IMG/VR virus record: IMGVR_UViG_3300024317_000004
Location: 8,418-72,417 of that record
DNA: 64,000 nucleotides
From: a virus
Direction: 5' to 3' (one strand)
Shown: positions 1 through 64,000 of the stretch, piece after piece
Layout of the letters: each line of letters begins with the position of its first letter
Numbering within the stretch: the stretch's first letter is position 1
Notes under the pieces: generated by a model
Seen by the model: only the letters and a program-made list of their open reading frames with translations
What the model was told of the DNA's origin: nothing
The model's database searches: none
Position numbers and translations under genes: made by a program

Positions 1-150
1 TTTGTCCAAAATGAGCATCGGCTACTTGGTTCGTTGCCCGGTTTTGAGGCCGGGTCGGGAGTTGCCTCCAACGTCGCCACCGAAGGGCTACAGCCGACTA
101 CATAGCATCCAAGCTGGGAAATACGCAAACGCAGGGCTTCGGCTGGCCGA

Positions 151-708
151 CTAGACGTTCTTGCTATCGTGAGAAGCCAGAAGCGGTGGCCGTTCCGCGA
201 TCTGTCGGTCTTCGATCACCATCTCCGCGAGCTTGACGAGCGTCCTCGGCGTCGGGAGCCTCCTGGGGAGGGTGAGGTGAGTTTCGCCGACCTCCTCCCA
301 GACGTCTTCCTCGACACTAGGCGCTAAGATCTTTGCATACCTGAGCAACTGGGGCCATTGAGGCAACTGATTGAGCTTGCGAGAGCCCTGATCGGAGCCA
401 GAAGGGCTCGGTGAGATCGGCTCGGGCGGTAGGCGTTCGCCCGCAGGTACCTCGGCGCGTCCCTTGATGGCCGCTGCTAGCTGCTCGGGCGCGAGCCCTC
501 CGTCAATCAGCTCCTCAATCTCCTGAGTGGTTGCGCCGAATCCAAAGGCGAGACCCTTCCTCATATTTGCGCTTCTGGCCTGACTCCTGCCTTTTTCCAG
601 CTTGAGAACGCCTTGGCGCCGCAGAAGTCCTTTTGATCGCTCTGCAACTTGGTCCTGAGTCAGCCCAAGCTCGGTTCGCAGCGTCTTGATCTTGTCCTTC
701 AGTGCCAC
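151..708 (-). CDS. XRE-family HTH repressor (CI-like)
   Basis: N-terminal HTH LKDKIKTLRTELGLTQDQVAERS...VLKLEKG; divergent from a Cro-like gene; start GTG 708 chosen, the track starts at 753. Confidence 0.75.
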   Translation of the reverse strand: MALKDKIKTLRTELGLTQDQVAERSKGLLRRQGVLKLEKGRSQARSANMRKGLAFGFGATTQEIEELIDGGLAPEQLAAAIKGRAEVPAGERLPPEPISPSPSGSDQGSRKLNQLPQWPQLLRYAKILAPSVEEDVWEEVGETHLTLPRRLPTPRTLVKLAEMVIEDRQIAERPPLLASHDSKNV

Positions 709-742
709 GTGCCAATTGGTACCTAACCTAGCTCTCATCGCA

Positions 743-793
743 ACGAACCTCATGGCACGAACCTTTTGACACGAACCACTTGGTTCTTATACT
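743..793 (+). promoter_or_regulatory. Rightward sigma70-type promoter with candidate operator repeats
   Basis: TTGACA 766-771, 16 nt spacer, TATACT 788-793; ACGAACC at 743, 757 and 771; palindrome GAACCA-CT-TGGTTC 773-786. Confidence 0.7.
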
Positions 794-801
794 TAGGGAC
801 C

Positions 802-1095
802 ATGAGTGACCCGTTGCCTTCGGACGGCGCGCGACTGCTGCGTATATATCTGATCAAAGTCGACCAAAGCGTTCCGGTCTTCTGCGAGATTCACCGGCTC
901 GATCGCGTGCAGGTTCAGCGCTACCTCAAGGGTGAGCGGGCGCGCATCTCGGTCGATTTCGCGGCCGCCATCCAAGACGCCACGAACGGCGAGGTCCCCT
1001 GGTATTCGTGGTGCTCGAAGACCCGGCGCGCCAACGACCCCGTTGCTGAGCACAACGCAGCTCGCCGGCCACGCCGCTCTCACGTCGCAGCCTAG
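802..1095 (+). CDS. Cro-like HTH regulator
   Basis: RVQVQRYLKGERARISVDFAAAIQDATNGEV resembles Cro/YdaS; divergent from the repressor. Confidence 0.7.
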   Translation: MSDPLPSDGARLLRIYLIKVDQSVPVFCEIHRLDRVQVQRYLKGERARISVDFAAAIQDATNGEVPWYSWCSKTRRANDPVAEHNAARRPRRSHVAA

Positions 1096-1392
1096 TCGAG
1101 TGGGGGCAGTCCGATGACAGCGTCCAAAGCGCAGCATGCGCATCATGCCAGCACAGCACGCACGGCCGAGCTCGGCAAGCCACAGGGGCGTGGCCAGCGC
1201 CACCAACGGGCGCGGTTCATTGCGACACTTCGCGCGCCTATCGAAAACGTGGGCGCGAGAACGGGGCATTCGCACGCCTGCGGTGCCTACATTTCCATGC
1301 AACTGGGTTGCAGTAGCACGAGTCTGGAGGCGTCATGATGGACTACGCCGATTTTCTGCAAAGAAAGCCGTGCCCTACCACGGACATTACAA

Positions 1393-1884
1393 ATGCAAAG
1401 AAAACCACGCGTAGACCTTATCTGCGCAGAGTGCGGGCTCGAGTTCCAGAGACTCGAGTGCCAATTGGGTCGTGGGCGAGGTCGGTTTTGCTCGAAGGCC
1501 TGCCTAGGAATGTCGAAGCGGCACGGAGATATCTTTCAGTGCGCGCTTTGCGACTCGGCGTTTTACCGAGCGCTGGGCGAGGCGGACGCGGAGATGAAGT
1601 TTTGCTCTCGCGAGTGCTACATGGACTGGCGGGCGCTCTATCGAAGCAAGAGCACCTATCCAAAGATAGGCGGCAGGCACGTGCATCGTATCGTAGCAGA
1701 AGCCGTGCTTGGCCGAAGTCTGACCTCAGACGAAGTGGTTCACCATATCGACGAGGACAGACACAACAATCATCCATCAAACCTGGCCGTCTTCCCCGAT
1801 CACGCAACGCATATGCGTTGTCACGCCGGGAGGATGTCCAATGCTGAGTTATCAAGCTTTTCTCTCCAGAAAGTCACAGCTTGA
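1393..1884 (+). CDS. HNH homing endonuclease with zinc-finger repeats
   Basis: CxxC...FCSxxC repeats; HRIVAEAVLGRSLTSDEVVHHIDEDRHNNHPSNL. Confidence 0.85.
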   Translation: MQRKPRVDLICAECGLEFQRLECQLGRGRGRFCSKACLGMSKRHGDIFQCALCDSAFYRALGEADAEMKFCSRECYMDWRALYRSKSTYPKIGGRHVHRIVAEAVLGRSLTSDEVVHHIDEDRHNNHPSNLAVFPDHATHMRCHAGRMSNAELSSFSLQKVTA

Positions 1885-3238
1885 TGGAGATTTCGGCTTT
1901 CCGCCGGCCTACTTGCCTGATCACCTCTTTGATTTTCAGAAGTCGATGGTGGAATGGGCGTGCCGAAAGGGACGAGCTGCGCTGTTCGAAGATTGCGGAC
2001 TCGGAAAAACTCTCCAAGAGCTGGTCTGGGCCGAAAACGTCGTTCGGTACACCAATCGCCCGGTCCTTGTTCTCACGCCGCTCGCAGTTGCCGCGCAGAC
2101 GGTGCAGGAGGGGGCCAAGTTCGGCATCGAAGTCCGTCGCACGCAGAACGTTTCGGACGCCGGCATCTACGTCACTAACTACGAGCGATTGCATCACTAC
2201 GACCCAGCCGACTTCGCAGGGGTCGTTTGCGACGAATCGAGCTGTCTGAAGAACTTCGACGGCAAGACCAAGGCTGCGGTCACCGAGTTCATGCGCACGC
2301 TGCCCTACCGCTTGCTGTGCACAGCCACGGCCGCGCCGAACGACTACGTTGAGCTTGGCACCTCCTCCGAGGCCCTCGGGTATCTGGGGCATCTGGACAT
2401 GCTCAATCGGTTCTTTGTGAACCAGAACAACACCTCGGATACCAAGGGTCGGTGGCGTGGAATGAGTGCGCCGCGCGCCTACGAACAGAAGCAGTGGCGT
2501 TTCAAAGGGCACGCCGAGCAACCCTTCTGGCGGTGGGTGTGCTCCTGGGCGCGCGCGATTCGCAAGCCCAGTGACTTGGGGTTCGACGATGCCCAGTTTG
2601 CGTTACCTGACCTGGTCGAGCGAGAGCACATCGTCAAGGCACGAGCGCCGCGCGAAGACCCGATCTTCCAGTTCGATCGCGGCTTGGCCGTCCAGCGCAA
2701 GGAGCGCCGGCACACCCTTGAAGAGCGATGCGAGCGGGCCGCCAAGCTGGTCAAAAAGACAGGCCAGCCGGCGGTCTGCTGGGCCCATCTGAACGATGAA
2801 GCAGACCGGCTCGAGGCCCTGATTCCGGACGCGGTGCAGGTCAGCGGCAAGGACTCGGACGGGTCGAAAGAAGAAAAGTTCACCGCGTTCGCTTCGGGCC
2901 AAGCGCGGGTCATGGTGATCAAGCCGGTTGTCGGAGCCTGGGGATTGAACTGGCAGCACTGCGCGCACGTGGTCGTGTTCGCAAGCTACAGCTTTGAGCA
3001 GTACTACCAGTGCATTCGTCGATGCTGGCGCTTTGGCCAGAAGCGTCCTGTTGTCGTCGGTCACGTGGTTTCGGACGGAGAGGGCGATGTGCTCGCGGCT
3101 CGTCAGCGCAAGGCCGCACAGACCGACGTGATGTTCGGCGAGCTATTGCGCCACATGCGCGAGGGCATGGGCGTTGCGCGCAGCGCGTACGGAAACAAAC
3201 ACGAGGAGGTGCCACCATGGCTGTGTTCGATCAGGTAA
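1841..3238 (+). CDS. SNF2/DEAD-like helicase
   Basis: DCGLGKT (Walker A), VCDESS (Walker B), TATAAPND, YYQCIRRCWRFGQ. Confidence 0.9.
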   Translation: MLSYQAFLSRKSQLDGDFGFPPAYLPDHLFDFQKSMVEWACRKGRAALFEDCGLGKTLQELVWAENVVRYTNRPVLVLTPLAVAAQTVQEGAKFGIEVRRTQNVSDAGIYVTNYERLHHYDPADFAGVVCDESSCLKNFDGKTKAAVTEFMRTLPYRLLCTATAAPNDYVELGTSSEALGYLGHLDMLNRFFVNQNNTSDTKGRWRGMSAPRAYEQKQWRFKGHAEQPFWRWVCSWARAIRKPSDLGFDDAQFALPDLVEREHIVKARAPREDPIFQFDRGLAVQRKERRHTLEERCERAAKLVKKTGQPAVCWAHLNDEADRLEALIPDAVQVSGKDSDGSKEEKFTAFASGQARVMVIKPVVGAWGLNWQHCAHVVVFASYSFEQYYQCIRRCWRFGQKRPVVVGHVVSDGEGDVLAARQRKAAQTDVMFGELLRHMREGMGVARSAYGNKHEEVPPWLCSIR

Positions 3239-4245
3239 TCACGGATCGTTATGGCCTCTATCACGGGGATTGCTGCGAGGTCATGGCGCGCCTGCCAGAC
3301 GCTTGCATTCACCTCTCGGTGTACTCTCCCCCATTTTGTGGGCTCTACCACTATTCGAGCTCGCCGCGCGATCTGTCCAACGCACGTAACTACGACGAGT
3401 TCTTTGAACACTACGAGATCGTGGTTCGGGAGCTGTTCCGGCTGACCCTACCGGGCCGCATGACGGCCGTGCATTGCATGGATGTGCCGAGCGGCAATAC
3501 CGGCTGCGACCATCGGATCGACTTCCCGGGTGACATCATTCGCATGCACGAGCGGATCGGATTCCGCTACGTCGCACGTTACTGCATCTGGAAAGAACCG
3601 CTCGGGGTTCGCAATCGGACCATGGCCAAGAACTTGGCCCACAAGAGCATCGTCGAGGACAGCTCGCGATGCTCGAACGCGGCGGCGGATTACCTCCTGG
3701 TCTTTCGTCGAAAGGGAGAGAACAAGATCCCGATTGTCCACCCGAACGGACTGACCGAGTACGCGGGCGCACGGGAGATTCCGAAGGAGCTGCTCGAATA
3801 CAAAGGCTGGACCGGCAAGCAAACCGAGAATCGGTACAGTCATTGGATTTGGCGACAGTACGCCAGTGCGTTCTGGGATGACGTTCGCCTTGACCGCGTG
3901 TTGCCCTACCGTGAAGCACGCGACTCGGACGATGAGAAGCACGTGCACCCTTTGCAGCTCGATGTGATCGAGCGATGCGTCGTGCTCTGGTCGAACCCGA
4001 AAGAACGTGTGCTCACACCATTCGCAGGCGTTGGGTCCGAAGTCTGCGTCCCTGTAGATCTGGATCGTTTCGCAATCGGGATCGAGCTGAAGGGCTCGTA
4101 CTTCAAGCAATCGGTGCGGAATGCAGCCGACTTCTCTGGGCACGCTTCCAAGAAAGAAAAGAAGACCCCGGGCAAAGCACGGACGGCTACTTCGCCCACC
4201 ATCGGCCAACTCGATCTGCCCATCTTCGAAAAGAAAAGCGCGTAG
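3217..4245 (+). CDS. DNA methyltransferase (N4-C/N6-A, beta class)
   Basis: HGDC...SVYSPPF catalytic motif, VLTPFAGVGSE SAM-binding motif; RBS GAGGAGG upstream. Confidence 0.9.
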   Translation: MAVFDQVITDRYGLYHGDCCEVMARLPDACIHLSVYSPPFCGLYHYSSSPRDLSNARNYDEFFEHYEIVVRELFRLTLPGRMTAVHCMDVPSGNTGCDHRIDFPGDIIRMHERIGFRYVARYCIWKEPLGVRNRTMAKNLAHKSIVEDSSRCSNAAADYLLVFRRKGENKIPIVHPNGLTEYAGAREIPKELLEYKGWTGKQTENRYSHWIWRQYASAFWDDVRLDRVLPYREARDSDDEKHVHPLQLDVIERCVVLWSNPKERVLTPFAGVGSEVCVPVDLDRFAIGIELKGSYFKQSVRNAADFSGHASKKEKKTPGKARTATSPTIGQLDLPIFEKKSA

Positions 4246-4249
4246 CCCG

Positions 4250-4663
4250 ATGCCCACCAAGTCCAAGTGGAAGCAACAGGACCTCTTCGCGCACAACCAG
4301 CCACCGGGGCACGCCGCGCCCAAGCCAGAGGTCAATGTTGCCAAATACGCTGGGCGTGCACTCGCGCTGTTCAAAGCCTTACGAGACCAGGCCTATCGCT
4401 CCGCGCTGACGCACCTCGGACACGAGGAAGCCTGGCGGATCACTCGGAAGGCGCACGAGGACTTCGCAACTGCTGTTCGGCGCATTGCCAAGGCCTCGGA
4501 CCTAAGGCTGCTACAAGGCTCGGTGCCGGCGTCTCTGAAAGAGAGTGCCGGCGATGAAATCGTACGCTGTCTGAAAGCCGCCGGCGGTGACGATCTTTCT
4601 GTGCAGGCTGCCAAGCGCGCGGTCGACACGCTGGACAAGCTCGCGTGGAGGAAGCTCGCGTGA
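4250..4663 (+). CDS. hypothetical protein
   Basis: ORF directly follows the methylase stop. Confidence 0.6.
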   Translation: MPTKSKWKQQDLFAHNQPPGHAAPKPEVNVAKYAGRALALFKALRDQAYRSALTHLGHEEAWRITRKAHEDFATAVRRIAKASDLRLLQGSVPASLKESAGDEIVRCLKAAGGDDLSVQAAKRAVDTLDKLAWRKLA

Positions 4664-4742
4664 CCCGCCTCTGGCTCACCCTCTCACTCTGGTTCGGCCG
4701 CGCGAAAGCCTGGTGCTCACGCAAGTCGCGGGAGGTGTCGCG

Positions 4743-4868
4743 ATGAAGCCGCCGCTCTGGCAATTCGTCATCGTGGTGATCGCGGGCCTCGTGATCGGCT
4801 GGAAGCTCGATGACTGCCGCCATGTTCGCGATCCGCAGCCGGCGATCATGCCGGGAGGGTTGCCGTGA
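4743..4868 (+). CDS. small membrane protein
   Basis: RBS GGAGG; hydrophobic stretch LWQFVIVVIAGLVIGW. Confidence 0.55.
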   Translation: MKPPLWQFVIVVIAGLVIGWKLDDCRHVRDPQPAIMPGGLP

Positions 4869-5110
4869 GGAAGCCGTCGGATCCAAACTGGGAGCAGTCA
4901 CTGCGGTACACTGTCCGTCTTCGCTGGTCCGAAGAGGACGGCGAGTTCATCGCAACCTGCGAGGAATTCCCGAGCCTGTCGTTTCTTCACACAGATCAGT
5001 GGTACGCGCTGAGTGGCCTGCGCAAGCTGATCTGCGACGTATTGCGAGATATGCGGACCGCGGGAGAAACGCCGCCACAACCGGCGATCGCGCCAGGGGG
5101 GCTGCCATGA
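4865..5110 (+). CDS. HicB-like N-terminal domain protein
   Basis: YTVRLRWSEEDGEFIATCEEFPSLS pattern typical of HicB family; no adjacent HicA seen. Confidence 0.65.
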   Translation: MRKPSDPNWEQSLRYTVRLRWSEEDGEFIATCEEFPSLSFLHTDQWYALSGLRKLICDVLRDMRTAGETPPQPAIAPGGLP

Positions 5111-5242
5111 AGTTCGCGCTCAACCTGCTCCACCACCTCGCGTACCGCGGCTACCGGCTGTGTCGGTACAGGCCGTCGCGAGAGATCTTCTTACGCGTCA
5201 TGCAGTGGGTCTGGCTTGAGCAGATCCGTAGAGCGAGCCGCC

Positions 5243-5440
5243 ATGACTAACCGCGAACTCCGCATCGTCGCCATCCAAGTCGACGGCCTCGCGCACTACG
5301 ACGTGCGGTACTGGCGCCGCCGTGGCCCGCTGTTTGTGCCGGAGAAACGCTACGTCGTGATCGACGGGCGGGACCTGGACGCGTTGGTGCACGGCCTGTG
5401 GCAGGTGCAGCGAGCGATGGCGGCACTCGGGAGGCGCTAA
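5243..5440 (+). CDS. hypothetical protein
   Basis: short ORF in a chain of overlapping start/stop codons. Confidence 0.5.
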   Translation: MTNRELRIVAIQVDGLAHYDVRYWRRRGPLFVPEKRYVVIDGRDLDALVHGLWQVQRAMAALGRR

Positions 5441-5646
5441 TGATTGACGCGCCTGTAATCAAACTTCGTTGCGGGAACGACATCGCGAGACCTGATCCGA
5501 GTGCCGGACATCTTCGCGTGGACATTGGACAGCCGATTGCTCCGGGCGTTCTGAGTCGCCTGCTCCGGGTGCTCGACAAGTGCCCATGCGGTTGCGTGAT
5601 GGCCTTCCTGCGCGACGGCGAGCGCGATCCGTGGGGGCAGACGTAA
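5440..5646 (+). CDS. hypothetical protein
   Basis: TAATG overlaps at both ends. Confidence 0.5.
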   Translation: MIDAPVIKLRCGNDIARPDPSAGHLRVDIGQPIAPGVLSRLLRVLDKCPCGCVMAFLRDGERDPWGQT

Positions 5647-5882
5647 TGGCCGGCTGGAATCGCTACATCCCTGGTAGCAGGGCACGGCATCCGGCGCTGA
5701 CGAATCGCGAGGAGCTACTCCGCGTGCTCGACCGATACGACTGGCAACCGACGCTTGCCGCGAAGTCCATGGGTATCTCCAGGGTCACGGTGGTGCGCCG
5801 GCTCAAGGAACTCGCGCCCGATGTGGTCGCAGCGAAACAAGCGCAGGGCCTGCTGCTTGGAAGGGATGGCAAGGCGCTGTGA
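5646..5882 (+). CDS. Fis-type HTH protein
   Basis: LLRVLDRYDWQPTLAAKSMGISRVTVVRRLKEL. Confidence 0.7.
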   Translation: MAGWNRYIPGSRARHPALTNREELLRVLDRYDWQPTLAAKSMGISRVTVVRRLKELAPDVVAAKQAQGLLLGRDGKAL

Positions 5883-6241
5883 GCTGGCGTGTGGACATCG
5901 ATGGCATGCGGTTGCGCTCGCTTAATGAACTCTTACGCATGAACCCCAAGGCTCGCGCACGGCTGGTGGCCAAGGAGCGTGAGCAAGTGTGCGTCATGCT
6001 GCTGGGCAAGATCGGGCTGACACCGCCGCGGTTGCCGCTTGTGGTGACGATCGTGCGCATCGGGCCCAAGGCGCTCGATGGCGACAATCTGCAGGGTAGC
6101 GCGAAGGGTGTGCGGGACGAAGTCGCGAGGTACTTGGGTGTCGACGATGCGGACACTGAGACGCGCGTGACGTGGCGGTACGCGCAGGAGAAGTCGCGAG
6201 GGTACGGGGTGCGGGTGGAGATTGCGGAGGAGGGTCGTTAA
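5879..6241 (+). CDS. RusA-like Holliday junction resolvase
   Basis: LDGDNLQGSAKGVRDEVARYLGVDD acidic motif. Confidence 0.7.
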   Translation: MSWRVDIDGMRLRSLNELLRMNPKARARLVAKEREQVCVMLLGKIGLTPPRLPLVVTIVRIGPKALDGDNLQGSAKGVRDEVARYLGVDDADTETRVTWRYAQEKSRGYGVRVEIAEEGR

Positions 6242-7077
6242 TGAAACACAGGAATCGTTTCTCTCAACCCAGGCCAGTGTCGTCGCCAACGAACGCCATG
6301 AAGGCAATGCTTCTGGATGCGCGAGAGGCCATGCAGAAGTACTACGAAGCCGAGATTGATCGCGGGAATCGTAACGAATGGATCGCGTTTATCATCGCGC
6401 AGAACGACGCTTGTACCAGGCTCTGTATGCCCATTGAGAAGGCGCCACCAGAATTGAGGGGGAGTCTCATCAAAACGAAGCACGGAGACGCGCTGGTTGC
6501 CTCAATCCCATCGCTAGTCTTCGACAATCCAGCCGTTCTTGAGCATCCATACTTTTCGCCGATCAGGAAGCTCAATCGGAGCGCAATCGGCAACGACCTT
6601 CTGGTTTGTGTCTACGCATTCGGCCAGGTGTTCGCTGGAGCGCTCAAACGAGACTTCGGAATCATGTTGCTCCGACTCGGAATGGACCAACGGCAGGCAG
6701 ATATGATGGAGGAATTCCACCAAAAGATGATCCCCAATCTCCGTCAGATGCTAGTGATTGATTCCAGAGAGCTTGGCATTCCGCCAAATCAGGTCGCCTA
6801 CTACATCGGCGTGGCTCGGAGTCGCGACGGGAGAATCTCTCTCACTCGGACCGACTTTGAAACCTCGTCAGGAGAGATCCTGACCTTTGCCGATACCTAT
6901 TCGCTAGACCGACTCAGAAAGGTGTTTTCGGAGGAATTCCCCGTGACGCGCGAAGCTTTGGAGTTACCGGTCGAGAGTGGATACTTTCGAGTATTCGCCC
7001 AGTTCCTGGGCATGCTGAACGTCTGCGACTTCCCGATTGTCGAGATTCCGCCGCATCGAGGCGCACGTGCACATTGA
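6241..7077 (+). CDS. hypothetical protein
   Basis: 278-codon ORF, appears less GC-rich than its neighbours. Confidence 0.6.
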   Translation: MKHRNRFSQPRPVSSPTNAMKAMLLDAREAMQKYYEAEIDRGNRNEWIAFIIAQNDACTRLCMPIEKAPPELRGSLIKTKHGDALVASIPSLVFDNPAVLEHPYFSPIRKLNRSAIGNDLLVCVYAFGQVFAGALKRDFGIMLLRLGMDQRQADMMEEFHQKMIPNLRQMLVIDSRELGIPPNQVAYYIGVARSRDGRISLTRTDFETSSGEILTFADTYSLDRLRKVFSEEFPVTREALELPVESGYFRVFAQFLGMLNVCDFPIVEIPPHRGARAH

Positions 7078-7199
7078 TTGCGCGACCACAGAAACAAACG
7101 GCCCGGATGCAGGAACATCCGAGCCGCTACACGAGGAACAGTGAGTCGAATGGATAGCAGTGAGAGGCCTGAGAAGCAAGTGCGGAGGGCAAGCGAGCC

Positions 7200-7625
7200 G
7201 TGAACCGAAGGAAGCATGTAGATCCGATTCGAGCTCGCGCAATGCCTCTGGAGCGGTTCCCGAGTGACATGCGCGAGAGAATCATGGATCTCGTCGCGCT
7301 CCCGTACCCTCCAGCGCGCTGGATCTACGTATGCGACGGACTCGCCGCGTTGCCGTCTCGTGCCTGGTACGAATGGTACTGGCAACGTGGCCTTCGTCCA
7401 GAGCGCGAAAGAATCCCGGAGACGCTACGAATCGCTGTCATCGAGCGCGATGGGACCGTGTGTGGCATCTGCAATGGACGTGTCCCGCGCGATGACGTTC
7501 ACATTGATCACATTACGCCGGTAGTTCGCGGTGGCCCAACGACACTCAAGAATCTTCGAGTCACGCACTCGCGCTGCAACCTCCGCAAGGGAGCGCGCGC
7601 TCCAGAGGAGTGTGAGCGCCCGTGA
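7200..7625 (+). CDS. HNH endonuclease
   Basis: CGIC...HIDHITPVVRGG...NLRVTHSRCN. Confidence 0.85.
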   Translation: MNRRKHVDPIRARAMPLERFPSDMRERIMDLVALPYPPARWIYVCDGLAALPSRAWYEWYWQRGLRPERERIPETLRIAVIERDGTVCGICNGRVPRDDVHIDHITPVVRGGPTTLKNLRVTHSRCNLRKGARAPEECERP

Positions 7626-8770
7626 AGTACAAGCATCAAACTTGGCGTAAATTGTACATCAAGGAAGAGGGTGCTTTTGCGAAGCTCCCGTTCACCGCAC
7701 GTGCCTACGCGAAACAGCTCATGCTTCTCTGTGATGGTGCGGGTCGGATTCATGTGGGCAATGGAGACGACTGCGTCAAGCTACTCGTAGAGACGGCTGG
7801 ATTCCGTATCGGTGCCACGCGTGGAGACCGTCGGATGATGAGCACGATGTTCCCTATGCTCTTCGAAGAGGGCTACCTGGTTCATCGAAGTCCTTACGTT
7901 GTCATTCGAAACTTTGTAGCAGCTCAGCGCAAGTGGTCCGACGACGAAGAACAACCCCCCGGCTCTGACGATTCGTCCACGATCGTTCCACCATCCAGCA
8001 ATGAAGCTGCAGCGAACCCACCACGAACCGGTAATGAAGCTGCAACGACCGAGCAACGACCGAGCAATGACGGTGCAACGAACGGGGAACGAACGGGGAA
8101 CGAACCGACCACTGAACAAGAGCTAAGTACGCTAAATCATTCAGATGACGTTGCTAGCGCGCACACGCGCGCGCTCAGTTCTGATCTGAGTAGTTCTGAT
8201 CTGAGTAGTTTTGAGATGAAGGGGGTGCAGGGGGAACAACAGCAGCCGATCGATAAGCCAGAGACCGATCCGGCAATCACTCCGGCATCTGGCGATGCCT
8301 CCGCGCCGCACAAAAAAACAAAGCGCCGAAAGCCCAAAGCCCCTGCCCCGGAAGTCCCGATCCCTGAACCGGGCACGGTTGCCAGGTCAGTCTACGACGC
8401 GATCGTTAACGACCCGATCCTGGGACCGATCACGGCAGGCCCTGCTGACTTCGCCGTACGCATCACTCACCCGGACGCATACCCAGGCGTCAACGTGCTG
8501 GCGGAAGTCCTACGCGCCGCAGAGCACTACGCTCGCGGCAAGCGGGTCTACACCGATGGCCGCAGAACGCTTGCCAACTGGCTTCGCGGCGAGGCCGAAA
8601 AAGAAGCCAGTCGGCCCAAGCCAACTCCGAACCAACTAGCGCTTGGAGCCAAGAAAACCAAAGGCCCGCTTGATCCAGCACCCGCGAGCAAGTTCACGCG
8701 ACCCGGCGAATCGTACGACCCGTTCAGTTTGTACAACGCCGATGGCAGCCCGAAGGGAGCGACGCAGTGA
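7622..8770 (+). CDS. phage replication initiator protein
   Basis: upstream of a DnaC-like ATPase; low-complexity middle containing DNA repeats. Confidence 0.65.
   Translation: MKYKHQTWRKLYIKEEGAFAKLPFTARAYAKQLMLLCDGAGRIHVGNGDDCVKLLVETAGFRIGATRGDRRMMSTMFPMLFEEGYLVHRSPYVVIRNFVAAQRKWSDDEEQPPGSDDSSTIVPPSSNEAAANPPRTGNEAATTEQRPSNDGATNGERTGNEPTTEQELSTLNHSDDVASAHTRALSSDLSSSDLSSFEMKGVQGEQQQPIDKPETDPAITPASGDASAPHKKTKRRKPKAPAPEVPIPEPGTVARSVYDAIVNDPILGPITAGPADFAVRITHPDAYPGVNVLAEVLRAAEHYARGKRVYTDGRRTLANWLRGEAEKEASRPKPTPNQLALGAKKTKGPLDPAPASKFTRPGESYDPFSLYNADGSPKGATQ
7998..8208 (+). repeat. iteron-like repeats, probable replication origin
   Basis: AATGAAGCTGCA repeats, tandem AACGAACGGGG, tandem TCTGATCTGAGTAGT inside the initiator gene. 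Confidence 0.6.
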
Positions 8771-9528
8771 GCGACCCCAAGCCCCTCTCGGAACTAATCG
8801 CCCTGATGGAACGTGTGTTTCAGAAGGCCGCGGAGTTGGACCAGACGCCAGAGGGTCAGGCCCATCGCGCTACGTACTTCGCCGGCGAAACACGACGACG
8901 TCAGCAGCAGTTGATTACAGCAGCGGAAGAGCGGGGCATTCCCTGCGAGGCTAGCATTCGGAACGTACTGCTTCAGGAACAACCCTTCCCGACGCAAGCC
9001 ATGACTGCAGTTCAGCGAGCACTGCAGTGGCGTCTTGACCAACCAACAGCCGCCGGATCCCGTCAGCCAGTCTGTATTGTGCTGGGTGGACCTCCGGGGA
9101 ACGGGAAAACCACGGCGCTGTCATGGGCCGTGGCACGTCACGACAGACCCGCGACCTATGTCACCTCTGCGGTGATTGCATCCACCCTGCGCAACGGATG
9201 GAGTGAGAACGAAGAGCGCTGGCGACGTTGGGGATCAGTAGATCTTCTCGCCGTCGACGAGTTGGGTCTGGAGGACGGCAGCGAAGGGGCGGCACGAGTA
9301 GGCGCGCTCATCGCCCAGCGCAATGACCATGGCCGCGCGACGTTCTGCGCTGGCAATCTCGACGCGCCGACCTTCATCGCACGCTACGGAAACACCCGGC
9401 TCAACTCACGACTGCGCTACGGACAGTCCCGCAACGGAGACGCGAACGGTCTTCCGTGGTGGACCGATCTTAGCGACTGCGATCTACGCAACCCTGCCAA
9501 CCGATCCGCTTTCATGGAGCAACCGTGA
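8767..9528 (+). CDS. DnaC/IstB-like AAA+ helicase loader
   Basis: GPPGNGKT, LLAVDELG. Confidence 0.85.
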   Translation: MSDPKPLSELIALMERVFQKAAELDQTPEGQAHRATYFAGETRRRQQQLITAAEERGIPCEASIRNVLLQEQPFPTQAMTAVQRALQWRLDQPTAAGSRQPVCIVLGGPPGNGKTTALSWAVARHDRPATYVTSAVIASTLRNGWSENEERWRRWGSVDLLAVDELGLEDGSEGAARVGALIAQRNDHGRATFCAGNLDAPTFIARYGNTRLNSRLRYGQSRNGDANGLPWWTDLSDCDLRNPANRSAFMEQP

Positions 9529-9755
9529 CCCGCGCCGAACCCAGCACCGTCCAAGTTCGCCTGAACATCCCGCTCGACCAGTTGTGTCGTGACCTGATGG
9601 CACAGCGCGACGAGTGCCAGATCACCAACAGCTTGCTGTGGGAGGCCGTCGTGGCCGCGCGCGAGTACGTTGATGGCTTGAGCGGTTGTCGAGATAACGT
9701 TAACGCGCGCTTCGATGCGCTCTGTGCGGCCCTCAAGCGACTGGAGGCGCTGTGA
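9525..9755 (+). CDS. hypothetical protein
   Basis: GTGA-coupled ORF. Confidence 0.55.
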   Translation: MTRAEPSTVQVRLNIPLDQLCRDLMAQRDECQITNSLLWEAVVAAREYVDGLSGCRDNVNARFDALCAALKRLEAL

Positions 9756-10021
9756 CCCCCGCCGAGTTCTGCGCCATCCGCGAGACCCGTTACGTCAAAC
9801 CCGTGGCCATGGCCGTTGACCTGGGCATCTCAGAGACCACGGTGCTGAACTACGAGCGTGGGAAATTCCCCGTGCCCGAGCGCATCGAAGAGCGGCTGCG
9901 GTACGGCGTGGGTGGCCCTTGCCCTCGGTGCAGACGAACGATCACCACCGCGTGGCACGACGGGTTGTGCGGGGGATGCAGCGCCCTCGTGTTGCCGGAG
10001 GCATGCGACCATGCTCGCTGA
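9752..10021 (+). CDS. HTH plus zinc-finger protein
   Basis: MAVDLGISETTVLNYERGK; CPRC...CGGC. Confidence 0.65.
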   Translation: MTPAEFCAIRETRYVKPVAMAVDLGISETTVLNYERGKFPVPERIEERLRYGVGGPCPRCRRTITTAWHDGLCGGCSALVLPEACDHAR

Positions 10022-10228
10022 CCTCATGCCGTTTATCCCCCGTGACCCAGCGTTCGATGGCCTGAGACGTGTCTGGGACAAGTACCGGCGCTACGGCAAA
10101 ACGGCACCGCCAGGGCCTTCCTTGGGCCAAGGACAGGGGTCTGTGGCTACCGAGGCAGATGAAGGCCGTAGCGGGGCGGCTGGGCCTGTTTCCTTGCCGG
10201 TTGACGAAACGCGAAAGCGGGGGCAGTC

Positions 10229-10774
10229 GTGATCGTCACCGCCCCCACCCTGCCTGTGACCCCACAGGTCACCGCGTTCGTGTACGAGCTATTTGCTTAC
10301 CATTTGTCGGAAGCCCGGGCCGAAACGTCAGCGACTCGGTCACTGCCCTCCACGGCCTTGCCAGCAATCTTCGCGGCGGAACTCGGTTGCGTTGGCAGCG
10401 GCAACGATGGCACCAAGCCCGTCATCGGCATCGTGAACGACCCGGAGCTACGCCAGCGCATCGAGCGCGATCCCTTGGGCCATCGGCGCTACCAGAGCCT
10501 CACGGGGCGTGATCGACTCACCGCGGATGCTGTACACTTCGACGGCAAGGGCGTGGTCATCGCCGACGTCACGTTCGACAAGCGCGTGATCTCGTGCACC
10601 TTGGCACAGCGTGTTGCGTTCCAGGTGGCCGAGACGATGGATGCCAAGCGTTACTGCCGATGGTTGGGCAAGATCGCCGCGAAGGACTCAGCGCCCGCGT
10701 TGATCGACTCCGAGGCCTTCGGGAGCGAGTGCCTTACGAGTGCGGCCAAGGCGTGGTTTGCGATTAGCGCTTGA
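10229..10774 (+). CDS. hypothetical protein (late-regulator position)
   Basis: last gene of the rightward early operon. Confidence 0.55.
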   Translation: MIVTAPTLPVTPQVTAFVYELFAYHLSEARAETSATRSLPSTALPAIFAAELGCVGSGNDGTKPVIGIVNDPELRQRIERDPLGHRRYQSLTGRDRLTADAVHFDGKGVVIADVTFDKRVISCTLAQRVAFQVAETMDAKRYCRWLGKIAAKDSAPALIDSEAFGSECLTSAAKAWFAISA

Positions 10775-11114
10775 GGGGACGAACAGGCGCCTTAGAACCA
10801 GGGACCATCGGCCGCAATGGCATTGGCACCGAGCCCGGCGAGGGGCGCATGTACAGGTCTTGCAGCGAAACGCATTGATCGTCTTCGCTCACTGTGAAAT
10901 ACACGGTCACAGCTGGAAAGGCGCCAAGTGGCTGCGTGGGAAGAGCGCGCAAGATGCCCGCCTGCGTCGGGCGGATCGCCGGATAGCGTGATAGGTCACG
11001 ATCGTGGGCCAATGCCCACTTCACAGCCTCAAGCCTGGCATCGGAACGTTCTGTTGAGCCAAAGAAACGTTCGGCTACCGCGGCGAACCATGGCTCTTCG
11101 CGCAGAGTGCGCAT
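10764..11114 (-). CDS. putative toxin partner of the Panacea antitoxin (possibly RelE-like fold)
   Basis: starts 3 nt downstream of the DUF4065 gene; 116 aa; C-terminal beta-type pattern VTVYFTV...VSLQDL. Confidence 0.5.
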   Translation of the reverse strand: MRTLREEPWFAAVAERFFGSTERSDARLEAVKWALAHDRDLSRYPAIRPTQAGILRALPTQPLGAFPAVTVYFTVSEDDQCVSLQDLYMRPSPGSVPMPLRPMVPGSKAPVRPLKR

Positions 11115-11117
11115 GAG

Positions 11118-11669
11118 CTAGCGCGCTGCGTCCAATCGAGCGGCGACCTGCTGGCCAAACTCCATCTCTTCCGGCGATAGCGGGAGCGGTTCATCCGGAA
11201 TGCACACCGTGAAGTACGGAATCTCCTCGCCCATGGCTGCTAACCGCCACCCAGCAAACTGATGCGACAGCTCGCTTACTGCGCTGCCGTCGTGATCGCG
11301 AAGCATCTCGATGACCTCATCCACGACCGCAATGTCGCTCGCGATGAAGCAATCGAGATCCGGATCGCGCAGCGGCACCAGACGATATCCTTGGTGCAAC
11401 CCGCGGGTGAAGGGCTGCTCGACTGCGGCACCAGACGCTTTGAGTTCTTCGCGGACCGCCTGCGACTCGCTCGGTACAGGACCTTGCGCCATCTTCTGGT
11501 ACGTTGCGCCGGTGATGGGTCGCCCCCGTCGACCGTAGGCAATGAAGTCCGCGTAGAACAGGATCTTGTTGAGCTTGGTACGACCGAAGGCAGCATCCTG
11601 CGAGGAACGCTGCGCGACGTACAGCATCAACTCCGCGAACTTCTGCGCGTCGTAGACGATCGGTTCCAT
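11118..11669 (-). CDS. Panacea (DUF4065/SocA-like) antitoxin
   Basis: TKLNKILFYAD...PITGATYQKMAQGPVP...SELSHQFAGW. Confidence 0.85.
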   Translation of the reverse strand: MEPIVYDAQKFAELMLYVAQRSSQDAAFGRTKLNKILFYADFIAYGRRGRPITGATYQKMAQGPVPSESQAVREELKASGAAVEQPFTRGLHQGYRLVPLRDPDLDCFIASDIAVVDEVIEMLRDHDGSAVSELSHQFAGWRLAAMGEEIPYFTVCIPDEPLPLSPEEMEFGQQVAARLDAAR

Positions 11670-11840
11670 GGCTGCATCCCAGGGAGAAGTAAACAGAATA
11701 CGCTATACCTGTTCACTTGTCCAGCTCGGCCCGCAGGATCGCATGGCCTGACGCACCCACACAACCGCCGAGGTGCGCGAGGCATACGCGCTTCTTTCTT
11801 GCATTCCGCGTTTTCTCATGATCGATTTTGTGGCGGCTCA

Positions 11841-12068
11841 TTGCGCCCGCAGGTCGAGCAGAGCCCGCTCAATGCGGGCGCTCTGGCGACGGCGCTGAAA
11901 AAACCCGCGTCTACGGTGTACCGCTGGCTCAACGCTTGGTACACGCTGGGCATACCGGGCATTCAGCGCGTTCCCAGTGATGGACGCACGGGATGGCGTT
12001 ACGCCATCGAACCCGGCTTTGTGGACGAATGGCGCGCGTGCAGGATCCCTGCCCCACGGCTGGCATAA
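11841..12068 (+). CDS. small HTH DNA-binding protein
   Basis: AGALATALKKPASTVYRWL; start uncertain. Confidence 0.5.
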   Translation: MRPQVEQSPLNAGALATALKKPASTVYRWLNAWYTLGIPGIQRVPSDGRTGWRYAIEPGFVDEWRACRIPAPRLA

Positions 12069-12311
12069 CCTCCCGCCCGCTAGCTCTGGAAGCGGTGCGA
12101 TCCCCCCGACGCCGACGCGAGGCAGCTGGCGAGGCGGGACCTCTCACGATGCAGCACGACACACTCCCGCCGCCCTCACCCGAAACGTGGCAGTCGACTG
12201 AGCCGGTGGACCGGTGGACCCGCAACACACGGGGGTTCGAGCAGCCGAGCGAGGAGCGGGTGCCTGACTTCGACGAGGTGATGGAGCAGGCGATGAGGGA
12301 CGCGGGGTGAC

Positions 12312-12393
12312 GAAGTGGTGCCCGAGCGGTTCAAGGGGTCGCGCTGTAAACGCGATGGCTACGCCGACGTGAGTTCGAATCTCACCCACTTCA
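12312..12393 (+). tRNA. tRNA-Tyr(GTA)
   Basis: acceptor GAAGTGG/CCACTTC+A, anticodon arm TCGCG-CTGTAAA-CGCGA, long variable arm, T arm GTGAG-TTCGAAT-CTCAC; CCA not encoded. Confidence 0.9.
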
Positions 12394-12669
12394 CTGCTAG
12401 TCTTTGCCGAACATGTTCGTCGTATCGCCCGACCACTACGAGCGCCTGTCCGCGTCGTTCGAGCGGGTCTTCGGTCGTCCACTGCCTGTTGTGTCCAGCG
12501 TGCCACCGCCGTCGCACTCGTTCTCCACGGAGGAGATCACGAGGATGCTGGCGGATCCTGATCTGTTCGCTGGGATTGAGTGTGACAGTGGTGCTGTCTG
12601 GGACGAACTCCCCGCTTGCCAGCAGGCCCCTCGCCTAGCATGAAAAGTTGTAGGTTCACAAGGTGACGT

Positions 12670-13116
12670 GTGGGTGACCGAGGGCCCAAGATCGATCCGG
12701 ACTTCGTTGCGCAGGTTCTGGTGGACGCCGCAATGCTGGGCGACGATGCCGCGGCCAAGCGGCATAACGTGTCCATCAAAACCGTGTCTCGTTACCGCGG
12801 GTTGGCTGACTCTGACGAAAACTTGTCCAAACTTGTCTCCCTAAAAAAGAAGGCCGCCGAGAGCCAGTGGGCTGACGGATTGGCTGGTGCCATCAAGGGA
12901 CAGATCGAGTTCTTACAGCGCGCGTCCCAAGCTGCCGAGGCGTCGGACCCGGATGCCATCCACGCCGTCGCCGGGTCGCTCAAGATCCTGGCGGATATCG
13001 CGCTGACCTCACGGATGATTGATGCTCGACTTGCTAACCGGGCTGGACCGCAGGGAGCGGCAGATCGACAGGTTTCTGGACCCGCAGCCGAAGCAACGCC
13101 CGGCACCGTCCACTGA
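12670..13116 (+). CDS. terminase small subunit (putative)
   Basis: HTH AAAKRHNVSIKTVSRY; overlaps the terL start. Confidence 0.65.
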   Translation: MGDRGPKIDPDFVAQVLVDAAMLGDDAAAKRHNVSIKTVSRYRGLADSDENLSKLVSLKKKAAESQWADGLAGAIKGQIEFLQRASQAAEASDPDAIHAVAGSLKILADIALTSRMIDARLANRAGPQGAADRQVSGPAAEATPGTVH

Positions 13117-14764
13117 CTCCGCGACATCCAAAGCCCTTGCGGCGGCCATATCGCTCGCGGCCAGTGACCCAGCTGAGTCGTTTCGCTTGTTCTGCGCGGA
13201 ATGCATTCGCATCTCGACGAAAACGCCGGGCGAGGTCAAGTCACTCCAGTTCAACGCGATCCAGGCGAAGTTCTGCGAGCGCCGGACGGGCCGCGACGTT
13301 GTCCTAAAAGCTCGCCAGGTGGGATTCACGACCCTGGAGTTGGCCCGTGACCTTTGGTTTGCTCTCGCGAAGCCACACACCGCTGTTTCCGTAGTCACTC
13401 AACCGCACAAGACAAGCGAGCCGACACGAAAGGTGGTTCGACAGCTTGCGTTCATGCTCGGCTGGATCGGCGAAAGCGTTGGCGCTCACTGGTCTGGCGG
13501 AACATGCACGTTTGCTAACGGGTCAAGCATCACCGTCTTTGATGCCGGCGGCTCCGAGGAAGCTGCAGACAAGCAGGGCCGCGGTGGCACCTACCACCGG
13601 GTTCACGTCACCGAAGTCGCGTTCTTTCCGTATGCGGCCAAGGTGATGAACGCCTTGTTCAAGGCGATTCCGTCGGTCAAGCAAGGCGGCGAGTACGTCG
13701 AGGAGAGCACGCCGAATGGAGCAGGCGGACTTTTCTACGAGCACTACCAAGGCGCGATCGCCGGCACCAATGGGCTGTCAGGTCACTTCTTTCCGTGGTT
13801 TCTGCAGCCAGAATACCGACTCGGTGAGGATGAAGGTCCGGCAGCGCCTGCGGATCCAGAAGAGGTCAAGGTTGCTGAAGCGGCCAAGGCGGCGGGAGAA
13901 ACGCTGTCCGAGGCGCAGCTTGGCTGGTGGCGTCAGCAACGAGCGCGCGATGGGCTCGACCGAACGCTTCAGGAGTATCCACACGACGCTGATCGATGCT
14001 TTCTACTCTCGGGTACGTGCTACTTCGATCGCGATGCGTTGGTACGACTCGAGGCCAAACGTGCCGCGCCCCTTTCGGTCGAAAGCATCCTTCGGGATCC
14101 ACCAGACAGTACCGCTAGGCCGTTTCAGGGGCTTCTGTCAGCGTTTTGGCACCAGGTTAACCGCGCCCATGGATCGCTGCTGCGGGTCTGGGTGCCGCCC
14201 TCTGTCGGATGCGGCTATCTGATCGTGGTCGACTCCGCGGGCGGCAAGTCCGACGGAGACTGGCTTGTCGCACCGGTTTTTGAGCGCAAGAGTCGTCGAC
14301 ACGTCGCAACGCTGCGCGCGCAGATCCAGACCAGCGAGTTCGCTCGTTGGGCTGCCAAGCTCGGGTACGCCTACGGAAAAGCCGTCATCGTGGTCGAGCG
14401 AAACAATCACGGCGGCACCGTGCTTCATGTGCTCGACGAAGAGCTGCACTACCCGGCGATCTGGAGAGAGGATCCGAGCAGGCCGGATCTTGGATTCTGG
14501 ACGGGCCCCAGTAACCGCCAAGCCATCATTGATGATCTGGTGGACGCGGTTACGCAGAACGAATTCGAGACCGCGGATCCGCTGTTTTGTGCCGAGGCCC
14601 GAACGTTTATCAAAACGGACAGCGGCAAGGTCGAAGCACAGCCCGGCGCGCACGACGACGTGATCATGGCTTCGGCCATTGGCTGGCGAGTGCTGACCGG
14701 CCCTCGGCATCTACCCGGGCAGCCCCGCGTGATCGACGGTCGCCCCATCGCCCCGTTTGGCTGA
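13022..14764 (+). CDS. terL: terminase large subunit
   Basis: LKARQVGFTT, VHVTEVAF, ESTPNGAGG, VVERNNHG, GAHDDVIMA. Confidence 0.93.
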   Translation: MLDLLTGLDRRERQIDRFLDPQPKQRPAPSTDSATSKALAAAISLAASDPAESFRLFCAECIRISTKTPGEVKSLQFNAIQAKFCERRTGRDVVLKARQVGFTTLELARDLWFALAKPHTAVSVVTQPHKTSEPTRKVVRQLAFMLGWIGESVGAHWSGGTCTFANGSSITVFDAGGSEEAADKQGRGGTYHRVHVTEVAFFPYAAKVMNALFKAIPSVKQGGEYVEESTPNGAGGLFYEHYQGAIAGTNGLSGHFFPWFLQPEYRLGEDEGPAAPADPEEVKVAEAAKAAGETLSEAQLGWWRQQRARDGLDRTLQEYPHDADRCFLLSGTCYFDRDALVRLEAKRAAPLSVESILRDPPDSTARPFQGLLSAFWHQVNRAHGSLLRVWVPPSVGCGYLIVVDSAGGKSDGDWLVAPVFERKSRRHVATLRAQIQTSEFARWAAKLGYAYGKAVIVVERNNHGGTVLHVLDEELHYPAIWREDPSRPDLGFWTGPSNRQAIIDDLVDAVTQNEFETADPLFCAEARTFIKTDSGKVEAQPGAHDDVIMASAIGWRVLTGPRHLPGQPRVIDGRPIAPFG

Positions 14765-14767
14765 TTC

Positions 14768-16342
14768 GTGAAGTACAAGAGCCTTACAGCCAAGTCCCCC
14801 GAGTACTCGGCGAGCTACTGGGAGGAGTGCCGGGCGTTCTACCGTGGGGGTCGTGATCTACTTGAGAACAAGTCACTTCTCACGCGGGTGTTCCCGCAGC
14901 ATGCGAACGAAGCCCCCGATATCTATCAGGACCGATGCAGGCGCGCGACATACCTAGCGTATGCCGGCGAGCTGCTTGATTACATCGTTGCGTCTCTTGC
15001 GATGGAGCCGCTGACGCTCACCGCAGAGCCCAAGCCGCCCGCGTTCTACCAGGACTTCGTAAACTCGACAGACGGCAAGTCTCTTACGCTCAACGATCTG
15101 ATTCAGCAGCAGGTGCTCACCGCGCTGATCTGCAAGACAGCGTGGACGCTGGTGGACTTGCCGCCGTTGGATTCCGGTGCTGTCATCGAGTCCGAGGCGG
15201 ATGAAGAGGAATATGGGTTACTGCGGGCGATGGCGTTCCCCGTCGAGCCCGAGTGCGTTTACGACTGGGACTGTACCCCCTCTGGTGATCTAGAGTGGGC
15301 GCTGATCTGCATGCGTTCGAGCCCTCGCAAGAGGCTTGAAGACGACCGTAACGAGATCGTCGAGCGATATACCTACTACACACGCGACGGCTGGGAGCGC
15401 TACGACGTCACGTACAAGCGGGATAAGCCGCCCGTGCCGAACGACGATATTCCCCTCACGCTATCCGGATCGCATTCGTTCGGGCAAGTCCCGCTGGTAC
15501 GACTCGAAGTGCCGGCCGGCATGTGGGCGATGGACAAGATCCACTGCCTGTGTCGTGACATTTTCAACAAGCGATCGGGCATCTCGTTTTCGCAGTTGCG
15601 GCATCTATTCCCGATTCTCACGGCGTACCTTGGTCCAGAGATCGGGCCTGGCAATGAGATCCCCGCGCCCATCGCCCAGGATCCGGACCGCGCCACCAAC
15701 CAGGTTTATGGGATCGGTCGGATCGTTAAGTTTGGCGACAAGGATCGCCTCGAATACACCTCGCCCGACTGCGCGATTTACACGACGTCACTGGAAGATC
15801 TCAACGGCTTGCGCGACGAGCTGCATCGAGTCCTGCATCAGATGGCGCTGGCGGCAAACAACTCCGCTGCAGCGCTGAAACGATCGGGCGACAGCAAGGC
15901 ACAGGACAAAGCCGCTGCCAGCGTCGTGCTAAAAAAGCTCGGGGAGTACGGCAGAAAGCACGCGATCGACATTCACAACCTTGCTAGAGCCGGACGCATG
16001 GATCAGCCCATGACCTGGTCTGCGCACGGCATGCAAGACTTCGACGAGCAAGCGCTTGGCGACATGATCAACGAGGCTGCGGTTGTTCAGACGCTCACGA
16101 TCCCAAGCCCGACGTTCCACCAGATCTACCGCTACTCGATCGCGAGCAAGGCGGTGTCTGGTATGGCCACGCCTGAGCAACTCGAACAAATTCGTGATGA
16201 AATCGAAGCCGCCACGACGGCCGAAGAATTTGACCCCCAACGCAAGATGGACTTGGAGACCGCAGCGGTGATGGGCCCGCCAGAGCCTGATGGCGACGAG
16301 ATCCCGGACGACACGGGTCGCGACAAGTACAACGAAGCATGA
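14768..16342 (+). CDS. portal protein
   Basis: follows terL; 524 aa; YQDRCRRATY, HSFGQVPLV, SGDSKAQD. Confidence 0.85.
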   Translation: MKYKSLTAKSPEYSASYWEECRAFYRGGRDLLENKSLLTRVFPQHANEAPDIYQDRCRRATYLAYAGELLDYIVASLAMEPLTLTAEPKPPAFYQDFVNSTDGKSLTLNDLIQQQVLTALICKTAWTLVDLPPLDSGAVIESEADEEEYGLLRAMAFPVEPECVYDWDCTPSGDLEWALICMRSSPRKRLEDDRNEIVERYTYYTRDGWERYDVTYKRDKPPVPNDDIPLTLSGSHSFGQVPLVRLEVPAGMWAMDKIHCLCRDIFNKRSGISFSQLRHLFPILTAYLGPEIGPGNEIPAPIAQDPDRATNQVYGIGRIVKFGDKDRLEYTSPDCAIYTTSLEDLNGLRDELHRVLHQMALAANNSAAALKRSGDSKAQDKAAASVVLKKLGEYGRKHAIDIHNLARAGRMDQPMTWSAHGMQDFDEQALGDMINEAAVVQTLTIPSPTFHQIYRYSIASKAVSGMATPEQLEQIRDEIEAATTAEEFDPQRKMDLETAAVMGPPEPDGDEIPDDTGRDKYNEA

Positions 16343-17238
16343 CGGGGCTGTTCCAGTCGTTACACCGTCGCGGTGTTGAGCAAGACGCGCTCTTCGTGGC
16401 CCAACAGGTCGCCGCGTTGCCTGGCCCGGTCCTGGCTCAGGTTGCACCGCTCATAGCGCAAGCAGAGCGCGAGACTGCAGAAGCGCTGCGTCACTGGATC
16501 GCTACGGCGCCCGATGCAAGTGACCGGTACACGGCCTACGAGCGCAGAAGGCTGCTAGTCCAACTGCGGGCAGCGTTCGACGCCATCAAGCGAGTCTCCC
16601 CTGCCCTCGCCTCTGCGCTGGGAGAAGGCTCCAAACGAGCCGGCGTCCTATCGCACCAGCACCTACTCTCACAGATTACTCGCAACTCAGCACGGTACGG
16701 GACATCTCTGGAAGCGCCCATCCGGCTCGACCTCGCGCGCATCTTGGCAACTGGCCAAGGGCTCATCCCAAGGTTTCGTGCCAGTGCGGCTCGTTACAGC
16801 GTGAACGTGAGAGAGCAGATCAAACGAGAGTTGGCCGTCGGCGTACTTCGCGGCCAGACGTACCAGGGACTCGTAGAGCGACTTGCCACACGTTCCATGC
16901 CCCATGCCATGCCGACTGTAGAGAACGCCGCCGGCGCGCTGATGAAGCCCGCCAAGTGGCAACTGGAGCGCTTGGTACGCACAGAGATGGCACACGCCAG
17001 CGAAGTGCAGGCCATGGAAGCGTTTCGGCAGGCAAGGCAGCAGATGCCGGACTTGCGTAGGCGTTGGGTCGCTGCGCTCGACCTCAGAATTTGCAAGCAA
17101 TGCGCTGACATGGATGGTGCTGTATCGGACCGCCGCGGATCATTCAGTGGCGACGTGCAGCCGCCGCTTCACCCGAATTGCAGATGCGTCGCAGTGCCCT
17201 GGCGTGAAGCCTGGGATGAAATGGACATGGCCGCGTGA
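16339..17238 (+). CDS. minor head protein (Mu gpF/SPP1 gp7-like)
   Basis: RLVRTEM...CKQC...PPLHPNCRC. Confidence 0.85.
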   Translation: MTGLFQSLHRRGVEQDALFVAQQVAALPGPVLAQVAPLIAQAERETAEALRHWIATAPDASDRYTAYERRRLLVQLRAAFDAIKRVSPALASALGEGSKRAGVLSHQHLLSQITRNSARYGTSLEAPIRLDLARILATGQGLIPRFRASAARYSVNVREQIKRELAVGVLRGQTYQGLVERLATRSMPHAMPTVENAAGALMKPAKWQLERLVRTEMAHASEVQAMEAFRQARQQMPDLRRRWVAALDLRICKQCADMDGAVSDRRGSFSGDVQPPLHPNCRCVAVPWREAWDEMDMAA

Positions 17239-17585
17239 GAATCCAGACCTACAGGCAAACCGATACGGACAAGTCGTTTGCGGCCACGACCGCGACCGAT
17301 GTCTTGCCTGCGGTAGGCGTCGATCTCTCGCAGGTCGATCGATTCTCGTTGATCCTGAAAAACACCGGAGCCAACTCCGTTGCGATCACGATCACGTACA
17401 CCCTTGGCGCGCTCACCGTGACGGACACCACGACGATTGGCACGATCAACGCGGGCGCCACCAAGAGCCTCAACCTTGCGCCCGGATCGACGGATCCTGC
17501 TTACCAAAACGTCAAGATCAGCGGTACCAGCGCAAGCGGAACCACGGTGTCCATTGAAGCGATCGCTGTGAGAAACACGCTGTAA
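17235..17585 (+). CDS. hypothetical virion protein
   Basis: beta-rich ORF in the head operon. Confidence 0.55.
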   Translation: MRIQTYRQTDTDKSFAATTATDVLPAVGVDLSQVDRFSLILKNTGANSVAITITYTLGALTVTDTTTIGTINAGATKSLNLAPGSTDPAYQNVKISGTSASGTTVSIEAIAVRNTL

Positions 17586-17683
17586 CGCAAACACCTCTCC
17601 GAGGTGCACGTCCCTGCGAGCCACACGGCGAGGACGCAGGGCGAATCCCACGCCGCACGTCACCCGACGTTAAAGGGAGATCC

Positions 17684-18397
17684 ATGGCCACCGAGAACGA
17701 GAATCCCGCAGGCGACAAGCCCGAGGGAGAGAGCGCAACGACGCCCGAGAAGCCGTCTTTTATGACGGCAGCCGATTTCAACAAAGCTTCGACGGCACGC
17801 GAGAAGAAGCTTCTCGATCGCATCGACAAGCTTCTGGAAGAGAGGCTTTCTGCGAAACAGAAGGCTGCCGAGGAAGTCGACGAGAACGATGCTGACGACG
17901 AGCCTGAAGACAAAGGCGACGACAAGGTTGCCGCGAAGAGCCCATCCGACGCGACGGCCAAACAGATTGCCAGTCTTCAGCGGCAACTAACTCGAGAGCG
18001 CAACGAGCGAGAGAAGCGAGAAGCCGCGGACCGGGAGAAGGACGCCAAGATCGCTCGGGACGAGGAGCGCGCCAAGCTCTCCGAGGCCCTCACGACAGCT
18101 GGCGTTGACCCCAAGCGAATTCGTGGCGCGATTGCGCTACTGCACACCGAGGACAAGCGGGTACGTCGCAGCGCAGAGGGCAAGATCGTGTTCGTCGACG
18201 AGAACGACGACGAGTTCGATCTTGCTGCAGGCATCAAGCAATGGATCGCGAGTGACGAGGGCAAGGGCTACATGCCTGCCCGTGGTGCGCAAGGATCTGG
18301 CGCCGAGCCCGGTCGCAACCACAACCGAATCGGAACGAAGAATCAGAAGATCACCAAGCACGAAGCTGGGGTCGCTCTGATGAGTCTATTGAAATAA
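17684..18397 (+). CDS. capsid scaffolding protein
   Basis: charged coiled coil, GAQGSGA near the C-terminus, precedes the capsid gene. Confidence 0.75.
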   Translation: MATENENPAGDKPEGESATTPEKPSFMTAADFNKASTAREKKLLDRIDKLLEERLSAKQKAAEEVDENDADDEPEDKGDDKVAAKSPSDATAKQIASLQRQLTRERNEREKREAADREKDAKIARDEERAKLSEALTTAGVDPKRIRGAIALLHTEDKRVRRSAEGKIVFVDENDDEFDLAAGIKQWIASDEGKGYMPARGAQGSGAEPGRNHNRIGTKNQKITKHEAGVALMSLLK

Positions 18398-18442
18398 GCC
18401 GGGCAGCATGCCGCGGCGATTGATGACATCGAGGAGAAAGAC

Positions 18443-19492
18443 ATGGCCGCCGTAGCATTTTTGGACATTCAAACCGCGCTCAACACGATCTTCGAGGACG
18501 ATCTCGCTTCGCAGATCAACCGCGCTACGGTGGGGGCGAAGATCCTGCCGAAGAAAACCGTTCAAGGGAAGAGTATCAACTGGGATGCTCGTCTCGGCAC
18601 CGCTGTCGGCACGGCTGAGTCTGACGGCGCGGTGATCTCGACGTACAATTCGGACACCAAGGCTCCCGCCACGCTGTATGTGGCGACGTACCAGGACTCT
18701 TTCAAGCTCGATGGCCGTGCCGTGGCGTCGGCTGCGAACTCCGGAGGCCCCGCCGCCCTGGTCGACCTTTTTGGCGAGCATGTGATGGAGTCTTCGGAGC
18801 GCGTCGCGAGCAAGGTCAACATTGATCTATACAGCGGGACCGGCGCGACGACCGAGCCCATCACGATAGCAGGTTTAAGTACCGTGGCCCTGCTCGCAGA
18901 CACAGGCACCTACGCCAACATCTCGCGCAACACCTACTCGCAGTGGAAGAGCAACGTGCTGGGCAATAGCTCGGTGCCACGCCCGCTCACCATTCAGCTC
19001 ATGCGTGACATGATGCGCACGATCTATATTGCCTCGGGGCACAAGCCGGACCTGATCCTAGCCGATCCGTTCCAGCACGAGCAATACGGCCTGACCTTCG
19101 GTCCGTTCCGTCGGTACATCAAAGACTCGATGTACGTCGCCGGCGACAAGATCGAGCTGGACGGCGGCTACTCGGTGCTGGAATTCGATGGCATCCCCGT
19201 GATCGAGGACAAGGACGCGGTTGCCGGAGAGATGTTGTTTCTGAACACCAAGAGCGTATCGATTCGCCCGCTGCCTCACGCTGCGATGCAGCTGGCTGCA
19301 TCCAGCGGCCAGCTCGAGATCACCGGCTCTGAAGAAGCGAACGAAGGCCCCGGCAACACCGGACTGCGTGCGCGGATTCAGCAGTTGGCTAACGATGGGG
19401 ATTATATGGTATTTCAAGTTGTCGTGTACCTGCAGACGCAGGTTCGGCACCCGAACCGATGCGGGAAACTAACAGATCTCGCGACGTCGTAA
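18443..19492 (+). CDS. major capsid protein
   Basis: 349 aa; TYANISRNTYSQWKS, KPDLIL, FDGIPVIED; RBS GAGGAG. Confidence 0.85.
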   Translation: MAAVAFLDIQTALNTIFEDDLASQINRATVGAKILPKKTVQGKSINWDARLGTAVGTAESDGAVISTYNSDTKAPATLYVATYQDSFKLDGRAVASAANSGGPAALVDLFGEHVMESSERVASKVNIDLYSGTGATTEPITIAGLSTVALLADTGTYANISRNTYSQWKSNVLGNSSVPRPLTIQLMRDMMRTIYIASGHKPDLILADPFQHEQYGLTFGPFRRYIKDSMYVAGDKIELDGGYSVLEFDGIPVIEDKDAVAGEMLFLNTKSVSIRPLPHAAMQLAASSGQLEITGSEEANEGPGNTGLRARIQQLANDGDYMVFQVVVYLQTQVRHPNRCGKLTDLATS

Positions 19493-19524
19493 TCGGCCGG
19501 CCCGACACTTCGAAGAGAGGCTCC

Positions 19525-19899
19525 ATGGACTTTCAGCGTCTTGTTTCGACGACCAAAGTCGTCAACGCATCCACTCATTCCATTCGTGGACTCATCATCG
19601 GAAGCCCGAACGGACGGCATCAGATCAACGTCGAGCCGCTCGGCGTGCTTGAAGTGCCTGTCGAATGGACACAGAAAGGGCTGGACCATCGTGGCCAACC
19701 GAAGGTGAAGTCCACCCTCGATCAGTACGCGCCCTTCCTCGTGTCCGAGAAAGACCCTCGCGTCAAAGAGGCTCGGGACGTACTCGAGAAGGGGCAGTAC
19801 ACACCCGCGGGAGCTCGGGAGCCGATCAAGACCGCTGTCTACCCGCTTCCTCCTGCCCCACCCCAAGCGCCGGTCTATCTACAGCCCACGAATCAGTAA
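19525..19899 (+). CDS. hypothetical protein
   Basis: RBS GAGAGG; follows the capsid gene. Confidence 0.6.
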   Translation: MDFQRLVSTTKVVNASTHSIRGLIIGSPNGRHQINVEPLGVLEVPVEWTQKGLDHRGQPKVKSTLDQYAPFLVSEKDPRVKEARDVLEKGQYTPAGAREPIKTAVYPLPPAPPQAPVYLQPTNQ

Positions 19900-19902
19900 G
19901 CC

Positions 19903-20280
19903 ATGGCCTTTAGCGACCCAGACCAGGCGCGAATCTTCTCGCGAATGGGGAGAGCGCGTCGCTACCTCCAGATAGATTCTGCATTGGTCCACGCTATCAA
20001 CGCGGTCGGTGATGACGCAGAAGTCTCGGCACTCATCGTGTCCTATTTGGACCGCTGCGACGAGATCGATGAGAAGCTCGTTGATGCCGAAGACCGACAG
20101 GCCCTGATGAGTGCAGACCAAGGCGACGTTGTGTTCGCACAGTACCGAGAGCTGGCCGCGCTGCGTTCCCAAGGGCGCATGTACATAGGACGCATCGGTC
20201 GACTGCTTGGCGTCGAGCCGCTAGGCGACGGCTTCTCTGCGTCCATTGGCATCATCAACAACATGATCAAGTACGGCTAA
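19903..20280 (+). CDS. head-tail adaptor (putative)
   Basis: position and helical character. Confidence 0.5.
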   Translation: MAFSDPDQARIFSRMGRARRYLQIDSALVHAINAVGDDAEVSALIVSYLDRCDEIDEKLVDAEDRQALMSADQGDVVFAQYRELAALRSQGRMYIGRIGRLLGVEPLGDGFSASIGIINNMIKYG

Positions 20281-20308
20281 CGCGGCCCAGTGCCGTTGGA
20301 GATGAATT

Positions 20309-20830
20309 ATGGCTGGCGTTCAAGCACGAAGAGTCCACTCTGGCGACGTAACCGGCATGCAAGCCGCGATGGTCGCGAGCATCAACGAACTCATCAAGAC
20401 GCAGGTCGCCTCTTTGTTCCACTATGCGATGAGTGAGGACATCCTCACGTTCGCGGATCTATCGGGCACCGGTGCGGCGAATACGGCTCTGGCAGTCGCC
20501 GCGGCAAATGAGCTCATGGTGAAGTACTTGGCGCACATCGCTGACACCGTTGCTCATAAGGTTGCCGGAACGCCGCCGTCGTTGACCTTGGCGACGGACC
20601 TAACTTCAGCCTGCACGCTCGTTGAAGCCATTCGAACCGATTACACCTCTCATATCGGCTCAACCACGTACCATTCGGCAGCCGACTCCACGAACACGAT
20701 CGCGGCAGCCGCAGCTACGACCTTGTCGACGCTCCAGGGCGCACTGAACGAGCTCAAAAACACGACCGGTTTCAACCAGCACGTAGCCTCAGCTCCTGCT
20801 GCCGGCGCTTTGCATATCGTCCCGCTGTGA
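20309..20830 (+). CDS. hypothetical virion protein
   Basis: Ala-rich with internal His-containing repeats (YLAHIADTVAH / YTSHIGSTTYH). Confidence 0.55.
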   Translation: MAGVQARRVHSGDVTGMQAAMVASINELIKTQVASLFHYAMSEDILTFADLSGTGAANTALAVAAANELMVKYLAHIADTVAHKVAGTPPSLTLATDLTSACTLVEAIRTDYTSHIGSTTYHSAADSTNTIAAAAATTLSTLQGALNELKNTTGFNQHVASAPAAGALHIVPL

Positions 20831-20840
20831 TCCACCTACG

Positions 20841-21569
20841 ATGACCCAAACGCTTCGCGACAAGGTCTTGCCGCCGATCAACCAGGCGCGCGGGATCATG
20901 GGGCGTCTGGGCTTCCGCCCGTATACCTTCGCCGTCATTCGCCGCGTCTGGTCCGGCCGCTCGGTTGGCACTGGATCCGCCCAGGACACACGCCTCGCGA
21001 TTGCGCCGGACTACAAGATCCGGCTGGTGTCATTGCAAGAGGTTACCTCGGACGCAGGTACGCTCCGTGATGGTGACTGGCGCATTGGGCCCTTGACCCC
21101 AGCCGTCGCCGTCATCAAGGGCCACGTCAAGCAGATCGGCACCGGGACGGGCACCGTAGCGGTCAGCCAGAGCGTGCTGCCCACTGGCGTGACGCAAGGC
21201 AAGTGGCGGCTCGTGGTGGAGATCACGACGTCGGGCCCCGTGGGCACCGGAGCCTTCCGCTACAGCGCCGATGGCGGCACGACGTTCTCGACGCCAGCGG
21301 CCATTGCAGCGACCTTCCAGATTGCCAGCATCGGTGTCCTGCTGACCTTCAGTGGCACGTTTGTGCTTGGTGACACCTACTCGGTCAAGGGTGTCAGCGT
21401 GGGCTACACGCCTCAGCAACTGCGCCCCTCGACGGTCTTAGATAACATCCAGACCTTCTACGAACTCGTCGGACCCGAAGGCACCCTGCTCTGCACGCTG
21501 GTACGGTACGACACGGATAGGGCATTGCGGAACACGCTGTACGTACGGCGCACCAGACTCACACCGTGA
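20841..21569 (+). CDS. head closure-type protein with an inserted beta domain (putative)
   Basis: position in the neck module; central GAFRYSADGGTTFS...FVLGDTYS segment. Confidence 0.45.
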   Translation: MTQTLRDKVLPPINQARGIMGRLGFRPYTFAVIRRVWSGRSVGTGSAQDTRLAIAPDYKIRLVSLQEVTSDAGTLRDGDWRIGPLTPAVAVIKGHVKQIGTGTGTVAVSQSVLPTGVTQGKWRLVVEITTSGPVGTGAFRYSADGGTTFSTPAAIAATFQIASIGVLLTFSGTFVLGDTYSVKGVSVGYTPQQLRPSTVLDNIQTFYELVGPEGTLLCTLVRYDTDRALRNTLYVRRTRLTP

Positions 21570-22096
21570 CCGTCCACAACGTAACCGCCGCCGAGTTGCC
21601 AGCGCTCTTCAGGCGGCTGGAGATGGAGCGGCTCGAGCGGGTGCAGAATTCGTTCTTCGAAGCAGCACAAGCCGGCGTGGCGGTGATCGCTCGCGCTGCG
21701 CCAACGGATATGGGTGAGCTGCGCCGCAGCGTCCACGCCACTCGTGTCAGTCAGGGCGAGAGCCGTGTCGTTATCGATGCCCCTCATGCTGGAATCGTCG
21801 AGGCAGGCAGCAGGCCGCACACGCCGCCATTGGCACCGCTCATCGCTTGGGTACGACGGCATCGCATGGTCTTCGCGAAGTCCATCAAGAACCGGGTGAT
21901 GCTGCGTAAGCAGATCAACAAAAACCTCGCTCTATCTGGCAGACACCTCAAAGCCGCCGCGCAGGCTCGTTGGGGCCGAAAGAAACCGGCGTTTGGCCTG
22001 GGCAGGCACGAGATCTTCGACGCTCACATTGGCAGAGCGCAGCAGTTGCGGGCTTATACAAAGTCCCTGCGTCGTCAGTACCGCTGGCGTTACTAA
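21566..22096 (+). CDS. HK97 gp10-like tail component, N-terminal part
   Basis: APTDMGELRRSV...APHAGIVEAGSRPHTPPLAPLIAWV. Confidence 0.7.
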   Translation: MTVHNVTAAELPALFRRLEMERLERVQNSFFEAAQAGVAVIARAAPTDMGELRRSVHATRVSQGESRVVIDAPHAGIVEAGSRPHTPPLAPLIAWVRRHRMVFAKSIKNRVMLRKQINKNLALSGRHLKAAAQARWGRKKPAFGLGRHEIFDAHIGRAQQLRAYTKSLRRQYRWRY

Positions 22097-22257
22097 TGTC
22101 CAAGCTGGCAGACCAGGAGATCGAGCGTATCGCGCGCATGATCCAGGCCAAGATCGCCAAGTACGGCACACGCCCTCGTTGGTTCGTGCGCAGCTCGTTG
22201 CCTCGGTTACGCAAGATCCTAGGCGCCCAAGTCAAGAGGGCGATTCGGGACCCTTAG
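22096..22257 (+). CDS. HK97 gp10-like tail component, C-terminal part (-1 frame)
   Basis: IARMIQAKIAKYGTRPRWFVR looks like the usual C-terminus of the preceding family. Confidence 0.55.
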   Translation: MSKLADQEIERIARMIQAKIAKYGTRPRWFVRSSLPRLRKILGAQVKRAIRDP

Positions 22258-22260
22258 CAC

Positions 22261-22896
22261 GTGCCAACAGATTACGTCGAAGCCGCCCGCTCCGAGCTGG
22301 CCACATGGCTCACGGGGCAGCTCCATGACGCCGGCTTCGTGGGCATAAACGTTCTGGACCAGTGGCCTGCGCCGAGTCGAAAGCTGGAGTTGCCAGTCAT
22401 CGCAGTGCTCGCCGTCGGCGAGATGGACCGTGACCCCCACAGCCCGATGCTTCACAGCGTCACGGAGCTAACGGGCGTCCAGGGCCTGGTGACCTACAGC
22501 TACGGGCGCATCACGCTAGGCTTTCAGTTGGACGTCTGGGGCAGCACGCCGCGAGAGCGATCTGCGCTCACGAAAGCCGTCAGCGACGCCACGAACGTCA
22601 ACCCGATCTACTCGCTCAACTTGACCAACGCACTTCCAGACTACCGACGTGCGCCAGGCTTGGTACTGCGGCTGAACGACTTCTACGGCGTGCTCTGCTC
22701 GTACCGCTTCGAGCAAGAGGCCGTGCCCGAGGAAGACAGCGACTCCGCGCAAACGATGGAGTTCAGAGCGATGTTTTCCGGGGAATCGCTGCTGCATGCA
22801 GCCAACGTTGAGCAAGTGGCGCTATTGAAGCGCATTCACCTAAGCCGGTTCGTCAACGGCGGCACGACGCCCGACGAAACCGTGATCACCGGCTAA
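22261..22896 (+). CDS. tail terminator-like protein
   Basis: FQLDVWGSTPRER; directly before the sheath gene. Confidence 0.55.
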   Translation: MPTDYVEAARSELATWLTGQLHDAGFVGINVLDQWPAPSRKLELPVIAVLAVGEMDRDPHSPMLHSVTELTGVQGLVTYSYGRITLGFQLDVWGSTPRERSALTKAVSDATNVNPIYSLNLTNALPDYRRAPGLVLRLNDFYGVLCSYRFEQEAVPEEDSDSAQTMEFRAMFSGESLLHAANVEQVALLKRIHLSRFVNGGTTPDETVITG

Positions 22897-22959
22897 TCGC
22901 CTTCGTACTCGCAACCGATTGTTGTCGTTTCGGCTCAGGCCGCAGCGAAAGGCACCGTA

Positions 22960-24474
22960 ATGTCTCTACCGCTTTTCATCGATAGCGTCTCATCGACCTC
23001 GCCCGGCAGCCCCGGTGTCTTCGGAGTCGAGATTCCGGTCCCCAGCAAGATCGACGAGGTTAGCAGCGGATACATTGGCTACGTTGCAGCCTTCGCGTGG
23101 GGGCCTGTTCAGCAAGTCGTAACGCCAACGTCTTCGCAGAACTTCTTCGATATTTTCGAGCCTGCAGGGTCGCCGCGTAGCAGCACGGGCTATCTCGGGA
23201 TCAAGGGACGCCGCGGCTTCACCTGCAAGATCATCCGCGCTCTAGCGAGTGATGCTGTTGCAGCGACCGGTACCATGACGGGGACTGGCGGCAATACCGT
23301 TGCGACTGCGAAGTACAAGGGCACGCTTGGCAACAGCATCACGATTACGCAAGCGGCTGCGACCTCGGGGTCATCGACCAAGCGCAAGTACACCATCACG
23401 CTGACCAACTCGGTGACCGGAACGACGACCGAGGTTTACGATGAGGTCGTCCTACCTACCGGCACCACGGTCACGGTGGACGTCACCGGCAGTAAGCTAC
23501 TCGCCTCGCTGACCCTCGCGAGCTCGATGACCGCGTTCCCGACGAACGCGACCGTGAGCTTCACGAGCGGCAGCAACGGCAGCGCGCTGGCGGCCTCGGA
23601 CTACACCGGGACAGCGGGCGCGAATGACAAAGGCGTGGCCCTGTTCGAGGCCGACACCGACATCCGCGCCATCTGCCACGACGACTGCGGCAACTCGCTC
23701 CGAGCGGCCGTCAACCTCGCGTTTGCAACGCAGTGTACGACCGATCGTGACCGACGCGCGTTCCTCGATGGCAACCCGGACGCTGCCGACTTCTCGACCG
23801 TCCAGGGATACGTGGTGAGCGGACTCACGACCGACCGAGTCACGTTCTTCGGGGCGTGGGTGACCATCCTCGACGATGCGGGTACCACGCAGACGGTGCC
23901 GTTCAGCACGTTCGTCGCAAGCGCGTTTTTGAACCTCGAACCGCAGCAGTCCTACTCGTGGCACGATGATCGTGCGCTCAAGTACTACGACGCCATCACG
24001 GGCGTGGTGGCCAACTTCGCCTGGCAAGCGAGCGCTGTGACGGACCTGGCCACCAGGAAAGGCACCACGTCCATCTGCCTGCCCGCCAAGACCGCGAAGG
24101 GTAAGTTCGTGGCGCTGCATGACCGGTCGACGGATAAGTCGTTCTCGGTCACGCGCAAGATCAAGGACTTCTTCGGGCTGTCGATCCAGCCGGCCATGGA
24201 CCCGTTCGTCAACGGGCCGAACCTCGCGAGCGAGAACCTGTCCCTGAAGGCGATGGCCGACAACTTCTTCCAGGACCAGGAGCGCAAGGGGCGCATTCAG
24301 TCGCCCGTCAATGGTGTGCGCCAGTGGAACACGAGCGTGGCCGCGAACGATACGAACGCGCTCGGTGCGGGTGACTTCTTCCTCGACGTCACGGCGATTA
24401 CGCCTGCGCCTCGTGAGCGAATCTTCCTCCGGTACTCCGTTGGCTCAAGCGGCATCACGCTGATCCAGAGCTAG
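22960..24474 (+). CDS. tail sheath protein
   Basis: SPGVFGVEI, FAWGPV, ATAKYKGTLGNSI, C-terminal PAPRERIFL. Confidence 0.88.
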   Translation: MSLPLFIDSVSSTSPGSPGVFGVEIPVPSKIDEVSSGYIGYVAAFAWGPVQQVVTPTSSQNFFDIFEPAGSPRSSTGYLGIKGRRGFTCKIIRALASDAVAATGTMTGTGGNTVATAKYKGTLGNSITITQAAATSGSSTKRKYTITLTNSVTGTTTEVYDEVVLPTGTTVTVDVTGSKLLASLTLASSMTAFPTNATVSFTSGSNGSALAASDYTGTAGANDKGVALFEADTDIRAICHDDCGNSLRAAVNLAFATQCTTDRDRRAFLDGNPDAADFSTVQGYVVSGLTTDRVTFFGAWVTILDDAGTTQTVPFSTFVASAFLNLEPQQSYSWHDDRALKYYDAITGVVANFAWQASAVTDLATRKGTTSICLPAKTAKGKFVALHDRSTDKSFSVTRKIKDFFGLSIQPAMDPFVNGPNLASENLSLKAMADNFFQDQERKGRIQSPVNGVRQWNTSVAANDTNALGAGDFFLDVTAITPAPRERIFLRYSVGSSGITLIQS

Positions 24475-24520
24475 CCAGCCCCTCGCGTCTTTCAACTCAC
24501 TCACAACTTGGTGAACTTCG

Positions 24521-24961
24521 ATGGCTGACCCAGAGTTGCCGCTAAACGGTGAGAACACGCCAATTCGCGTGTACGTTAACAACCAACCGTTTGGGATATC
24601 CGACACGGTCGACAGTTGGAATATCAACGAGGACGCCGTGATCCACACTGACCAATATATCGGTCGGGATCGCGCGCGTTTCGACAAGCAAGTGAACGGC
24701 TATGACATGGCGCTGAGCGCAGATATGACCAACACAACGCTGTTGGCGGCCCTGCTGGCTCAAGATGCTGCTCGGGAAGCGAATCAGCCGATCCCCGAGA
24801 TCGCCATCGAAGTGCAAGCGAAGCAGCGCAACGGGCCGATCAAGGCGTTTGTGCTCAGCAAGGTCGTGGCCAAATGGAACATCAAGTCCGGAAGCCGTGT
24901 TGAGCGGGTGAAAAAGGGGCTCGACCTCAAAGGCGAGCGAATCATCCCGGTGGCGCTGTAA
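24521..24961 (+). CDS. tail tube protein
   Basis: 146 aa directly after the sheath gene. Confidence 0.7.
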   Translation: MADPELPLNGENTPIRVYVNNQPFGISDTVDSWNINEDAVIHTDQYIGRDRARFDKQVNGYDMALSADMTNTTLLAALLAQDAAREANQPIPEIAIEVQAKQRNGPIKAFVLSKVVAKWNIKSGSRVERVKKGLDLKGERIIPVAL

Positions 24962-25399
24962 ATGCCTCAGTTTTACGAGAAGATCCTGCCGTCTGGCATG
25001 GCGATCCGCGTACGCCCCTTGCGCACACGTGACAAGCTCGACATCGACCGAGACATCGCGGCGAAGGACGGCGATCAGATCGCTACCATGGTTGCCACGA
25101 TGGCCCGATGCCTTGTGGCTCACGCCCCACCACAGTCGTGGCAATTCAAGAACGACGACGAGGGCAAGCCAACCGAGGCGCCAGACACCGACGCCATGCT
25201 ACGGGACATTCCGCCTAACGCATGGGTTCAGGATAGCCCACTGAGCCTGATTGCTGAGGGCACGTCTGTGGTGGACGTTCTTGCGCACCTGCCTGACTTC
25301 GATTGCGCATACGACACGATCAACCAAGCAAGCGGTTTTGGTGACGTCAAAGCCCCTTTAGTCAAAGCGGCGCCGGCAAGAAAAGTGACGATCGCGTAG
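24962..25399 (+). CDS. tail assembly chaperone (with -1 frameshift extension to 25584)
   Basis: between tube and tape measure; slippery C CCT TTA at 25354-25360; -1 frame open to TAA 25584. Confidence 0.75.
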   Translation: MPQFYEKILPSGMAIRVRPLRTRDKLDIDRDIAAKDGDQIATMVATMARCLVAHAPPQSWQFKNDDEGKPTEAPDTDAMLRDIPPNAWVQDSPLSLIAEGTSVVDVLAHLPDFDCAYDTINQASGFGDVKAPLVKAAPARKVTIA

Positions 25400-25587
25400 A
25401 GGACCTGCCGCAGATGCCGGAAGGGCTCTGGACGCTCGCGTGCGCCGCTCGGTACGGCAGGCAAGCGGTATGGGGCGAGTCGGGGCTACTGGAAGCGCCG
25501 TGGGCAGAGGTTCGCGACTTCGTTGACGCCGTGATGGCGATTGCGTCGATGGAGACCAGGATACCCGGACAAGAAGACGACTAAGCC

Positions 25588-27336
25588 GTGGCAGACACAC
25601 AGTACAACGTCCTCGTAAATTACGTTACGAAGACGGGGCAGGCTAAGTCGGAGGTCGACTCCATCTCGAAGTCGTTCACTGGCCTGTCCGACATGGCCGG
25701 TGGCATTGCCAGACGCATCGATGGCGCTTTCATGTCGATTGCGCGTATGGGCGTCGCTGCGGTCACGGCAGCGGGGGCAGCAGGCATCGGCGCGCTGGTC
25801 TACGGCGTCACTAGGCTCAATGCGGAGGCCGAATCGGCCACCATCTCGATCGCTGGGATGATTCAGGCGGGCCACGGGGCAGAGACCTTCTCTCAGGCGA
25901 TGAGCATGAGCCAATCGGTCATTGCAGCCATGCGTCGCGATGCAGCCGCGCTGCCAGGCGAATTCGAAGATCTCCAGCGCGTGTTCCAGGGCTCGCTGTC
26001 AGGTGGCTTGAACGCAGGCAAGAGCGTCGAGCAGATTGAGCAGTTCTCTGGCCGCATGATGGCCGTGAGTCAGATGCTCAACGTCGACAGCCAGACGGCC
26101 GGCAGAGAGCTGGCCATGATGCTCGACGGCAGAGCGGGAGCACACGTTGTCCTGTTCTCTCGCCTTCGGGCACAGATCGGGATGACGGCCCGCGAGTTCA
26201 ATGAAGCCACGCCGCAAGAGCGCTTCCGGAGGTTAAGCCAAGCACTCAACGGGTTCGATCCAGCAATACGAGCGTTTGGCAATTCGTGGTCGGCTATCTC
26301 GTCGACGACGATGGACATTCTCAAGAACACGCTCCGCATCGCGTCCGGGCCCCTGTTCACCCGCGTCAAGAACGAGCTGAACGAGATCAACAACTACCTA
26401 CAGTCCCACCAAGAACGCCTCAACGAGATCGTCACGAACGTCGGACAACGCCTCGCAGGCGCATTCGACGCAGTCAAAGAAAAGACCCTGTTCATCAAGG
26501 ACCACTTCGGCGAGATCGTTGGCCAGGCCCGCGAGATGGGCGAGCGCTTCGGTGGCGCTGCGCTGGTTGGCCGCGGCGCGCTTGGGCTCATTGCAAACCG
26601 TGGTGTGGCAGGTGCCGTAGGTGGTGCGCTGGGTGGCGGGGCCGGCGTTGGCGGCATCGCGATCGCGGCGCTCATGACGCCGCTTGTCGTAGCGGTCGCC
26701 GATGGATCCGTATCGCTACGAAGGTTCAAAGCAGACGTCGACTCTCTACTCACGCCGCTGGAGAATAGCCTCAAGCAGCTAACCACCGCATTGGAGCCGC
26801 TGATCTCAAAAGCCGGGCAGTTGCAATTCAGCTGGTTTGAGAGGCTGGTCGATAACGCCAAGAAAGTCGCAGACGCATTCGGTCTCGTGACGTCTGCGTT
26901 GACCTACGCGAAGGATCATATCCCCGAAGGCATGACCCATTACATGGACACGTTCTGGGAAGAGTTCAGGCACGGGATGGGGATGGCCATCCAAAGCCTG
27001 ATCTACCTAATCCCGGGCATTGGTCAGGTCATCGGAGCGGTCGATTTGTATAGGTCATGGCGAGCTGGGCGCAATGGGATGAGCGGCCGAATGATGGCCG
27101 ACGAGCCAGATGAGCGAGTCGATGCCATCGCGCCGTTTGTGCAGCATGCGTTGGCACGCAACGAACGTAGACAGCAGCAGGTTCCCCCTCGGGGGAACCT
27201 AAACGTTAACGTTCGCATTGAGCAGACTGTGAACGACGCGTCGGATCCGCAAAGGCTATACCTTGTGACGAACCGTGCGATTTGGGACGCTGTGTATCGG
27301 CCGACCGAGATGCCGAAGAATCAAGTCATGCGATGA
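25588..27336 (+). CDS. tape measure protein
   Basis: Ala/Gly-rich helical; AAALPGEFEDL...GRELAMMLDGRAG. Confidence 0.8.
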   Translation: MADTQYNVLVNYVTKTGQAKSEVDSISKSFTGLSDMAGGIARRIDGAFMSIARMGVAAVTAAGAAGIGALVYGVTRLNAEAESATISIAGMIQAGHGAETFSQAMSMSQSVIAAMRRDAAALPGEFEDLQRVFQGSLSGGLNAGKSVEQIEQFSGRMMAVSQMLNVDSQTAGRELAMMLDGRAGAHVVLFSRLRAQIGMTAREFNEATPQERFRRLSQALNGFDPAIRAFGNSWSAISSTTMDILKNTLRIASGPLFTRVKNELNEINNYLQSHQERLNEIVTNVGQRLAGAFDAVKEKTLFIKDHFGEIVGQAREMGERFGGAALVGRGALGLIANRGVAGAVGGALGGGAGVGGIAIAALMTPLVVAVADGSVSLRRFKADVDSLLTPLENSLKQLTTALEPLISKAGQLQFSWFERLVDNAKKVADAFGLVTSALTYAKDHIPEGMTHYMDTFWEEFRHGMGMAIQSLIYLIPGIGQVIGAVDLYRSWRAGRNGMSGRMMADEPDERVDAIAPFVQHALARNERRQQQVPPRGNLNVNVRIEQTVNDASDPQRLYLVTNRAIWDAVYRPTEMPKNQVMR

Positions 27337-28925
27337 CCGTAGATTCGTCGTTTCTTGGTTCTCGTGGCCAAGGCGATGCTAGGCCTCCGCGTGTCGACTA
27401 TCCGCGCGCCTTCGTTGATATCGCTGTAGCGCTTGTCACGAGACCTCCGGTGCCCCTGCCGGACGAAGAGCAACGCGTTATTCGTGTCAACGCGCAAGGC
27501 GAGAAGTCAGCAGCGACCGAGCTGACCATTCCAGAGCGTACGGATCAAGTACACACCGGCATCGTGCCTACGCGTGCAACGTATACGCGACGAACGTTCA
27601 AACAAGCCGGAGAATGCGACGTAACGGTGCACGGCAGCGTGCTTCCGTTCAACCCGTTGGTTGTGATGGGAGCCTTTCTCCGATTGTACGTCGGCGTAGT
27701 GGATAAGGTTGACGCGGAGTCAGAAGATGCCGAGTCCCAGATCAGGCAGCAGGGCAATCTTCGATTCGTCGGCTATGCGGACCAATTCGAAGACTCGATG
27801 GATGACAAAGGGCCGGCTGTCACGTTCAAATGTCGCGACCTTAGCGCGCTCTTCATGGATGCGCGACCGGTGCCCAAGAGCGTTGTCCCGCTATATTCCG
27901 ACACGCTCGGCGAAGCGCTGCAAAAGCTCGTTGACTATGTCTGCCAGCCGTTTGTCGACGCGGGCGAAGACGCGCCCATCACACTGCGTAAAATCGATTC
28001 GAGATTCGATGCCAAGCTCAGCAGCGCAGCGCATGCGAGATCGCAGACCGCGCCGATCCTCATCGACCCCAATGCGACTGTTTGGTCTGTTCTGACGCAT
28101 GCCTGCGGTCTGGTGTCGACGACGCCCTATGTCATTCTCGATGAGCTGGTAATCACCTCGGCGACGCAAGCCTATGGGACCGAGAGCGAGACCAAGTACA
28201 GCTTCATCTTTGGGTCCGAGAGTAGCAACCTTCTCAGTCTGAATCGCGTTCGCAAGTACTCCAGAAACAGGCGCGGAGTCAGGCTTGTCTCATATAGCCC
28301 AGCGCTGAGGCAGGTTATCGAGGCACAGTGGCCGCAGAAGGGGCAGGAGCCTGCCCATACGCGCCCCGTGACAGGCCTGGGCAACCGAGTACCGCCGCAC
28401 CAGCGGCACGACAGAAAGACCCAGTCTTCCACATCGTCTCATAGCCACAACACGGGCCGCCCGCGCTCTCGTACTGTCACTCAGCCCAAAGACGAGTACG
28501 AGCTGCTGGAATGCCCTCCGGGCATTCACGACAGAGACGCATTAGAGGCAGCCGCGAAAGCCGCATACCTCGAACGTTCATTGGGCGATCTTGAAGGCAG
28601 GCTAGAAACCATCGACCTCACGAACGACGTGCTTGACATCAAGCACTCGGATCGCGTGTCGATTATGGTCAATCCCTCACTCGAAGCAGAGCTGCTGAAC
28701 ACGACGAGCGATCGACGGGCCGCAAAGCTTCTCTCGACGCGTCTCGGTATGGACCTCGACACACTGTCGACGCTGGTCCAGGCCACACGGTTGTTTCCGT
28801 TGGCGCAATACTTCGTGCGGTCCAGCTCGGTGAGCTACTCATCGGAAGGCCGCTCCTCTGCCACGATGGAGTTCATCAAGCTTATTGATGCTCGCCCGGC
28901 GAGCCAAGGCGGCACAGGGCTGTGA
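27333..28925 (+). CDS. baseplate hub / late control D-like protein
   Basis: RFVGYAD...VTFKCRDLSALF; position. Confidence 0.7.
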   Translation: MTVDSSFLGSRGQGDARPPRVDYPRAFVDIAVALVTRPPVPLPDEEQRVIRVNAQGEKSAATELTIPERTDQVHTGIVPTRATYTRRTFKQAGECDVTVHGSVLPFNPLVVMGAFLRLYVGVVDKVDAESEDAESQIRQQGNLRFVGYADQFEDSMDDKGPAVTFKCRDLSALFMDARPVPKSVVPLYSDTLGEALQKLVDYVCQPFVDAGEDAPITLRKIDSRFDAKLSSAAHARSQTAPILIDPNATVWSVLTHACGLVSTTPYVILDELVITSATQAYGTESETKYSFIFGSESSNLLSLNRVRKYSRNRRGVRLVSYSPALRQVIEAQWPQKGQEPAHTRPVTGLGNRVPPHQRHDRKTQSSTSSHSHNTGRPRSRTVTQPKDEYELLECPPGIHDRDALEAAAKAAYLERSLGDLEGRLETIDLTNDVLDIKHSDRVSIMVNPSLEAELLNTTSDRRAAKLLSTRLGMDLDTLSTLVQATRLFPLAQYFVRSSSVSYSSEGRSSATMEFIKLIDARPASQGGTGL

Positions 28926-29563
28926 GGCTACCTGGCCACGTCGGGCATGCGATGCGCGAGATGTTCTCGGGCGCGACATTCCGCGCGCTGATGGACATCC
29001 GTGACGCAGGCGAGGCCTTTCTAGCGGAATTCGGCGCCGACCATTCAGAGGTCGACGATACTACCGGTGGCGCAGACATTCATTCACCGTACACCGACGA
29101 ATTGACTGGCCATGAAGGTACAGCACGCACCCATATCCCAGGCGGAATCCTGTTCTCCATCAAAGAGAAGGGCGACAAGTGCTTCGTGATTCACCCGCGG
29201 GGCTTGCGGGTCCCAGGCGCAGGCATCCTGCTGCATAGCTTGGGTGGCGTCGCGGATAGGGTGCCAGCGTGGCTCGGGCAGAAGGTTGGACTGTTCGTCA
29301 AAAAGTACGTTCTGCGGCTCGAATCGAAAGACGAAGCCGTCGAGATCCAAGCCGGTAGCGGAAAAGACATCGTGCTCAACGCCGGCACGGCAAAGGTTGG
29401 ACGGGTGGGCGATACCGTTGACTGCGGCACGCTCTATCTCACGATCGTAAGTGGCGCGGTATCGGCGATCACACACGTTCCGCCGGGCGGCGCGCCGGCA
29501 CCTGGTACGCCCGTCCCGCTGAGTGGCAAGATTGCCGCTGGCGCGAACAACGTGAAGGCTTAG
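28922..29563 (+). CDS. baseplate spike (gpV-like)
   Basis: VGRVGDTV...SGKIAAGANNVKA C-terminus. Confidence 0.65.
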   Translation: MRLPGHVGHAMREMFSGATFRALMDIRDAGEAFLAEFGADHSEVDDTTGGADIHSPYTDELTGHEGTARTHIPGGILFSIKEKGDKCFVIHPRGLRVPGAGILLHSLGGVADRVPAWLGQKVGLFVKKYVLRLESKDEAVEIQAGSGKDIVLNAGTAKVGRVGDTVDCGTLYLTIVSGAVSAITHVPPGGAPAPGTPVPLSGKIAAGANNVKA

Positions 29564-29961
29564 TGCGTCTGCGCCGCGTTGGCGGTCTTCCTTGCCGCAA
29601 CTTCTGGCCCGCCAATGTCCCACACGTCCGTTTCTGCTTTGCCAGTCCCTTCTGATTCTTCGGCTGTAGCTGTCCTTCTCTCGAATTGCTCTAGCTTCCT
29701 GGCGTACTCGCGTCTGCCGACTCGTTCCGTCCTTTGCCTGGCCATAGCCCTGCGATCGTACGCATCGGCCGCCGCTCTCTCTGTAGACGACACAGGCGGG
29801 CCTGCGACCGTCTGGCAGCGTGGTCCGTTGATTGTCGCCTCTCCGAAACACACGCGGTGCGTTTCGACCGGATGAAGCCTAACCGTGACGTTGACGTCTT
29901 GGGCCGACGCAGCGCTGGCAAGTAAGCAGGCGACAGCGAAGACGTAGAGTCTTGAGCGCAT
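29560..29961 (-). CDS. secreted protein (moron)
   Basis: signal peptide MRSRLYVFAVACLLASAASA; opposite strand within the tail operon. Confidence 0.6.
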   Translation of the reverse strand: MRSRLYVFAVACLLASAASAQDVNVTVRLHPVETHRVCFGEATINGPRCQTVAGPPVSSTERAAADAYDRRAMARQRTERVGRREYARKLEQFERRTATAEESEGTGKAETDVWDIGGPEVAARKTANAAQTH

Positions 29962-29971
29962 GGGTTGACTT

Positions 29972-30631
29972 CTAGGGCCTATATGCGTGCGGAGCGGTTA
30001 GGTAGTGAGCCGTTGGGTCGCTCGAGCGCATGACCACGTTGGTATAGACGAAGGCTCCGCTGTACGTGCTTATGGACGGAGCGCGTATCTCGACCTGAGT
30101 GTCCGTTAGGGTCGTGATTGTGTAGTTGTCGAGTCTGCCGTCCTGGCCAACGCAACTCAGTCTAGAGTCGATTCCGTTCAAATCTTTGAACAGGGTGCAG
30201 GCAAGCGTTTGCAGGTTATCGTTGATTCTAGAGATGGATTTTGCCTGAAAAGTAATACTCGTTTGTAGCTTTCCGTTTGCCCATATAACGCCCCCAGAAA
30301 CGCTCATATCCGAATAGTCTTCTCGTGGCGCTTGCGCAGCAGACCCGCCGACGCTGATGTTGAACGAGAACGAGTAATCTGGTCGCGGCGGCGGTGCTGG
30401 CACAGGGCAAGAGCAAGTTGGCAGCGCTCCGCCATCGTCCGCATGAGCATCCCGTGTTTCCATCCCAAGAACATCGGCCGCCGCGTCCCGCATCGCCTCA
30501 AGCATGTAGCTCATTGGTCCAGCGTCCGCGCCGGCTTCGACGGACTGCATCGAGGGCACGCCACAAGCGAGAAACACACAATGAATGGATACGGCCCCGA
30601 GTAGCGACCAGCCCACGATCTTCCCTCGCAT
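29972..30631 (-). CDS. putative lipoprotein (moron)
   Basis: MRGKIVGWSLLGAVSIHCVFLAC lipobox-like N-terminus. Confidence 0.6.
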   Translation of the reverse strand: MRGKIVGWSLLGAVSIHCVFLACGVPSMQSVEAGADAGPMSYMLEAMRDAAADVLGMETRDAHADDGGALPTCSCPVPAPPPRPDYSFSFNISVGGSAAQAPREDYSDMSVSGGVIWANGKLQTSITFQAKSISRINDNLQTLACTLFKDLNGIDSRLSCVGQDGRLDNYTITTLTDTQVEIRAPSISTYSGAFVYTNVVMRSSDPTAHYLTAPHAYRP

Positions 30632-30710
30632 ATTGACCCCGCTAGCTACTGCCGCCCCACATTGGCAGTGTTCCAATCGTTATACGGCGCCACTCGCGAA
30701 ACCTTGACCC

Positions 30711-31778
30711 ATGGCCGTAGGCCCTAATTCACTCAAGTCCTTCACGATCACCGAAGACGTGCCCGACGGCCTTTCGGTGGTCCTAGAAGGTAGCGGTATT
30801 CCGTTCGGAAGGCCGCGTGAGATCACGGGTTTTGAGACAGGCGGGCAACTACAGCACGAGAAGATCTACCTGCCTGGACGCACCTCACCGATCTATCAGG
30901 TACAACAGGCGCGCCAGCGCGACCTTGAGTTCAACGGTGCGTTCAGAGACCACCTTAGGGCCCAGGACAGAGACGCCGCACAAGTCGGATGGGCGCGGGA
31001 GATGGTTAGGTCCATCGAACAGGTCCGCAAACGGGCGAACCTCGTCAAGATCGAGTGGGGCAAAGACAGCTGGCTCGGGCTACTCACCGAGACGAAGTTC
31101 GGCTGGGAATCCGAAAGCGACGTTACGTATCACCTGATTTTTGCCATCGCATCCACTGCCGACACGGAGACGCAGGAAGCACCGCAGGCCACCGAGCCAC
31201 AGCGAACGCCAGTCGATATCGCCGCACTGATCCAACGAGATCTTGCAGAGGCTAGAGCACAGTTGGCCGCGTTAGCAGTCAGAGCGAGTGCTTTGCAAAC
31301 CATGGTGACCATCCTCAACGCTGTCGACACCGCGCAACAGGCCGCCCGTGACCTCGCCGAAGCTGTGACCACGTCCGCTACCGTATCCCGCGCCGCAGCG
31401 AATGCTGCAGCAGCCAGAGTGGATGGCGCGGGGCGTGCCACGCAGGATGCTTCGAGGGCCATCATCAAGATGCTGTCCGGCACAAAGACGCTGGCGATTG
31501 TACCCGACGGTGACCCATCGCTGACGCTGTCGTGGCTCTCGGCGAGCACCGCGACGCTCATTGCAGCCGATGGCGCCATTGATCGAGCGCGGTCACTGCG
31601 TGCCTCGGCTCGCTCGAGCGTGACGAAGACGGCGCGTGTTTACGTCGTTCGAAGCGGTGACACGCTGGAGTCGATAGCCCGGAGCGAGATGGGCGATGCG
31701 TCGCGTTCGGGCGAACTTGGCGTCAGGTCCGATGAACTCCGCCCTGGCTTGAACATTCGCATACCCGAATCAGCCTAA
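30711..31778 (+). CDS. tube initiator with C-terminal LysM domain
   Basis: YVVRSGDTLESIA...LRPGLNIRIP. Confidence 0.75.
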   Translation: MAVGPNSLKSFTITEDVPDGLSVVLEGSGIPFGRPREITGFETGGQLQHEKIYLPGRTSPIYQVQQARQRDLEFNGAFRDHLRAQDRDAAQVGWAREMVRSIEQVRKRANLVKIEWGKDSWLGLLTETKFGWESESDVTYHLIFAIASTADTETQEAPQATEPQRTPVDIAALIQRDLAEARAQLAALAVRASALQTMVTILNAVDTAQQAARDLAEAVTTSATVSRAAANAAAARVDGAGRATQDASRAIIKMLSGTKTLAIVPDGDPSLTLSWLSASTATLIAADGAIDRARSLRASARSSVTKTARVYVVRSGDTLESIARSEMGDASRSGELGVRSDELRPGLNIRIPESA

Positions 31779-32461
31779 TGTCCTTCGTCCAGCTACTTGC
31801 AACGTCGCCCTACCGCGTCAGGGTGACCCTGGGCCAGTCCGTCTCTACGTACACGCCCGGCATCCTGGTCGCCACGAACTGGTCGATTGCCCGCGTCGAC
31901 GGTGCTGGCGGCGTTCCGGTCTCGGTCACGTTCGCGTTTCAGACGGATGTTACGTCGCTGGAACTCGCGCTCTCCTCCCCGCTCCTCGACGGCATCCAGT
32001 ACACGCTGTCCGAGTCACCGGCGGGCTCTGGCGTTGTGGCATGGCGCGCGCCGGTTACGCAGTCGACGCAGCAGCAGGGCGTTGCCAGTGATCCGGAAGC
32101 AGAAGCATTAGGAGTGGACATTGATTTTCTTGCAGCCTCTCTCGACGCCACCGGAGACATGCCCGAGATTCGCGGCAAGAACTGCCTCGCCAACGATCTC
32201 ATATGCATCGCCCTCACCTCGCCCAGCGAGCTGTTCCATCGGCCCGCCGAGGGCGGCGACATGCTCAGCGAAGTCAACGCACCGGGCAACGATCCGGATG
32301 CCGTAGGACGCCGATTGCGGGCCACGTGGTCCAAAGACCGCAGGGTGAAGAGCATCGGTCCGATTGAGATCACAGACGACGGTCAAGGCAGCCTCACCGC
32401 GAGCACGGCCGTACAGACCGTGCCACTCCCTGAGCCGCTCACGATTCGAGTCACCACGTAA
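31778..32461 (+). CDS. baseplate wedge (gp25-like C-terminus)
   Basis: SELFHRPAEGG...DRRVKSI. Confidence 0.65.
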   Translation: MSFVQLLATSPYRVRVTLGQSVSTYTPGILVATNWSIARVDGAGGVPVSVTFAFQTDVTSLELALSSPLLDGIQYTLSESPAGSGVVAWRAPVTQSTQQQGVASDPEAEALGVDIDFLAASLDATGDMPEIRGKNCLANDLICIALTSPSELFHRPAEGGDMLSEVNAPGNDPDAVGRRLRATWSKDRRVKSIGPIEITDDGQGSLTASTAVQTVPLPEPLTIRVTT

Positions 32462-33624
32462 TGTCCGTAGCACTCCCAACGGTTGATGAACTCGCCGCCG
32501 CAGGTCGCGCAGCCTTCCGCAAGTCCATCGACCCCGATGGCACCGGTGCGGTCGACCTCGCTGCCGGCAGTCGTAACGATACGGCAATCAGCGCGCTCAC
32601 GGCGATTGCCAACCGGATCCTGGCCTACGTCCTGGACCGCGTCGCAGCGGCCCGTATTGCCAGCGCTACCGGCGATGACCTCGATGCCGCGGCACTGGAC
32701 TGGTACGGCGAGTTCCGCAAGCAAGACGTCGCTGCTACGGGTTTCGTCGAGCTAACACGTCCTGGCACTGGCCTCACGTCCATCCCGCTCGGGTCCAGGT
32801 TCGCGATACCCGCATCCGCAGGCCAGCCTGCCATCACGTTTCAGGCTTCCCAAGACGTCTCGGTTGAATTTGCGTCCCTCACGGCCGTAGTGCCCATCGA
32901 GTGCACGCAGACGGGCACGCAGGGCAACATCGGGACGCCGCTCAAGATCACGGCGGTCCTGGACACGTTGCCTGACAGCACGTGGACGCCGAACACGGCC
33001 TACAGCGCCGTCATCGGTGGCGGCGGTGACCGCGAGAACGATGACCAGTTCAAAGCGCGCCTACGCCTCACCACGCCTCAGGCCGAACGGCAGCGAGGCA
33101 CCAAGGCCGCCATTGACACCGGTGCCTTTCGGGTCGCAGGCGTGACCTTCGAGACAGCTATAGAGCCCAACGACGGCACGGTGGTTTTGTACGCTGGCGA
33201 TAGCGCGTTCAATCTGCCGACGGCACTGAAGCAAGCTATCGACACCGAGCTGCTCAACTGGCGCTGCTTCGGCGTGCCGGTCATTGCCCGCTCGTACAAC
33301 GTACAGACGGTGCAGGTCACTGCAGTCGTGCACATGGCTCGCTCGCTTGCGAATTACGACCAAGCTGCGGTCGTGAGTGACGCCGTGCAGCGGGTGATTG
33401 ATTACTTCGAAGCGCGGCCGAATCCCGATGAGTATTGGCGTGACGCCGTAATCGGCGCGCTCTTCAAGGCTCATGCAGAGGTACAGCACGTCATCCTTTC
33501 AGCGCCATCGTCTGATCAGCCTCGCCCGACCGACGCTGGTTATGGGTCGGTAACAGCGCTCGATCGATTCAAAGCCGATGCGTCGTCCATCGCGATCACC
33601 ATACTCGGCCCGCAGACTTCGTAG
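32461..33624 (+). CDS. baseplate J-like protein
   Basis: SATGDDLD, CTQTGTQGN, GGGDRENDDQFKAR. Confidence 0.9.
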   Translation: MSVALPTVDELAAAGRAAFRKSIDPDGTGAVDLAAGSRNDTAISALTAIANRILAYVLDRVAAARIASATGDDLDAAALDWYGEFRKQDVAATGFVELTRPGTGLTSIPLGSRFAIPASAGQPAITFQASQDVSVEFASLTAVVPIECTQTGTQGNIGTPLKITAVLDTLPDSTWTPNTAYSAVIGGGGDRENDDQFKARLRLTTPQAERQRGTKAAIDTGAFRVAGVTFETAIEPNDGTVVLYAGDSAFNLPTALKQAIDTELLNWRCFGVPVIARSYNVQTVQVTAVVHMARSLANYDQAAVVSDAVQRVIDYFEARPNPDEYWRDAVIGALFKAHAEVQHVILSAPSSDQPRPTDAGYGSVTALDRFKADASSIAITILGPQTS

Positions 33625-33629
33625 GAACC

Positions 33630-34172
33630 ATGGCCTCTTATCCCGACACGCTTCTGCGGAATAGCCCGCCCACTCAGGACCCCGACTACGGCGGCGCATC
33701 TGCTTCGAAGTGGGGCAAGCTCTCGATCGCTTGGGTCAACAGCGTTCTGCAGTTCTTCGAGGGTGTTTACCTAAACATCATCTACCAGCCGAATGGGCGA
33801 ATCTTCGTTGTCGTCCAGCAGGCTGTTGCCGCTGGGGATGTTGTGTGTTTGTTTCCTGACGTCCCCATCAGCAATGCTCGTTACTGGGCGCAGCGGTATG
33901 CCGCTACCATCGGCGGCAACGCGACAACCAACGTTCAGATCCTCGGTGTAGCTATGAAGCCGGCATCGTCGGGTGTGGCTGCAGAGGTCGCTCCGTATGG
34001 AATCATTCCAGCTTCTGTAACAGGGCTCATTGCAACGTCCGGCACATCGTTTGATGTAGGGCTGAATGCTGCTAATGGGCGCATGCGCAGCGCGCAGGCT
34101 GGTGACGTGATCCTGGGTCGCTGCGACGGACAGTCGAACATGTTGTTCAGTGGCCATGGCGAGGCCGTATGA
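33630..34172 (+). CDS. hypothetical virion protein
   Basis: ORF in the baseplate operon. Confidence 0.55.
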   Translation: MASYPDTLLRNSPPTQDPDYGGASASKWGKLSIAWVNSVLQFFEGVYLNIIYQPNGRIFVVVQQAVAAGDVVCLFPDVPISNARYWAQRYAATIGGNATTNVQILGVAMKPASSGVAAEVAPYGIIPASVTGLIATSGTSFDVGLNAANGRMRSAQAGDVILGRCDGQSNMLFSGHGEAV

Positions 34173-34996
34173 ACCTCGATGCGGACGTCGATCTGCCCGA
34201 TGAGTACGATCTCTGCCCTGACCGCAACGACCAGATTCTACCCACGCTCGACGACGCAATGGCGCTGCTGCCAGGCTGGGCGCAGCGGCTGGATAGCCCC
34301 GTTCGCGACGCATTGCTCGAAGCGTGGCGCGCGATGGCGAACATGCTGCAGGCGAAGCTTGGGCAGTTCATTGCGCAGACCTATTCGCCACGCACCGCAG
34401 AAGACACGTGGCTCGACGAATTCGGGCAACTGCTACATCAGCCCAAAACGGGCAACGAGAGCGAAGGCGAGTACCGCGCGCGCTTGCTGGCACGTGGTGA
34501 CGTCGTCAGCCCCAATGCCATCAAGGCTGCTGTGGACGCGCTCGTCGCGAAGGTCTCGCCCATCGCTCCGGTGTACCTAGAGCCAGCCACGGACGCGATC
34601 TTCTGGTCGGACCTCGGTAGCCCATGGACAGCCTTCTGGCAGCCCGTAGACCACAGGCTGTGGGCCGACTACCCGGATAACATCAACCCCCACGTCGGCG
34701 TCTATTGGGTACCCGACGTTGAGTACGCGCTGTTTTGGATCGTGCTGCCGGGCGACTCTGGCGCCTCGGAGCCACAGGTCTACTGCCAGCCAAACGATGA
34801 AGGCGCGCCAGGAACGCAGTGGATCAACCTGTTCAATGACCCCTCGTTCGTGATGCCGGTCAACACCGAGGTCGGCTTTGTGTTCGCAAACGACACGCCG
34901 CTGCTTGAGCAGATCGCATCGAGCGTGAACACGATTCGCGGTGGCGGCGTGACCTGGATGGCCTTCAGCGATTTCGGAATCGCCTCAGCGCTCTAG
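34169..34996 (+). CDS. baseplate wedge / tail protein I-like
   Basis: TAEDTWLDEFG...NESEGEYRARL. Confidence 0.7.
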   Translation: MNLDADVDLPDEYDLCPDRNDQILPTLDDAMALLPGWAQRLDSPVRDALLEAWRAMANMLQAKLGQFIAQTYSPRTAEDTWLDEFGQLLHQPKTGNESEGEYRARLLARGDVVSPNAIKAAVDALVAKVSPIAPVYLEPATDAIFWSDLGSPWTAFWQPVDHRLWADYPDNINPHVGVYWVPDVEYALFWIVLPGDSGASEPQVYCQPNDEGAPGTQWINLFNDPSFVMPVNTEVGFVFANDTPLLEQIASSVNTIRGGGVTWMAFSDFGIASAL

Positions 34997-35008
34997 CGAA
35001 AGAAACAT

Positions 35009-36196
35009 ATGGGCAATCGAATTGTCATCACGCCTGGCGCTGCGGCCACGGCCGTCGATATGCAGCGTCTTGCAGACGTGGCATGCACGGCCGAGGACCG
35101 TGTCTCGGACACGTTATTCACCCCCGCGTGGGCCGGCGATGGCGTCTTCGACAAAAAAGTCTTCCCCCTGGTCCCAGAGCCTAGCCTCTCGCCATACGTA
35201 CGCCCTCGCCTGGTGTACCCAGGTACGATTACCGGTGGCGTAGACATCCTGCCAGCGTTCTACGAGGTGGGCGCGCCGGGTGCCGTTTCTGCGAACGCGA
35301 ACACTATAAGGCAATCCGCTTCGAAGCAGACGCTCTACTCGCTGCCGGCTACGGCATTCCCATCATCGGTTGGCCCGCGTATCGACCTCGTATACGCGAA
35401 GGTCGAACTTGTCGATACGGTCGAGTCACGCAAGTACAAAGATCCGAACACGGGCGCGGTAACGACGTCGCCCGTGACGCTCTATAGCACGCCGACGGTC
35501 ACGTTTGGCGTGGTCACTGGCGCCGACGATGGGTCGCTCACCGTCGGTGATGTGCCTGCTGACACGGCATCTGCGTGGCATTTCCCGCTCGCGTTCCTTT
35601 TCTTGGACAACGGCAGCGGTGGCGCTTGGACGCAAGGCACCGCGATTGCGCAGACTCGCATCAACCAGTTTTGGGACAGCGGGTGGATACGTCGGCACAG
35701 GGTGCAGCTCGCCGAGGCCGCGAGCATCATGTCCGATGCGTATGTACCCAGCGTCAACGGCCGCGCATCAACGCCTCTTAGCAACCGGTGGGGTGCCAGC
35801 ATCGCCGTATCCGGGATTCTGCAGAACTACGCCGCAGACCCCGGTGTATTCAAGGTCTTCGACAACCAGCACGATTGGTCACGACGGTTCGCCAAGATCT
35901 ATGCGGGCTACCTTGCCGACAGCATTGGCAACGCAGCCACACCCGACGGCACATCGCCAGCGCCTGCCCGGTTCGACCCGACCACGAACGTCATGAGCAC
36001 GTTCCAGTTCATTGGCGCAACCGCAGGCTCTCGCTACCTGCTGCAAGATTGGAACGTCGGCTCGACCGAGCACCTCAAGTTTTATCTGAGCACAACCGGT
36101 GCCATCGAGGTGGAGTTCATAGGTGGCCCGCTCGGCGGCGGCGGTTCCTCTGTCTACGTCATCCTGATCGAAGCTTCGGACCAGTTCAAGCTCTAG
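35009..36196 (+). CDS. tail/baseplate protein, paralog A1
   Basis: shares motifs with the next ORF (DKKVFPL, LVYPG-ITGGV, RIDLVYA, YSTPTVT, EASD-FK). Confidence 0.65.
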   Translation: MGNRIVITPGAAATAVDMQRLADVACTAEDRVSDTLFTPAWAGDGVFDKKVFPLVPEPSLSPYVRPRLVYPGTITGGVDILPAFYEVGAPGAVSANANTIRQSASKQTLYSLPATAFPSSVGPRIDLVYAKVELVDTVESRKYKDPNTGAVTTSPVTLYSTPTVTFGVVTGADDGSLTVGDVPADTASAWHFPLAFLFLDNGSGGAWTQGTAIAQTRINQFWDSGWIRRHRVQLAEAASIMSDAYVPSVNGRASTPLSNRWGASIAVSGILQNYAADPGVFKVFDNQHDWSRRFAKIYAGYLADSIGNAATPDGTSPAPARFDPTTNVMSTFQFIGATAGSRYLLQDWNVGSTEHLKFYLSTTGAIEVEFIGGPLGGGGSSVYVILIEASDQFKL

Positions 36197-36202
36197 GAAG
36201 CC

Positions 36203-37417
36203 ATGGGAACCCGCAAAGTTTGGAACGACGGCGAGGCATTCTCGACAGTCGAAGCGCAGCGTGCTGCCGATGCTGCAGCGACCGCTGAAGAGCGCGCTTG
36301 GCAACTGCTGGCTACGCCAGAGTTCCAGGGCTCCAGCACGTACGACAAGCGTGTCTTCCCGCTCATCCACGAGCCTCAGGACACGTCGTACAACTACGGC
36401 AGGTCCTTAGTCTACCCAGGTGCCATTACTGGCGGCGTTACCATCCTGCCGGCCGTCTACACCGTCGGTGCGACGGGCAACGACACGAGTGACGCGAGCG
36501 AGATGATCTTCTCGGCAACGCGTCTGACAACAGTCGATTTGCCGGCGTCGTCCTTCCCGACCTCAGTAACCAATGGCCGCACCGACCTCGTCTACGCGTT
36601 GATTCAACGAACCGCGACGACTGCCAACCGTAGAATCAAGGACACAACGACCGGCAACGTTTCGACGCAGACCGTTACGGTTTACAGCACACCGACGGTT
36701 ACCATCGACGTGGCACACGGTCCCGCAGACGGCACGTTTGACCCGCCCGCGTTGCCGGCGGATAGCTCAACGGCTTGGTACGTCCCGCTTGCTTTTCTGA
36801 CCCTGGACGACGGCGCGGGCGGACCCTGGACGCAAGGGAACACGATCTCGCGATTCCGCATCTTCGAGGCGTGGCCAGCCGGCTGGATCAAACGCAGCCG
36901 CATTCAGGTGACTGCCGCTGCGTCGTTGATGACGGACGTCGTCTACAACCCAAGCGCGAACGGCAGGTCATCCGCAGGACTCACGAATCAGTGGGGATCC
37001 AATCTTCGGAAATGCGCCGTTCTGCAGCGCAAGACCGCTGGCTCTGGCACTTATGCTGTGTTTGACAACAAGCACGACTGGCGACGTCGTTATGCGAAGA
37101 TCTCCATCGGTAGGGTTGTGACAACCGTCGGCGGGTCCACATCGATACCACCCGAGACCGACGGCGGCTCAACAACTGGCAAAGCGTTCAATGAGACGTC
37201 GACCGGGTTCTACTGGATCAACTCCGACGAAACAGGCACCAGTGGCGGCGCCTACGCTGCGGTGCTCGATTGGTCGGTCGGTGGCGACGCACAGAAGCGA
37301 TTGCTCATCGGCGTGAACAATCAGACAGGCGCACTGGGCTTCGCATTCGCGGGCACCGACGCGACCGAGTCTCACTTTATCGTCGAAATCGAAGCAAGCG
37401 ACCCGTTCAAGTTCTGA
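36203..37417 (+). CDS. tail/baseplate protein, paralog A2
   Basis: tandem paralog of 35009-36196. Confidence 0.65.
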   Translation: MGTRKVWNDGEAFSTVEAQRAADAAATAEERAWQLLATPEFQGSSTYDKRVFPLIHEPQDTSYNYGRSLVYPGAITGGVTILPAVYTVGATGNDTSDASEMIFSATRLTTVDLPASSFPTSVTNGRTDLVYALIQRTATTANRRIKDTTTGNVSTQTVTVYSTPTVTIDVAHGPADGTFDPPALPADSSTAWYVPLAFLTLDDGAGGPWTQGNTISRFRIFEAWPAGWIKRSRIQVTAAASLMTDVVYNPSANGRSSAGLTNQWGSNLRKCAVLQRKTAGSGTYAVFDNKHDWRRRYAKISIGRVVTTVGGSTSIPPETDGGSTTGKAFNETSTGFYWINSDETGTSGGAYAAVLDWSVGGDAQKRLLIGVNNQTGALGFAFAGTDATESHFIVEIEASDPFKF

Positions 37418-37423
37418 ACCAAC

Positions 37424-38395
37424 ATGGGATTTATCAGCCTTATACGCACGGCCGCTGGACGCATGGCGGTCAAGCTCGATGCGCTCCGTATTACGGGCGG
37501 GTCCAACTCGCTCAACCTCCTTGTCTACGATTCGTCAGAGAACGCGTACATCCCAACGAATCCGTCCGCGATTAACGTCCACACGCCTGGATACTCCGGA
37601 GACGGCCGTGACGGTGCGGTTCACTACACCACGAATACCACGCTCACGCAGGATATTCGAGCAACCACGCTGCTTGTCGACGTGGGCGTGTCGCTCAACG
37701 TTGCAGGCTTTGAGATCAGCGCAACCACGTCCATCACGAACAACGGCACGATTCACGACAACGGCGCCAATGCGTCCGGGGCTACACCAGGCACGAATCG
37801 AGACCCCACGACGTGCAGTGTCGCCCTGGCTGGCGGAGATGGCGGAGCGCGAACGGCAGCCGGCGGAGTCACGAAGACGTCTCCGGTGCTTGGTGGTGGT
37901 CTACTTACTCCGGAGCCTTTTGGAGCGAGCGGCGGCGCGGGAGCTGGGACTGGTCACGGAGCAGGCGGCAACAATAGCACCTCGTTCACGTTCGACGTGA
38001 ACGTGCGTAGTCCATTCTCCGGCCCAAGCCCGATGAGCATCGGGCTTATCTTGGGTTCCGCGGGTCAGTTTGAGGTCGTAACGCTTGGCTGCGGCGGCGG
38101 CGGCGGGAATGCCTCGACCGGCGGTACTGGAGGTGGCGGCGGCGGAGTCGTAAGACTCGGATCCCCGTTGATCATCAACAACGGCACAATCTCTGCCAAG
38201 GGCGGCAACGGCAGCGCTGGCACGGCATCTGGTGGCTCAGGCGGTGGAGGCGGTGGGGGCGGTCGCATCATCATCGTTGGCAATCTAACTGTGGCCGGCA
38301 CGCTCAACGTCTCCGGTGGCACCGGCGGCGCGGGCAACGGTTCCGGGACAGCTGGCACCAATGGGCAAGCTGGATCCGTTCACCTGTTCAACTGA
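37424..38395 (+). CDS. glycine-rich virion protein, paralog B1
   Basis: GDGRDGAVHYTTNTTL, GGGGGGGRIII. Confidence 0.65.
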   Translation: MGFISLIRTAAGRMAVKLDALRITGGSNSLNLLVYDSSENAYIPTNPSAINVHTPGYSGDGRDGAVHYTTNTTLTQDIRATTLLVDVGVSLNVAGFEISATTSITNNGTIHDNGANASGATPGTNRDPTTCSVALAGGDGGARTAAGGVTKTSPVLGGGLLTPEPFGASGGAGAGTGHGAGGNNSTSFTFDVNVRSPFSGPSPMSIGLILGSAGQFEVVTLGCGGGGGNASTGGTGGGGGGVVRLGSPLIINNGTISAKGGNGSAGTASGGSGGGGGGGGRIIIVGNLTVAGTLNVSGGTGGAGNGSGTAGTNGQAGSVHLFN

Positions 38396-39393
38396 TGCGT
38401 CTCGTAAAACTTGTTCGTACTGCAGCAGGCAGACTCGCTGCGGTTGTTGGAGCGGTCCGTATATCCGACGCGTCGTCGGATCTGAGTCTTCCGATCTACG
38501 ATCCGTCCGAAGACGCTTTCGTTCCTGGGAAGCCTGACTCGGTCGTGCGTATCCCTGGGTTCTTCGGAGACGGCAAAGATGGCGCAGTTCACTACACTAC
38601 CAACACGACGCTCGCCCAAGACGTCAGGGCCGTCACGGTCCTTGTGGACCAAGGCGTTGTCGTCAATCAAAACGGCTTCGAAATCAGCGCAAACTTTTCG
38701 ATTGTGAACAACGGCACGATTCACGACAACGGCGCAGACGCTTTTGGTGGTGCCCGCGGAGAACAAAGATCTCTGCTTAACTCGTGCGGGCTCGCTGGTG
38801 GGCAAGGCGGGTTCCCGGGAGTGATAGGGAACCCCTCGCGAAGCCTATTCGTAGAGACTGCCGGGAGCGGTTATTATTTTACCTCCGAATCTCTTGGCGC
38901 CAGTGGAGGCGATGGCGGCGGTCCATCGGGCGGTGGCGGTGGAGACAATTCAACTTCCTGGGCCTCGTCGACGATCGGGAGCGGCCCATTCGTTGGACTG
39001 GATCCTACAAGCTGCACATTTTTATTCGACCCCACCGCGCTTGATAGTCCAGCCGCAGGCATTGGCAGCTTGTCGCTTGGAGCCGGAGGCGGTGGCGGCA
39101 CGGATCCGGATGGTGGTGGTGGTGGCGCTGGTGGTGGCATCGTCCGCCTGCGCTCATTGCGCTTTACCAACAACGGCCTCATCTCTGCGCGCGGCGGCAA
39201 TGGCGGAAACGCGGTTGCAGGCAATAGCGGCGGAGGTGGAGGCGGTGGGGGCGGTCGCATTGTGATCGTTTCCTCGCAGCTCGTTCAAGGCACGCTCAGT
39301 GTATCCGGCGGCATCGGCGGCTCTGGTCTTGGGACCGGCACTTCTGGGGCAAGTGGCCAAAGCGGCACGATTCACATCTTTGGTAATAACTGA
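38395..39393 (+). CDS. glycine-rich virion protein, paralog B2
   Basis: tandem paralog of 37424-38395. Confidence 0.65.
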   Translation: MRLVKLVRTAAGRLAAVVGAVRISDASSDLSLPIYDPSEDAFVPGKPDSVVRIPGFFGDGKDGAVHYTTNTTLAQDVRAVTVLVDQGVVVNQNGFEISANFSIVNNGTIHDNGADAFGGARGEQRSLLNSCGLAGGQGGFPGVIGNPSRSLFVETAGSGYYFTSESLGASGGDGGGPSGGGGGDNSTSWASSTIGSGPFVGLDPTSCTFLFDPTALDSPAAGIGSLSLGAGGGGGTDPDGGGGGAGGGIVRLRSLRFTNNGLISARGGNGGNAVAGNSGGGGGGGGGRIVIVSSQLVQGTLSVSGGIGGSGLGTGTSGASGQSGTIHIFGNN

Positions 39394-39756
39394 ATGCTAG
39401 CAAAACGTGATGACGTGATCGTGCCGCAAGGCGCGACCTATCGACGCGTGTACCAGCTTTTGGACACGGATCTGACGGGCTATGCGGTGCATTCGCAGTT
39501 CCGCGATAGGCCGAACGGCACCGTACTCCTCGATCTGTCGCATCCGCCCGTGAACGGATCCGGAATCACGGTCGACGTTCAGCAAACCGATGACGGCCGT
39601 CCGATCACGATTTTGACCGTGCTCGCGCTGCAGGATCTGACCACGCCACTTGCGCCAGGGACTGCCGTTCATGACATTAAGATCACGAGCCCTGGCGGCG
39701 AAGCGGATCGCATCGTCGAAGGCATCGTCATGATCACCGCAGAGGTCACGCAGTGA
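39394..39756 (+). CDS. fibre-associated adaptor protein (putative)
   Basis: QGATY...DLTGY...HDIKITSPGG...RIVEG...EVT pattern common upstream of fibre genes. Confidence 0.55.
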   Translation: MLAKRDDVIVPQGATYRRVYQLLDTDLTGYAVHSQFRDRPNGTVLLDLSHPPVNGSGITVDVQQTDDGRPITILTVLALQDLTTPLAPGTAVHDIKITSPGGEADRIVEGIVMITAEVTQ

Positions 39757-41945
39757 GTGACGTCATCGTCTCCGCGGCGGATGAGGTCATCACGGTCGCT
39801 GCTTATCAGGGCACGCCCGGCCCCCCGATGCCTGCCGTGCGTCTAGCAACCGCTTCGGCATTGCCCGCGTTCACTGCAGACGTCAGCGGTATTACGTTCA
39901 ATGCCAATGGACCCGTGACCCTCGATGGTCAAGCAACCGTCGCGGGCACCGATGTGCTGTCCAAGAACGAAGGCGGCGGGACCTCGATCTACAACCGAAT
40001 CTTTACGGTGAAGACCGTCGGCGACTCGGGCACCCAGGAGCGATGGCTTTACAAGCAGAACGTCGCCTACAAGATCGGTTTCCCGGTTGTCGTCGGTCTT
40101 GGTGGTATCAATGCTGGGACATTTTGGCAGGTAGCCGTCGATGGCGCGATTACGCCCGGCACGACACCGCTCGCCTGGCAAGCGCCGATCAGCGGCAGTG
40201 GCGGAGGCGTATCGGACGGTACAACGATCCAGGGCAACGGGTCGCCTGGTAGTCCGTTTGCCGTCAAGGATGGCGGGATTCCTGACGCCAAGCTCACGAG
40301 CGCCTTCCTCAAGGCAGACGGCTCCGTTACGTTGGCCGCAAACTGGGCCGTTGGAAGTCATAAGATCACTGGTCTTGCCGATCCAACGTCTGCACAGGAT
40401 GCTGCCACCAAGGCGTATGTCGATGCGGCCGCACAGGGCTTCGATCTCAAAGCCTCGGTCCGTTTCGCGACAACCACGAACGACACATTAAGCGGGCTTG
40501 CAGCCAGAGATGGTGTGACGCCCGTTGCGGGCGACCGCGTCCTCGTCAAGAATCAGAGCGCCGCCTCCCAGAACGGGATCTATGTCGCAGCTTCCGGAGC
40601 CTGGTCCCGCTCGACAGACGCCGACACAAGTGCAGAGGTCACCTCGGGCCTATTCACCTTCGTCTCCGAAGGCACGATCAACGGCGGCACTTCTTGGGCA
40701 CTGACAACTGCGGATCCGATCACGCTTGGCAGCACAGCGCTTGCGTTCACGCAGACCCACGGGCCTGGAACGTACACGGCGGGTACCGGCCTTCAGTTGA
40801 CGGGCACGCAGTTCGCAATTGACAGCACGGTCGTCACGCTCGCTGGCTCACAAGCACTCACCAACAAGACACTCACCTCGCCCACGATCAACGGGTCGGC
40901 TCTAAGCGGAACGTTTTCAGGCAATCACACGGTTTCCGGACAAGCCTCGTTCACGGAGGCAACCGCGCCCATCATCAGCGCCAAGATCGGCCCCTCCTCC
41001 GGCCAGCAACACACCATCCCCACGGTCACCAGCAGCACGCTCGCAGTGCTCGGCGCCGCGCAGACCTGGACGGCAGTCCAGACGCACTCGATCGACGATG
41101 GCGTACAAAACGACATTACCGATGTCGTCTTGGTGCGGCACACGTACAACGCGGGTAATGGCGCAAGCAACATTGCCGCGGGTATGCTGTTTCAAACGGA
41201 GGACAGCGCCGGCAACGTTCAGGACACGGCACGCATCGCCGGCATTCTGACCAACGCAACATCGGGCAGCGAGACGAGCGCGATCGACTTCTGGGCGTGG
41301 TCCTCGGGTGCGCTCACCCGCCGGATGCGTCTTGGTTCGGACGGCGGGCTGCTCGTTGGGAGCACCGCCGCACTCGGAGCGATCGGTATTGGTATTCCGA
41401 ACGCTACGTTCTTTTATGCACGCAACAATACGGACACCGGTTGGGTGCAGATGTTTCAGCTCAATGGCACGAGGCCGGAATTCGGCACGAACATTGGGTG
41501 CATGTTTCGAGGTCAACCGCTGCAGCTTCTGTCCGGGACAACGATTGATTTTTTCCCTGCGAACCAGACGGGACCTTCGATGAGTAACACCACCATGATG
41601 TGGGGGTGTAACGACGCAACGGCATCGGCTACAGACTTTACGCATCGTGGTGCGAACATCACGGGTACGAACGCGGCCGGTAAGACACTTGCAATACAGG
41701 CGCCTCTAGGCACAGGCACTGGCACCAACGGAATCCTCCGGTTCACGGGCGGCAAAGTCGGCTCCACCGGCACAACTGCACACGCTCTAACCACCCTGAT
41801 GGATCTTCAGCACAGTGCCGTGGATAACGACACGGTGATGTGGCTGACGATCCGCAAAGGCGGCGTCGACACGACCGAACGGGTCACTCTGGTAGCCGCC
41901 GCAAGCGTAGCGGGCTCCGGCCGCAACTTTCTGAGCGTTTCGTAA
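39753..41945 (+). CDS. tail fibre protein
   Basis: KITGLADPTSAQDAATKAYVD, LVKNQSAASQNGIY; 730 aa, Thr/Gly-rich. Confidence 0.8.
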   Translation: MSDVIVSAADEVITVAAYQGTPGPPMPAVRLATASALPAFTADVSGITFNANGPVTLDGQATVAGTDVLSKNEGGGTSIYNRIFTVKTVGDSGTQERWLYKQNVAYKIGFPVVVGLGGINAGTFWQVAVDGAITPGTTPLAWQAPISGSGGGVSDGTTIQGNGSPGSPFAVKDGGIPDAKLTSAFLKADGSVTLAANWAVGSHKITGLADPTSAQDAATKAYVDAAAQGFDLKASVRFATTTNDTLSGLAARDGVTPVAGDRVLVKNQSAASQNGIYVAASGAWSRSTDADTSAEVTSGLFTFVSEGTINGGTSWALTTADPITLGSTALAFTQTHGPGTYTAGTGLQLTGTQFAIDSTVVTLAGSQALTNKTLTSPTINGSALSGTFSGNHTVSGQASFTEATAPIISAKIGPSSGQQHTIPTVTSSTLAVLGAAQTWTAVQTHSIDDGVQNDITDVVLVRHTYNAGNGASNIAAGMLFQTEDSAGNVQDTARIAGILTNATSGSETSAIDFWAWSSGALTRRMRLGSDGGLLVGSTAALGAIGIGIPNATFFYARNNTDTGWVQMFQLNGTRPEFGTNIGCMFRGQPLQLLSGTTIDFFPANQTGPSMSNTTMMWGCNDATASATDFTHRGANITGTNAAGKTLAIQAPLGTGTGTNGILRFTGGKVGSTGTTAHALTTLMDLQHSAVDNDTVMWLTIRKGGVDTTERVTLVAAASVAGSGRNFLSVS

Positions 41946-41955
41946 AGGAACCAAC

Positions 41956-42288
41956 ATGGCAACGCTGAAGCAGGTTTTTGACCTGGGAACGGACATTCCG
42001 ATCCAGGATCGGTTGATTGCGTCCATGCGCCACCTGGCGAACTACATTCTGACGGCGGAGTCCTCGCCGGCCGACGCACGCGAGAATCTCGCAAGGGCCG
42101 TCTTGCGGGATGCGACCACCCATCGGCCGGCATTCCAGGTGCAGATCGCAGACAACGTTACAGCGCAAACGTCAGCCTATTCTGGCGGGACGTTGCATTC
42201 TGAGAATATTGTCGATTCGGACATTGATTACATCATTGGCGTGAGTTGGGACTTGGTTGCGAGTCTGTACTTCGCGCCCGCGGAGTGA
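41956..42288 (+). CDS. hypothetical protein (possible fibre chaperone)
   Basis: follows the fibre gene; RBS AAGGAA. Confidence 0.55.
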   Translation: MATLKQVFDLGTDIPIQDRLIASMRHLANYILTAESSPADARENLARAVLRDATTHRPAFQVQIADNVTAQTSAYSGGTLHSENIVDSDIDYIIGVSWDLVASLYFAPAE

Positions 42289-42293
42289 CTCGT

Positions 42294-42608
42294 ATGAAGC
42301 AAATTCCAGAAAACGACGCCTTGCGCATTCTGGCGCATGGCCAAGAGCGGCGAGCGTGCAGTGCCGAGATGGACTTACTCGCGGAGCGTCACAGGCAACT
42401 GTCTCTGCGGCGTGACAAGGCGCAAGCCAGTATCCGCGAGATCATGAAACGAAACGGCCTTGATCCGGATGCACACGCCGTTGTGACCAGCGACGACGCA
42501 TCGCAGCCACTTGGGGTCGTGGTGAACGCCAACACTGGCCAGCCGATCGCCGAAGAGCCACCGCCCGCGACCGATCAGTCTGTTTCCGCAGCCGATCAAC
42601 CATCATGA
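42294..42608 (+). CDS. hypothetical protein
   Basis: RBS GGAG; coupled to the next ORF. Confidence 0.55.
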   Translation: MKQIPENDALRILAHGQERRACSAEMDLLAERHRQLSLRRDKAQASIREIMKRNGLDPDAHAVVTSDDASQPLGVVVNANTGQPIAEEPPPATDQSVSAADQPS

Positions 42609-43171
42609 CACGAGTCCTCAGCGGTCTCTTCGCGCTCGCTTTGCTAGTGGCCTGCGGCGGCACGGGCGCGGACATGCCCCTTGGCGGGCGTGATGTCGCG
42701 GTGGCCATCGTGGACTGCGTGAGCCCACAGCGAGAGTGGATCACGGCTGAAGTGCAGTCGTTTGGCTGGCATGTCTCCGAAGCGGGTGAGGTCTCGGTCC
42801 GATGCGCGGACACGGGTGATCGAGGTGGCGCCGGCGAGTATCGCCTGGGCGCGAGCGAGGTGCTTCTCGATCCCACCAAGGCCGCAGGCGAGTTCGCAGC
42901 CAGGGCCGTCGCAGGTCACGAGTTGGTGCATTACCTACTTAGCAAGGGACCGCACCCAGAGACCGGCAGAATGCACGTGTGCACCTGGCCGATCAACGAT
43001 CCAGTGCCACCCAACTGCTACCCGTATGCGACCCCAAGCCGCGTCCTGATGTCCCCCTCGGGGCCTATGGAGTGGGATGATGACCAGGAGATGTTCAGCC
43101 TGGACGTGGTGCCAGAGTACCGCGTGACGGAAGTGGATCGGCAATTCATCGAGTGGGCATTGCGGCCATGA
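42605..43171 (+). CDS. lipoprotein with HExxH metallopeptidase motif
   Basis: lipobox LLVAC; GHELVH. Confidence 0.65.
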   Translation: MTRVLSGLFALALLVACGGTGADMPLGGRDVAVAIVDCVSPQREWITAEVQSFGWHVSEAGEVSVRCADTGDRGGAGEYRLGASEVLLDPTKAAGEFAARAVAGHELVHYLLSKGPHPETGRMHVCTWPINDPVPPNCYPYATPSRVLMSPSGPMEWDDDQEMFSLDVVPEYRVTEVDRQFIEWALRP

Positions 43172-43608
43172 CCTTCGCGCAATTCTTCGCCCTACTCGCA
43201 ACGTTCGGCACGGTGGCGCTCGTGGTCATTCCGGTCGTGCGCCCGTACGTCAAAGACGCGCGTTACGCAAAGGCTCTGGAGATCCTCGAAAAGCTAGCGT
43301 CGGCCGCGGTGGGCAGTCGAGTCCAGCGAGTCGTTGATTTGAAAGACCCTGCCAAGCCAGGCTATTGGTCGCCTGCTGCCGCGCTCTCAACCAAGCAGTC
43401 TGCGGTCGATGACGTTGTCGTGCAAGGGCAGCGCGCGGTTGACACGCTCAGAAAGCTCGGCGTCGAGCGACCCGAGTACCTGATTGCGCAGATGATCGAG
43501 AGCGCGGTGACCGCACAGAAAGCCGCTCGGCCGGCAGGAGCCACTGCTGTGGCCGTCGCGCCCGCGATGCCTGCGTCGGTGATTCAGACAGGAGGGAATG
43601 AACCGTGA
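43168..43608 (+). CDS. holin-like membrane protein
   Basis: single N-terminal TM helix followed by a helical domain ending IESAV. Confidence 0.5.
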   Translation: MTFAQFFALLATFGTVALVVIPVVRPYVKDARYAKALEILEKLASAAVGSRVQRVVDLKDPAKPGYWSPAAALSTKQSAVDDVVVQGQRAVDTLRKLGVERPEYLIAQMIESAVTAQKAARPAGATAVAVAPAMPASVIQTGGNEP

Positions 43609-43793
43609 GTCTCATCCAGGTGATCATCATTCTGATCGTCATCGGCGTGCTGCTCTGGGCCATCAATTCCGTCATCCCGATGGATCCCAGGATTCGGCAG
43701 ATCATCAGCGCCGTGGTCATCGTGGCCGTGGTGCTGTGGCTACTGGCGGCGTTCTTCCCGGGCCTGGGGCTGTCAACGATTCGAGTGCGGTGA
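43605..43793 (+). CDS. two-TM small membrane protein (Thivi_2564-like)
   Basis: IILIVIGVLLWAINSVIPMDPRIRQII...VVLWLL. Confidence 0.7.
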   Translation: MSLIQVIIILIVIGVLLWAINSVIPMDPRIRQIISAVVIVAVVLWLLAAFFPGLGLSTIRVR

Positions 43794-43797
43794 CCCC

Positions 43798-44070
43798 ATG
43801 CGAACCCTATGGATCATACCCGCGATCGGGCTGGTGGTTGCAGGTTGCCCCGCGATGCCAAAACCAGACGGCTGCACTCCTGGTGCCCAACGCTGCCACA
43901 ACGACGTGCCCCAGGTCTGCTCGCCAAGCGGGCGATGGTCGAGCACGAGCCGGCCTTGCAGCCAGGTTGGCGCTCAATGCTGCAACACGCCCTCCGTCTA
44001 CGATGGCCGGCCGATCTACACCTGTGCCACGCCGGCACGCTGTCTTGATGCCGACGGGGGTACGCCATGA
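43798..44070 (+). CDS. Cys-rich lipoprotein
   Basis: lipobox VVAGC; CTPGAQRC...QVC motif. Confidence 0.65.
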   Translation: MRTLWIIPAIGLVVAGCPAMPKPDGCTPGAQRCHNDVPQVCSPSGRWSSTSRPCSQVGAQCCNTPSVYDGRPIYTCATPARCLDADGGTP

Positions 44071-44624
44071 AGAACGCCGATCCGGGCACCGCGGCAGCCT
44101 TTGCAAGCTTTATGCTGTCGCGATTCCGCGGTCTGCTGCTTCCCGAAGGCGCGGTATCGGCCCTCTTCAGCACGACCATCGGCTTTGATCCCACGAGGCT
44201 TCTCAGCGCTCGCGCGATGACGCTGGGCCCTGTCGTTTGGATGCGCGACGGCCTCTCGCCCGACGAGCAGATGGTCACGATCGTGCACGAGTGCGACCAC
44301 TTGATCGCCTGGTGGGACAAGCCCGCGGAAGTCTCGTGGCTCTACCTGGCCAACGAGGAGTTCCGTGTCGAGCAGGAGGTACGTGCCTACCTCGCGGGGC
44401 TAGAGTTCACCTTCGCGCGCACCAAGCAGATTCCCGCCACGCTCGATGACGTGGTCGAGCCGATGCACCACGGCTACGCGTTGAGCAGTCGAGTCATCGC
44501 GTTTGCGCGTGCCAAGCTCGAGCAGGGCGCCACGATGGTGGCACAGGGGCTTGTGACCACGGATTCGGCACGCGTGGGGATTGACTGGCTTGAGCATAAC
44601 GCCAGCGAGTTGCTCGCCACGTGA
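44067..44624 (+). CDS. HExxH metallopeptidase-like protein
   Basis: AMTLG...VHECDH...EVRAY. Confidence 0.6.
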   Translation: MKNADPGTAAAFASFMLSRFRGLLLPEGAVSALFSTTIGFDPTRLLSARAMTLGPVVWMRDGLSPDEQMVTIVHECDHLIAWWDKPAEVSWLYLANEEFRVEQEVRAYLAGLEFTFARTKQIPATLDDVVEPMHHGYALSSRVIAFARAKLEQGATMVAQGLVTTDSARVGIDWLEHNASELLAT

Positions 44625-45097
44625 TACCGCTTCTGGCTCTGATCGCAGACAGCGAGGGCTCGGTTAGCTACCCGGTTTTCGCGGCGGCAATCGTTGGCAT
44701 CTTCACGACGCTCGGAAGCGTCATTGCGATGCTTTACAGACGCGTCGAGCGCGACGCGCAAAAGTGCTTTGAGGACCGCGCGAACGATCAGAAAGAACGC
44801 GCCTCGGAAAACAAGACGTGGGCGGATCGTATCGAAGCGCTGCACAAGGAGCGCGCGGCCGAGAACCAAGCGTGGTTTGGCAAGGCCGAGGCCCTGCATC
44901 GAGAGCACGAGACCAAGACCGAAAAGATGCTCGAGCAGGTCATCAAGATGGCTGATCGCAGCAAAGAGGTCGAATACGCCACGATCGGCGCGATCACCGA
45001 CTCCAGCAAGTCCATGCTCGGTGTGGGGCAAGCGGTGAACACTCTCGCCGAAAAGCTTAATGAGCGCAGAGCCGAGTCGCATTCTGCTCGTGGATGA
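44621..45097 (+). CDS. membrane-anchored coiled-coil protein
   Basis: N-terminal TM helix, charged helical remainder. Confidence 0.55.
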   Translation: MIPLLALIADSEGSVSYPVFAAAIVGIFTTLGSVIAMLYRRVERDAQKCFEDRANDQKERASENKTWADRIEALHKERAAENQAWFGKAEALHREHETKTEKMLEQVIKMADRSKEVEYATIGAITDSSKSMLGVGQAVNTLAEKLNERRAESHSARG

Positions 45098-45449
45098 CAA
45101 CCCCTTGATGCTGGACCATCACGCCGTGATGCTTCGGGTCGCTGGGTTCTCGGTGCGAGCAGAAAATAATCGTCGCGATGCGATGCGTGCTCTCGCGAGC
45201 TATCGTCCGCACTTGATTGCGTCCGATATCCGCATGGAGCGCATGGACGACGGGTACGTGCTGTGCCGGCAAGTCCGAAGCGATCCAGACATCGAGGACA
45301 TTCCGATCATTCTGTATTCGGCGCAAGACGTCACCACCGAAACGAGAAACCAGGCCCAATCCGCGGGCGCGACGGCCATCCTGATGACCCTGCCCGGTAT
45401 TGATTGGCTCGTCAGAGAGATTCGATCGGTTCTGTCTTTGCCGCAGTAA
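45060..45449 (+). CDS. single-domain response regulator (CheY-like receiver)
   Basis: ILLVDDN, PHLIASDIRMERMDDGY, IPIILYSA, AGA. Confidence 0.85.
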   Translation: MSAEPSRILLVDDNPLMLDHHAVMLRVAGFSVRAENNRRDAMRALASYRPHLIASDIRMERMDDGYVLCRQVRSDPDIEDIPIILYSAQDVTTETRNQAQSAGATAILMTLPGIDWLVREIRSVLSLPQ

Positions 45450-45554
45450 TTCCTGGCATTGCCACTGTCACGAGCTAGTCTCTAACAACAAACTGGCCCT
45501 CTGAACGCGCGAACGTTCGAGGGCCTTACCGACGCACGATAGGAGGTGCAGTCG

Positions 45555-46247
45555 ATGGACACACGCAAGCATGCCCTGCCGCCCAGAGCAAGGGACCTTA
45601 CGAAAGAGTCTCCGTTCGGTCGTTTGACCGTTATCGAGTACGCTGGCCTTACAGCAACCGGCAAACACAGAAGACCGCTTTGGCGGTGTCGATGCGAATG
45701 CGGAAAGATCTGCATCATACGGGCCAGCAGTCTGGTGAAAGGCGCCACTACATCCTGCGGATGCCTGCACAAGGAAGTTATTCTAAAGGCCGTCACGAAA
45801 CACGGGCATCTCATCGGAGGAATGCCCCCAGAATACAGAAGCTGGGCAAAAGCCAAGTCTCGTTGCCACACGAAGAGTGACCATTCCTTTGCCGAGTATG
45901 GCGCACGCGGCATCTGCATGTGTAGCCGTTGGCGCGATAGCTTCGCGGCATTCTACGAAGACATGGGGACGCGGCCGTCCGCGAAGCATTCCATTGATCG
46001 AAAGAATGGCGATCTTGGATACTGGTGCGGCCGCTGCGAAGAGTGCACAAGGAACGGCTGGATTGCCAACTGTCGCTGGGCAACTCCGACACAGCAAAGT
46101 CGCAACCGGGCTCATGTTCGAAAGATCGCTTACAAAGGGCAGGAGTTGCTTCTGCCTGAATGGGCCGAGAAGCTAGGCATTCCCTACCGGACTCTGTACG
46201 ACCGCCTCAAAAGAGGCTGGTCCGTTGACCGGGCTCTTAAAAAGTAG
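45555..46247 (+). CDS. phage HNH-type endonuclease
   Basis: FGRLTV...WRCRCECG...TSCGC...YGARGI...FYEDMG...SIDR...NCRWAT. Confidence 0.85.
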   Translation: MDTRKHALPPRARDLTKESPFGRLTVIEYAGLTATGKHRRPLWRCRCECGKICIIRASSLVKGATTSCGCLHKEVILKAVTKHGHLIGGMPPEYRSWAKAKSRCHTKSDHSFAEYGARGICMCSRWRDSFAAFYEDMGTRPSAKHSIDRKNGDLGYWCGRCEECTRNGWIANCRWATPTQQSRNRAHVRKIAYKGQELLLPEWAEKLGIPYRTLYDRLKRGWSVDRALKK

Positions 46248-46274
46248 TCGCGCTGGAACAAAGGATCCATTGCT

Positions 46275-48515
46275 ATGACCACAGCACCGAAGATTATTGC
46301 CCTGCAGTCTGCGGGCCCCGGAGTCCTGACGGCCGTTCTTGAGACCATCAACCAAGAGCCCAAGGGCTCTCAGCCAGACGTCCTCGACCTGGATCCGGCG
46401 CACTGGACGGTCAATGGCGCGCACCCAGTTGCGATCCACCGGTACTCATTGCCATGGTACGAGCAACCCAAAGCCGCAGACGGAACCTACGAGATCACGG
46501 TTCGTCACTCGGTGTTCTTAACGCTTGGGCAGCCTTTCGTAGACGCGACGTCCTACGCGGTTGCGTGCCCTTATGGGAACGCTGGGCTTGTGTTTGGCAA
46601 TAGGACGACGTTCGCGTCGTGCATCAAGACCAACCAGTCTGCGTATGCAAAAGCATCCACCGCGCGGTTCGCGAACCTCGGGGTGTGGCTCGGCGACGGG
46701 GGCCCGATGGCCCTCAGTCCTTTGCCGGCGTACGAAGTCATTCGCGAGTCGGATGGCGCGGTCATCTACAAAGGAACCGCCGCGGCGGGCATCGATGACA
46801 CTGGGTTAGCGGGGCCTAAGAGCGGGGAAATTGTCCATCGCCTGGATCTGAGCGCAGTCCCCGAGGGCGGCGCTTATTTTGTGAGTGTTCCGGGTATCGG
46901 CAGAAGCCGATCGTTTTGGGTTGGCGGCGACGTTGAGCGCAGGACCGCCATCGTTGCACTGCACAGCTTGACGATCGCTCGGTGTGGGCAGGAACTCAAG
47001 GAACCGTGGTCGCCATGGGCAAGGCCTGCGTGCCACCCACGCGTTACGGACGCGCGGTCACCCTATCCGGGCAGCGGGTTTATTCAGGTACCCAGTGGCG
47101 CGCAGACATTCGAGATGCGCGGCATGCGGCACGACGCCGGGGACTTTGACAGAAACCCCAACCACGCCATCATTCCAATCTTACTGCTTACCTACTTCGA
47201 AGCGTGGCCCAGTCACTTCACCGATCGGCAGTATGACATTCCGGAGTCTGGAAACGGCACGCCGGACCTGCTGGACGAGGCCCTTTGGGATGTCCTGGGG
47301 CTTGAGCATCTCCAGATTACCGATGCGAATGACCCGCTCAATGGCGGAGTTCGCAGCGGTACCGAGCAAGCGCGCCATCCAGACTACGGAATTGATAACG
47401 CGGTACTCGACAAGGGTGTGTACTCCACGTGGGGGGTGGACGGTCAGGCTGATTCGCCCGGCGAAGGCTTTACCGCCTTTGCGGCCGGGATCTTTGCTCA
47501 GGCAAGTCGATTGGTTCGCCCCTACGACGCGGCACATGCAGACGATCTGCTCGGAAGAGCACGTCTCGCGTGGGGCTATCACGCCAGCCACAACACCGCG
47601 ACGGCGATCAAGGCATACAATCTTTACGCCTCGCTTCAGCTCTATCTGACGACGGGCGAAAGCCCGTTCCATGATCTGTTCAAGGCGCAAGCGAACGCGA
47701 TTCTCGTAAAGGATGGCAGTTGGCCCGTTCAGTATCGAGGCGGCAATCTGGCCGCGAAAGTGCAGACCGTGCACTTTGCCTCGTACACGCTACCCACATC
47801 ACGCGCTGTCGATGCGACGTTGGTCGATGCGATCAAGGCACGCGTGATTCGGGAGGCCGACCAGGGCGGGTATCACGGAATTCATCCGCTCACCGACCCA
47901 TATCCCGTGGGTGCAACGAAGTTCCTGGGATACGGAGCACTGACCGCACCGGGCCGGAACGACGCAGATGCGTTTGCGAGTCTCTACGAGACCGACCCCG
48001 CCAAGAAGCAGCAGCGCATCAACAAGATGAGCCTGCTTGCTGACGGCATCCTTGGACTCAATGCCATGGGCATGAGCTATGTGGTCGGCATCGGGACCGA
48101 TCAACCGAATTGCCCGGGGCACCTGGATAGCTTCTTCGCGGAGAAAGACACGCTCCACCCCATCCCAGGTGTCATGGTGTACGGGCCGAGCGAAGGACGC
48201 AGCGGCTACGACTACCAGATGACCATCACGAACAAGCTCGTTCCCTCCTACGAGCAACTGCCAATTGGCAGGCGTTTCGTGCATGCCTGGGCATCGATTT
48301 TAAACGCGGAAGACACCATATGGGAGGTGCGCGTCTGGTTCGCCGTCCTGATGGCCTTCCTCCACGACGCCTCCAAAGACCCTGCACCCACGCTCCCGCC
48401 TCCGCCACAGCCGAGTACCGGCGTCACGCTCACAGCAGACCAATGCGATCGGTTTACACGTGCTGTTAGCGACCTCAACGCGATCCGCGACGAGCTGGGC
48501 TTGAAAGCCAGCTAA
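46275..48515 (+). CDS. glycoside hydrolase family 9-like protein
   Basis: HDAGDFD, IPESGNGTPDLLDE, LGLNAMGMSYVVGIG, NAEDTI; N-terminal Ig-like segment. Confidence 0.85.
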   Translation: MTTAPKIIALQSAGPGVLTAVLETINQEPKGSQPDVLDLDPAHWTVNGAHPVAIHRYSLPWYEQPKAADGTYEITVRHSVFLTLGQPFVDATSYAVACPYGNAGLVFGNRTTFASCIKTNQSAYAKASTARFANLGVWLGDGGPMALSPLPAYEVIRESDGAVIYKGTAAAGIDDTGLAGPKSGEIVHRLDLSAVPEGGAYFVSVPGIGRSRSFWVGGDVERRTAIVALHSLTIARCGQELKEPWSPWARPACHPRVTDARSPYPGSGFIQVPSGAQTFEMRGMRHDAGDFDRNPNHAIIPILLLTYFEAWPSHFTDRQYDIPESGNGTPDLLDEALWDVLGLEHLQITDANDPLNGGVRSGTEQARHPDYGIDNAVLDKGVYSTWGVDGQADSPGEGFTAFAAGIFAQASRLVRPYDAAHADDLLGRARLAWGYHASHNTATAIKAYNLYASLQLYLTTGESPFHDLFKAQANAILVKDGSWPVQYRGGNLAAKVQTVHFASYTLPTSRAVDATLVDAIKARVIREADQGGYHGIHPLTDPYPVGATKFLGYGALTAPGRNDADAFASLYETDPAKKQQRINKMSLLADGILGLNAMGMSYVVGIGTDQPNCPGHLDSFFAEKDTLHPIPGVMVYGPSEGRSGYDYQMTITNKLVPSYEQLPIGRRFVHAWASILNAEDTIWEVRVWFAVLMAFLHDASKDPAPTLPPPPQPSTGVTLTADQCDRFTRAVSDLNAIRDELGLKAS

Positions 48516-48532
48516 ACAAACAGGAGATTTTC

Positions 48533-49561
48533 TTGACGACTTCGATTGCGATTTTCCACAAAGACCTGAGCCAAGCGAGCGCGCGCTATTCACACATTGC
48601 GCTTGGCGTCGGCGCCATGCACACCGCAAAGGTCCTGCGGGCACACGGCATTCGCGCGCGGGTGTTTGCCGTGAAGACCCCGGAGCAGATCGCCGAGATT
48701 CTCTCGACACACGGTCCAGTCAAGTTCGCAGTGCTCGAAGCGCCGTGGATCAAAACAAAGGCCATCGAAGAGCTAATCAGCCTGTTCCCGTCCACCGAGT
48801 TTCTGCTGCGCTGCCATTCACAAGTGGCATTTTTGCAGGTCGATCAAAACGCGGTCCGCCTGGTCCGGGAAGCGTTGCGCTTGCAAGAGATCAGCACGAA
48901 CTTCCGCGTCTGTGGCAATTCCAAGCGGCTCTGCGATTTCCTTCGGGTCGCGTACGGATCACAGTGCCTCTTGCTGCCAAACCTGTACGACATTCATCGC
49001 GAAAAGCGACGGCACCGACCCTTGCCACGCGTCGGTCCCATCAAGATCGGATCGTTTGGCGCGAGCCGAATCCTCAAGTTCCATTCGACGGCTGCTGCCG
49101 CCGCCCTGATGGTCGCAAGAAACCGCGGCACGGACCTAAGCTTCTATCTCAACGTCGGACGCGATGACCCTGGCGAGTGGATCCTCAACGCGATCCGCCA
49201 GATGTTTGCAGACGTGCCGTGGGCCAAGCTCATCGAGATTCCGTGGTGCCCATGGCCAGAGTTCCGTCATCAGATTGCGACGATGGACGTGTGTCTACAG
49301 CTCTCGGCGACCGAGAGTTTCAACATCGTGACCGCTGATGCGGTTGCGGAAGGTGTCCCGAGCGTCGTAGGCCCTGCGATCGACTGGGTGCCATCCTATT
49401 GGCAGGCGCCCATTGATGATCCTGCGGCCGTCGCACGCACCGCAGAGGTCCTGCTCGACGATCGCTATGCGCCCGAAGATGGGTTCAAGGCGCTCACAGA
49501 GTACGACGAGATGAGCGTGGCGGTGTGGAAGAAGACCCTCGCCACAGCGCTCGAGGACTAA
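48533..49561 (+). CDS. glycosyltransferase (GT-B/GT4-like)
   Basis: IGSFGASRILK, MDVCLQLSATESFNIVTADAVAEGVPSV. Confidence 0.8.
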   Translation: MTTSIAIFHKDLSQASARYSHIALGVGAMHTAKVLRAHGIRARVFAVKTPEQIAEILSTHGPVKFAVLEAPWIKTKAIEELISLFPSTEFLLRCHSQVAFLQVDQNAVRLVREALRLQEISTNFRVCGNSKRLCDFLRVAYGSQCLLLPNLYDIHREKRRHRPLPRVGPIKIGSFGASRILKFHSTAAAAALMVARNRGTDLSFYLNVGRDDPGEWILNAIRQMFADVPWAKLIEIPWCPWPEFRHQIATMDVCLQLSATESFNIVTADAVAEGVPSVVGPAIDWVPSYWQAPIDDPAAVARTAEVLLDDRYAPEDGFKALTEYDEMSVAVWKKTLATALED

Positions 49562-49579
49562 CCAAACGAAAGCAGGTGC

Positions 49580-49780
49580 ATGATGGTACGAGCGAAGTTC
49601 AAGTGCGAGTCGGCCCACGAGAACGGTTACGCGATGCTGCGTGCCGTGTACGGACCGGAAAACGAACCGTGGTCCACCGCAACGCCACACGGCGAGCTGC
49701 AAATCACGATCAGCAATCCCACTGCTCCCAAGTTCGAGGTGGGCAAGTGCTACTACCTGGACTTTTCGCCGGCGGAGTGA
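49580..49780 (+). CDS. hypothetical phage protein
   Basis: VRAKFKC...ENEPWSTATPHG...YYLDF. Confidence 0.65.
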   Translation: MMVRAKFKCESAHENGYAMLRAVYGPENEPWSTATPHGELQITISNPTAPKFEVGKCYYLDFSPAE

Positions 49781-50379
49781 AGAAGACATTCGATGCCAAG
49801 TATCTGCGCGCTGGCGATAAAGTCCGCGTGTTCTCGTCCGGCCGATTCGGCTGCGTGATAAAGACAGCGTACCGGGAATGCCTTGTGACGCTGGACGGGG
49901 AACATGAGCCCGTTTGGGTGCCAACGCTTTACTTGGATGGTGTCTATTGAAGCCCTCACTCGCCGAAGCCGAGGCCTTCCGCCGCGTGATCGAAACCGCT
50001 CGAGCGCTTGTTCGGTGTGCAGACGAGTTTCTGCCGGAGTCCCCCGAAGCCTGTCAGGAGTATCTCGAGGCCCACGAAAGCGCGCTCGAAACCTTCGGCA
50101 AGGTCTGCGAGGAGCAGGACGAAACGCGGCGGCTGGCGATCCTCAAGGAAGCCAGTGACCTTGCCGAAAGGCAGCGGTCATGGGAAGCGTGGATGCACAA
50201 CTCCTAGAAGCGGTCTGTGGGACCGGTTCGGTGGCTAGTAAAGGATCGTTTACTAGCGCATTCTGTTGGTAAAGGAAGCTTTACTAGCCTCGATGCCACG
50301 CCATATTCAACGAAACGGCCCGATCGTTTAATAAGCCCGCTGCCCTCGGTGGCTTGTTCAAGCGAGGCGAAACACGCGC

Positions 50380-51177
50380 ATGGAAAAGTGGAGTGAACCG
50401 AAAGGGCCACCACCGCGATGGCTCGACCTTGCCGACGAAGTCACGGCCGACGAGCCGAAGCCGCCTCGTGACCAGTTCGTCGTGGCGTGCATGGAGGCGT
50501 GCTTGCGACTCGATTGCAACCCGATGCAAGCGGCAGGCGTCACGGCCAACGTGATGAACGAGAGTGCGTGGGGGCAGTCGTATCGCGGCAATAACTTGGG
50601 TGGCTGGAAGATCTACGAGCACTACGCGATCGCGTATCGCAAGGCTCATGGCAAAGGACCACGCTGGTGGCGCGGTCCCGGCAACAAAGCGCCTGGGGCC
50701 ACACCGAAAGACCTCAAAGGGGGCGATCCGCCGTGGTGCTTCTACAGAGCGTTCGAGTCCATCGAGGACTTTCTCGCGAGCTGGCTCAAGACGTTCGTTC
50801 CAGAGCCGCCCCTTGGTACGCCCTCTCGCGAGAGCAAAGGCGATCCCGCAACGGGTGATTACCGACTTGCGGGTGAACGATTTTGGGGCCGTCGGGCCAA
50901 TTGGTTCGATGCCATGGTTGCGGCCGGGTACAAGGGCTCGCGCACCGAAGCGAGTCCCGAGCAAGCGATTGCCGAACATCACAGTTTGGTGCAGTCCGCC
51001 TTAACTCGCTGGGGGCAATCACGTTTAGGCGTGACGGCTGACGGAGCCTGGGGGCCCAAAAGCAAAACGGCCTGCGCCGCGTTTCAGGCTTGGCACGGAC
51101 TGTCGGTCACGAACATTCTAGACGACGAGACGCTGGTTGCTTTGGTGCACAGCAAACAACAGCCCCAACCAGAGTGA
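50380..51177 (+). CDS. endolysin (glucosaminidase/lysozyme-like plus peptidoglycan-binding domain)
   Basis: NESAWG...NNLGG...YRAFES...AAGY; C-terminal ADGAWGPKS...FQAWHGL. Confidence 0.8.
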   Translation: MEKWSEPKGPPPRWLDLADEVTADEPKPPRDQFVVACMEACLRLDCNPMQAAGVTANVMNESAWGQSYRGNNLGGWKIYEHYAIAYRKAHGKGPRWWRGPGNKAPGATPKDLKGGDPPWCFYRAFESIEDFLASWLKTFVPEPPLGTPSRESKGDPATGDYRLAGERFWGRRANWFDAMVAAGYKGSRTEASPEQAIAEHHSLVQSALTRWGQSRLGVTADGAWGPKSKTACAAFQAWHGLSVTNILDDETLVALVHSKQQPQPE

Positions 51178-51179
51178 CC

Positions 51180-51957
51180 TGGTTGGGGCCATTCCCTGTC
51201 CCTTCCGCTCCTTTGCAGTCCTGCCCCATCCGCTCCATTGCCATCGGTTGCAATGAGGCCCGTTCCTCTCGTAGCCCCTCCCGTCCTATCCATTCCACTC
51301 GGTTGCTGTCGCTTGCTCTCCCCTCCGTCCCCCTGCTTTGCCCGAGCCTTCGCCCGGCTCCGATGCAGCACGCTGCACCCGAGTCGAGCCACCGGCGAAC
51401 CGGCGAACTCGGGGCCTTTGCGATCCTTTCCCCTGCTGTCCTGACCTGTCCGCATCCCATCGGCTCCCCTCCCCTCCCCAACGCTCCCCATTAGCGCTCG
51501 GGACGAGGCCCGGATTGCTCCGGGCGCCGTTGGGCTCCACTCCTGTCCGGTTCACTCCGTTGCCGCCCTTGCCTCTGCTTTCCGCTCCCCTCTGCCCCAA
51601 TGCAGTCCGTCGTTTCCAACGCACTCGCTTGAATGCGCTCGAAACGGCGCTCGCGCGAACGCGATGCCGGCCATTCCGTTCCTCCCCGGCCCAATCATGT
51701 CATTCCCAGGCCGCTCCCATGCTCTGCAGTCGGCCCCCCTCCATCGCGTTCCGCTTCACCCCAGTACACATCCACTCCTCTCCCCTCTCCAAAGCACCTG
51801 AATGCTCTCGAGACGGGACCCGATCTCTCGGGACACGTCGCCTTTCCTCTGCGGTCCGTTCACTTGCTCTCCGGTGCCGTCCCATCACTTCCTTTGCAGC
51901 CAACTCTCGTCCTGCCCACTCCCCGCTTTTCCTCTCCGCTCCACCCCTCTGCCGTCC
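51180..51957 (-). ncRNA. array of about five pentamer-repeat (GGA/GCA/GGG + NN) units separated by tetraloop hairpins; candidate guide RNAs
   Basis: 5-nt periodicity on the minus strand, e.g. GGACG GCAGA GGGGT GGAGC GGAGA GGAAA...; four hairpin separators with a shared 3' motif. Confidence 0.8.
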
Positions 51958-51972
51958 GAAGTCTAAAAAGAA

Positions 51973-52569
51973 TTATGCGGCTTTCTTTGCTAGGTCGCCG
52001 TCCCAGCAAACGACCGCGAAAATCCCGAACGGACCACCACGCTGAACTCTGTAGTCGCCGAGACCGTTTCCGATGCCGGCCTCTTCGAGCAAGAGCCTGA
52101 TAGTTGCTTCATCCAAGATCTCCGTACGCAACCGAAGATTGAACTTAGCGCTCCATTCGTCGAGCCGCGCACGATGTCTCATGACGCGGCCTTTTGTTGC
52201 GGGAATTACGACCGCTCGGCTGTCAACCTCGAAGTCCTTTGCGCGAGTTTTTCGGTCCTTGAGATACAAGGGCACCATGTCTTCGCAAACCACGCACGCA
52301 GCGGGCACGAGATACTTTAAGGACTTGCGAGATCCTCGCTGTTTGTGTCCAGCGCCCATTTCGGCGATTGCGCGGCTAATCCCAGTACCTGCGATGCATA
52401 GTCCGCCCTTAGAGTCGCGATGCGTGCCTTTCTCGGCAATGTCTCGCGGCAACTCTGTGGTGATCTGCACGCGACGTGTTGATTTTCCACTGTCCGCCTG
52501 CGCCTGATCGCCAAACTTGTGAATCAGCAACGGCGAAACGCCCTCGATCCAGACCTCAATCGTTTTCAC
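51973..52569 (-). CDS. solo RAMP/Cas7-like protein (VIPR-type effector candidate)
   Basis: N-terminal IEGVSPLLIH, RHRARLDEWSAKF strand, C-terminal G-loop AGIGNGLGDYRVQRGGPFGIF; RBS GGAGG. Confidence 0.8.
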   Translation of the reverse strand: MKTIEVWIEGVSPLLIHKFGDQAQADSGKSTRRVQITTELPRDIAEKGTHRDSKGGLCIAGTGISRAIAEMGAGHKQRGSRKSLKYLVPAACVVCEDMVPLYLKDRKTRAKDFEVDSRAVVIPATKGRVMRHRARLDEWSAKFNLRLRTEILDEATIRLLLEEAGIGNGLGDYRVQRGGPFGIFAVVCWDGDLAKKAA

Positions 52570-52582
52570 TTTGCCTCCATTA

Positions 52583-52652
52583 AGCCCTTTCGGGCCCCTT
52601 CCATTCCCCCGCTCTCCATCCCCACCACTTGCTCTCCTTCGTGTTCCAGTCC
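52583..52652 (-). ncRNA. leader pentamer-repeat unit upstream of the RAMP gene
   Basis: GGACT GGAAC ACGAA GGAGA GCAAG TGGTG GGGAT GGAGA GCGGG GGAAT GGAAG, then hairpin GCCC-GAAA-GGGC. Confidence 0.7.
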
Positions 52653-52661
52653 AACGCGCAC

Positions 52662-52690
52662 ACTATACGTACTTTGTACGTACAAGCAAG
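52662..52690 (-). promoter_or_regulatory. promoter of the RAMP/array transcript
   Basis: TTGCTT-N16-TATAGT on the minus strand, containing two GTACGTA boxes. Confidence 0.6.
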
Positions 52691-52855
52691 TTACTTCTTT
52701 ACTTCTCGTAGCAATCGTCTTGCTTCGAACAACGCAATGCGTCTGACGAACGACGACACATCTTCACCTGATAATTCTGCGGCTTTCGCGAGATCTCGCT
52801 TTTCCGCTTCCGTGAGACGCAACTCGAGACGCGCCGACCGACCGGACTCAACCAT
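52691..52855 (-). CDS. ribbon-helix-helix regulator (DUF1778/MobC-like), 54 aa, absent from the ORF track
   Basis: MVESGRSARLELRLTEAEKRDLAKAAELSGEDVSSFVRRIAL; upstream TGGCCA-N17-TATGAT. Confidence 0.75.
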   Translation of the reverse strand: MVESGRSARLELRLTEAEKRDLAKAAELSGEDVSSFVRRIALFEARRLLREVKK

Positions 52856-53047
52856 AGGCCAATCATACGGCTACCATACGTACATGGCCACGGCGATATC
52901 ACGGAAGGTTACAGAAGCACGTAAAACGACGGCGCGGCTCAAGGAGCTTGGCTACAAGCTAGGGCAGTGGGTAGACGCCCCGCCAGCCGACGTGCCATAG
53001 TTCGACCGTTCGGCACGACGTTGTCCGTGACGTGTTGAGCTCCTGAG

Positions 53048-53285
53048 ACGGCCTGGTCACCCGCCAGGCCGTTTTGCTTTTGCGCTAGACATCCCGCCGT
53101 CACGCTGGCACAGTCCCCATCAGAAGCGTTTCTCGCAAGAGGAACTACCGCACGATTCGCCCTGGCCCTCACCGGCTAGGGCGTTTTGCTATTTCTGGCA
53201 CGCCGTGCGACGGTCCATCGTACACTTTCACACGTAGATGGGACTGATACGAGGCCTTGGCATGGTGCTGAGGCCTTTTGTTTTT
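53048..53285 (+). terminator. three tandem intrinsic terminator-like hairpins
   Basis: ACGGCCTGG..CCAGGCCGT+TTTG; CGCCCTGGCC..GGCTAGGGCG+TTTT; AGGCCTTGGCA..TGCTGAGGCCT+TTTGTTTTT. Confidence 0.55.
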
Positions 53286-53554
53286 GTGGCACACTGGAGC
53301 CAAGGGATCCGCTGCTCTGGATTATCCCGGGGATAGCAGGTCGCTTACCTAAGGCACGCCGGTCCGTGGCACAGAACCGCGGGCCGGGGTGTTATGCTTG
53401 CGTCAATCCGTTTGCCTGGGCGATGGGCCCGCGCACGTAACAGGCGTAGGGCCACACGGAGTGGGATCCGCGTTACGCGGGTCGTGCACAGACCCGGAGG
53501 CGAAAGCAGCCGGGTGCTTGTGCATGCGAGTTTGCGGGGAGTTTGAGGGAGCCT

Positions 53555-54433
53555 TCACATCTCGCCCAACGCTCGTGCCATGGCCTCGGCGACGCGTTTC
53601 CAGTCGTATCCCTGCACGTGAATCGTCACGCTCGCTTCGACGGTCGAGCCGTACGTAATCTGGATCTCTTGCCGCCGCTCAGTCGCATCGACGGTAACGA
53701 CGCGACCGTTGATCAGTGCGCTGTACCGTCCCCCGTTCAGATCTTCCCATACGACATCGCTCATAGTTTTTGTGTCCCCTTCCCCTTCCAACAACCTCGT
53801 TTGCAGTTCTGCCGTCTCGGCATACATGAGGCATTTGCCGGTAAACTTACCATTGCTATAGATTGGCAAATCGTGGAATGGGTATTGTTCCAAGGATCGC
53901 CTTACCATCTCATTGGTCTCGGCAGCATTGAGGTACTGTCTCGTCTTATTCAACCACACGTACTCGTCATCCGTAGTTGCCGATGGGCCAGAAACAAAAG
54001 CATACGCTTGTCCGTAGGCTATAGCGTTAACGAGGACGCTGCTTACGCCAAACATTTTGCCAATCTTCTTCGTGGATAGGCTGTGTGTTCTGTAGATTTT
54101 TCTAATCTCTCTTACCTCATCGTCACTCAGCTTCCTGTATTGCCTCCCCTTCTCGATCATGTCCTTTGTGTTGGCTTTAGAGTCGCCTACGAATAGGTGG
54201 CCCCAGTTGCAGCAGGGCGGGTTGTCGCATGAATGGCAGATGAACATTCCGTCGGGAATAGGACCAACAGCGAGTTCCCACGCGGCCCTGTGAGCCGCGT
54301 ATTGTTTCTTGCGATCTTCCCAGTAAACGCGGCCGTACCCGTTTCTATTTGTAGGCCCAGTCCACACGATGCACCCGCTATCGTTGTCGTGGGTGCACTT
54401 CGCATAAAGATCGCTGATCGTTTTCAGCATCAT
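53555..54433 (-). CDS. HNH homing endonuclease with C-terminal extension
   Basis: CIVWTG...GYG...AHRAAWE...CHSCDNPPCCNWGHL...N..DM. Confidence 0.85.
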   Translation of the reverse strand: MMLKTISDLYAKCTHDNDSGCIVWTGPTNRNGYGRVYWEDRKKQYAAHRAAWELAVGPIPDGMFICHSCDNPPCCNWGHLFVGDSKANTKDMIEKGRQYRKLSDDEVREIRKIYRTHSLSTKKIGKMFGVSSVLVNAIAYGQAYAFVSGPSATTDDEYVWLNKTRQYLNAAETNEMVRRSLEQYPFHDLPIYSNGKFTGKCLMYAETAELQTRLLEGEGDTKTMSDVVWEDLNGGRYSALINGRVVTVDATERRQEIQITYGSTVEASVTIHVQGYDWKRVAEAMARALGEM

Positions 54434-54441
54434 CTTGGCCT

Positions 54442-54693
54442 CTAACTTCCTGCCCGTTTCTTTGATTTCTTCTCCTGACCCCATCCTGGCTTGCGCAACG
54501 TAAGCCCCTCGGCAAGCTCGGGCTGTTCTTGCACCCACGTCTGCAGAGTGCGCCTGCCGATCCCGAGCCTCTCGGCGGCTTTGGGCACGCTGCCTTCGGC
54601 CTTCAGCGCCCTGCTGATCTTCAGCCTGAACGCCTCGGGGTCCGTTGCTCGCAGGGCTAGTAAAGCGTGCGTGGCGGGATGGGTGATAGCCAT
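54442..54693 (-). CDS. HTH regulator
   Basis: GSVPKAAERLGIGRRTLQTW. Confidence 0.75.
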   Translation of the reverse strand: MAITHPATHALLALRATDPEAFRLKISRALKAEGSVPKAAERLGIGRRTLQTWVQEQPELAEGLTLRKPGWGQEKKSKKRAGS

Positions 54694-54702
54694 TCCGCTA
54701 TT

Positions 54703-54785
54703 ATGATGCCGTCACGGCACGTACGCAAGCCTACACTTTACCACGAAAACAAAACCGTTACCTCGACATGATGCCGTCACGGCAC
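54703..54785. promoter_or_regulatory. two identical 18-bp palindromic operators
   Basis: ATGATGCCGTCACGGCAC at 54703-54720 and 54768-54785. Confidence 0.75.
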
Positions 54786-54798
54786 CATACTGTTTTGT

Positions 54799-55098
54799 AT
54801 GGACACAGCGACGATGGCAACCGGCACCGAGCAGTGGGAAATCGAGCATGACGAACTCGTTCAGGTCTTCGAAGAGATCGCCAACGAACACGCTGCCCAC
54901 TGGGAGAGCATTGTGGACGGCCTCGCTTCCGACGAGATCCCTCCCCCGCCCGCCTCGCCCTGGCCCTCGCTCGAAGCTGCCATGCGTGAGTGCGAGTACG
55001 TCGCCCTGCTGGCCGTCGCGGTCACCCCGAGCGAGCGGTACGTGGTGCGTGGCGACGATGTCACCTGCACGGTCCGACCGGCCGCGAGGGCATCATGA
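54799..55098 (+). CDS. hypothetical protein
   Basis: divergent ORF, ATGA-coupled to the next gene. Confidence 0.55.
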   Translation: MDTATMATGTEQWEIEHDELVQVFEEIANEHAAHWESIVDGLASDEIPPPPASPWPSLEAAMRECEYVALLAVAVTPSERYVVRGDDVTCTVRPAARAS

Positions 55099-55625
55099 GT
55101 TACGAAGCAGCCCCCGCTACCGCCCTTGTCGCAACCCACTGCTGTCTCTGCGGGCGCCCGCTGGTCGATGCAGAATCCGTCGAGTGTGGCGTTGGCCCGG
55201 TCTGCCGTCGCAAGTACGGCTACGTGGACGGCCCAGACTGTAACCGCACCGAGGCAAACCGGCTGGTGTACGAAATTGCGGCTGCCCCGGCTGCCAATGA
55301 TGTGCCCGGCAAAGTTACAGCCATTCGCCTGCTTGGGTACTACAAGCTCGCTGAGAGGCTAACCGAGCGGCTCCTATCGAACATGGGCACAGTCCTGGTT
55401 ACCTATGAAGCCGACACGATGGTGATTGAATCCGACGGGCTCACAGATGACGGTTTTAAGGTCCTGCTAGCCATTCTGCGCTCGGTGCCGGGTCGTCGTT
55501 GGGATGCTAACCGCCGGGTCAATACCGTTCCCGTGAGCCAGAAGCGCGCACTGTGGGATGCGCTCCGCAGCAAGATGCCGGCGGGCGTGGCGATCGAGTC
55601 GGACAAGGGGCGAGTGGTTCTATAA
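55095..55625 (+). CDS. DUF6011-like zinc-finger protein
   Basis: CCLCGRPLVDAESVECGVGPVC; C-terminal VPGRRWD. Confidence 0.7.
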   Translation: MSYEAAPATALVATHCCLCGRPLVDAESVECGVGPVCRRKYGYVDGPDCNRTEANRLVYEIAAAPAANDVPGKVTAIRLLGYYKLAERLTERLLSNMGTVLVTYEADTMVIESDGLTDDGFKVLLAILRSVPGRRWDANRRVNTVPVSQKRALWDALRSKMPAGVAIESDKGRVVL

Positions 55626-56489
55626 CTTCCGAACGTATCGACGGTTCTTAAGCCCTCTCTGCAGGGCGATGGCGTTGGGCGCGACGTCAAACGACTCCCC
55701 AGAAGAATACTGAGCGTCAATCTCCGCGAGAAATGCAGCGATGCCTTCTGGAGTAAAAACGTTCACTTCGACCCGGCGGTTATTGGCATCCAATTCGGCA
55801 CGCTGCTGCATAAGCCCGCGCGCGAGGAAATCGGCATTCACGGCGGCCAGCACCACGGCTGGATTGTGCGGACCTCCGCCTGTGCTTACCCATCCACAGT
55901 GCTGAGCGAGTTGGATCGCGGACATCTCTCCGGGGCGGATCTTGGAACGTCCCTCGATGGTCGCAATACGCGTCTCGGTATCGCTTGCGCGAGCCGTGAG
56001 GTTATCAATCTCATTCGCGGCCTCAGCTTGCTCGCGTTCCAGTCTGATAATCCGCCGGCGATCTTCCGCTAGACTGTCAACCATCTTGTAGAGCGCAACG
56101 ATGTCCGTGGGAAGATCAGAGAGGTCTTCGCGAACGGACTTCGTGGTAACCACGACGCTGGATCCGCGCTGCTTCACCCGGAACTGCTTCCTTGCCCATT
56201 TGCGCAGCCGATACGCTTCTGCGGACTTGCTCATGTCGCAAATCGTGAGGAAGCCTTCCTCCGAATAGACAAGGCGCCGCTTGCCTTCGAAGACAATCGA
56301 AGTGTAGTGATCGCCTTCTACGAACTCTCCGGGATGGTTCTGACGAATGTAAAGCACGTGGTGCCGGTCTTCACCAAGCGCTTCGGCGATTGCCTGCTCT
56401 GTGAACCAGTAGTTGCCCGCTTTGTCGACGATGCTTTGAATCTCGTGGGCACCGAACTTGCCAAACAAGTCTATCGCGTACTCTGCCAT
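55620..56489 (-). CDS. antirepressor-like protein (ORF6N/BRO-type N-terminal domain)
   Basis: WFTEQAIAEAL...EFVEGDHY...VYSEEG...SKSAEAYRLRKW, then a coiled coil. Confidence 0.65.
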   Translation of the reverse strand: MAEYAIDLFGKFGAHEIQSIVDKAGNYWFTEQAIAEALGEDRHHVLYIRQNHPGEFVEGDHYTSIVFEGKRRLVYSEEGFLTICDMSKSAEAYRLRKWARKQFRVKQRGSSVVVTTKSVREDLSDLPTDIVALYKMVDSLAEDRRRIIRLEREQAEAANEIDNLTARASDTETRIATIEGRSKIRPGEMSAIQLAQHCGWVSTGGGPHNPAVVLAAVNADFLARGLMQQRAELDANNRRVEVNVFTPEGIAAFLAEIDAQYSSGESFDVAPNAIALQRGLKNRRYVRKL

Positions 56490-56690
56490 GACCGGCTCCC
56501 TGTAACGCGGCTACCGGCCTGTCCGGCAAGCTCGTGTTTAGTAACCTGACATGTGGAGTTTAACGGAGCCAGTGTAAGTTTAAACTATTCGATAAGTATA
56601 TGTAACAACGCAGCTATCCGCCCAACGTTGGACTTTTTCAACACTTACACATGAACGACAATCGGCAAGTTGTGGATTATGCGGGCTCGC

Positions 56691-57086
56691 CTAGATGCCC
56701 ATCCCCGCGGCCTTGCATACCGGCTTGTGCGATCGGTCTCGCCTGGGCTCTCCACAATCGCCACATCGCCCGCTCTTATCCGGCACGTACGCGTGATGGA
56801 AACAGCCGCACTCTTCACAGCGCTCGGTTTCCCAGGGGTCGTTCAGTTCGCAGGCGTCGGGTCGGATCAGCGACGTCCCGGCCACGCTCGCTCGACCCAT
56901 ACGTTCGGTGACTTGCTTGATGGCAACCTCGAGCGCTCTCTGGGCTTCCTCGTGCGCCTCTTGAACGAGCCATTCCCGCGCCTCGTCCGGGGTCATCTCT
57001 GACGAAACGTACTGGTCAACGATTGTTTCCCACACCCGGTATCGAATCGTGCCATTGATGCGCCGAGCGTGGATGATCCGGCTCAC
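56691..57086 (-). CDS. hypothetical protein with C-terminal Cys/His cluster
   Basis: coupled ORF in the leftward operon. Confidence 0.55.
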   Translation of the reverse strand: MSRIIHARRINGTIRYRVWETIVDQYVSSEMTPDEAREWLVQEAHEEAQRALEVAIKQVTERMGRASVAGTSLIRPDACELNDPWETERCEECGCFHHAYVPDKSGRCGDCGEPRRDRSHKPVCKAAGMGI

Positions 57087-57385
57087 GACCCCTCCAGCCC
57101 CGCCAACGCCACACCCATGCGCCGCTCGATGTCCTGGAGCTTGCGGATCATTTCCAGCGCGTCCGTGGTCGATTCGCGGATGGCCTGCTCCTCGCGAACG
57201 ATATCCACGACCGCGCGCAGGCGGGTGTTCTCCGCCTGCAAGGCATCGCGCTCCGCCTTCAGCCGCCCCACCGTGGCAATGGCATCGTTGGCAACGTGCC
57301 GTAGCCTCTCAGCGGTCGCGTACGTCTGCTCGGCGAGGCGTCGCTCGGTCTGTAGCGCGTGAGCCTTGTCGTCGGGGTCGGTCAC
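57083..57385 (-). CDS. coiled-coil hypothetical protein
   Basis: coupled ORF. Confidence 0.5.
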   Translation of the reverse strand: MTDPDDKAHALQTERRLAEQTYATAERLRHVANDAIATVGRLKAERDALQAENTRLRAVVDIVREEQAIRESTTDALEMIRKLQDIERRMGVALAGLEGS

Positions 57386-57828
57386 GCTGCCTCTATGGGT
57401 TCGTAGACACGAACGTCGGCATTGATGTCGCCTAGGTACTGTTTGATGAACGGCTTGACCTCCCGCCACTTGAGACCACCGCGGCCGCAGCCCAATGCCG
57501 GGATAGCCATCGAGACCTTGTTATCACGCAGGTACCAGAACAGCGATTCTGCGATGTCTAGAATCCACGACATCCGCGACGGATCACGCCAATGGTCTTT
57601 TGTTGCAGCATTCAGGATCGTGCGCTGGCCTGTTGAGTGCAGCAGCACCATGCCAGGCCTCAGTAGCTTCTTGACGCACTGGATCTTGTAGTCCTCGTAG
57701 TTCTCAGGAAACCGTTCCTTGAATGCCAATGCGATGCCCGCGCCGGCCACTCCGACACAATTGACGCAGTTGACCAGGCATTGGGCATCATCCTCGAGTA
57801 AGTTGCCGCGCTTCCAGGTGATGGCCAC
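57382..57828 (-). CDS. macrodomain protein (DarG/Poa1-like ADP-ribosyl hydrolase)
   Basis: GNLLEDDAQCLVNCVNCVGVAGAGIALAFKERFP...TKDHWR...PALGCGRGGL. Confidence 0.9.
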   Translation of the reverse strand: MAITWKRGNLLEDDAQCLVNCVNCVGVAGAGIALAFKERFPENYEDYKIQCVKKLLRPGMVLLHSTGQRTILNAATKDHWRDPSRMSWILDIAESLFWYLRDNKVSMAIPALGCGRGGLKWREVKPFIKQYLGDINADVRVYEPIEAA

Positions 57829-58160
57829 TACTCGACGCTCCATTCCAGGATGCCCCACATGGCGAAGTCACGCTCGGCGCCCTTGTCGACGTCAAAGCAC
57901 TTGAGCAGCCACTGCCTATGCGGGTGCCACTCGGTCGCCTTGAACTCGATGGCGATGGGCACGATGCGTCGCAAGGCGATCTCGCCTCGGTGGTTGCGAT
58001 AGCGAACCGTAACGGTCTTTTGCTCGCGGTCGAGTTTCCGCCATCGTTCACGACAGGTTTTGCACGGCACCCATTCATCGACTGGATCAAGAGGGCTATC
58101 GACCGATCGCCCGCCCTCGCCATGGCATTCATGGCAGTTTGGTGTAACGGTCTGGTTCAT
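57828..58160 (-). CDS. small WYL-domain protein with N-terminal zinc finger
   Basis: YRNHRGEIALRRIVP...WLLKCFDVDKGAERDFAM. Confidence 0.75.
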   Translation of the reverse strand: MNQTVTPNCHECHGEGGRSVDSPLDPVDEWVPCKTCRERWRKLDREQKTVTVRYRNHRGEIALRRIVPIAIEFKATEWHPHRQWLLKCFDVDKGAERDFAMWGILEWSVE

Positions 58161-58540
58161 CGCTCGCGTTCCTTTCGCCACGTCTGCAACCTGGTCACGA
58201 TCTCGTAATCCTCCGGATGACTGCCCTCACGGATCCAGTCTGGATCGCCCCAAAAGGCAGCCTCGGCATCGTCGCCAGCGCGAAGCGTCCCTGTCCATTT
58301 CGTCAACCAGACGAAGTACACAAGATGCTCGCGAACCGTTTTGTGTATGATGGGTAGCGCGTGCCAGGCTTCTGCCGTCAACCCCGTTTCCTCGAACAGC
58401 TCCCGCGCAGCCCCCTCGAACAGGGTTTCACCGGGCTGCAATGACCCGCATGGGATCTCGACGGACCCTGGGCGCTTGCGGCTTCGGATCAGCAGGACTC
58501 GCCCATGGTCGAAGGCGATAATGGCAACAGCTTCGGTCAT
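58157..58540 (-). CDS. NUDIX hydrolase
   Basis: GSLQPGETLFEGAARELFEETGL. Confidence 0.9.
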   Translation of the reverse strand: MTEAVAIIAFDHGRVLLIRSRKRPGSVEIPCGSLQPGETLFEGAARELFEETGLTAEAWHALPIIHKTVREHLVYFVWLTKWTGTLRAGDDAEAAFWGDPDWIREGSHPEDYEIVTRLQTWRKERER

Positions 58541-58555
58541 TGAACGATTGGCCGC

Positions 58556-58879
58556 TTACGACCTCTCCAGCACCTTCTTCGCGATCGCCCCCAACGACTC
58601 CGCCATGCTTGCGAAGTGCTTGTTGCGCTCTTGCTCGATCTGTTCGATGCGTTCGCGGTGAGCTTGAACGCGCGCGGCCTCGGCGGCGTACAGCTCCACC
58701 TCTCGCTCGAAGGCTGCGAGCCGCCTGTCCTCGCGCGCTTCCTGCCGTCCGAATGCGTCTCGCTCTTGCTCCGCGTGGCTCGTGGCCCTCACGAGACCTT
58801 CGGTTGCGGTGACCAGGTCGGTAAGGGATTGCTTGAGGTTCTGCTCTGGGGTTTCAGTAGTGTTCTGTTCGTCGGGCAT
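58556..58879 (-). CDS. coiled-coil hypothetical protein
   Basis: RBS GAGGA; helical. Confidence 0.5.
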   Translation of the reverse strand: MPDEQNTTETPEQNLKQSLTDLVTATEGLVRATSHAEQERDAFGRQEAREDRRLAAFEREVELYAAEAARVQAHRERIEQIEQERNKHFASMAESLGAIAKKVLERS

Positions 58880-58893
58880 GCTCGCTTCCTCTT

Positions 58894-59259
58894 TCATGGT
58901 CTCAAGCGCGCGATTCTCTCCAGAATGCGTTGTGTTTGCTCGTCCGGCTGGTAGCCGCCAAAGCATTCGATCGTGCCGTTGCGGTGGATGCAAAACCCGG
59001 CACGCTTACCCGGCTCAGCGGTCAACGCAGGAATCTCAGCGCTACCGTATTCGGTAATGGACGCGCATCTCCAAAAGACCGCAGCGGCCTCAATGAGGTC
59101 CTCCTCCGATGCGTAGTGGCTTGTTCCGTCCGGATTGAGCCGAAGAACCTCTCGGCTGCTGGTCGAGGCAGAACGACGCTCAGGCGACGTGATGGAAAGG
59201 TGGGTATTCTCGTGGCCGGCAATCGAGAGATCGAGCTTAGGCTGGCTGTCATCGGTCAT
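58894..59259 (-). CDS. hypothetical protein
   Basis: RBS AAGGAG upstream. Confidence 0.5.
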   Translation of the reverse strand: MTDDSQPKLDLSIAGHENTHLSITSPERRSASTSSREVLRLNPDGTSHYASEEDLIEAAAVFWRCASITEYGSAEIPALTAEPGKRAGFCIHRNGTIECFGGYQPDEQTQRILERIARLRP

Positions 59260-59261
59260 GG

Positions 59262-59618
59262 TCACTCCTTCGGTTGCCGGTCCATCTCGGCGAGGTCCTG
59301 GCGGATGGCTTTCAGTGCTGTCAGAAAGTCGCGGCTGAACCCAGCGAGCGGCGTCTCTGCGAACTGCACGAACGCTCGTTCGAGCCGCTCGATGCGTTGC
59401 TTCATCTGGAAATGCTGCCCCTGTACGTCGCCCGTGAATCCGGCAACCAGCTCTTCGAGCTTGCCGAGACGTTCTTCGGTGGACGCCGTCTTTTCCTGCG
59501 GCTTCGGCCGCCACTCGCGCTTGCAGTTGTAGCAGAAGCAGTACATCGGCCTGTCCACCGGGTACGACCTCGTGATGCTGCGTGAGCCACAGCCGGGGCA
59601 ATGAGTGGGGCTGCTCAC
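59262..59618 (-). CDS. zinc-finger plus coiled-coil protein
   Basis: CPGC...CYNC. Confidence 0.55.
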   Translation of the reverse strand: MSSPTHCPGCGSRSITRSYPVDRPMYCFCYNCKREWRPKPQEKTASTEERLGKLEELVAGFTGDVQGQHFQMKQRIERLERAFVQFAETPLAGFSRDFLTALKAIRQDLAEMDRQPKE

Positions 59619-59812
59619 CTTGTACGCTCCTCCGGCGTCTCGTTGTCAATTACCTGTTCGGCTGCGAGCGCCGAAAAGCGGCCATGTTCACGAGCCCATC
59701 TGTCAAAGCATTCGACCGAGCAGAAGCCCCAAAACAGATGGCCGACGCTGACCCGGATCTCGTTTCGCGGGGACCTGAAAACCTGCATGCCGCAGGAGCC
59801 GCACTTCTTCAC
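59615..59812 (-). CDS. TRASH/YHS-like metal-binding protein
   Basis: CGSCG...FCSVEC. Confidence 0.55.
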   Translation of the reverse strand: MKKCGSCGMQVFRSPRNEIRVSVGHLFWGFCSVECFDRWAREHGRFSALAAEQVIDNETPEERTR

Positions 59813-60111
59813 CCCGCACCCCCTGGCTGCACCCGGTCGAGCATCGCGAGCACCTCGGTGAGTTCTTTGCAGACGGCGCTTGCGGCAAACAAGGCCACCG
59901 TACTGCCGCCAGGCACAATGGTCCCGTAGCCAAGCTCTTGTATCCGCCGCTCGATGCGCTCACGAACGTCGGCAAGGGTGAGGGGGCGAGGCGTCGTGTC
60001 GGTTGGCTCCGGCTTGTCGTCCGCAACCGAGTCATCCTCGGGTTCGCACATGCACGCGTACTGCGGCTGCTTGCAGTCCGGGCAGTGGGGCATCGAGGCG
60101 TCACTCGCCAT
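59809..60111 (-). CDS. hypothetical protein
   Basis: coupled ORF with CPDC. Confidence 0.45.
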   Translation of the reverse strand: MASDASMPHCPDCKQPQYACMCEPEDDSVADDKPEPTDTTPRPLTLADVRERIERRIQELGYGTIVPGGSTVALFAASAVCKELTEVLAMLDRVQPGGAG

Positions 60112-60301
60112 CGATCGGCTCCTGAGGCTCTTCGTCAATCATCTGCTTGACCGTGGCAATCGAATCCTCCGCATGCCGTGAGATCCATAGCTCAAGGCAC
60201 GTGAACGAACAGAAGCGCCAGAAATAGCTGCGTACGCCCACGACGATCTCGTGTCTCTGTTGGGTGACAGGCCGATTGCACATGCCACAGTGGTTCATCA
60301 T
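60101..60301 (-). CDS. TRASH/YHS-like metal-binding protein (paralog)
   Basis: CGMC...FCSFTC. Confidence 0.55.
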   Translation of the reverse strand: MMNHCGMCNRPVTQQRHEIVVGVRSYFWRFCSFTCLELWISRHAEDSIATVKQMIDEEPQEPIDGE

Positions 60302-60600
60302 CGCGGGAAGCTCCTGCCGTCCGACGGGAGCGGCGTGGGGCGTGGTTTCCCAAAGATCCCGAGCGCCGTGGGCGCCATGTGAACCACGCCAGCGTTCGGC
60401 TCAAGGATCTCGTGATGACCACAGCGCTTGCACATGCGGAACGGCAGCGCTGCAGGGTCACGGTAGTGGGTGACCTCGATCTGGAAGCGCTCCCAGGCGT
60501 GGCCGCGGCACAGGCAGCAGCGGCACTGATGCAGACGAATGGTCAGCATGTACAGCGTTGGCAGCGCCAAGCCCGCGAGGATGGATAGCAGGGTCGTCAC
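60298..60600 (-). CDS. membrane-anchored zinc-finger protein
   Basis: N-terminal TM helix; C..RGHAW...CKRCG. Confidence 0.5.
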   Translation of the reverse strand: MTTLLSILAGLALPTLYMLTIRLHQCRCCLCRGHAWERFQIEVTHYRDPAALPFRMCKRCGHHEILEPNAGVVHMAPTALGIFGKPRPTPLPSDGRSFPR

Positions 60601-60782
60601 GACCGCGCTCGCTTTCGTTCGGCATACAGCGCGACGCCAAGGAACAGCACGCCGAGCACGCCATCGAGCCAGAACGGCAGGAGCTGCTTCGGCGGCTGGC
60701 GCGCGATCGCTGCTGCCAGCAAGACCGAGGCACTCGTTTGCGCGGAACCAGCGACGTAGCCCCAGGTGAATTGGGAGGTCAC
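60597..60782 (-). CDS. small membrane protein
   Basis: hydrophobic; coupled ORF. Confidence 0.45.
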   Translation of the reverse strand: MTSQFTWGYVAGSAQTSASVLLAAAIARQPPKQLLPFWLDGVLGVLFLGVALYAERKRARS

Positions 60783-60837
60783 TGGCTCACCTGCTTCGGA
60801 ACGGCGGTGGAGGGGCGGGGGCTACAGTGGGGGCAGA

Positions 60838-62097
60838 TCATGGCCGGCTACCACCCTTGCGCACTGCCGCCTTTGGCACATCTAAGGCACAGTCAGCATC
60901 GTGGTCGTGGCGATTTTCTCCTGCTGTCGCCGGCTTAGACCATTGGAACGAAGGACTTCGAATCCGCAGGTCGCCCGTTCGAGTCGGGCCGGGCGCGCTG
61001 ATTCCCAGGGAATCTTGCTGATTTTGCGTTCCAGAGTTTCCAATAGACCCATTGATTGTTGACCCTTCTGGCACAAAATCGGCACACCCCAAAGCAGCGC
61101 GAACCCTGGCCGCCAGCGCCTTTTCATTGAGCTTCGCGTAGACCATCTGAACCATCTTCGTGGTTGTGTGCCCCATCATCGGGGCCAGCAGTTCAATCGG
61201 CACCCCGCCCTGCCGTAGCCACTGAGCAAAGGTCCGCCGTAGGTCATTGGGGGTGCACGGCTCGATGCCAGCCCGGCGGCACGCGCCCTTGATGTCTCGG
61301 ATGATCGATCCGGTAGACCATGGCCGGAACAGTAGGCCGTTGGTTCCCTCGGCATGCTCCTGGACGTAGGCGAGCAATGAGCGCTGCTCCTTCGTGACCA
61401 CGGGTACTTTCCTCCAACGGGAGGCCCGCTTGGTACCGCGCACCAGCACGAACTCCCGTCCAATGTCTTCACGGCGCGCGCGGTCGGTCGCACCGAGCTC
61501 GGCACCCACCGCGACCATGAACGCGACTCTTGCCGCTCGGTCCGGAACAAGCTTACCAAGCAGAGCGGAAAGCTCTTCAGGGGGTAGCCATCGGGACCTC
61601 GGTACGTACTCCGGTGAAAAGCCCACGGGCAGGATGGCGAGCGGGTTGCCGTCGTAGGCTTTGGCACGGATGGCCAGGCGCATCGCAGCACGAAGCGTGA
61701 CCATTTCTTTCGCTACGGTGGCTTGCATGGCCCCTTCGCCTAGTCGCTGGATGACGTAGTCATCGACGTTCTTCGCGGACAACTTCAGCAACGGGTAGTC
61801 CGCCCCAAAGATTCGCACCCAGTGGCCGGACTTCTGGACGTAGAACTTCGCTGTTTTGATCGAGCCCTTGCCCACACGAGCCTTTGCCTGCCGGTCATCC
61901 ACGAGACGTTGGAACGCGCTCTTTAACGTCTCGGCTTCGCGGGTTGCACGATCCGGATCTCGAGCGGCCTGCTCGCGGCGCCGGCCAAACTCTTCGGCCT
62001 CGCGTCGATCTTTGATTTTGGTGCTTTCGCGAACTCGATTGCCTTCTGCATCTGCATAGTCGACATGCCAGACGTTTCCGCGCTTGTAGAGCCGCAC
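60838..62097 (-). CDS. int: tyrosine integrase
   Basis: VRGTKR, PNDLRRTFAQW, MGHTTTKMVQMVY. Confidence 0.92.
   Translation of the reverse strand: MRLYKRGNVWHVDYADAEGNRVRESTKIKDRREAEEFGRRREQAARDPDRATREAETLKSAFQRLVDDRQAKARVGKGSIKTAKFYVQKSGHWVRIFGADYPLLKLSAKNVDDYVIQRLGEGAMQATVAKEMVTLRAAMRLAIRAKAYDGNPLAILPVGFSPEYVPRSRWLPPEELSALLGKLVPDRAARVAFMVAVGAELGATDRARREDIGREFVLVRGTKRASRWRKVPVVTKEQRSLLAYVQEHAEGTNGLLFRPWSTGSIIRDIKGACRRAGIEPCTPNDLRRTFAQWLRQGGVPIELLAPMMGHTTTKMVQMVYAKLNEKALAARVRAALGCADFVPEGSTINGSIGNSGTQNQQDSLGISAPGPTRTGDLRIRSPSFQWSKPATAGENRHDHDADCALDVPKAAVRKGGSRP
60953..60998 (+). mobile_element. attP core: 3' half of a tRNA-Arg(TCG)-like gene
   Basis: GGA-CTTCGAA-TCC anticodon arm, T arm GCCCG-TTCGAGT-CGGGC, acceptor 3' strand; no 5' half; GGCACA pairs at about 60875-60891 and 61071-61087. 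Confidence 0.8.
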
Positions 62098-62294
62098 CGC
62101 AACACCTCGCTCCAGTATGCTTTCCAGTCGTCAATAGGAACTCGTAGCATCCCAGTCCTGCCTGGTAATCGCTTCGCGGCCCGGCGAAGGTGCCAGTACG
62201 CGGTCGACTGAGAGCATCCGAGCTGGTCCATAACGTCCTTGGCGCAGATGCATGGAACCAGATCAGCGACCCGTCGCGATGCGTCTCTGGTCAT
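61923..62294 (-). CDS. excisionase-like HTH protein
   Basis: AKDVMDQLGCSQSTAY...LRVPIDDWKAY; overlaps the int 5' end. Confidence 0.6.
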   Translation of the reverse strand: MTRDASRRVADLVPCICAKDVMDQLGCSQSTAYWHLRRAAKRLPGRTGMLRVPIDDWKAYWSEVLRCGSTSAETSGMSTMQMQKAIEFAKAPKSKIDARPKSLAGAASRPLEIRIVQPAKPRR

Positions 62295-62845
62295 CGTCGT
62301 ATCCCCATCTGTTTGGCCCACTCCAAGATCTCGGCCGCAGGCTCAAACCGCTCACCATGCTTTCGGAATGCCGCAAAGCGGGTGTGGCACTGGCGCTCTT
62401 CCACTAGGCCTCCCTCGAACATCGCGAGCAGCTCGATCGGCAAGGGCGAGCTCGTTCGCAGAGAGATCAGCCTCTTTTTGATGTTGTCGGTCGTGCCGAT
62501 CTTTAGAAGTCCGTTGGATGCTCTCGCGATATACACAACTGATCTCTTTGTGAGATCGCGTTGCGGCAACGTGGCCTTCAGCGTGGCCAGATCTCTCGCG
62601 GCAACATGTTGAGCAAATCGCGGTGGCGTTGCGTCGATGCAAGCGAGTTCGGCAAGATCGTCTGCAGCGGAATTCGCTAATCGGTCAAAGGCGGCATCAA
62701 TGTCAGAAGGACGGACGATCGTGTCGTTTCCGCTCCCTCGAAGCAAAACTTCCTGACGTTTACAGAAGTCCTTGAGCCACTTCGGTGCAATGCCGCGACG
62801 CTCGGCTTCTGCTTTGAGTGAGACCCACTCGTTACGCGCTAACAT
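62291..62845 (-). CDS. GIY-YIG (T5orf172-like) domain protein
   Basis: VVYIA...LKIGTT...KRL..L...E...H..F...GERF. Confidence 0.8.
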   Translation of the reverse strand: MLARNEWVSLKAEAERRGIAPKWLKDFCKRQEVLLRGSGNDTIVRPSDIDAAFDRLANSAADDLAELACIDATPPRFAQHVAARDLATLKATLPQRDLTKRSVVYIARASNGLLKIGTTDNIKKRLISLRTSSPLPIELLAMFEGGLVEERQCHTRFAAFRKHGERFEPAAEILEWAKQMGIRR

Positions 62846-63035
62846 CGCCGCCTCCTTGCTTCCCACCCTCCATCGACGCGCCATAGACCACCGCGAGAAA
62901 CATGCACGCGACGTACAGCGCATACGCCGCGATGCGCCACCCGTGGGCCGCGAGCACGATCACGCCAATGCCGCCCCCGGGAGAGACGAGCGGCATGACC
63001 CACGACGAGACCCGTATGGGCTTCGGCTTATCCAC
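62832..63035 (-). CDS. small membrane protein
   Basis: two hydrophobic stretches. Confidence 0.45.
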   Translation of the reverse strand: MDKPKPIRVSSWVMPLVSPGGGIGVIVLAAHGWRIAAYALYVACMFLAVVYGASMEGGKQGGGDVSA

Positions 63036-63330
63036 GGCCACCCTCCAGCGCCCCGCACGCATCGGCCAGCATCGCCACCAGCTCGGCTTGTGCCTTGGCT
63101 CGCTGAAACGGCAGCGATCCGGGCTCTCGGTGTTCTCTGCAGCGCCGCCCGTGGCCTTTTGAGTCGCTATGGGTCGCCAGTGCATCGCACTCGGTGCACT
63201 TGGGCATCTGGGCCAGCAGCTCTCGCGTCTTGGCCACGATTGCTTCCAGCTTGCGGACACGCCCGGCCAGCGCCTTGGGCGTGGTGCGCTGAACGTGATC
63301 GAGCACACGGAGTAGGACGGCGTCGGTCAC
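63028..63330 (-). CDS. hypothetical protein
   Basis: coupled ORF with CTEC. Confidence 0.5.
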   Translation of the reverse strand: MTDAVLLRVLDHVQRTTPKALAGRVRKLEAIVAKTRELLAQMPKCTECDALATHSDSKGHGRRCREHREPGSLPFQRAKAQAELVAMLADACGALEGGRG

Positions 63331-63659
63331 GACGTGGTCTCCCTCGCGTCCAGTAGCTTGTAGAGCCCGTCCATCGCATCGCACATGCTCGTGCCGCGGA
63401 TGTTGGGAGCGCGGTGGTAGGGGTCCGCTCGCTGGATCTCGCTTGCCGCGACTTCGATCGCTTGCAGTCTGCGAACTTCTGCAATCAGCTTCGGCAGAGC
63501 CTCTCGCGCGGCAGCAACGAAGTCAGCATCTTCGGACGTTGCCGTGTTGCAGACGAATCCTTCCGTGTTGTTCACATAGTCGCAGTTCGCTGTCCATGGC
63601 CCCGGCGTTGCGCCTTTGGCTAGGCTCTCCAGCTCCGCGAGTTCCTGTTCGGTGATCAC
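63327..63659 (-). CDS. Ead/Ea22-like protein
   Basis: ATPGPW...DADFVAAAREALPKLIAEVRRL. Confidence 0.75.
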   Translation of the reverse strand: MITEQELAELESLAKGATPGPWTANCDYVNNTEGFVCNTATSEDADFVAAAREALPKLIAEVRRLQAIEVAASEIQRADPYHRAPNIRGTSMCDAMDGLYKLLDARETTS

Positions 63660-63976
63660 TAGCCGCCCGCCTTTCGTTCGTGCTCTCGGAGCGCGCGCGA
63701 CGCGTTGATGACGCCATACATCGCCACGTTCATGCGTTCGCGGAAGTCACCCACCAGCTCCGTTCCGTCCCCCGTCCAGAGCGATGCGTAGGTGTCCTCC
63801 AGCTTGCTGGCCGCCTCGATGACCGCGTCTCGAAGTTGCTCGCGTTCTGGCATCGGTACAACCGTGCCACCGCACCCGCCACAATCCTCTGCGTGCTTCT
63901 CTTCGTATGTGACGTGCTTGTTAGGCACCTCATCGACGCACGTAGGGCACCACCATGGGATACGTGGTTCGGTCAT
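63659..63976 (-). CDS. hypothetical zinc-binding protein
   Basis: CPTC...CGGCG. Confidence 0.5.
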   Translation of the reverse strand: MTEPRIPWWCPTCVDEVPNKHVTYEEKHAEDCGGCGGTVVPMPEREQLRDAVIEAASKLEDTYASLWTGDGTELVGDFRERMNVAMYGVINASRALREHERKAGG

Positions 63977-64000
63977 ACTGCCCTCACGCTCTTTGCTCGC

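Follow-up and report, generated by a model that had tools for sequence, protein, structure and literature searches.

The window (the whole stretch of 64,000 nt that was analysed) belongs to a 72-kb tailed soil phage with a genome of 72,417 nt, whose virus record has a CheckV completeness of 100. Genes for the terminase, portal, major head, sheath, baseplate, endolysin and integrase were all found in the phage, and each of the window's 28 larger ORFs is either a phage gene or unassigned. Between the endolysin gene and the conserved segment that comes next, the phage carries an antisense insertion of about 1.9 kb, the cassette (window 51178-53045). It consists of a gene for a single RAMP protein, pentamer arrays on both sides of this gene, predicted hairpins between the arrays, and a small RHH gene (Table 1). 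The same phage was detected in contigs of three soil metagenome runs from three studies, one of which is the probable source, with 2 single-base differences. Among the sequencing runs listed as containing this stretch there was no RNA run.

Table 1. Features of the cassette and its surroundings, with positions in the window.
Feature	Position	Strand	Remarks
HNH_3 homing-endonuclease gene	53555-54538		outside the defining indel, about 0.7 kb upstream
Promoter-like site TGGCCA-17-TATGAT	52862-52890	-	upstream of the RHH gene; consensus scan 1 site vs 0.4 expected
RHH gene, 54 aa, TacA1-like / NikA-like	52691-52855	-	PF08681 E 1.1e-7, PF21983 E 1.1e-6, both above cut-off
RHH stop-to-leader gap	52658-52690	-	two or three overlapping GTACGTA (52666-52683); weak -35/-10
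Leader array	52586-52657	-	about 13 pentamers; HMM parse
Leader hairpin, GAAA loop	~52582-52597	-	after the leader array, followed by the RBS; -9.9 kcal/mol, z -1.5
vipr gene	51973-52569	-	198-aa RAMP protein, homolog of SUSP1 Vipr
Array U1	51841-51957	-	23 pentamers + GG, unbroken register; possibly two guides
Spacer 1	51784-51840	-	two hairpins, GAGA tetraloop, then 7-bp stem; -25.2 kcal/mol, z -2.5, 1/200 shuffles as good
Array U2	51662-51783	-	24 pentamers, one 1-nt slip (6-mer)
Spacer 2	51609-51661	-	two consecutive hairpins; -31.3 kcal/mol, z -3.7
Array U3	51527-51608	-	16 pentamers; viral record G002 has a marginal candidate target
Spacer 3	51478-51526	-	two hairpins, GCAA tetraloop first; -26.2 kcal/mol, z -1.65
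Array U4	51415-51477	-	12 pentamers, one slip
Spacer 4	51342-51414	-	three hairpins; -41.8 kcal/mol, z -2.4
Array U5	51192-51341	-	HMM parse; divided into U5a and U5b
Guide U5a	51257-51341	-	17 pentamers; target match in G001
Three degenerate pentamers, then U5b	51192-51256	-	U5b: 10 pentamers, 51241-51192
Intrinsic terminator, cassette end	51158-51193	-	16-bp stem + T-run; z -5.6, 0/200 shuffles as good
Putative endolysin of the phage	50380-51177	+	PG_binding_1 at the C-terminus; in convergent orientation to the cassette; listed for context, outside the system

The central gene starts with GTG and is preceded by GGAGG 8 nt upstream. The first-pass annotation, made from the sequence alone, had singled out this 198-aa minus-strand ORF by the N-terminal IEGVSPLLIH and the C-terminal GLGDYRVQRGGPFG, and both are present. 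The product matched the chain of the SUSP1 Vipr protein (PDB 36pp_D) with E 7e-4 as a single sequence and with E 5.6e-9 when a profile of 47 homologs was used; the latter match is full length (residues 1-186 vs 1-187). It was also matched by phrog_4652 (E 2e-17). Pfam and PADLOC gave no match for the protein, hence no Cas family match. The AF2 model reached a pLDDT of 86.3, and a Foldseek search with it returned 84 PDB matches at E<=1e-3, headed by Csm3/Cas7 chains (E 4e-6, TM 0.55). The predicted fold is that of a Cas7/Csm3-like RAMP protein, as had been proposed from the letters alone. In IMG/VR, homologs 40-55% identical to the window Vipr were collected at 80 loci (L001-L080; E 1e-44 to 8e-69). 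Among cultured phages, just 5 records contained relatives, with 23-29% identity and all annotated as hypothetical. Genome contigs yielded 1 weak locus (32% identity over 69 residues) and metagenome contigs none; a degenerate DNA pattern for the G-loop peptide of the lineage matched 19 metagenome stretches, 0/19 of which encode a Vipr relative.

VIPR (Viral Interference Programmable Repeat) has been described as a CRISPR-like, RNA-guided gene silencer of viruses (bioRxiv 10.64898/2026.04.26.720920 and 10.64898/2026.04.26.720927, cited here from their available text). The first-pass annotation had pointed to these systems correctly, and the profile match identifies the protein as a Vipr homolog. 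The locus is a genuine member of VIPR, a kind already in print in the 2026 preprints; particular to it are the purine scaffold of its guides, the substitutions of its protein at the mapped pocket and the match of one guide to a related phage. Taken as a whole, the gene and its flanking arrays very probably form a VIPR cassette with a purine-type guide scaffold, as judged from sequence comparison.

The arrays were examined for their register. Base identity at lags of 5, 10, 15 and 20 nt was 0.40-0.43 in the region 51180-51972 and 0.24-0.33 at other lags; the vipr gene itself was flat (0.22-0.28). This autocorrelation bears out the 5-nt periodicity noticed earlier. Within the 64-kb window, period 5 is unique to the VIPR locus: 20 of the 40 strongest 100-nt segments fell in 51151-51876 or 52551-52601, and all 7 values of at least 4.0 were at the cassette, with 3.35 as the best value elsewhere (mean of the window 0.75, sd 0.52). 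The borders of the six minus-strand arrays were taken from an HMM parse that carried a purine prior at position 3. They lie close to those given before for five downstream units and one leader array, including the two slips. The division of U5 was inferred from the end of the target match described below, and the 3' boundary of U5a was set after that match had been seen.

Similar arrays accompany the homologs, a point that the first-pass annotation had proposed to check. At 78/80 viral-contig loci, strong period-5 segments directly adjoin the vipr gene; segments above the threshold made up 15.7% of those downstream and 1.4% of the distant ones, and the arrays of the homolog loci are on the gene strand. 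This recurrence on one strand argues against the reading that there is no guide system and that the G-rich tracts act at the DNA level, as protein-binding or structure-forming repeats, or belong to an unrecognised coding region. Long spurious ORFs do run across the arrays on both strands, which would suit a coding region, but period 5 is incompatible with coding. Moreover, the available text of 10.64898/2026.04.26.720927 reports a structure of a Vipr family member in complex with such RNA, and one array of the window decodes to a gene of a rival phage. We regard the chance of this reading as practically negligible.

One of the GTACGTA motifs (52877-52883) is inside the promoter-like site. The window has 12 such motifs vs 1.8 expected, and 4/12 are in 52666-52883; they presumably act as an operator. 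The weak -35/-10 pair of the gap before the leader (TTGCTT-17-TATAGT, 8/12) is below the scan threshold. The RHH protein, whose gene is inside the cassette indel, is a candidate regulator or DNA-binding accessory (vap-like) component by its domain matches. As a clade-wide vap partner it was rejected, with 0/80 homolog loci giving a significant tblastn match. A hairpin at the U5a/U5b junction was likewise unsupported (z +0.7 for the folded stretch). Searching 50900-53000 against Rfam revealed no ribozyme, hammerhead or other, between the guides; the only match was a sub-threshold lncRNA (25.4 bits vs gathering 50). The earlier statement that nuclease and cas genes and a repeat-spacer array are lacking nearby was upheld as to the array, since TRF found no CRISPR-like array in the window, and needs correction as to the nuclease: an HNH_3 homing-endonuclease gene lies upstream. 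As a VIPR nuclease partner this gene was set aside, being located beyond the segment shared with the related phage G001 and called a homing endonuclease by PADLOC. The combination of repeat-spacer array and partner cas genes that marks class 1 CRISPR-Cas was not found.

In the case of the repeat itself, 117 pentamers were obtained from the parse with the purine prior. Position 1 was G in 84%, position 2 was G in 74% and C in 23%, and position 3 was A in 77% and G in 18%. Each of these positions holds about 1 bit. Positions 4 and 5 were near-uniform (0.09 and 0.01 bits), with 16/16 dinucleotides present. The triplets comprised GGR 66 times, GCA 21 times and GGY 5 times. A purine occupied position 3 in 111/117 pentamers, and in 89% of the 100 pentamers from a second, neutral parse without the prior at that position. 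Of the homolog loci, 76 gave at least 8 parsed pentamers, and there the corresponding share had a median of 4.5% and a maximum of 21%. The scaffold of the window is G-[G/C]-[A/G], in contrast to the GGY of all relatives examined (76 loci), and the GGR/GCA variant suggested before is thereby confirmed. The arrays depart from the canonical GGY of VIPR. We treat this triplet as a variant and not as exclusion from VIPR, because the available text of 10.64898/2026.04.26.720920 admits "a related consensus" and NNNGG, YNNNG and NNNNG as alternative vrRNA repeats. In the literature search no VIPR paper with a GGR repeat was found, and "purine" together with vrRNA occurred in the structure preprint only (available text of 10.64898/2026.04.26.720927); the repeat logos (fig. 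S17) and type tables, outside the text consulted, may bear on novelty.

The alternative repeats just mentioned also lend themselves to another reading, in which the Vipr of the window does not read position 3 (a relaxed "NNNGG" type) and the excess of A and G there is composition or mutation bias. In line with such a bias, the base composition of the arrays as a whole is rich in purines (G 43%, A 24%). The bias is not the same across the pentamer, since positions 4-5 are 55-64% purine with near-zero information and position 3 is 89-95% purine with 1.0 bit. In addition, relatives of the same clade strongly hold a pyrimidine at position 3, and the substitutions specific to the lineage cluster at the mapped pocket. 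An unread third position is therefore unlikely in our judgement.

These substitutions were located by aligning the window Vipr to 36pp_D. As stated in the available text of 10.64898/2026.04.26.720927, the SUSP1 pocket for the third repeat base excludes purines, so that this base must be a pyrimidine. Its residues map to T62/G63, R174, N168 and L170 of the window Vipr, in a profile alignment to a protein of very low identity. The preprint text gives "T175" where the aligned PDB chain has V, which makes the mapping of residues uncertain at that position. The window Vipr and one relative with 86% identity (P0002, encoded on a 4,656-nt contig) alone differ from 45 other aligned homologs at six near-invariant positions, a pattern that amounts to one evolutionary event in two sequences. 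Two of the changes are at mapped pocket positions: A63G (A in 39/45 others) and I168N (I in 32/45). The others are P175V (P in 45/45), E176Q (44/45), P60A (44/45) and R69A (44/45). Among the 120 homologs listed, 118 have R-P after an aromatic residue, and R-V-Q occurs only in the window protein (P0001) and P0002. The residues reading G1 and G2 are kept: H17, D172, R133 and Y173 correspond in the profile alignment to SUSP1 H17, D177, R138 and W178 and are near-invariant in the Vipr clade. The substitutions of the lineage thus appear, by alignment, to cluster at the mapped pyrimidine pocket of SUSP1.

The chances seem about even that this Vipr lineage represents a natural "orthogonal" VIPR code, in which remodelling of the Y3 pocket brought about a change of the buried scaffold base of the guides from pyrimidine to purine. 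The remodelling would consist of A63G and I168N at mapped pocket positions and of P175V and E176Q beside a conserved arginine. Cross-loading with GGY systems carried by rival phages would then have ceased for the switched Vipr and its guides, which would explain why the switch is complete in all six arrays. In SUSP1, perturbation of the GGY motif abolished silencing, and a GGY>GGA construct is named in the legend of fig. S12 (available text of 10.64898/2026.04.26.720920). The purine scaffold is functional only if the window Vipr has truly changed specificity.

Targets were sought with seven seeds of 8 xNN dinucleotides against IMG/VR. They represented U1 (two segments), U2, U3, U5a, U5b and the leader; U4 was left out for its slip and low complexity. 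The search gave 84 exact seed matches. The sole match of the U5a seed (L116) extended 5' with 10/12 bases to the first pentamer of the array and 3' with 4/6, and this flank extension is the only part of the match independent of the seed. The flanks of the other 83 matches were at chance, the best being 9/16 (L110) and the rest 13/44 or lower in proportion. Under the published 1-nt skip rule, 30/34 NN bases of U5a match G001:C1:7462-7512(-). The rule "positions 4-5, skip 1" alone gave 30 and 19 other register/skip combinations gave 19-23, which is not an unbiased comparison of rules because G001 was chosen by a skip-1 seed. With the order of the NN units shuffled 200 times, the maximum on G001 was 23. 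The site shares the reading frame of a 250-aa ORF, a putative endolysin, so that the guide spells 17 codons and the skipped base is codon position 3. This ORF is 40% identical to the endolysin of the window phage.

G001 shows synteny to the window phage, with 7 blastn segments of 67-78% identity and 4 more matched proteins. It has no homolog of Vipr or RHH, and the whole cassette is absent from it. The comparison suggests that U5a is directed against the lysis gene of a rival phage, closely related but free of the cassette; the bearer's own gene differs at the site. No self-target was found in the 72,417-nt genome of the phage, where the best matches (15-16/20) equalled those of shuffles. The other guides gave no match above shuffle level on G001, and the seeds for U1 (two segments), U2, U5b and the leader had only chance-level matches in IMG/VR, with no extending match for the U5b seed. 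For U3, a candidate in G002 had 25/32 NN bases with the skip base at the wobble position of a 416-aa ORF without a family match. It was set aside as not significant after correction (binomial estimate roughly 0.07). The gapped search proposed in the first-pass annotation was thus productive for 1/7 seeded guide segments and without a convincing match for the rest. As to its suggestion that the system probably silences competing phages, the putative endolysin gene of G001 now stands as one concrete natural target.

The small number of targets also bears on whether the locus is active. A decaying or inactive VIPR locus would have arrays that drifted from GGY and are unloaded, and the target match would be a relic of the guide's origin. 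The exclusion of position-3 purines by SUSP1 Vipr (available text of 10.64898/2026.04.26.720927), a recognisable target for one guide only and several degenerate pentamers would all agree with decay. Drift, however, would randomise position 3 and not fix A at 73-77%, and the NN positions are fully variable while positions 1-3 hold their information. The vipr ORF, its G1/G2 contact residues, the promoter-like site, the RBS and the strong terminator are all intact or conserved. The phage is also nearly unchanged in the three soil runs; these near-identical contigs consequently contain no variation for comparing NN with fixed positions. Decay is highly improbable in our view.

For a functional cassette, the following working can be proposed by analogy with SUSP1. 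Minus-strand transcription would run from upstream of the RHH gene to the terminator (51193-51158), and the six arrays would give guide RNAs (vrRNAs) parted by hairpin modules. One Vipr protomer would bind each pentamer, as inferred from the SUSP1 structures, with the fixed triplet buried and the two variable bases presented. The variable dinucleotides would pair with DNA reading NN-x-NN-x, and the bound filament would repress transcription of the target. The likely role, on the same analogy, would be silencing directed at the lysis gene of a relative, whether co-infecting or resident, with the bearer's own divergent endolysin spared. The cassette offers a clean ecological example, as two related soil phages differ by it as an indel and one of its guides appears to be aimed at the lysis gene of the cassette-free relative. 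A purine-type system within the GGY clade points to residues setting scaffold specificity, and the window Vipr provides a direct specificity test by swapping pocket residues together with the third base. If the switch is real, protein-guide pairs would be mutually orthogonal, and a second, non-interfering Vipr/vrRNA pair would be available for programmable DNA binding.

Among known systems, the Cas7/Csm3 backbone of types III, VII and IV shares the RAMP/RRM fold with G-loop and thumb and gave the top structural matches. Cas7/Csm3 proteins polymerise along their guide at a fixed period. Unlike those systems, the window combines a gapped guide with a period of 5, not 6, and has no CRISPR array and no other cas genes. 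The type II VIPR of the Escherichia phage SUSP1 comprises Vipr, vap1 and four vrRNAs (PDB 36pp; available text of 10.64898/2026.04.26.720920 and 10.64898/2026.04.26.720927). Both systems are phage-borne and have homologous single RAMP proteins (about 200 aa), pentamers of three fixed and two hypervariable bases, and arrays on the strand of the vipr gene, with a single one before it and several after it. The predicted hairpins that follow the arrays of the window may correspond to the structured element after each SUSP1 array. In both systems, reading a guide with a 1-nt skip leads into a coding sequence that belongs to a competing element, with the wobble base skipped and no self-target. They differ in that the triplet of the window, G-[G/C]-purine, is said to be excluded by the SUSP1 pocket, and the relationship is very distant (E 7e-4 with a single sequence). 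The arrays of the window have 12-30 pentamers vs 9-16 repeats in type II vrRNAs (available text of 10.64898/2026.04.26.720920), and their tails appear as simple tandem hairpins in pseudoknot-free secondary-structure folds. No vap1 homolog was found in the cassette, which has the small RHH gene upstream instead, and the putative target is the endolysin of a relative, not a satellite. The GGY-type IMG/VR homologs (L001-L080; phrog_4652) are of the same protein clade and share the layout of gene and flanking arrays. Their arrays are GGC/GGT-NN, with the median of 4.5% purine at position 3, and they retain P175/E176, A63, P60 and R69, which are replaced in the window lineage by V/Q, G, A and A, respectively. 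Finally, GG with a non-pyrimidine third base formally fits the NNNGG repeats named in the available preprint text, but position 3 of the window is constrained to purine rather than free.

Pfam gave no match to the 198-aa protein, and its sole match in PHROGs was phrog_4652, a family of unknown function. When PDB sequences were searched with the single sequence, chain 36pp_D, the Vipr protein of Escherichia phage SUSP1, was found (E 7e-4). A 47-homolog profile aligned with the same chain over its full length (E 5.6e-9), and no other chain fell below E 1. The AlphaFold model was confident (pLDDT 86.3, pTM 0.81), and its top structural matches were Csm3/Cas7, which form the backbone of type III and VII CRISPR complexes (E 4e-6, TM about 0.5), in agreement with the RAMP/Cas7-like fold proposed in the first-pass annotation. 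The fold library is older than the Vipr entries, so Vipr structures could not turn up in this search. The protein is Vipr, the RAMP component of VIPR, a phage-borne RNA-guided silencer. According to the portion of the preprint used here, such systems consist of a single RAMP, an accessory vap gene and guide RNAs (vrRNAs) with 9-16 YNNGG repeats and a structured 3' tail (10.64898/2026.04.26.720920).

The organization of the cassette is given in the table. The 7-nt, partly palindromic motif GTACGTA matches 12 times in the window, with 1.8 matches expected in the whole window, and 4 of the 12 lie within 220 nt around the RHH gene. The promoter-like site contains one copy (52877-52883), and the rest (52666-52683) directly precede the leader array. 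Being present in both candidate promoter regions, these copies may be operators bound by the RHH protein, a possible regulator of the cassette. The phage itself, from soil metagenomes, has a GC content of 60.6% and a single tRNA-Tyr gene. In unannotated surroundings, TRF (scores 62-97) marked tandem repeats of 11, 33 and 15 nt; they are iteron-like and could represent an origin or an array of binding sites.

Layout of the VIPR cassette (minus strand, read from 52900 to 51000) and other features of the window
Feature	Position	Strand	Remark
Promoter-like site	52890-52862	-	consensus scan
54-aa ORF (RHH gene)	52855-52691	-	followed by a 33-nt gap
Leader array, G-rich	52657-52586	-	small GAAA-loop hairpin at its end
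RBS GGAGG and GTG start	between leader hairpin and vipr	-	sequence reading
vipr, 198-aa ORF	52569-51973	-	sequence reading
Five more arrays (U1-U5)	3' of vipr	-	spacers of 49-73 nt between them
Terminator hairpin, 16-bp	51193-51158	-	cassette end
Putative endolysin gene	50380-51177	+	C-terminal peptidoglycan-binding domain; stop faces the cassette terminator
HNH_3 homing-endonuclease-like gene, 327 aa	53555-54538	-	right outside the cassette
tRNA-Tyr (GTA)	12312-12394	+	single gene
Tandem repeats	7997-8214		

The 5-nt periodicity noticed beside the RAMP gene was recovered by lag analysis. Base identity in 51180-51972 was 0.40-0.43 at lags 5, 10, 15 and 20 versus 0.24-0.33 at other lags, and the vipr coding region was flat. 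Half of the 40 strongest period-5 windows in the 64 kb (20/40) lie in the VIPR locus, including every value of at least 4.0. In the parsed pentamers, position 1 was G in 84%, position 2 was G or C in 74 and 23%, and position 3 was A or G in 77 and 18%. Positions 4-5 (NN) carried 0.09 and 0.01 bits, with all 16 dinucleotides present. The first parse had a purine prior at position 3 and was rerun with a uniform prior, which yielded 100 pentamers with a purine at position 3 in 89%.

Vipr homologs numbered 360 at E<=1e-3 among 663 candidates, and 161 loci in viral contigs were confirmed. Arrays beside homologs had been named as a test of the first reading; among the best 80 of the 161 loci, strong period-5 windows were found directly upstream or downstream of vipr in 78. 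One of the two exceptions ends at the end of the gene, and the other has no period-5 windows. On the strand of the gene, all homolog arrays are rich in G and have C or T at the third position (GGY). In the 76 loci with at least 8 pentamers, the uniform-prior parse gave a purine at position 3 in a median of 4.5% and a maximum of 21% of pentamers versus 89% in the window, so that the purine (GGR/GCA) scaffold suggested earlier stands as a variant. The closest of these 76 loci encodes a Vipr 55% identical to that of the window; the purine switch therefore falls inside an otherwise GGY clade. Many GGY-type relatives (L031-L033, L041, L042, L046, L047, L051, L053, L063) have a 130-190-aa ORF ending 2-24 nt 5' of vipr, with a conserved N-terminal motif that suggests a helix-turn-helix. 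From its sequence, this ORF is likely the vap of that GGY subclade, and it is absent from the window. At six loci (L007, L022, L026, L044, L070, L076), upstream ORF calls run through the vrRNA arrays, yielding pseudo-proteins with a repetitive sequence rich in Gly, Ala and Arg; database 'proteins' of this kind may flag unannotated VIPR arrays.

In SUSP1 Vipr, one protomer binds each repeat, H17 and D177 read G1, and R138 and W178 hold G2, as described in the part of the structural preprint used here (10.64898/2026.04.26.720927). The equivalents of these contacts (H17, D172, R133 and the aromatic Y173) are kept in the window Vipr. Among 47 aligned sequences, the near-invariant residues changed solely in the window Vipr and its 86% identical relative P0002, from a 4.7-kb contig, are Y50H, P60A, A63G, R69A, A71M, G164A, P175V and E176Q; the same two proteins also have I168N and Q167G. 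The G-loop aromatic residue is followed by R-P in 118/120 listed homologs and by R-V-Q only in this pair. In the profile alignment, the SUSP1 pocket residues E71/M72 correspond to T62/G63 and C173 to N168, while R179 is kept as R174, directly followed by P175V and E176Q. The residue named T175 in the preprint is V in the aligned PDB chain, and consequently that position was not used in the pocket argument. We infer from this distant alignment, for one lineage of two proteins, that the guanine-reading parts are conserved and the parts sizing the third-base pocket are changed.

According to the partial text of the preprint, the NN bases, read as NN-x-NN-x (1-nt skip rule), set the DNA target of VIPR; this is often coding sequence whose wobble positions take the skipped base, and the targets are competing phages or satellites (10.64898/2026.04.26.720920). 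Seven array segments each supplied a run of eight adjacent NN dinucleotides, which in this form served as seeds for exact matches in IMG/VR. This gave 84 matches, at each of which the rest of the array's NN positions was scored, and in 82 the flanks were at chance level. The U3 match in locus L110 was marginal (flank 9/16 bases, total 25/32; estimated at roughly 0.07 after correction). This 25/32 gapped match to U3 lies in a 416-aa ORF (L149, 7035-8285, minus strand) of viral record G002, and its skipped base falls on the wobble position. The ORF has no Pfam or PHROG match and is a possible, statistically marginal second target.

The seed from U5a, the first 17 pentamers of U5 (51257..51341), had one match in the whole collection (L116, in phage record G001). 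Backward, the match runs to the array's first pentamer (10/12 bases, all five pentamers but one), and forward it continues for three pentamers (4/6 bases), giving 30/34 NN bases in total; past pentamer 17, agreement is at chance level (5/26). The matched site follows the reading frame of an ORF, with each skipped base at codon position 3. The targeted ORF is a 250-aa homolog of the window's putative endolysin (40% identity, E 3e-53) with the same C-terminal PG_binding_1 domain, slightly below the Pfam cut-off. In the G001 record, a score of 30 was reached only by positions 4-5 with skip 1; the other 19 register/skip combinations scored 19-23, and no score above 23 came from 200 shuffles of the NN order. 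This table is a biased test of the rule, because G001 was found with a skip-1 seed; independent support comes from the extension of the match into its flanks, from its codon phase and from which record it lies in. The gapped-pattern search proposed in the first-pass annotation gave one clear match, and 83/84 seed matches were at chance level or marginal. In the window phage's own genome, no guide match rose above shuffle level, and at the targeted site its endolysin has a sequence and a length unlike those in G001.

G001 (21.5 kb, 33% complete) is collinear with the window phage over seven DNA segments (67-78% identity), and the two share another four proteins in matching order. In this partial record, neither a Vipr nor an RHH homolog was found. 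Its endolysin stop is followed by 64 nt and then by a segment equivalent to window 53046-53166. The corresponding interval in the window measures 1,868 nt (51178-53045). It comprises precisely the RHH gene, vipr and the full set of arrays, which makes the cassette an indel that distinguishes the two related phages. The HNH_3 gene has only a weak, 81-residue match in G001 and for this reason is read as probably a free-standing homing endonuclease, not a VIPR partner.

By analogy with SUSP1, the arrays would be transcribed, and their RNA would be processed or terminated at the hairpin modules. Each pentamer would be bound by one Vipr, which would bury G-G/C-R and leave NN exposed. The guide would then pair, with gaps, to the template strand of the endolysin gene in the rival and repress that gene. 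As the locus suggests, silencing a relative's lysis gene could keep the rival's progeny from being released, whether the infection is mixed or the rival is a resident prophage.

Seven VIPR types, with the alternative repeats NNNGG, YNNNG and NNNNG, are described in the preprint text used here, in which perturbing the GGY motif, with GGY>GGA among the tested constructs, abolished silencing (10.64898/2026.04.26.720920). In the corresponding part of the structural preprint, purines at repeat position 3 are stated to be excluded (10.64898/2026.04.26.720927). In the VIPR papers of the searched library, no GGR repeat term was found, and 'purine' occurs solely in that statement of exclusion. The NNNGG class, as far as the partial text defines it, could formally take in the window array (10.64898/2026.04.26.720920). 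VIPR as a kind is already in print; new here is a purine-scaffold locus, observed in its homology, the anatomy of its arrays, the scaffold, substitutions specific to the lineage, a single decoded target and the indel.

Follow-up and report, generated by a model that had tools for sequence, protein, structure and literature searches.

A predicted phage VIPR locus with GGA-type guide units and a possible anti-vipr guide block at the head of its array

Introduction

In Class 1 CRISPR systems, the RAMP subunits of the Cas7 backbone assemble into a polymer along a guide RNA, and pairing between guide and target is broken at intervals by a thumb. The same two features, RAMP subunits polymerising on a guide and thumb-interrupted pairing, are described in the VIPR papers for Viral Interference Programmable Repeat systems, which consist of a Vipr protein and a vrRNA and have as type II exemplars Escherichia phage SUSP1 and a Pseudomonas fulva prophage (10.64898/2026.04.26.720920; 10.64898/2026.04.26.720927). 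The periods differ, being 5 nt of RNA to 3 nt of DNA in VIPR and 6 to 6 in CRISPR. Published guide units have the constant part GGY, and GGY to GGA is one of the changes reported to abolish silencing in SUSP1. The discovery paper leaves room for "a related consensus", giving the variants NNNGG, YNNNG and NNNNG, with GGA not named in that account (10.64898/2026.04.26.720920).

Guides directed at vipr genes, and at other vrRNAs, exist in SUSP1-family phages. The vipr-directed vrRNAs are described as about 90% wobble-aligned, with self-match scores below rival-match scores (10.64898/2026.10.15.759431).

Here we describe a locus with a vipr homologue and pentameric guide tracts in a viral genome of 72 kb. 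The stretch of DNA analysed, called the window below, comprises 64,000 nucleotides of that genome, and all coordinates refer to it.

Results and Discussion

Layout of the locus and its Vipr protein

The features of the locus, from upstream to downstream, are:

52890-52862, minus strand: promoter-like site from a promoter scan, upstream of the ribbon-helix-helix gene
52691..52855, minus strand: ribbon-helix-helix gene, 54 aa, upstream of vipr (TacA1-like, E=1.1e-7; NikA-like, E=1.1e-6)
52598..52652, minus strand: U0 guide tract, 11 pentamers upstream of vipr, followed by a hairpin (52597-52583) and the vipr ribosome-binding site
51973..52569, minus strand: vipr, an ORF of 198 aa with a GTG start and a GGAGG ribosome-binding site 5 nt upstream
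52417..52446, minus strand: guide-matched site in vipr, codons 42-51 (RDIAEKGTHR), part of the conserved motif PRxxAEKxxYRD
51908..51957, minus strand: U1 pentamers 1-10, the matching block, starting 15 nt past the vipr stop codon; 8/10 units begin GG
51838..51907, minus strand: U1 pentamers 11-24, in the same register, with a poorer constant part (6/14 begin GG) and no vipr match
51790..51837, minus strand: U1 3' tail, two hairpins, fold -21.8 kcal/mol, z=-2.5 against shuffles
51192..51788, minus strand: further tracts with structured tails (U2 51788-51673, U3 51608-51534, U4 51487-51417, U5 51331-51192)
51158..51193, minus strand: terminator-like hairpin closing the array, a 16-pair stem and then a T-rich run, -27 kcal/mol, z=-5.3

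The gene that the initial annotation had called a RAMP gene encodes a Vipr protein, as a profile built from 50 homologues matched PDB 36pp_D, "SUSP1 Vipr protein", at E=5e-9 (query 1-186, chain 1-187). Identity to SUSP1 Vipr is low, the single sequence (P0001) reaching only E=7.8e-4 against the same chain. Neither Pfam nor NCBIfam, Cas families included, gave a family for the protein, which matched phrog_4652 at E=7.1e-17 and had 331 homologues at E<=1e-3; viral_contigs searched with the single protein gave no close relatives. The RNA-contact residues reported for SUSP1 Vipr are H17, R138, D177, W178 and R179 (10.64898/2026.04.26.720927), and alignments place H17, R133, D172, Y173 and R174 at the equivalent positions here. 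R133 and R174 are invariant in 50 sequences, and Y173 is an aromatic replacement of SUSP1 W178. By these comparisons the protein is a single-RRM RAMP and a homologue of SUSP1 Vipr, with an intact ORF and its predicted RNA contacts kept.

From the promoter-like site (52890-52862) to the terminator (51193-51158), the locus is probably a single transcription unit. No vap gene was recognisable, a difference from described VIPR systems, and a ribbon-helix-helix gene stands upstream instead; no gene lies between vipr and the array. Its 54-aa product is a predicted DNA binder and a possible accessory protein or regulator of the system, with no significant match in 80 related viral loci (best E 0.18). 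Unlike Class 1 CRISPR, the locus has no CRISPR repeats, cas operon or spacer-repeat array, and an Rfam search of 50900-53700 returned nothing except a 5.8S match at E=0.93. A gene for an HNH endonuclease lies 1 kb from the vipr locus.

Three soil-metagenome runs, one of which is a possible source of the present sequence, contain almost the same locus, which differs by 2 single letters across the parts covered. No diverged relative of the phage was among them, and no RNA run was among those listed as containing the locus, which bears neither way on expression.

Guide tracts

One tract upstream and about five downstream of vipr, all on the minus strand, make up 114 units. They share several features with VIPR: 5-nt units in which three bases are constant and two vary, placed on the gene strand (as are 215/217 called tracts in the 80 related loci), and structured 3' tails, of which that of U2 again has two hairpins (z=-2.9). 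One vrRNA upstream and an array downstream is also the layout published for SUSP1 (10.64898/2026.04.26.720920).

The constant part differs, being GGA and looser where the published one is GGY. Over the 114 units, position 1 is G in 84%, position 2 is G in 78% and position 3 is A in 77%, with positions 4-5 variable; exact GGA occurs in 54/114, position 2 is C in 19%, and GCA, GGG and CGA are common. The tracts of relatives are crisp GGY, with a third constant base of C in 2673 cases, T in 2456, A in 204 and G in 89, and in no related locus of the 80 is A the majority base here. Taken together, the lone small RAMP protein carried by a phage and the form of its guide tracts identify the locus, at the level of sequence, as a phage VIPR system of a variant that writes GGA-NN for GGY-NN.

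U1 comprises 24 pentamers (51957-51838, minus strand), a length within the usual range of relatives, whose tracts have 12-28 units and then a tail. No boundary, tail or fold was found within U1 at which a ten-unit RNA could be set free; whole U1 folds no more stably than shuffles (z=+1.14), so structure gives no internal boundary.

Match between U1 and the vipr gene

The first ten pentamers of U1 (51957-51908, minus strand) read GGAcg GCAga GGGgt GGAgc GGAga GGAaa AGCgg GGAgt GGGca GGAcg. Their variable dinucleotides are CG GA GT GC GA AA GG GT CA CG, as the initial annotation had given them. The vipr gene at 52446-52417 on the same strand reads CGA GAC ATT GCC GAG AAA GGC ACG CAT CGC (RDIAEKGTHR, codons 42-51). 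Set side by side so that the skipped base is the codon wobble position throughout, the two agree at 17/20 read positions, the match lying in frame (offset 0) from codon 42. The three mismatches are all transitions, guide G for gene A twice and guide T for gene C once, and the wobble compatibility proposed for them holds, the score rising to 20/20 when G:T and U:G pairs are allowed. Skipping every third base, as the match had first been described, is the 1-nt-skip targeting rule published for VIPR (bioRxiv 10.64898/2026.04.26.720920), and only this rule gives the match, skips of 0 and 2 reaching at most 15 within vipr. The sole notable match of the locus obeys the VIPR rule and skips the base at the codon wobble position.

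The match starts at the tract's first pentamer and ends sharply after unit 10, in agreement with the decay reported initially: the per-unit scores are 2,2,1,2,2,2,2,0,2,2 for units 1-10 and 1,0,2,1,1,1,0,0,0,0,1,1,1,0 for units 11-24. The latter alone score 9/28, which is the random level, and the whole 24-unit tract scores 26/48 (54%) against its own vipr. Val and Leu, the residues that units 11 and 12 encode, stand at those positions in 0/50 and 1/50 homologues, respectively. In the matched region P41 is invariant in 50 homologues, and R42, A45, E46, Y50 and R51 are conserved in at least 90%.

Statistics of the match

The significance of 17/20 depends on the question, whether the cognate gene or any site in the genome is taken as the target. 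Within vipr (all 10-unit windows of all tracts, both strands), 3/4000 shuffles reach 17/20, so that shuffled guides almost never do as well there and an objection anticipated in the initial annotation falls away. The 72-kb genome under the strict rule gives 17/20 somewhere in 88/400 shuffles (22%), and in 6/400 if windows are limited to tract starts. The match is unusual only because of its location in the cognate gene; the initial annotation had said as much, in allowing that a 17/20 could arise elsewhere by chance. Under the wobble-permissive rule, which was picked after the mismatches were known, 0/4000 shuffles reach 20 within vipr and 4/300 do so anywhere in the window. The vipr site is the sole match of at least 16/20 for the U1 ten-unit prefix on both strands of the window, and the best 10-unit match of any tract in the 72-kb genome. 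Scoring by local segments gave P=0.41 (mismatch -1) and 0.855 (mismatch -2) over the window, and P=0.115 and 0.265, respectively, when anchored at the first pentamer.

Among relatives, 215 natural tracts reached at most 15/20 against this vipr gene, and no tract in the 80 related loci scored 16/20 or more against its own vipr, the shuffle expectation being about 1.8 per set. We found no vipr-directed guides among 223 tracts compared with 81 vipr genes, the six 17/20 matches standing against 11-17 expected. The wobble rule, applied to the tracts of 81 loci and the same number of vipr genes, gave four 20/20 matches against 0.75 expected; these represent two independent events, one being the U1-vipr match described here. 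A 12-unit wobble-permissive match of locus L042 to the vipr of another clade was dropped, as it was out of frame and within the null range.

These figures bear on the simplest explanation, that U1 is an ordinary 24-unit guide whose first ten dinucleotides happen to look like a part of the neighbouring gene that is rich in purines and codon-like, in which case the locus is simply one more VIPR system. We regard such a coincidence as a serious possibility, short of an even chance. It would fit the 88/400 shuffles that give 17/20 in the 72-kb genome and the window-wide local scores equalled in 41-86% of cases, as well as the stop at unit 10 with a remainder at random level (9/28), the lack of any such self-match in the 80 related loci, and the failure of any external target among the collections searched to improve on the phage's own gene; moreover, the ten-unit window, the wobble rule and the start at pentamer 1 were all noticed post hoc. 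It fits less well with vipr as a stated target, where the shuffles reach 17/20 in 3/4000 and a wobble-permissive 20/20 in 0/4000, or with a match that is the best 10-unit match of any tract in the genome, is tract-initial, in frame and skips on the wobble position, and appears under the 1-nt skip rule only. All three mismatches are, in addition, transitions towards the alleles of relatives.

A candidate guide against rival vipr genes

The direction of those mismatches points to what we consider the most likely reading, at a probability of about 45%: U1 units 1-10 may make up a guide module of their own, directed against the vipr alleles of rivals, most likely in inter-phage conflict. The first ten units would then be a non-accidental "read two, skip one" copy of the conserved vipr motif, spelling R-D/E-V-A-D/E-K/N-G-V-H/Q-R. 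Loaded with this block, a Vipr-vrRNA filament would attach to codons 42-51 of vipr in the DNA of closely related rivals, stopping transcription of both the rival vipr and its downstream guide array. The phage's own vipr is a near-match, two codons off (Ile44 and Thr49, where the guide has Val). We infer that the block would act as a guide by itself and be directed at rivals, with the phage's own copy either evading the binding or withstanding it.

Both mismatched codons suggest as much, in that the guide spells Val at each and relatives carry Val there (7/50 homologues at position 44 and 12/50 at 49). At codon 49 the guide has GT (Val), the own gene ACG (Thr, found in 1/50 homologues) and the closest relative Val. 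The protein of that relative (P0002, 85% identical) reads RDIAEKGVHR at the site, so its gene can match the U1 block at up to 19/20, as inferred from the protein only. Gly48 and His50, both spelled by the guide, are minority states (5/50 each) common to P0002.

The block resembles the published vipr-directed vrRNAs in being wobble-aligned against the first quarter of the vipr coding sequence, and in a self score (85%) below the best possible against the nearest relative (95%) (10.64898/2026.10.15.759431). It differs in that those guides are described as solo vrRNAs on phages that have lost vipr, whereas vipr is kept here, and as having at least 0.8 identity over the whole guide against real sequences, whereas here 10/24 units match and the rival score comes from protein only (10.64898/2026.10.15.759431). 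In length the 30-bp block is sufficient, given the 18-bp footprint reported for SUSP1 vrRNA4 (10.64898/2026.10.15.759431).

Several observations count against a rival-directed module. With 10/24 units matching, the 54% of the full tract is below the published criterion of 80%. The cryo-EM series on SUSP1 has DNA engagement starting near the 3' tail and moving towards the 5' end (10.64898/2026.04.26.720927), and the tail-proximal 14 units of U1 are those that do not match (9/28). As noted, relatives normally have tracts of 12-28 units with a tail and no ten-unit release signal was seen, and 17/20 is reached in 22% of genome-wide shuffles.

Nor did any target DNA found in the searches better the phage's own gene. 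The initial annotation had looked to homologous RAMP genes for a better full-length match, and there was none: the 80 homologous vipr genes reach at most 16/20 for the ten-unit block and 26/48 for whole U1, and among the 120 matches listed no homologue protein allows more than 31/48 for whole U1. The exact ten-unit pattern had 0 matches in viral_contigs. A degenerate pattern, with RT allowed at unit 3 and RY at unit 8, had 35 matches in metagenome_contigs and 37 in genome_contigs, with no vipr homologue by tblastn and at most 30/48 over the full tract. Seeds of 8 units from the 3' end had 2 matches for U3 and 20 for U1 in viral_contigs, the best extensions, 19/30 and 31/48, being at random level. 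These target searches needed exact seeds and were therefore of low sensitivity. In the 72-kb genome no full tract scored above shuffle level, and only the U1 ten-unit block reaches 80% of NN positions (85%), against the phage's own vipr.

Self-directed use of the block

That result raises the question of whether the own gene is the target. Vipr-U1 would in that case bind the phage's own vipr at 52446-52417 through 17 Watson-Crick and 3 wobble pairs, a weak roadblock throttling vipr and the downstream array. Taken as a ten-unit guide, the block with its 85% would lie above the published 80% threshold for targets, and every mismatch could form an rG:dT or rU:dG pair. The site falls within the probable single transcription unit, where a roadblock would feed back negatively on the protein and the guides alike, and VIPR is reported to silence from either strand in coding DNA (10.64898/2026.04.26.720920). 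Self-targeting at 80% or more is absent from the published surveys as described, and the absence of self-matches in the 80 related loci (0 tracts at 16/20 or better, about 1.8 predicted by shuffles) indicates that such a trait is not conserved. The unmatched units are the tail-proximal ones, where SUSP1 engagement is reported to start, and disturbed NN pairing abolishes SUSP1 silencing (10.64898/2026.04.26.720920). The codons at which the own gene departs from the guide are also just those at which relatives agree with the guide, which looks like avoidance rather than use. We therefore think it unlikely that this is a deliberately imperfect ten-unit self-guide, a negative-feedback loop that would determine how much of the Vipr filament protein and of every downstream guide is made. 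Of the two inferences in the initial annotation, a guide against the gene of a rival has come out the better supported, through the published vipr-directed vrRNAs (10.64898/2026.10.15.759431) and Val49 of P0002; autoregulation has fared poorly, in view of the full-tract score (54%), the tail units (9/28) and the related loci (0/80 self-matching).

State of the array and implications

The looseness of the array suggests another origin for the match, as the remnant of a former anti-vipr guide or the by-product of a guide-writing process, fused to unrelated, partly eroded pentamers and non-functional. The array is degenerate beside the crisp GGY of relatives (54/114 units GGA, position 2 C in 19%), with GG in 6/14 of U1 units 11-24, and no natural target of any tract was found in the genome, or in viral_contigs by the two 8-unit seeds. 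But the first ten units, with GG in 8/10, are the best-formed part of the tract, vipr is intact with its RNA-contact residues conserved, and the near-identical locus in three soil runs (2 single-letter differences, one run being a possible source) argues against rapid decay. We consider such a relic unlikely.

If the block is a working anti-vipr guide, VIPR-versus-VIPR conflict, so far described in the enterobacterial SUSP1 family, would extend to distant soil phages, and a guide that falls only one or two codons short of self-targeting could exist beside a retained vipr gene. Long pentamer tracts could then also be read in modules, not as one guide. A self-binding loop, in turn, would be the first case of a VIPR guide that is directed at its own phage and tolerates wobble pairs, and this in a variant that reads GGA. 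The protein itself may bear on how repeats are read: Vipr of this phage and its 85% identical relative P0002 (compared as protein only) carry changes at positions lining the third-base pocket of SUSP1 Vipr, and the combination of a GGA constant part with altered third-base-pocket positions could make the locus a natural test case for repeat reading by Vipr.

Identity and layout of the VIPR locus

The gene that the initial annotation called a RAMP gene is vipr. Neither Pfam nor NCBIfam provided a family for its protein, and PHROGs places it in a family of unknown function. A profile built from 50 homologues matched PDB entry 36pp, "SUSP1 Vipr protein", over its full length (E=5e-9; E=7.8e-4 with the window protein alone), and the SUSP1 residues H17, R138, D177, W178 and R179, which are reported to hold the two guanines (10.64898/2026.04.26.720927), align with H17, R133, D172, Y173 and R174 of the window Vipr. 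The protein belongs to a large family (331 members at E<=1e-3), and 215 of the 217 pentamer tracts called at 80 related viral loci lie on the gene strand, 57 of them upstream and 158 downstream. The profile match, the conserved residues and the gene-strand tracts identify the window locus as a predicted VIPR system. The discovery report describes Vipr as a small RAMP protein that polymerises on a vrRNA of GGY-NN pentamers, in which NN base-pairs with DNA and the target is read with one base in three passed over; it states that most natural targets are coding sequences in which the skipped base is the wobble position, and that binding silences transcription (10.64898/2026.04.26.720920). The register skipping every third base that was noticed initially is this published code, and the kind of system and the idea of vipr-directed guides have likewise been published already.

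A purine-rich tract starts 15 bases past the vipr stop codon and advances in 5-base steps (GGAcg GCAga GGGgt GGAgc...). Eight tract pieces were called, all on the minus strand, making about six units (U0 to U5) with tails between them that are able to form hairpins.

Features of the VIPR locus
52890-52862, minus strand, promoter-like site ahead of the ribbon-helix-helix gene
52691-52855, minus strand, 54-aa ribbon-helix-helix gene (TacA1-like, E=1.1e-7; NikA-like, E=1.1e-6), directly upstream of U0
52652-52598, minus strand, U0, 11 pentamers, upstream of vipr
52569-51973, minus strand, vipr ORF, 198 aa, GTG start with GGAGG before it
51957-51838, minus strand, U1, 24 pentamers
51788-51673, minus strand, U2, guide tract
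51608-51534, minus strand, U3, 15 pentamers
51487-51417, minus strand, U4, guide tract
51331-51192, minus strand, U5, 28 pentamers
51193-51158, minus strand, strong terminator-like hairpin closing the array

A search of the 80 related loci gave no significant match to the ribbon-helix-helix protein, which is a possible regulator of the locus or accessory protein. No vap gene was recognisable at the window locus.

A ten-unit match between U1 and vipr

The dinucleotides of the first ten pentamers of U1 (the ten-unit block, 51957-51908, minus strand) are CG GA GT GC GA AA GG GT CA CG, and the site at 52446-52417 reads CGA GAC ATT GCC GAG AAA GGC ACG CAT CGC, codons 42-51 of vipr (RDIAEKGTHR). The initial description of this match was reproduced in full: 17 of 20 positions agree, the skipped base is the third codon position throughout, the three mismatches are all transitions (two with G in the guide and A in the gene, one with T in the guide and C in the gene), and past unit 10 agreement decays to the random level (9/28), giving 26/48 for the whole of U1. 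When G:T and U:G pairs are allowed, a post hoc rule prompted by the mismatches themselves, the site reaches 20/20, and no other match in the window reaches 18.

The strength of the match differs according to whether vipr is assumed as the target or matches are sought everywhere. Within the gene, all 10-unit windows of all tracts were scored on both gene strands against shuffles, half of dinucleotide order and half of bases, and 17/20 was reached by 3 of 4000; the initial annotation had proposed such controls, and the frequent equal scores that it set against its own reading were absent. The 215 natural tracts of related phages reached at most 15/20 against the window vipr, as did other skip rules (skip 0, skip 2) within that gene, so the match is specific to the 1-nt skip. 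In-gene local-segment P values were 0.001-0.004 with a mismatch score of -1 and 0.014-0.02 with -2, falling to 0-0.002 when anchored at the first pentamer (1000 shuffles each), and a wobble-permissive 20/20 arose in none of 4000 shuffles in vipr and in 4 of 300 anywhere in the window. The initial caution that 17/20 somewhere could be chance was justified, since 88 of 400 shuffles reach it for some 10-unit window in the 72-kb genome (6 of 400 when only tract-initial windows count), and window-wide local-segment scores as good occur in 41% (mismatch -1) or 85.5% (mismatch -2) of shuffles. The 17/20 match is unremarkable as such; it is remarkable for its location and phasing. We put the probability that the block has a real sequence relationship to vipr at about two in three. 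Coincidence, in which the block resembles vipr by chance as the genome-wide shuffles would allow and the in-gene shuffles seldom do, is a lesser but still serious possibility.

Self or rival alleles as the target

The matched site lies within PRxxAEKxxYRD, which among the family's N-terminal motifs is the most conserved. The block decodes as R-D/E-V-A-D/E-K/N-G-V-H/Q-R and therefore spells Gly48 and His50, minority states (5/50 homologues each) common to the window Vipr and P0002, the Vipr protein of the closest relative. At both codons that differ from its own gene the guide specifies Val. At position 44 this residue is present in 7/50 homologues and at position 49 in 12/50, whereas the phage's own Thr49 is found in 1/50. 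P0002 reads RDIAEKGVHR, and its gene could accordingly match the block at 19/20 if the unspecified codon bases agree. Guides aimed at rivals' VIPR loci are reported to show the same pattern, matching relatives more closely than self, and vipr-directed guides to be about 90% wobble-aligned; a 30-bp block would in principle be long enough, because a working SUSP1 guide is given an 18-bp footprint in the same report (10.64898/2026.10.15.759431).

Between the two functions suggested initially, autoregulation and a guide against a rival, the second is favoured by the guide's Val at relatives' alleles. The mechanism with most support is a guide module directed at the vipr alleles of rivals, which we hold tentatively and at somewhat short of even odds. 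True autoregulation is improbable: within the 80 related loci the highest score of any tract against its own gene was 15/20, and self-matching is not a Vipr family trait. No full tract matched above the null anywhere in the phage genome, in agreement with the absence of self-targeting from published VIPR surveys as reported in the discovery preprint (10.64898/2026.04.26.720920).

Several results speak against a working guide. U1 continues in register for 14 units past the block, none of which match vipr, and the residues specified by units 11 and 12 are present in 0/50 and 1/50 homologues; for the whole of U1, no homologue protein among the 120 listed permits more than 31/48. U1 showed no tail, fold or motif by which a ten-unit RNA could be set free, and relatives carry single tracts of 12-28 units ahead of each tail. 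DNA engagement in the SUSP1 cryo-EM series is described as starting beside the 3' tail and running toward the 5' end (10.64898/2026.04.26.720927), whereas in U1 the tail-proximal part is the part that does not match. The better match in homologous genes sought by the initial annotation was not found among 80 vipr genes, whose best score, located at the homologous site, was 16/20. The exact ten-unit pattern had no matches in viral_contigs, and a degenerate pattern had 35 in metagenome_contigs and 37 in genome_contigs, none of them in a vipr homologue and none extending. Matches of vipr-locus tracts to vipr genes were not enriched (223 tracts against 81 genes), although these loci are 40-55% mutually identical and true rivals would therefore fall outside the 81-gene set. 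That the block is a non-functional relic is unlikely.

The first downstream tract of another locus (L042:2448-2510) scored 19/20 wobble-permissively in three successive windows against the vipr of a different clade (L011, L013, L014, L018, L019 and L020; gene positions 104-140, near the same motif). As a candidate vipr-directed guide it was treated as chance, since it does not keep the codon frame and its score falls inside the range of the shuffles.

A GGA repeat and accompanying changes in Vipr

SUSP1-type and related VIPR loci use GGC or GGT, whereas the window locus writes GGA-NN, and its constant part is looser than theirs. Of its 114 pentamers, 84% have G at position 1, 78% have G and 19% C at position 2, and 77% have A at position 3; positions 4-5 are variable. 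In the relatives the third constant base is C 2673 times, T 2456, A 204 and G 89, with A at no more than 19% in each of the 80 loci. The SUSP1 pocket that shuts out purines at this base is reported to consist of helix-1 (E71/M72) and the G-loop around R179 (10.64898/2026.04.26.720927). R174 of the window Vipr aligns with R179, and directly after it P175 and E176, at least 90% conserved in the family, are replaced by V and Q in the window Vipr and P0002 (85% identical) alone; the helix-1 positions aligned to E71/M72 are T/V-G in these two proteins and A-A in the family. Protein and repeat may have changed together, and the residue changes (59-62 and 175-176 of ORF 51973-52569) may be linked to GGA. 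Modestly unusual features are the GGA repeat and the presence, in a phage retaining its own vipr, of a candidate anti-vipr block that is near-self.

Surroundings of the locus

The virus record (72,417 b) is rated complete, and the genes near vipr include a peptidoglycan-binding lysin-like gene and an HNH endonuclease gene (HNH_3, E=4.3e-12; 53555-54538, minus strand). The latter and a small helix-turn-helix gene (54442-54693, minus strand) share the strand of vipr and are roughly 1 kb away from it. Between 52900 and 53550, about 650 nt without a convincing gene carry plus-strand terminator-like hairpins (53054-53081, 53158-53193, 53251-53287); no Rfam family matched this stretch, which may encode small RNAs. 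A 36-letter piece of the U2 tail (51634-51669) recurs, differing at 6 letters, on an unrelated contig with identical flanks in each of three soil runs, a likeness that may reflect a shared GC-rich hairpin or chance. At 46275-48515 on the plus strand, a 746-aa phage protein combines a cellulase N-terminal Ig-like domain with a glycoside hydrolase family 9 domain (E=2.5e-20); it is a possible tail or lysis protein that would degrade polysaccharides.

Follow-up and report, generated by a model that had tools for sequence, protein, structure and literature searches.

A VIPR locus in a tailed prophage with two guides that resemble its own vipr gene

Anatomy of the locus

The window (the whole 64-kb stretch of DNA that we analyzed) contains terminase, portal, sheath, tape-measure, tail-fibre, endolysin-like, HNH, and integrase genes, so its setting is viral or proviral. 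On the minus strand of this tailed-prophage record, from position 52652 to 51158, we found a leader repeat tract, a gene for a Cas7-like protein, six downstream repeat tracts with hairpin tails, and a terminator (Table 1). It adds a new member to the VIPR (Viral Interference Programmable Repeat) systems. In the passages of the discovery paper that introduce them, VIPR systems are described as phage-encoded RAMP proteins, termed Vipr, with vrRNAs of 9 to 16 YNNGG repeats followed by a structured tail (10.64898/2026.04.26.720920). We refer to the gene in the window as vipr and to the downstream tracts as arrays A to F.

The arrays lie both upstream and downstream of vipr and on the same strand as the gene. 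We called the pentamers with a purpose-written script; Tandem Repeats Finder reported fragments of the arrays only. The 783 nt on the 3' side of vipr are purine rich, with a strong 5-nt periodicity of G and no 3-nt (codon) periodicity. Apart from two meaningless matches to lncRNA families, nothing in the locus matched Rfam, including its hammerhead models, either at the gathering score or with E values of up to 5. Reading from position 52652, the leader pentamers are GGAct GGAac ACGaa GGAga GCAag TGGtg GGGat GGAga GCGgg GGAat GGAag GGGcc CGAaa GGGct, where lower case marks the two variable bases (NN). The NN of units 2 to 14 make up the leader guide, which is the guide in question.

Hairpins are predicted after each tract. 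They fold better than shuffled sequences do for arrays A, B, and D and for the terminal element (z of -2.2 to -3.7); after the leader, array C, and array E, they fold no better than shuffles. We also considered AATGG as a tail motif and dropped it, as it was not enriched across the window. The GAAA-loop hairpin overlaps units 12 to 14 of the leader (at 52597-52582), as the original prediction had noted of its last three pentamers. Judging from its predicted local fold, this hairpin is likely to be the 3' tail of the leader vrRNA. A Shine-Dalgarno-like GGAGG follows at 52578-52574, ahead of the GTG start codon at 52569. At the other end of the gene, array A begins 15 nt past the stop codon of vipr, and the terminator-like hairpin that closes the locus faces the 3' end of a convergent endolysin-like gene (50380-51177, plus strand).

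No open reading frame lies between vipr and the arrays, so there is no vap gene there. According to the discovery paper's passages on gene content, VIPR loci "typically" carry vap (10.64898/2026.04.26.720920), and thus vap is not strictly defining. The sole neighbor of vipr is a small gene for a ribbon-helix-helix (RHH) protein, which precedes the leader array by 38 nt. No RHH counterpart adjoins vipr in any of 80 related loci. We regard the RHH gene as a candidate regulator or accessory gene, with putative membership in the VIPR system, and the promoter-like site on its 5' side, which resembles the consensus, as a possible promoter of the operon.

Table 1. Features of the VIPR locus, with their positions in the window and the basis of each assignment
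Feature	Positions	Strand	Basis or remark
Promoter-like site: TGGCCA, 17-nt spacer, TATGAT	52862..52890	-	5' of the small RHH gene; consensus match only
RHH open reading frame, 54 amino acids, TacA1-like or NikA-like	52691..52855	-	Pfam PF08681, E = 1.1e-7; PF21983, E = 1.1e-6
Leader vrRNA repeat tract, 14 pentamers (GGR-like triplet + NN)	52583..52652	-	Pentamer calling; 5-nt G periodicity
GAAA-loop hairpin, GGGCCC-GAAA-GGGCUU	52582..52597	-	Local fold prediction only; whole 101-nt stretch, z = -0.05
vipr, 198 amino acids, GTG start, Cas7-like RAMP	51973..52569	-	phrog_4652; AlphaFold2; Foldseek; family profile
Target-like site 1, vipr codons 3-15	52526..52563	-	Leader guide, 18/26; sense, in frame
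Target-like site 2, vipr codons 42-57	52400..52446	-	Array A match; sense, in frame
Array A, 24 pentamers; two-hairpin tail at about 51837-51775	51838..51957	-	Tail fold, z = -3.47
Array B, 19 pentamers, then two-hairpin tail	51668..51762	-	Tail fold, z = -2.83
Array C, 15 pentamers, then hairpin tail	51534..51608	-	Tail fold, z = -0.56 (weak)
Array D, 7 + 8 pentamers with a 1-nt register shift; three-hairpin tail	51412..51487	-	Tail fold, z = -2.17
Array E, 15 pentamers, then short hairpin	51257..51331	-	z = -1.35
Array F, 9 pentamers, running into the terminator	51192..51236	-	Pentamer calling
Intrinsic-terminator-like hairpin, 16 pairs, end of the locus	51158..51193	-	Fold, z = -3.67

The Vipr protein and its repeat scaffold

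Vipr belongs to phrog_4652 (E = 7e-17), a family of unknown function with hundreds of well-conserved homologs of about 200 amino acids. None of the models in Pfam, NCBIfam, or PADLOC match it. The AlphaFold2 model of Vipr has a pLDDT of 85.9, and its best matches in Foldseek are Cas7-type RAMP subunits: Csm3, type VII Cas7, Cmr4, and Csf2 (E = 1.5e-5 to 5.7e-4). In addition, a profile built from 36 homologs matches PDB entry 36pp_D, "SUSP1 Vipr protein", over its full length (positions 2-187 against 1-187; E = 1.1e-8). These structural and profile matches agree with the original prediction, which had placed the gene in the RAMP family. H17 and the D-aromatic-R motif of the G-loop, whose roles are discussed in the relevant passages of the structural paper (10.64898/2026.04.26.720927), are both kept in the window's Vipr.

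Searching with the single protein found no relative in IMG/VR or in JGI metagenomes. There was one distant match in a genome collection (32% identity, residues 104-172), and a phage collection gave matches at 23-28% identity only, from Pseudomonas phage LESphi2 and Gordonia phages. We examined 80 IMG/VR loci with a homologous gene: a 5-nt periodicity adjoins the gene in 67 of them, and arrays could be called in 77. Two of these related loci (L020 and L057) have clean GGT/GGC-NN arrays. Given the match to Vipr and the GGY arrays of the relatives, we dropped several other ideas about the repeats, namely, a protein-binding RNA of the CsrA or TRAP type, a Shine-Dalgarno sponge, G-quadruplex DNA, and a type III toxin-antitoxin array.

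The fixed part of the pentamer in the window differs from that of the relatives. Across 105 units in the window's arrays, position 3 is most often A (77 units), followed by G (19), C (7), and T (2), so the fixed triplet is GGA or GGR, with frequent GCA, TGA, and CGA units; one tract reaches 24 units. In all 77 of the related loci with arrays, whose Viprs are 40-57% identical to the window's, the majority base at position 3 is a pyrimidine (GGY). Triplets that begin with GG account for 9 of 14 units in the leader and 13 of 24 in array A. As the structural paper puts it in the passages on the repeat, each repeat is bound by one protomer, and the pocket for the third base excludes purines (10.64898/2026.04.26.720927). 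In an alignment of the proteins, the window's Vipr and its closest homolog (P0002) have T/V-G in helix 1 where the relatives have A/S-A, at positions equivalent to residues of the SUSP1 pocket. The same alignment places GNGLGDYRVQR in the G-loop of these two proteins and QIGIGDYRPEK in that of the relatives. If the GGA/NN scaffold within a clade of GGY relatives is confirmed, then it would give a way to study the choice of RNA by Vipr and to approach orthogonal scaffolds for engineering.

Two guides in register with the codons of vipr

The original prediction had proposed that the pentamer RNAs read genes in codon register, with two bases taken from each codon. This code is already known and is not new: it is the "1-nt skip rule" published in April 2026. 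In the passages that set out this rule, the NN are said to pair with double-stranded DNA while one base is skipped, at the wobble position; either strand can be read, and no PAM is needed (10.64898/2026.04.26.720920). The window bears the rule out internally, as described below. That the VIPR code (two bases read, one skipped) could be re-derived from the sequence alone confirms that the signal is readable in raw sequence.

Under this rule, the leader guide (pentamer positions 4-5 of units 2-14, 52647-52583) matches positions 1-2 of vipr codons 3-15 (ACG ATT GAG GTC TGG ATC GAG GGC GTT TCG CCG TTG CTG) at 18 of 26 bases (69%). Eight of the 13 dinucleotides are exact, including the run TG AT GA GG. 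The NN strings and both counts had been reported before, and we reproduced them exactly on the minus strand. If the first pentamer is included (CT against AAA), then the match is 18/28. We also scored the leader guide against every 1-nt-skip site on both strands of the 72,417-nt contig. The start of vipr is the single best site, with a score of 18, followed by two sites at 17 and five at 16. The score alone is unremarkable, as 48 of 300 base-shuffled guides (16%) score at least 18 at some site in the contig. Within the 597-nt gene, on either strand, just 15 of 5,000 shuffled guides did so (0.003; 0.0012 if units are permuted instead), and within the first 25 codons and in frame, just 1 of 5,000 did (0.0002). 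When the leader was scored in frame against the starts of 232 open reading frames in the contig, the runner-up to vipr had 15.

The match is also specific to the published register. When we combined the five possible dinucleotide registers with four skip lengths, only pentamer positions 4-5 with a skip of 1 gave a raised score for the leader: 18, with the other 19 combinations at 15 or below. The statistics for the leader are moderate: about eight arrays were open to trial, and the first unit is dropped from the match. When the leader was analyzed in 10-unit windows, its match (14/20) was at background level. Because the leader guide has the sense orientation, it cannot pair with vipr mRNA as an antisense RNA; any reading would have to be on the template strand of the DNA.

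Array A has a second and stronger match to vipr. Its units 1-10 match codons 42-51 at 17 of 20 bases (85%), and the match extends to 20/26 over units 1-13 and to 23/32 (72%) over units 1-16. At every length that we tested, this site was the unique top match in the contig; none of 5,000 base shuffles did as well, and 1 of 1,000 sliding unit permutations did. As with the leader, only positions 4-5 with a skip of 1 are raised (20/26, against at most 17 in the other combinations of register and skip). The register specificity of both guides thus supports, in silico, a noncontiguous recognition in which NN pairs and one base is skipped. Although the evidence from the leader alone is moderate, two independent guides that point to one 597-nt gene indicate that the phenomenon is real. 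Over plausible full lengths of the guide (13 to 16 units), the self-matches of both the leader and array A are below the published 80% threshold for a target.

The leader fits one relative better than it fits the window's own gene, and array A may do so too. The NN of array A spell R-D/E-V-A-D/E-K/N-G-V-H/Q-R. P0002, which is 85% identical to the window's Vipr and reads RDIAEKGVHR there, could match array A at up to 19 of 20 bases, as against 17 for the window's own gene; the figure for P0002 is an upper bound, as it comes from a protein sequence only. The best match of array A to actual non-self DNA is 16/20. The own gene encodes Thr49 (ACG) where the guide has GT, and none of the other 35 aligned homologs has this threonine. 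For the leader, the homologous codons of one related locus (L001) match at 19/26. One of the leader's mismatches is a swap between serine codon families: the own gene has TCG at Ser12 and the guide has AG, which is found at that codon in 2 of 50 relatives. The W-I-E-G run that the guide shares with vipr is confined to the window's subclade: of 50 relatives, only 8% have TG at codon 7, and the same share have GA at codon 9. However, units 2, 4, and 12 of the leader guide (AA, AG, and AA) match none of these 50 relatives; the residues they would specify (K/N, S/R, and K/N) fall at positions that are hydrophobic and buried. Against the leader, about 20/26 (77%) is the most that any sampled or plausible vipr would reach, which is below the published threshold of 80%. 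The leader guide may thus be weakened or a relic, or it may be directed at a different target.

Candidate targets and comparison with known systems

If guides that resemble their own vipr were a conserved device, then the NN of the leader should covary with the 5' coding sequence of vipr across the family, which was the check suggested with the original prediction. We ran this check on 53 dereplicated relatives with arrays and found no such covariation: none of them has a guide that is significantly similar to its own gene (the smallest p values were 0.08-0.09). The window's own leader did not enter this run, as the automatic caller had shortened it to 8 units. Cross-locus matches to vipr were not enriched among the 53 relatives either, with four windows at 17/20 or above and two in the shuffled control. 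The self-like guides therefore seem to be particular to this element, as expected if guide content is hypervariable, and the family-wide comparison argues against their being a conserved device for feedback. We do not claim that relatives avoid self-matches, even though 26 of the 53 had p values of 0.9 or more, because ties in the discrete score and redundant arrays inflate these values.

We also searched for other targets. The exact gapped pattern of the leader found no target in IMG/VR, in either full or relaxed form. Units 1-10 of array A also found none in IMG/VR, and when the pattern was relaxed, there were three matches at chance level, none of them in vipr. In JGI metagenomes, the same 10 units gave two matches, again at chance level and neither in vipr; one is antisense within a HEPN/MNT locus. 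In none of the collections that we searched did the vipr DNA of another element match the leader or array A at 80% or more. Arrays B to F had no matches above background in the contig or in 86 related loci. Two sequencing runs (X2 and X3) contained only brief, almost identical fragments of this element and no variant allele.

On balance, we favor the explanation that the leader and array A are anti-vipr guides that are aimed at sibling or rival elements and spare the element's own gene; we consider this somewhat probable. Anti-vipr guides have a precedent. According to the passages on solo vrRNAs in a recent study, SUSP1-family phages that lack VIPR carry solo vrRNAs that recognize early codons of the vipr genes of their rivals; these were called at an identity of at least 0.8, and they score lower against self than against non-self (10.64898/2026.10.15.759431). 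This precedent favors rival targeting, as do our observations that the self-identities are under 80%, that array A fits the protein of P0002 better than its own, that the leader fits L001 better, and that the W-I-E-G run is limited to one subclade. Counting against it are the absence of an external target in the collections searched, the three leader units that fit no relative, the moderate statistics of the leader, and the lack of enrichment of anti-vipr guides among the 53 relatives.

If the system works like that of SUSP1, then one Vipr protomer would bind each pentamer, hiding the fixed triplet and presenting the two variable bases, which would pair with double-stranded DNA while every third base of the target is skipped. 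The leader, as a sense, in-frame copy (69%) of codons 3-15, and array A, as a copy of codons 42-51 (85%, or 72% over 16 units), would then silence the vipr of closely related rivals. These rivals would belong to the "VWIEG" subclade. The element's own vipr would escape, as it differs at 8 of 26 and 3 of 20 of the positions that are read, for example at Ser12 (TCG against AG) and Thr49 (ACG against GT); this sparing is an assumption. The explanation also presumes, by analogy to SUSP1, that the vrRNAs are made and processed and that a variant with a GGA scaffold follows the same mechanism. Furthermore, a rival target would have to exist, and 69-77% identity would have to be too low for binding.

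The original prediction had offered a feedback repressor or competition between related systems. Of these two, competition fits better, given the published anti-vipr guides, the 69% self-match (under 80%), and the greater similarity of array A to P0002. Negative feedback would mean that the guides from the leader and array A bind the element's own vipr coding DNA by a partial match and so limit the expression of Vipr. In a variant of this idea that does not involve the NN match, Vipr would assemble on the leader tract, which lies in the 5' untranslated region of its own gene, 5 nt from the GGAGG, and would occlude the ribosome-binding site. It is suggestive that vipr is matched by two separate guides, both in frame and in the sense direction, each with its best site in the contig there; that the leader lies in the 5' untranslated region of vipr, adjoining the Shine-Dalgarno sequence; and that four to five consecutive units of the leader match exactly. 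Also, the passages that describe the published VIPR systems do not give the mismatch tolerance of Vipr. However, a silencer would gain nothing from mismatches in its feedback site, yet 8 of the 26 positions that are read differ, and array A fits a homolog better than it fits the own gene. The lack of covariation (0 of 53 relatives) counts against a conserved feedback repressor, and the discovery paper's passages on its survey report no self-hit at an NN match of 80% or more (10.64898/2026.04.26.720920). We therefore consider feedback to be unlikely.

We also considered whether the match of the leader, but not that of array A, might be a coincidence: the leader would be a real vrRNA whose true target is an unsampled gene, and the shared purine-rich composition would have helped it reach 18/26. 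The frequency of equally good shuffled guides in the contig and the choice among several arrays and units make this more plausible, as do the three units that match no vipr and the background-level scores in 10-unit windows. In contrast, chance does not easily account for the probabilities at the level of the gene (0.003) and of its in-frame start (0.0002), or for a match that arises in just 1 of 20 combinations of register and skip, the canonical one. Array A provides an independent and stronger match to vipr from the same locus, and early vipr codons are what published guides target, according to the passages on solo vrRNAs (10.64898/2026.10.15.759431). Thus, coincidence seems rather improbable for the leader. 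Alternatively, the leader guide might once have been an exact copy of the start of vipr (either its own, by way of some unknown process of guide making, or that of an extinct rival) that has since drifted, or been selected against self-recognition, and no longer functions. The intermediate identity of 69-77% would fit such a decay, and the three units that would encode implausible residues have noncanonical triplets (ACG, GCA, and CGA). But overall, the triplets of the leader conform no worse than those of array A (9/14 beginning with GG, compared to 13/24), and the origin of vrRNA guides is said to be not known in the discussion of the discovery paper (10.64898/2026.04.26.720920). We view a decayed guide as very unlikely.

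Returning to rival targeting, a broader scenario would join it to the scaffold. The VIPR lineage of this element may have switched its scaffold from GGY to GGA, perhaps through changes in the pocket for position 3, and this would keep the GGY solo vrRNAs of its rivals from hijacking it. Together with two guides against sibling vipr genes and the marks of escape in its own gene (Ser12, TCG against AG; Thr49 against GT), this would be the footprint of an arms race over both scaffold and target. This scenario is speculative and we doubt that it holds in full. Whichever reading is correct, a VIPR-positive prophage that carries two guides closely resembling its own effector gene, including one in the leader of that gene, is a natural case for finding how many mismatches separate self from target.

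In its protein, the locus is related to the Cas7 backbone of class 1 CRISPR systems (Csm3, Cmr4, Csf2, and type VII Cas7), which has an RRM core, a G-loop, and a thumb and which forms a helical filament on the guide RNA with periodic flipping of bases. It differs from these systems in that the period is 5 nt instead of 6, the guide is noncontiguous, and the 64-kb window contains no CRISPR array or other cas genes. The closest counterparts are the type II VIPR systems of Escherichia phage SUSP1 and of a Pseudomonas fulva prophage (PDB 36pp), which also encode a Cas7-like Vipr of about 200 amino acids and are also borne by phages or prophages. As in SUSP1, one vrRNA is 5' of the gene and an array is 3', the tandem pentamers have two variable bases and are followed by predicted 3' hairpins, the NN match is in codon register with one base skipped, and Vipr has H17 and the D-aromatic-R motif of the G-loop. 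Unlike in SUSP1, whose pocket is said in the passages on its structure to exclude purines, position 3 is a purine; no vap separates vipr from the arrays; the predicted tails are plain hairpins; and the relationship to SUSP1 Vipr is distant, at the level of profiles only (E = 1e-8). With 24 units, array A is also longer than the published range of 9-16.

Published VIPR systems include some variation in the scaffold. The passages on motifs allow related consensus and noncanonical scaffolds: NNNGG, YNNNG, and NNNNG (10.64898/2026.04.26.720920) and GAC/NN, CAC/NN, WGT/NN, and TGH/NN (10.64898/2026.10.21.760802). The window resembles the noncanonical scaffolds in having a five-base period and a fixed triplet other than GGY that adjoins a gene for a Vipr-like fold. 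Neither paper names GGA/NN (GGR) in its passages on motifs.

As for the guides, the published solo vrRNAs are from phages of Enterobacteriaceae, and this element is from soil metagenomes. Unlike the solo vrRNAs, the guides described here belong to an element that has VIPR, and one of them lies in the leader of vipr itself; they are 69-85% similar to their own gene, and we found no rival target at 80% or more. What they share with the vipr-targeting solo vrRNAs of SUSP1-family phages is the footprint that, in the published passages, is read as that of weapons against rival VIPR systems: guides to early codons of vipr that match self less well than non-self.

Array A and the vipr coding sequence

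The first 10 to 16 units of array A near-copy codons 42-57 of vipr, the gene for the 198-aa Cas7-like RAMP protein, in frame and in the sense orientation. With one target base skipped per codon, the two variable bases of each pentamer agree with the gene at 17 of 20 positions over 10 units, 20 of 26 over 13 units, and 23 of 32 over 16 units. The original prediction had drawn attention to a match between the leader guide and the start of vipr, which is weaker than the match for array A. At residue 49, Vipr of the window has threonine and its closest homolog, P0002, has valine; valine agrees with the array A guide.

Features of the VIPR locus and its upstream neighbor (window coordinates)
Feature	Position	Strand	Remark
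Array A, guide resembling vipr	51838-51957	minus	match to vipr codons 42-57
vipr codons 42-57, array A match site	52400-52446	minus	match to array A
VIPR locus repeats, GGA/NN scaffold	51192-52652	minus	pentamer position counts
Ribbon-helix-helix gene, 54 aa, TacA1-like or NikA-like	52691-52855	minus	directly upstream of leader

Guides in related loci

In 26 of 53 dereplicated related loci, the best guide matched its own vipr no better than at least 90% of shuffles did. This pattern might reflect self-avoidance, or it may equally be an artifact, produced by ties among the discrete scores and by redundancy of the arrays. One related locus, on a 112-kb viral contig (L020, 2800-4400), contains an additional truncated vipr start (about 2912-3170) that is flanked by GGTNN arrays and lies upstream of the full vipr (3320-3895), with over 230 pentamer units altogether.

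Neighboring genes

A palindromic stretch (GTACGTAC...GTACGTA) separates the ribbon-helix-helix gene from the leader, and the product of this gene may regulate the VIPR locus. No toxin partner for it is visible, and its position beside vipr is not conserved among the relatives' loci.

Elsewhere in the prophage, a gene right after the tail-fiber region (46275-48515, plus strand) encodes a 746-aa protein whose domains are of the glycoside hydrolase family 9 and CelD_N types; this protein is possibly a tail-associated polysaccharide depolymerase. Close to the integrase, the early region contains adjoining Macro-domain (57382-57858) and NUDIX (58157-58540) genes (together 57382-58540, minus strand), which are candidates for counter-defense against ADP-ribose or nucleotide signals.

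The repeat scaffold

Array D (51412-51487, minus strand) has a one-base register change between its 7-unit and 8-unit halves, and may comprise two short guides or be staggered in the way that has been published for other arrays. Across 105 pentamer units of the locus, the third base is most often A (77 units), followed by G (19), C (7), and T (2). In contrast to this GGA/NN scaffold, position 3 is mostly a pyrimidine in each of the 77 related loci from IMG/VR that have arrays. Judging from aligned sequences, Vipr of the window differs from these relatives in residues that align with the position-3 pocket of Vipr from phage SUSP1, whose structure is solved.
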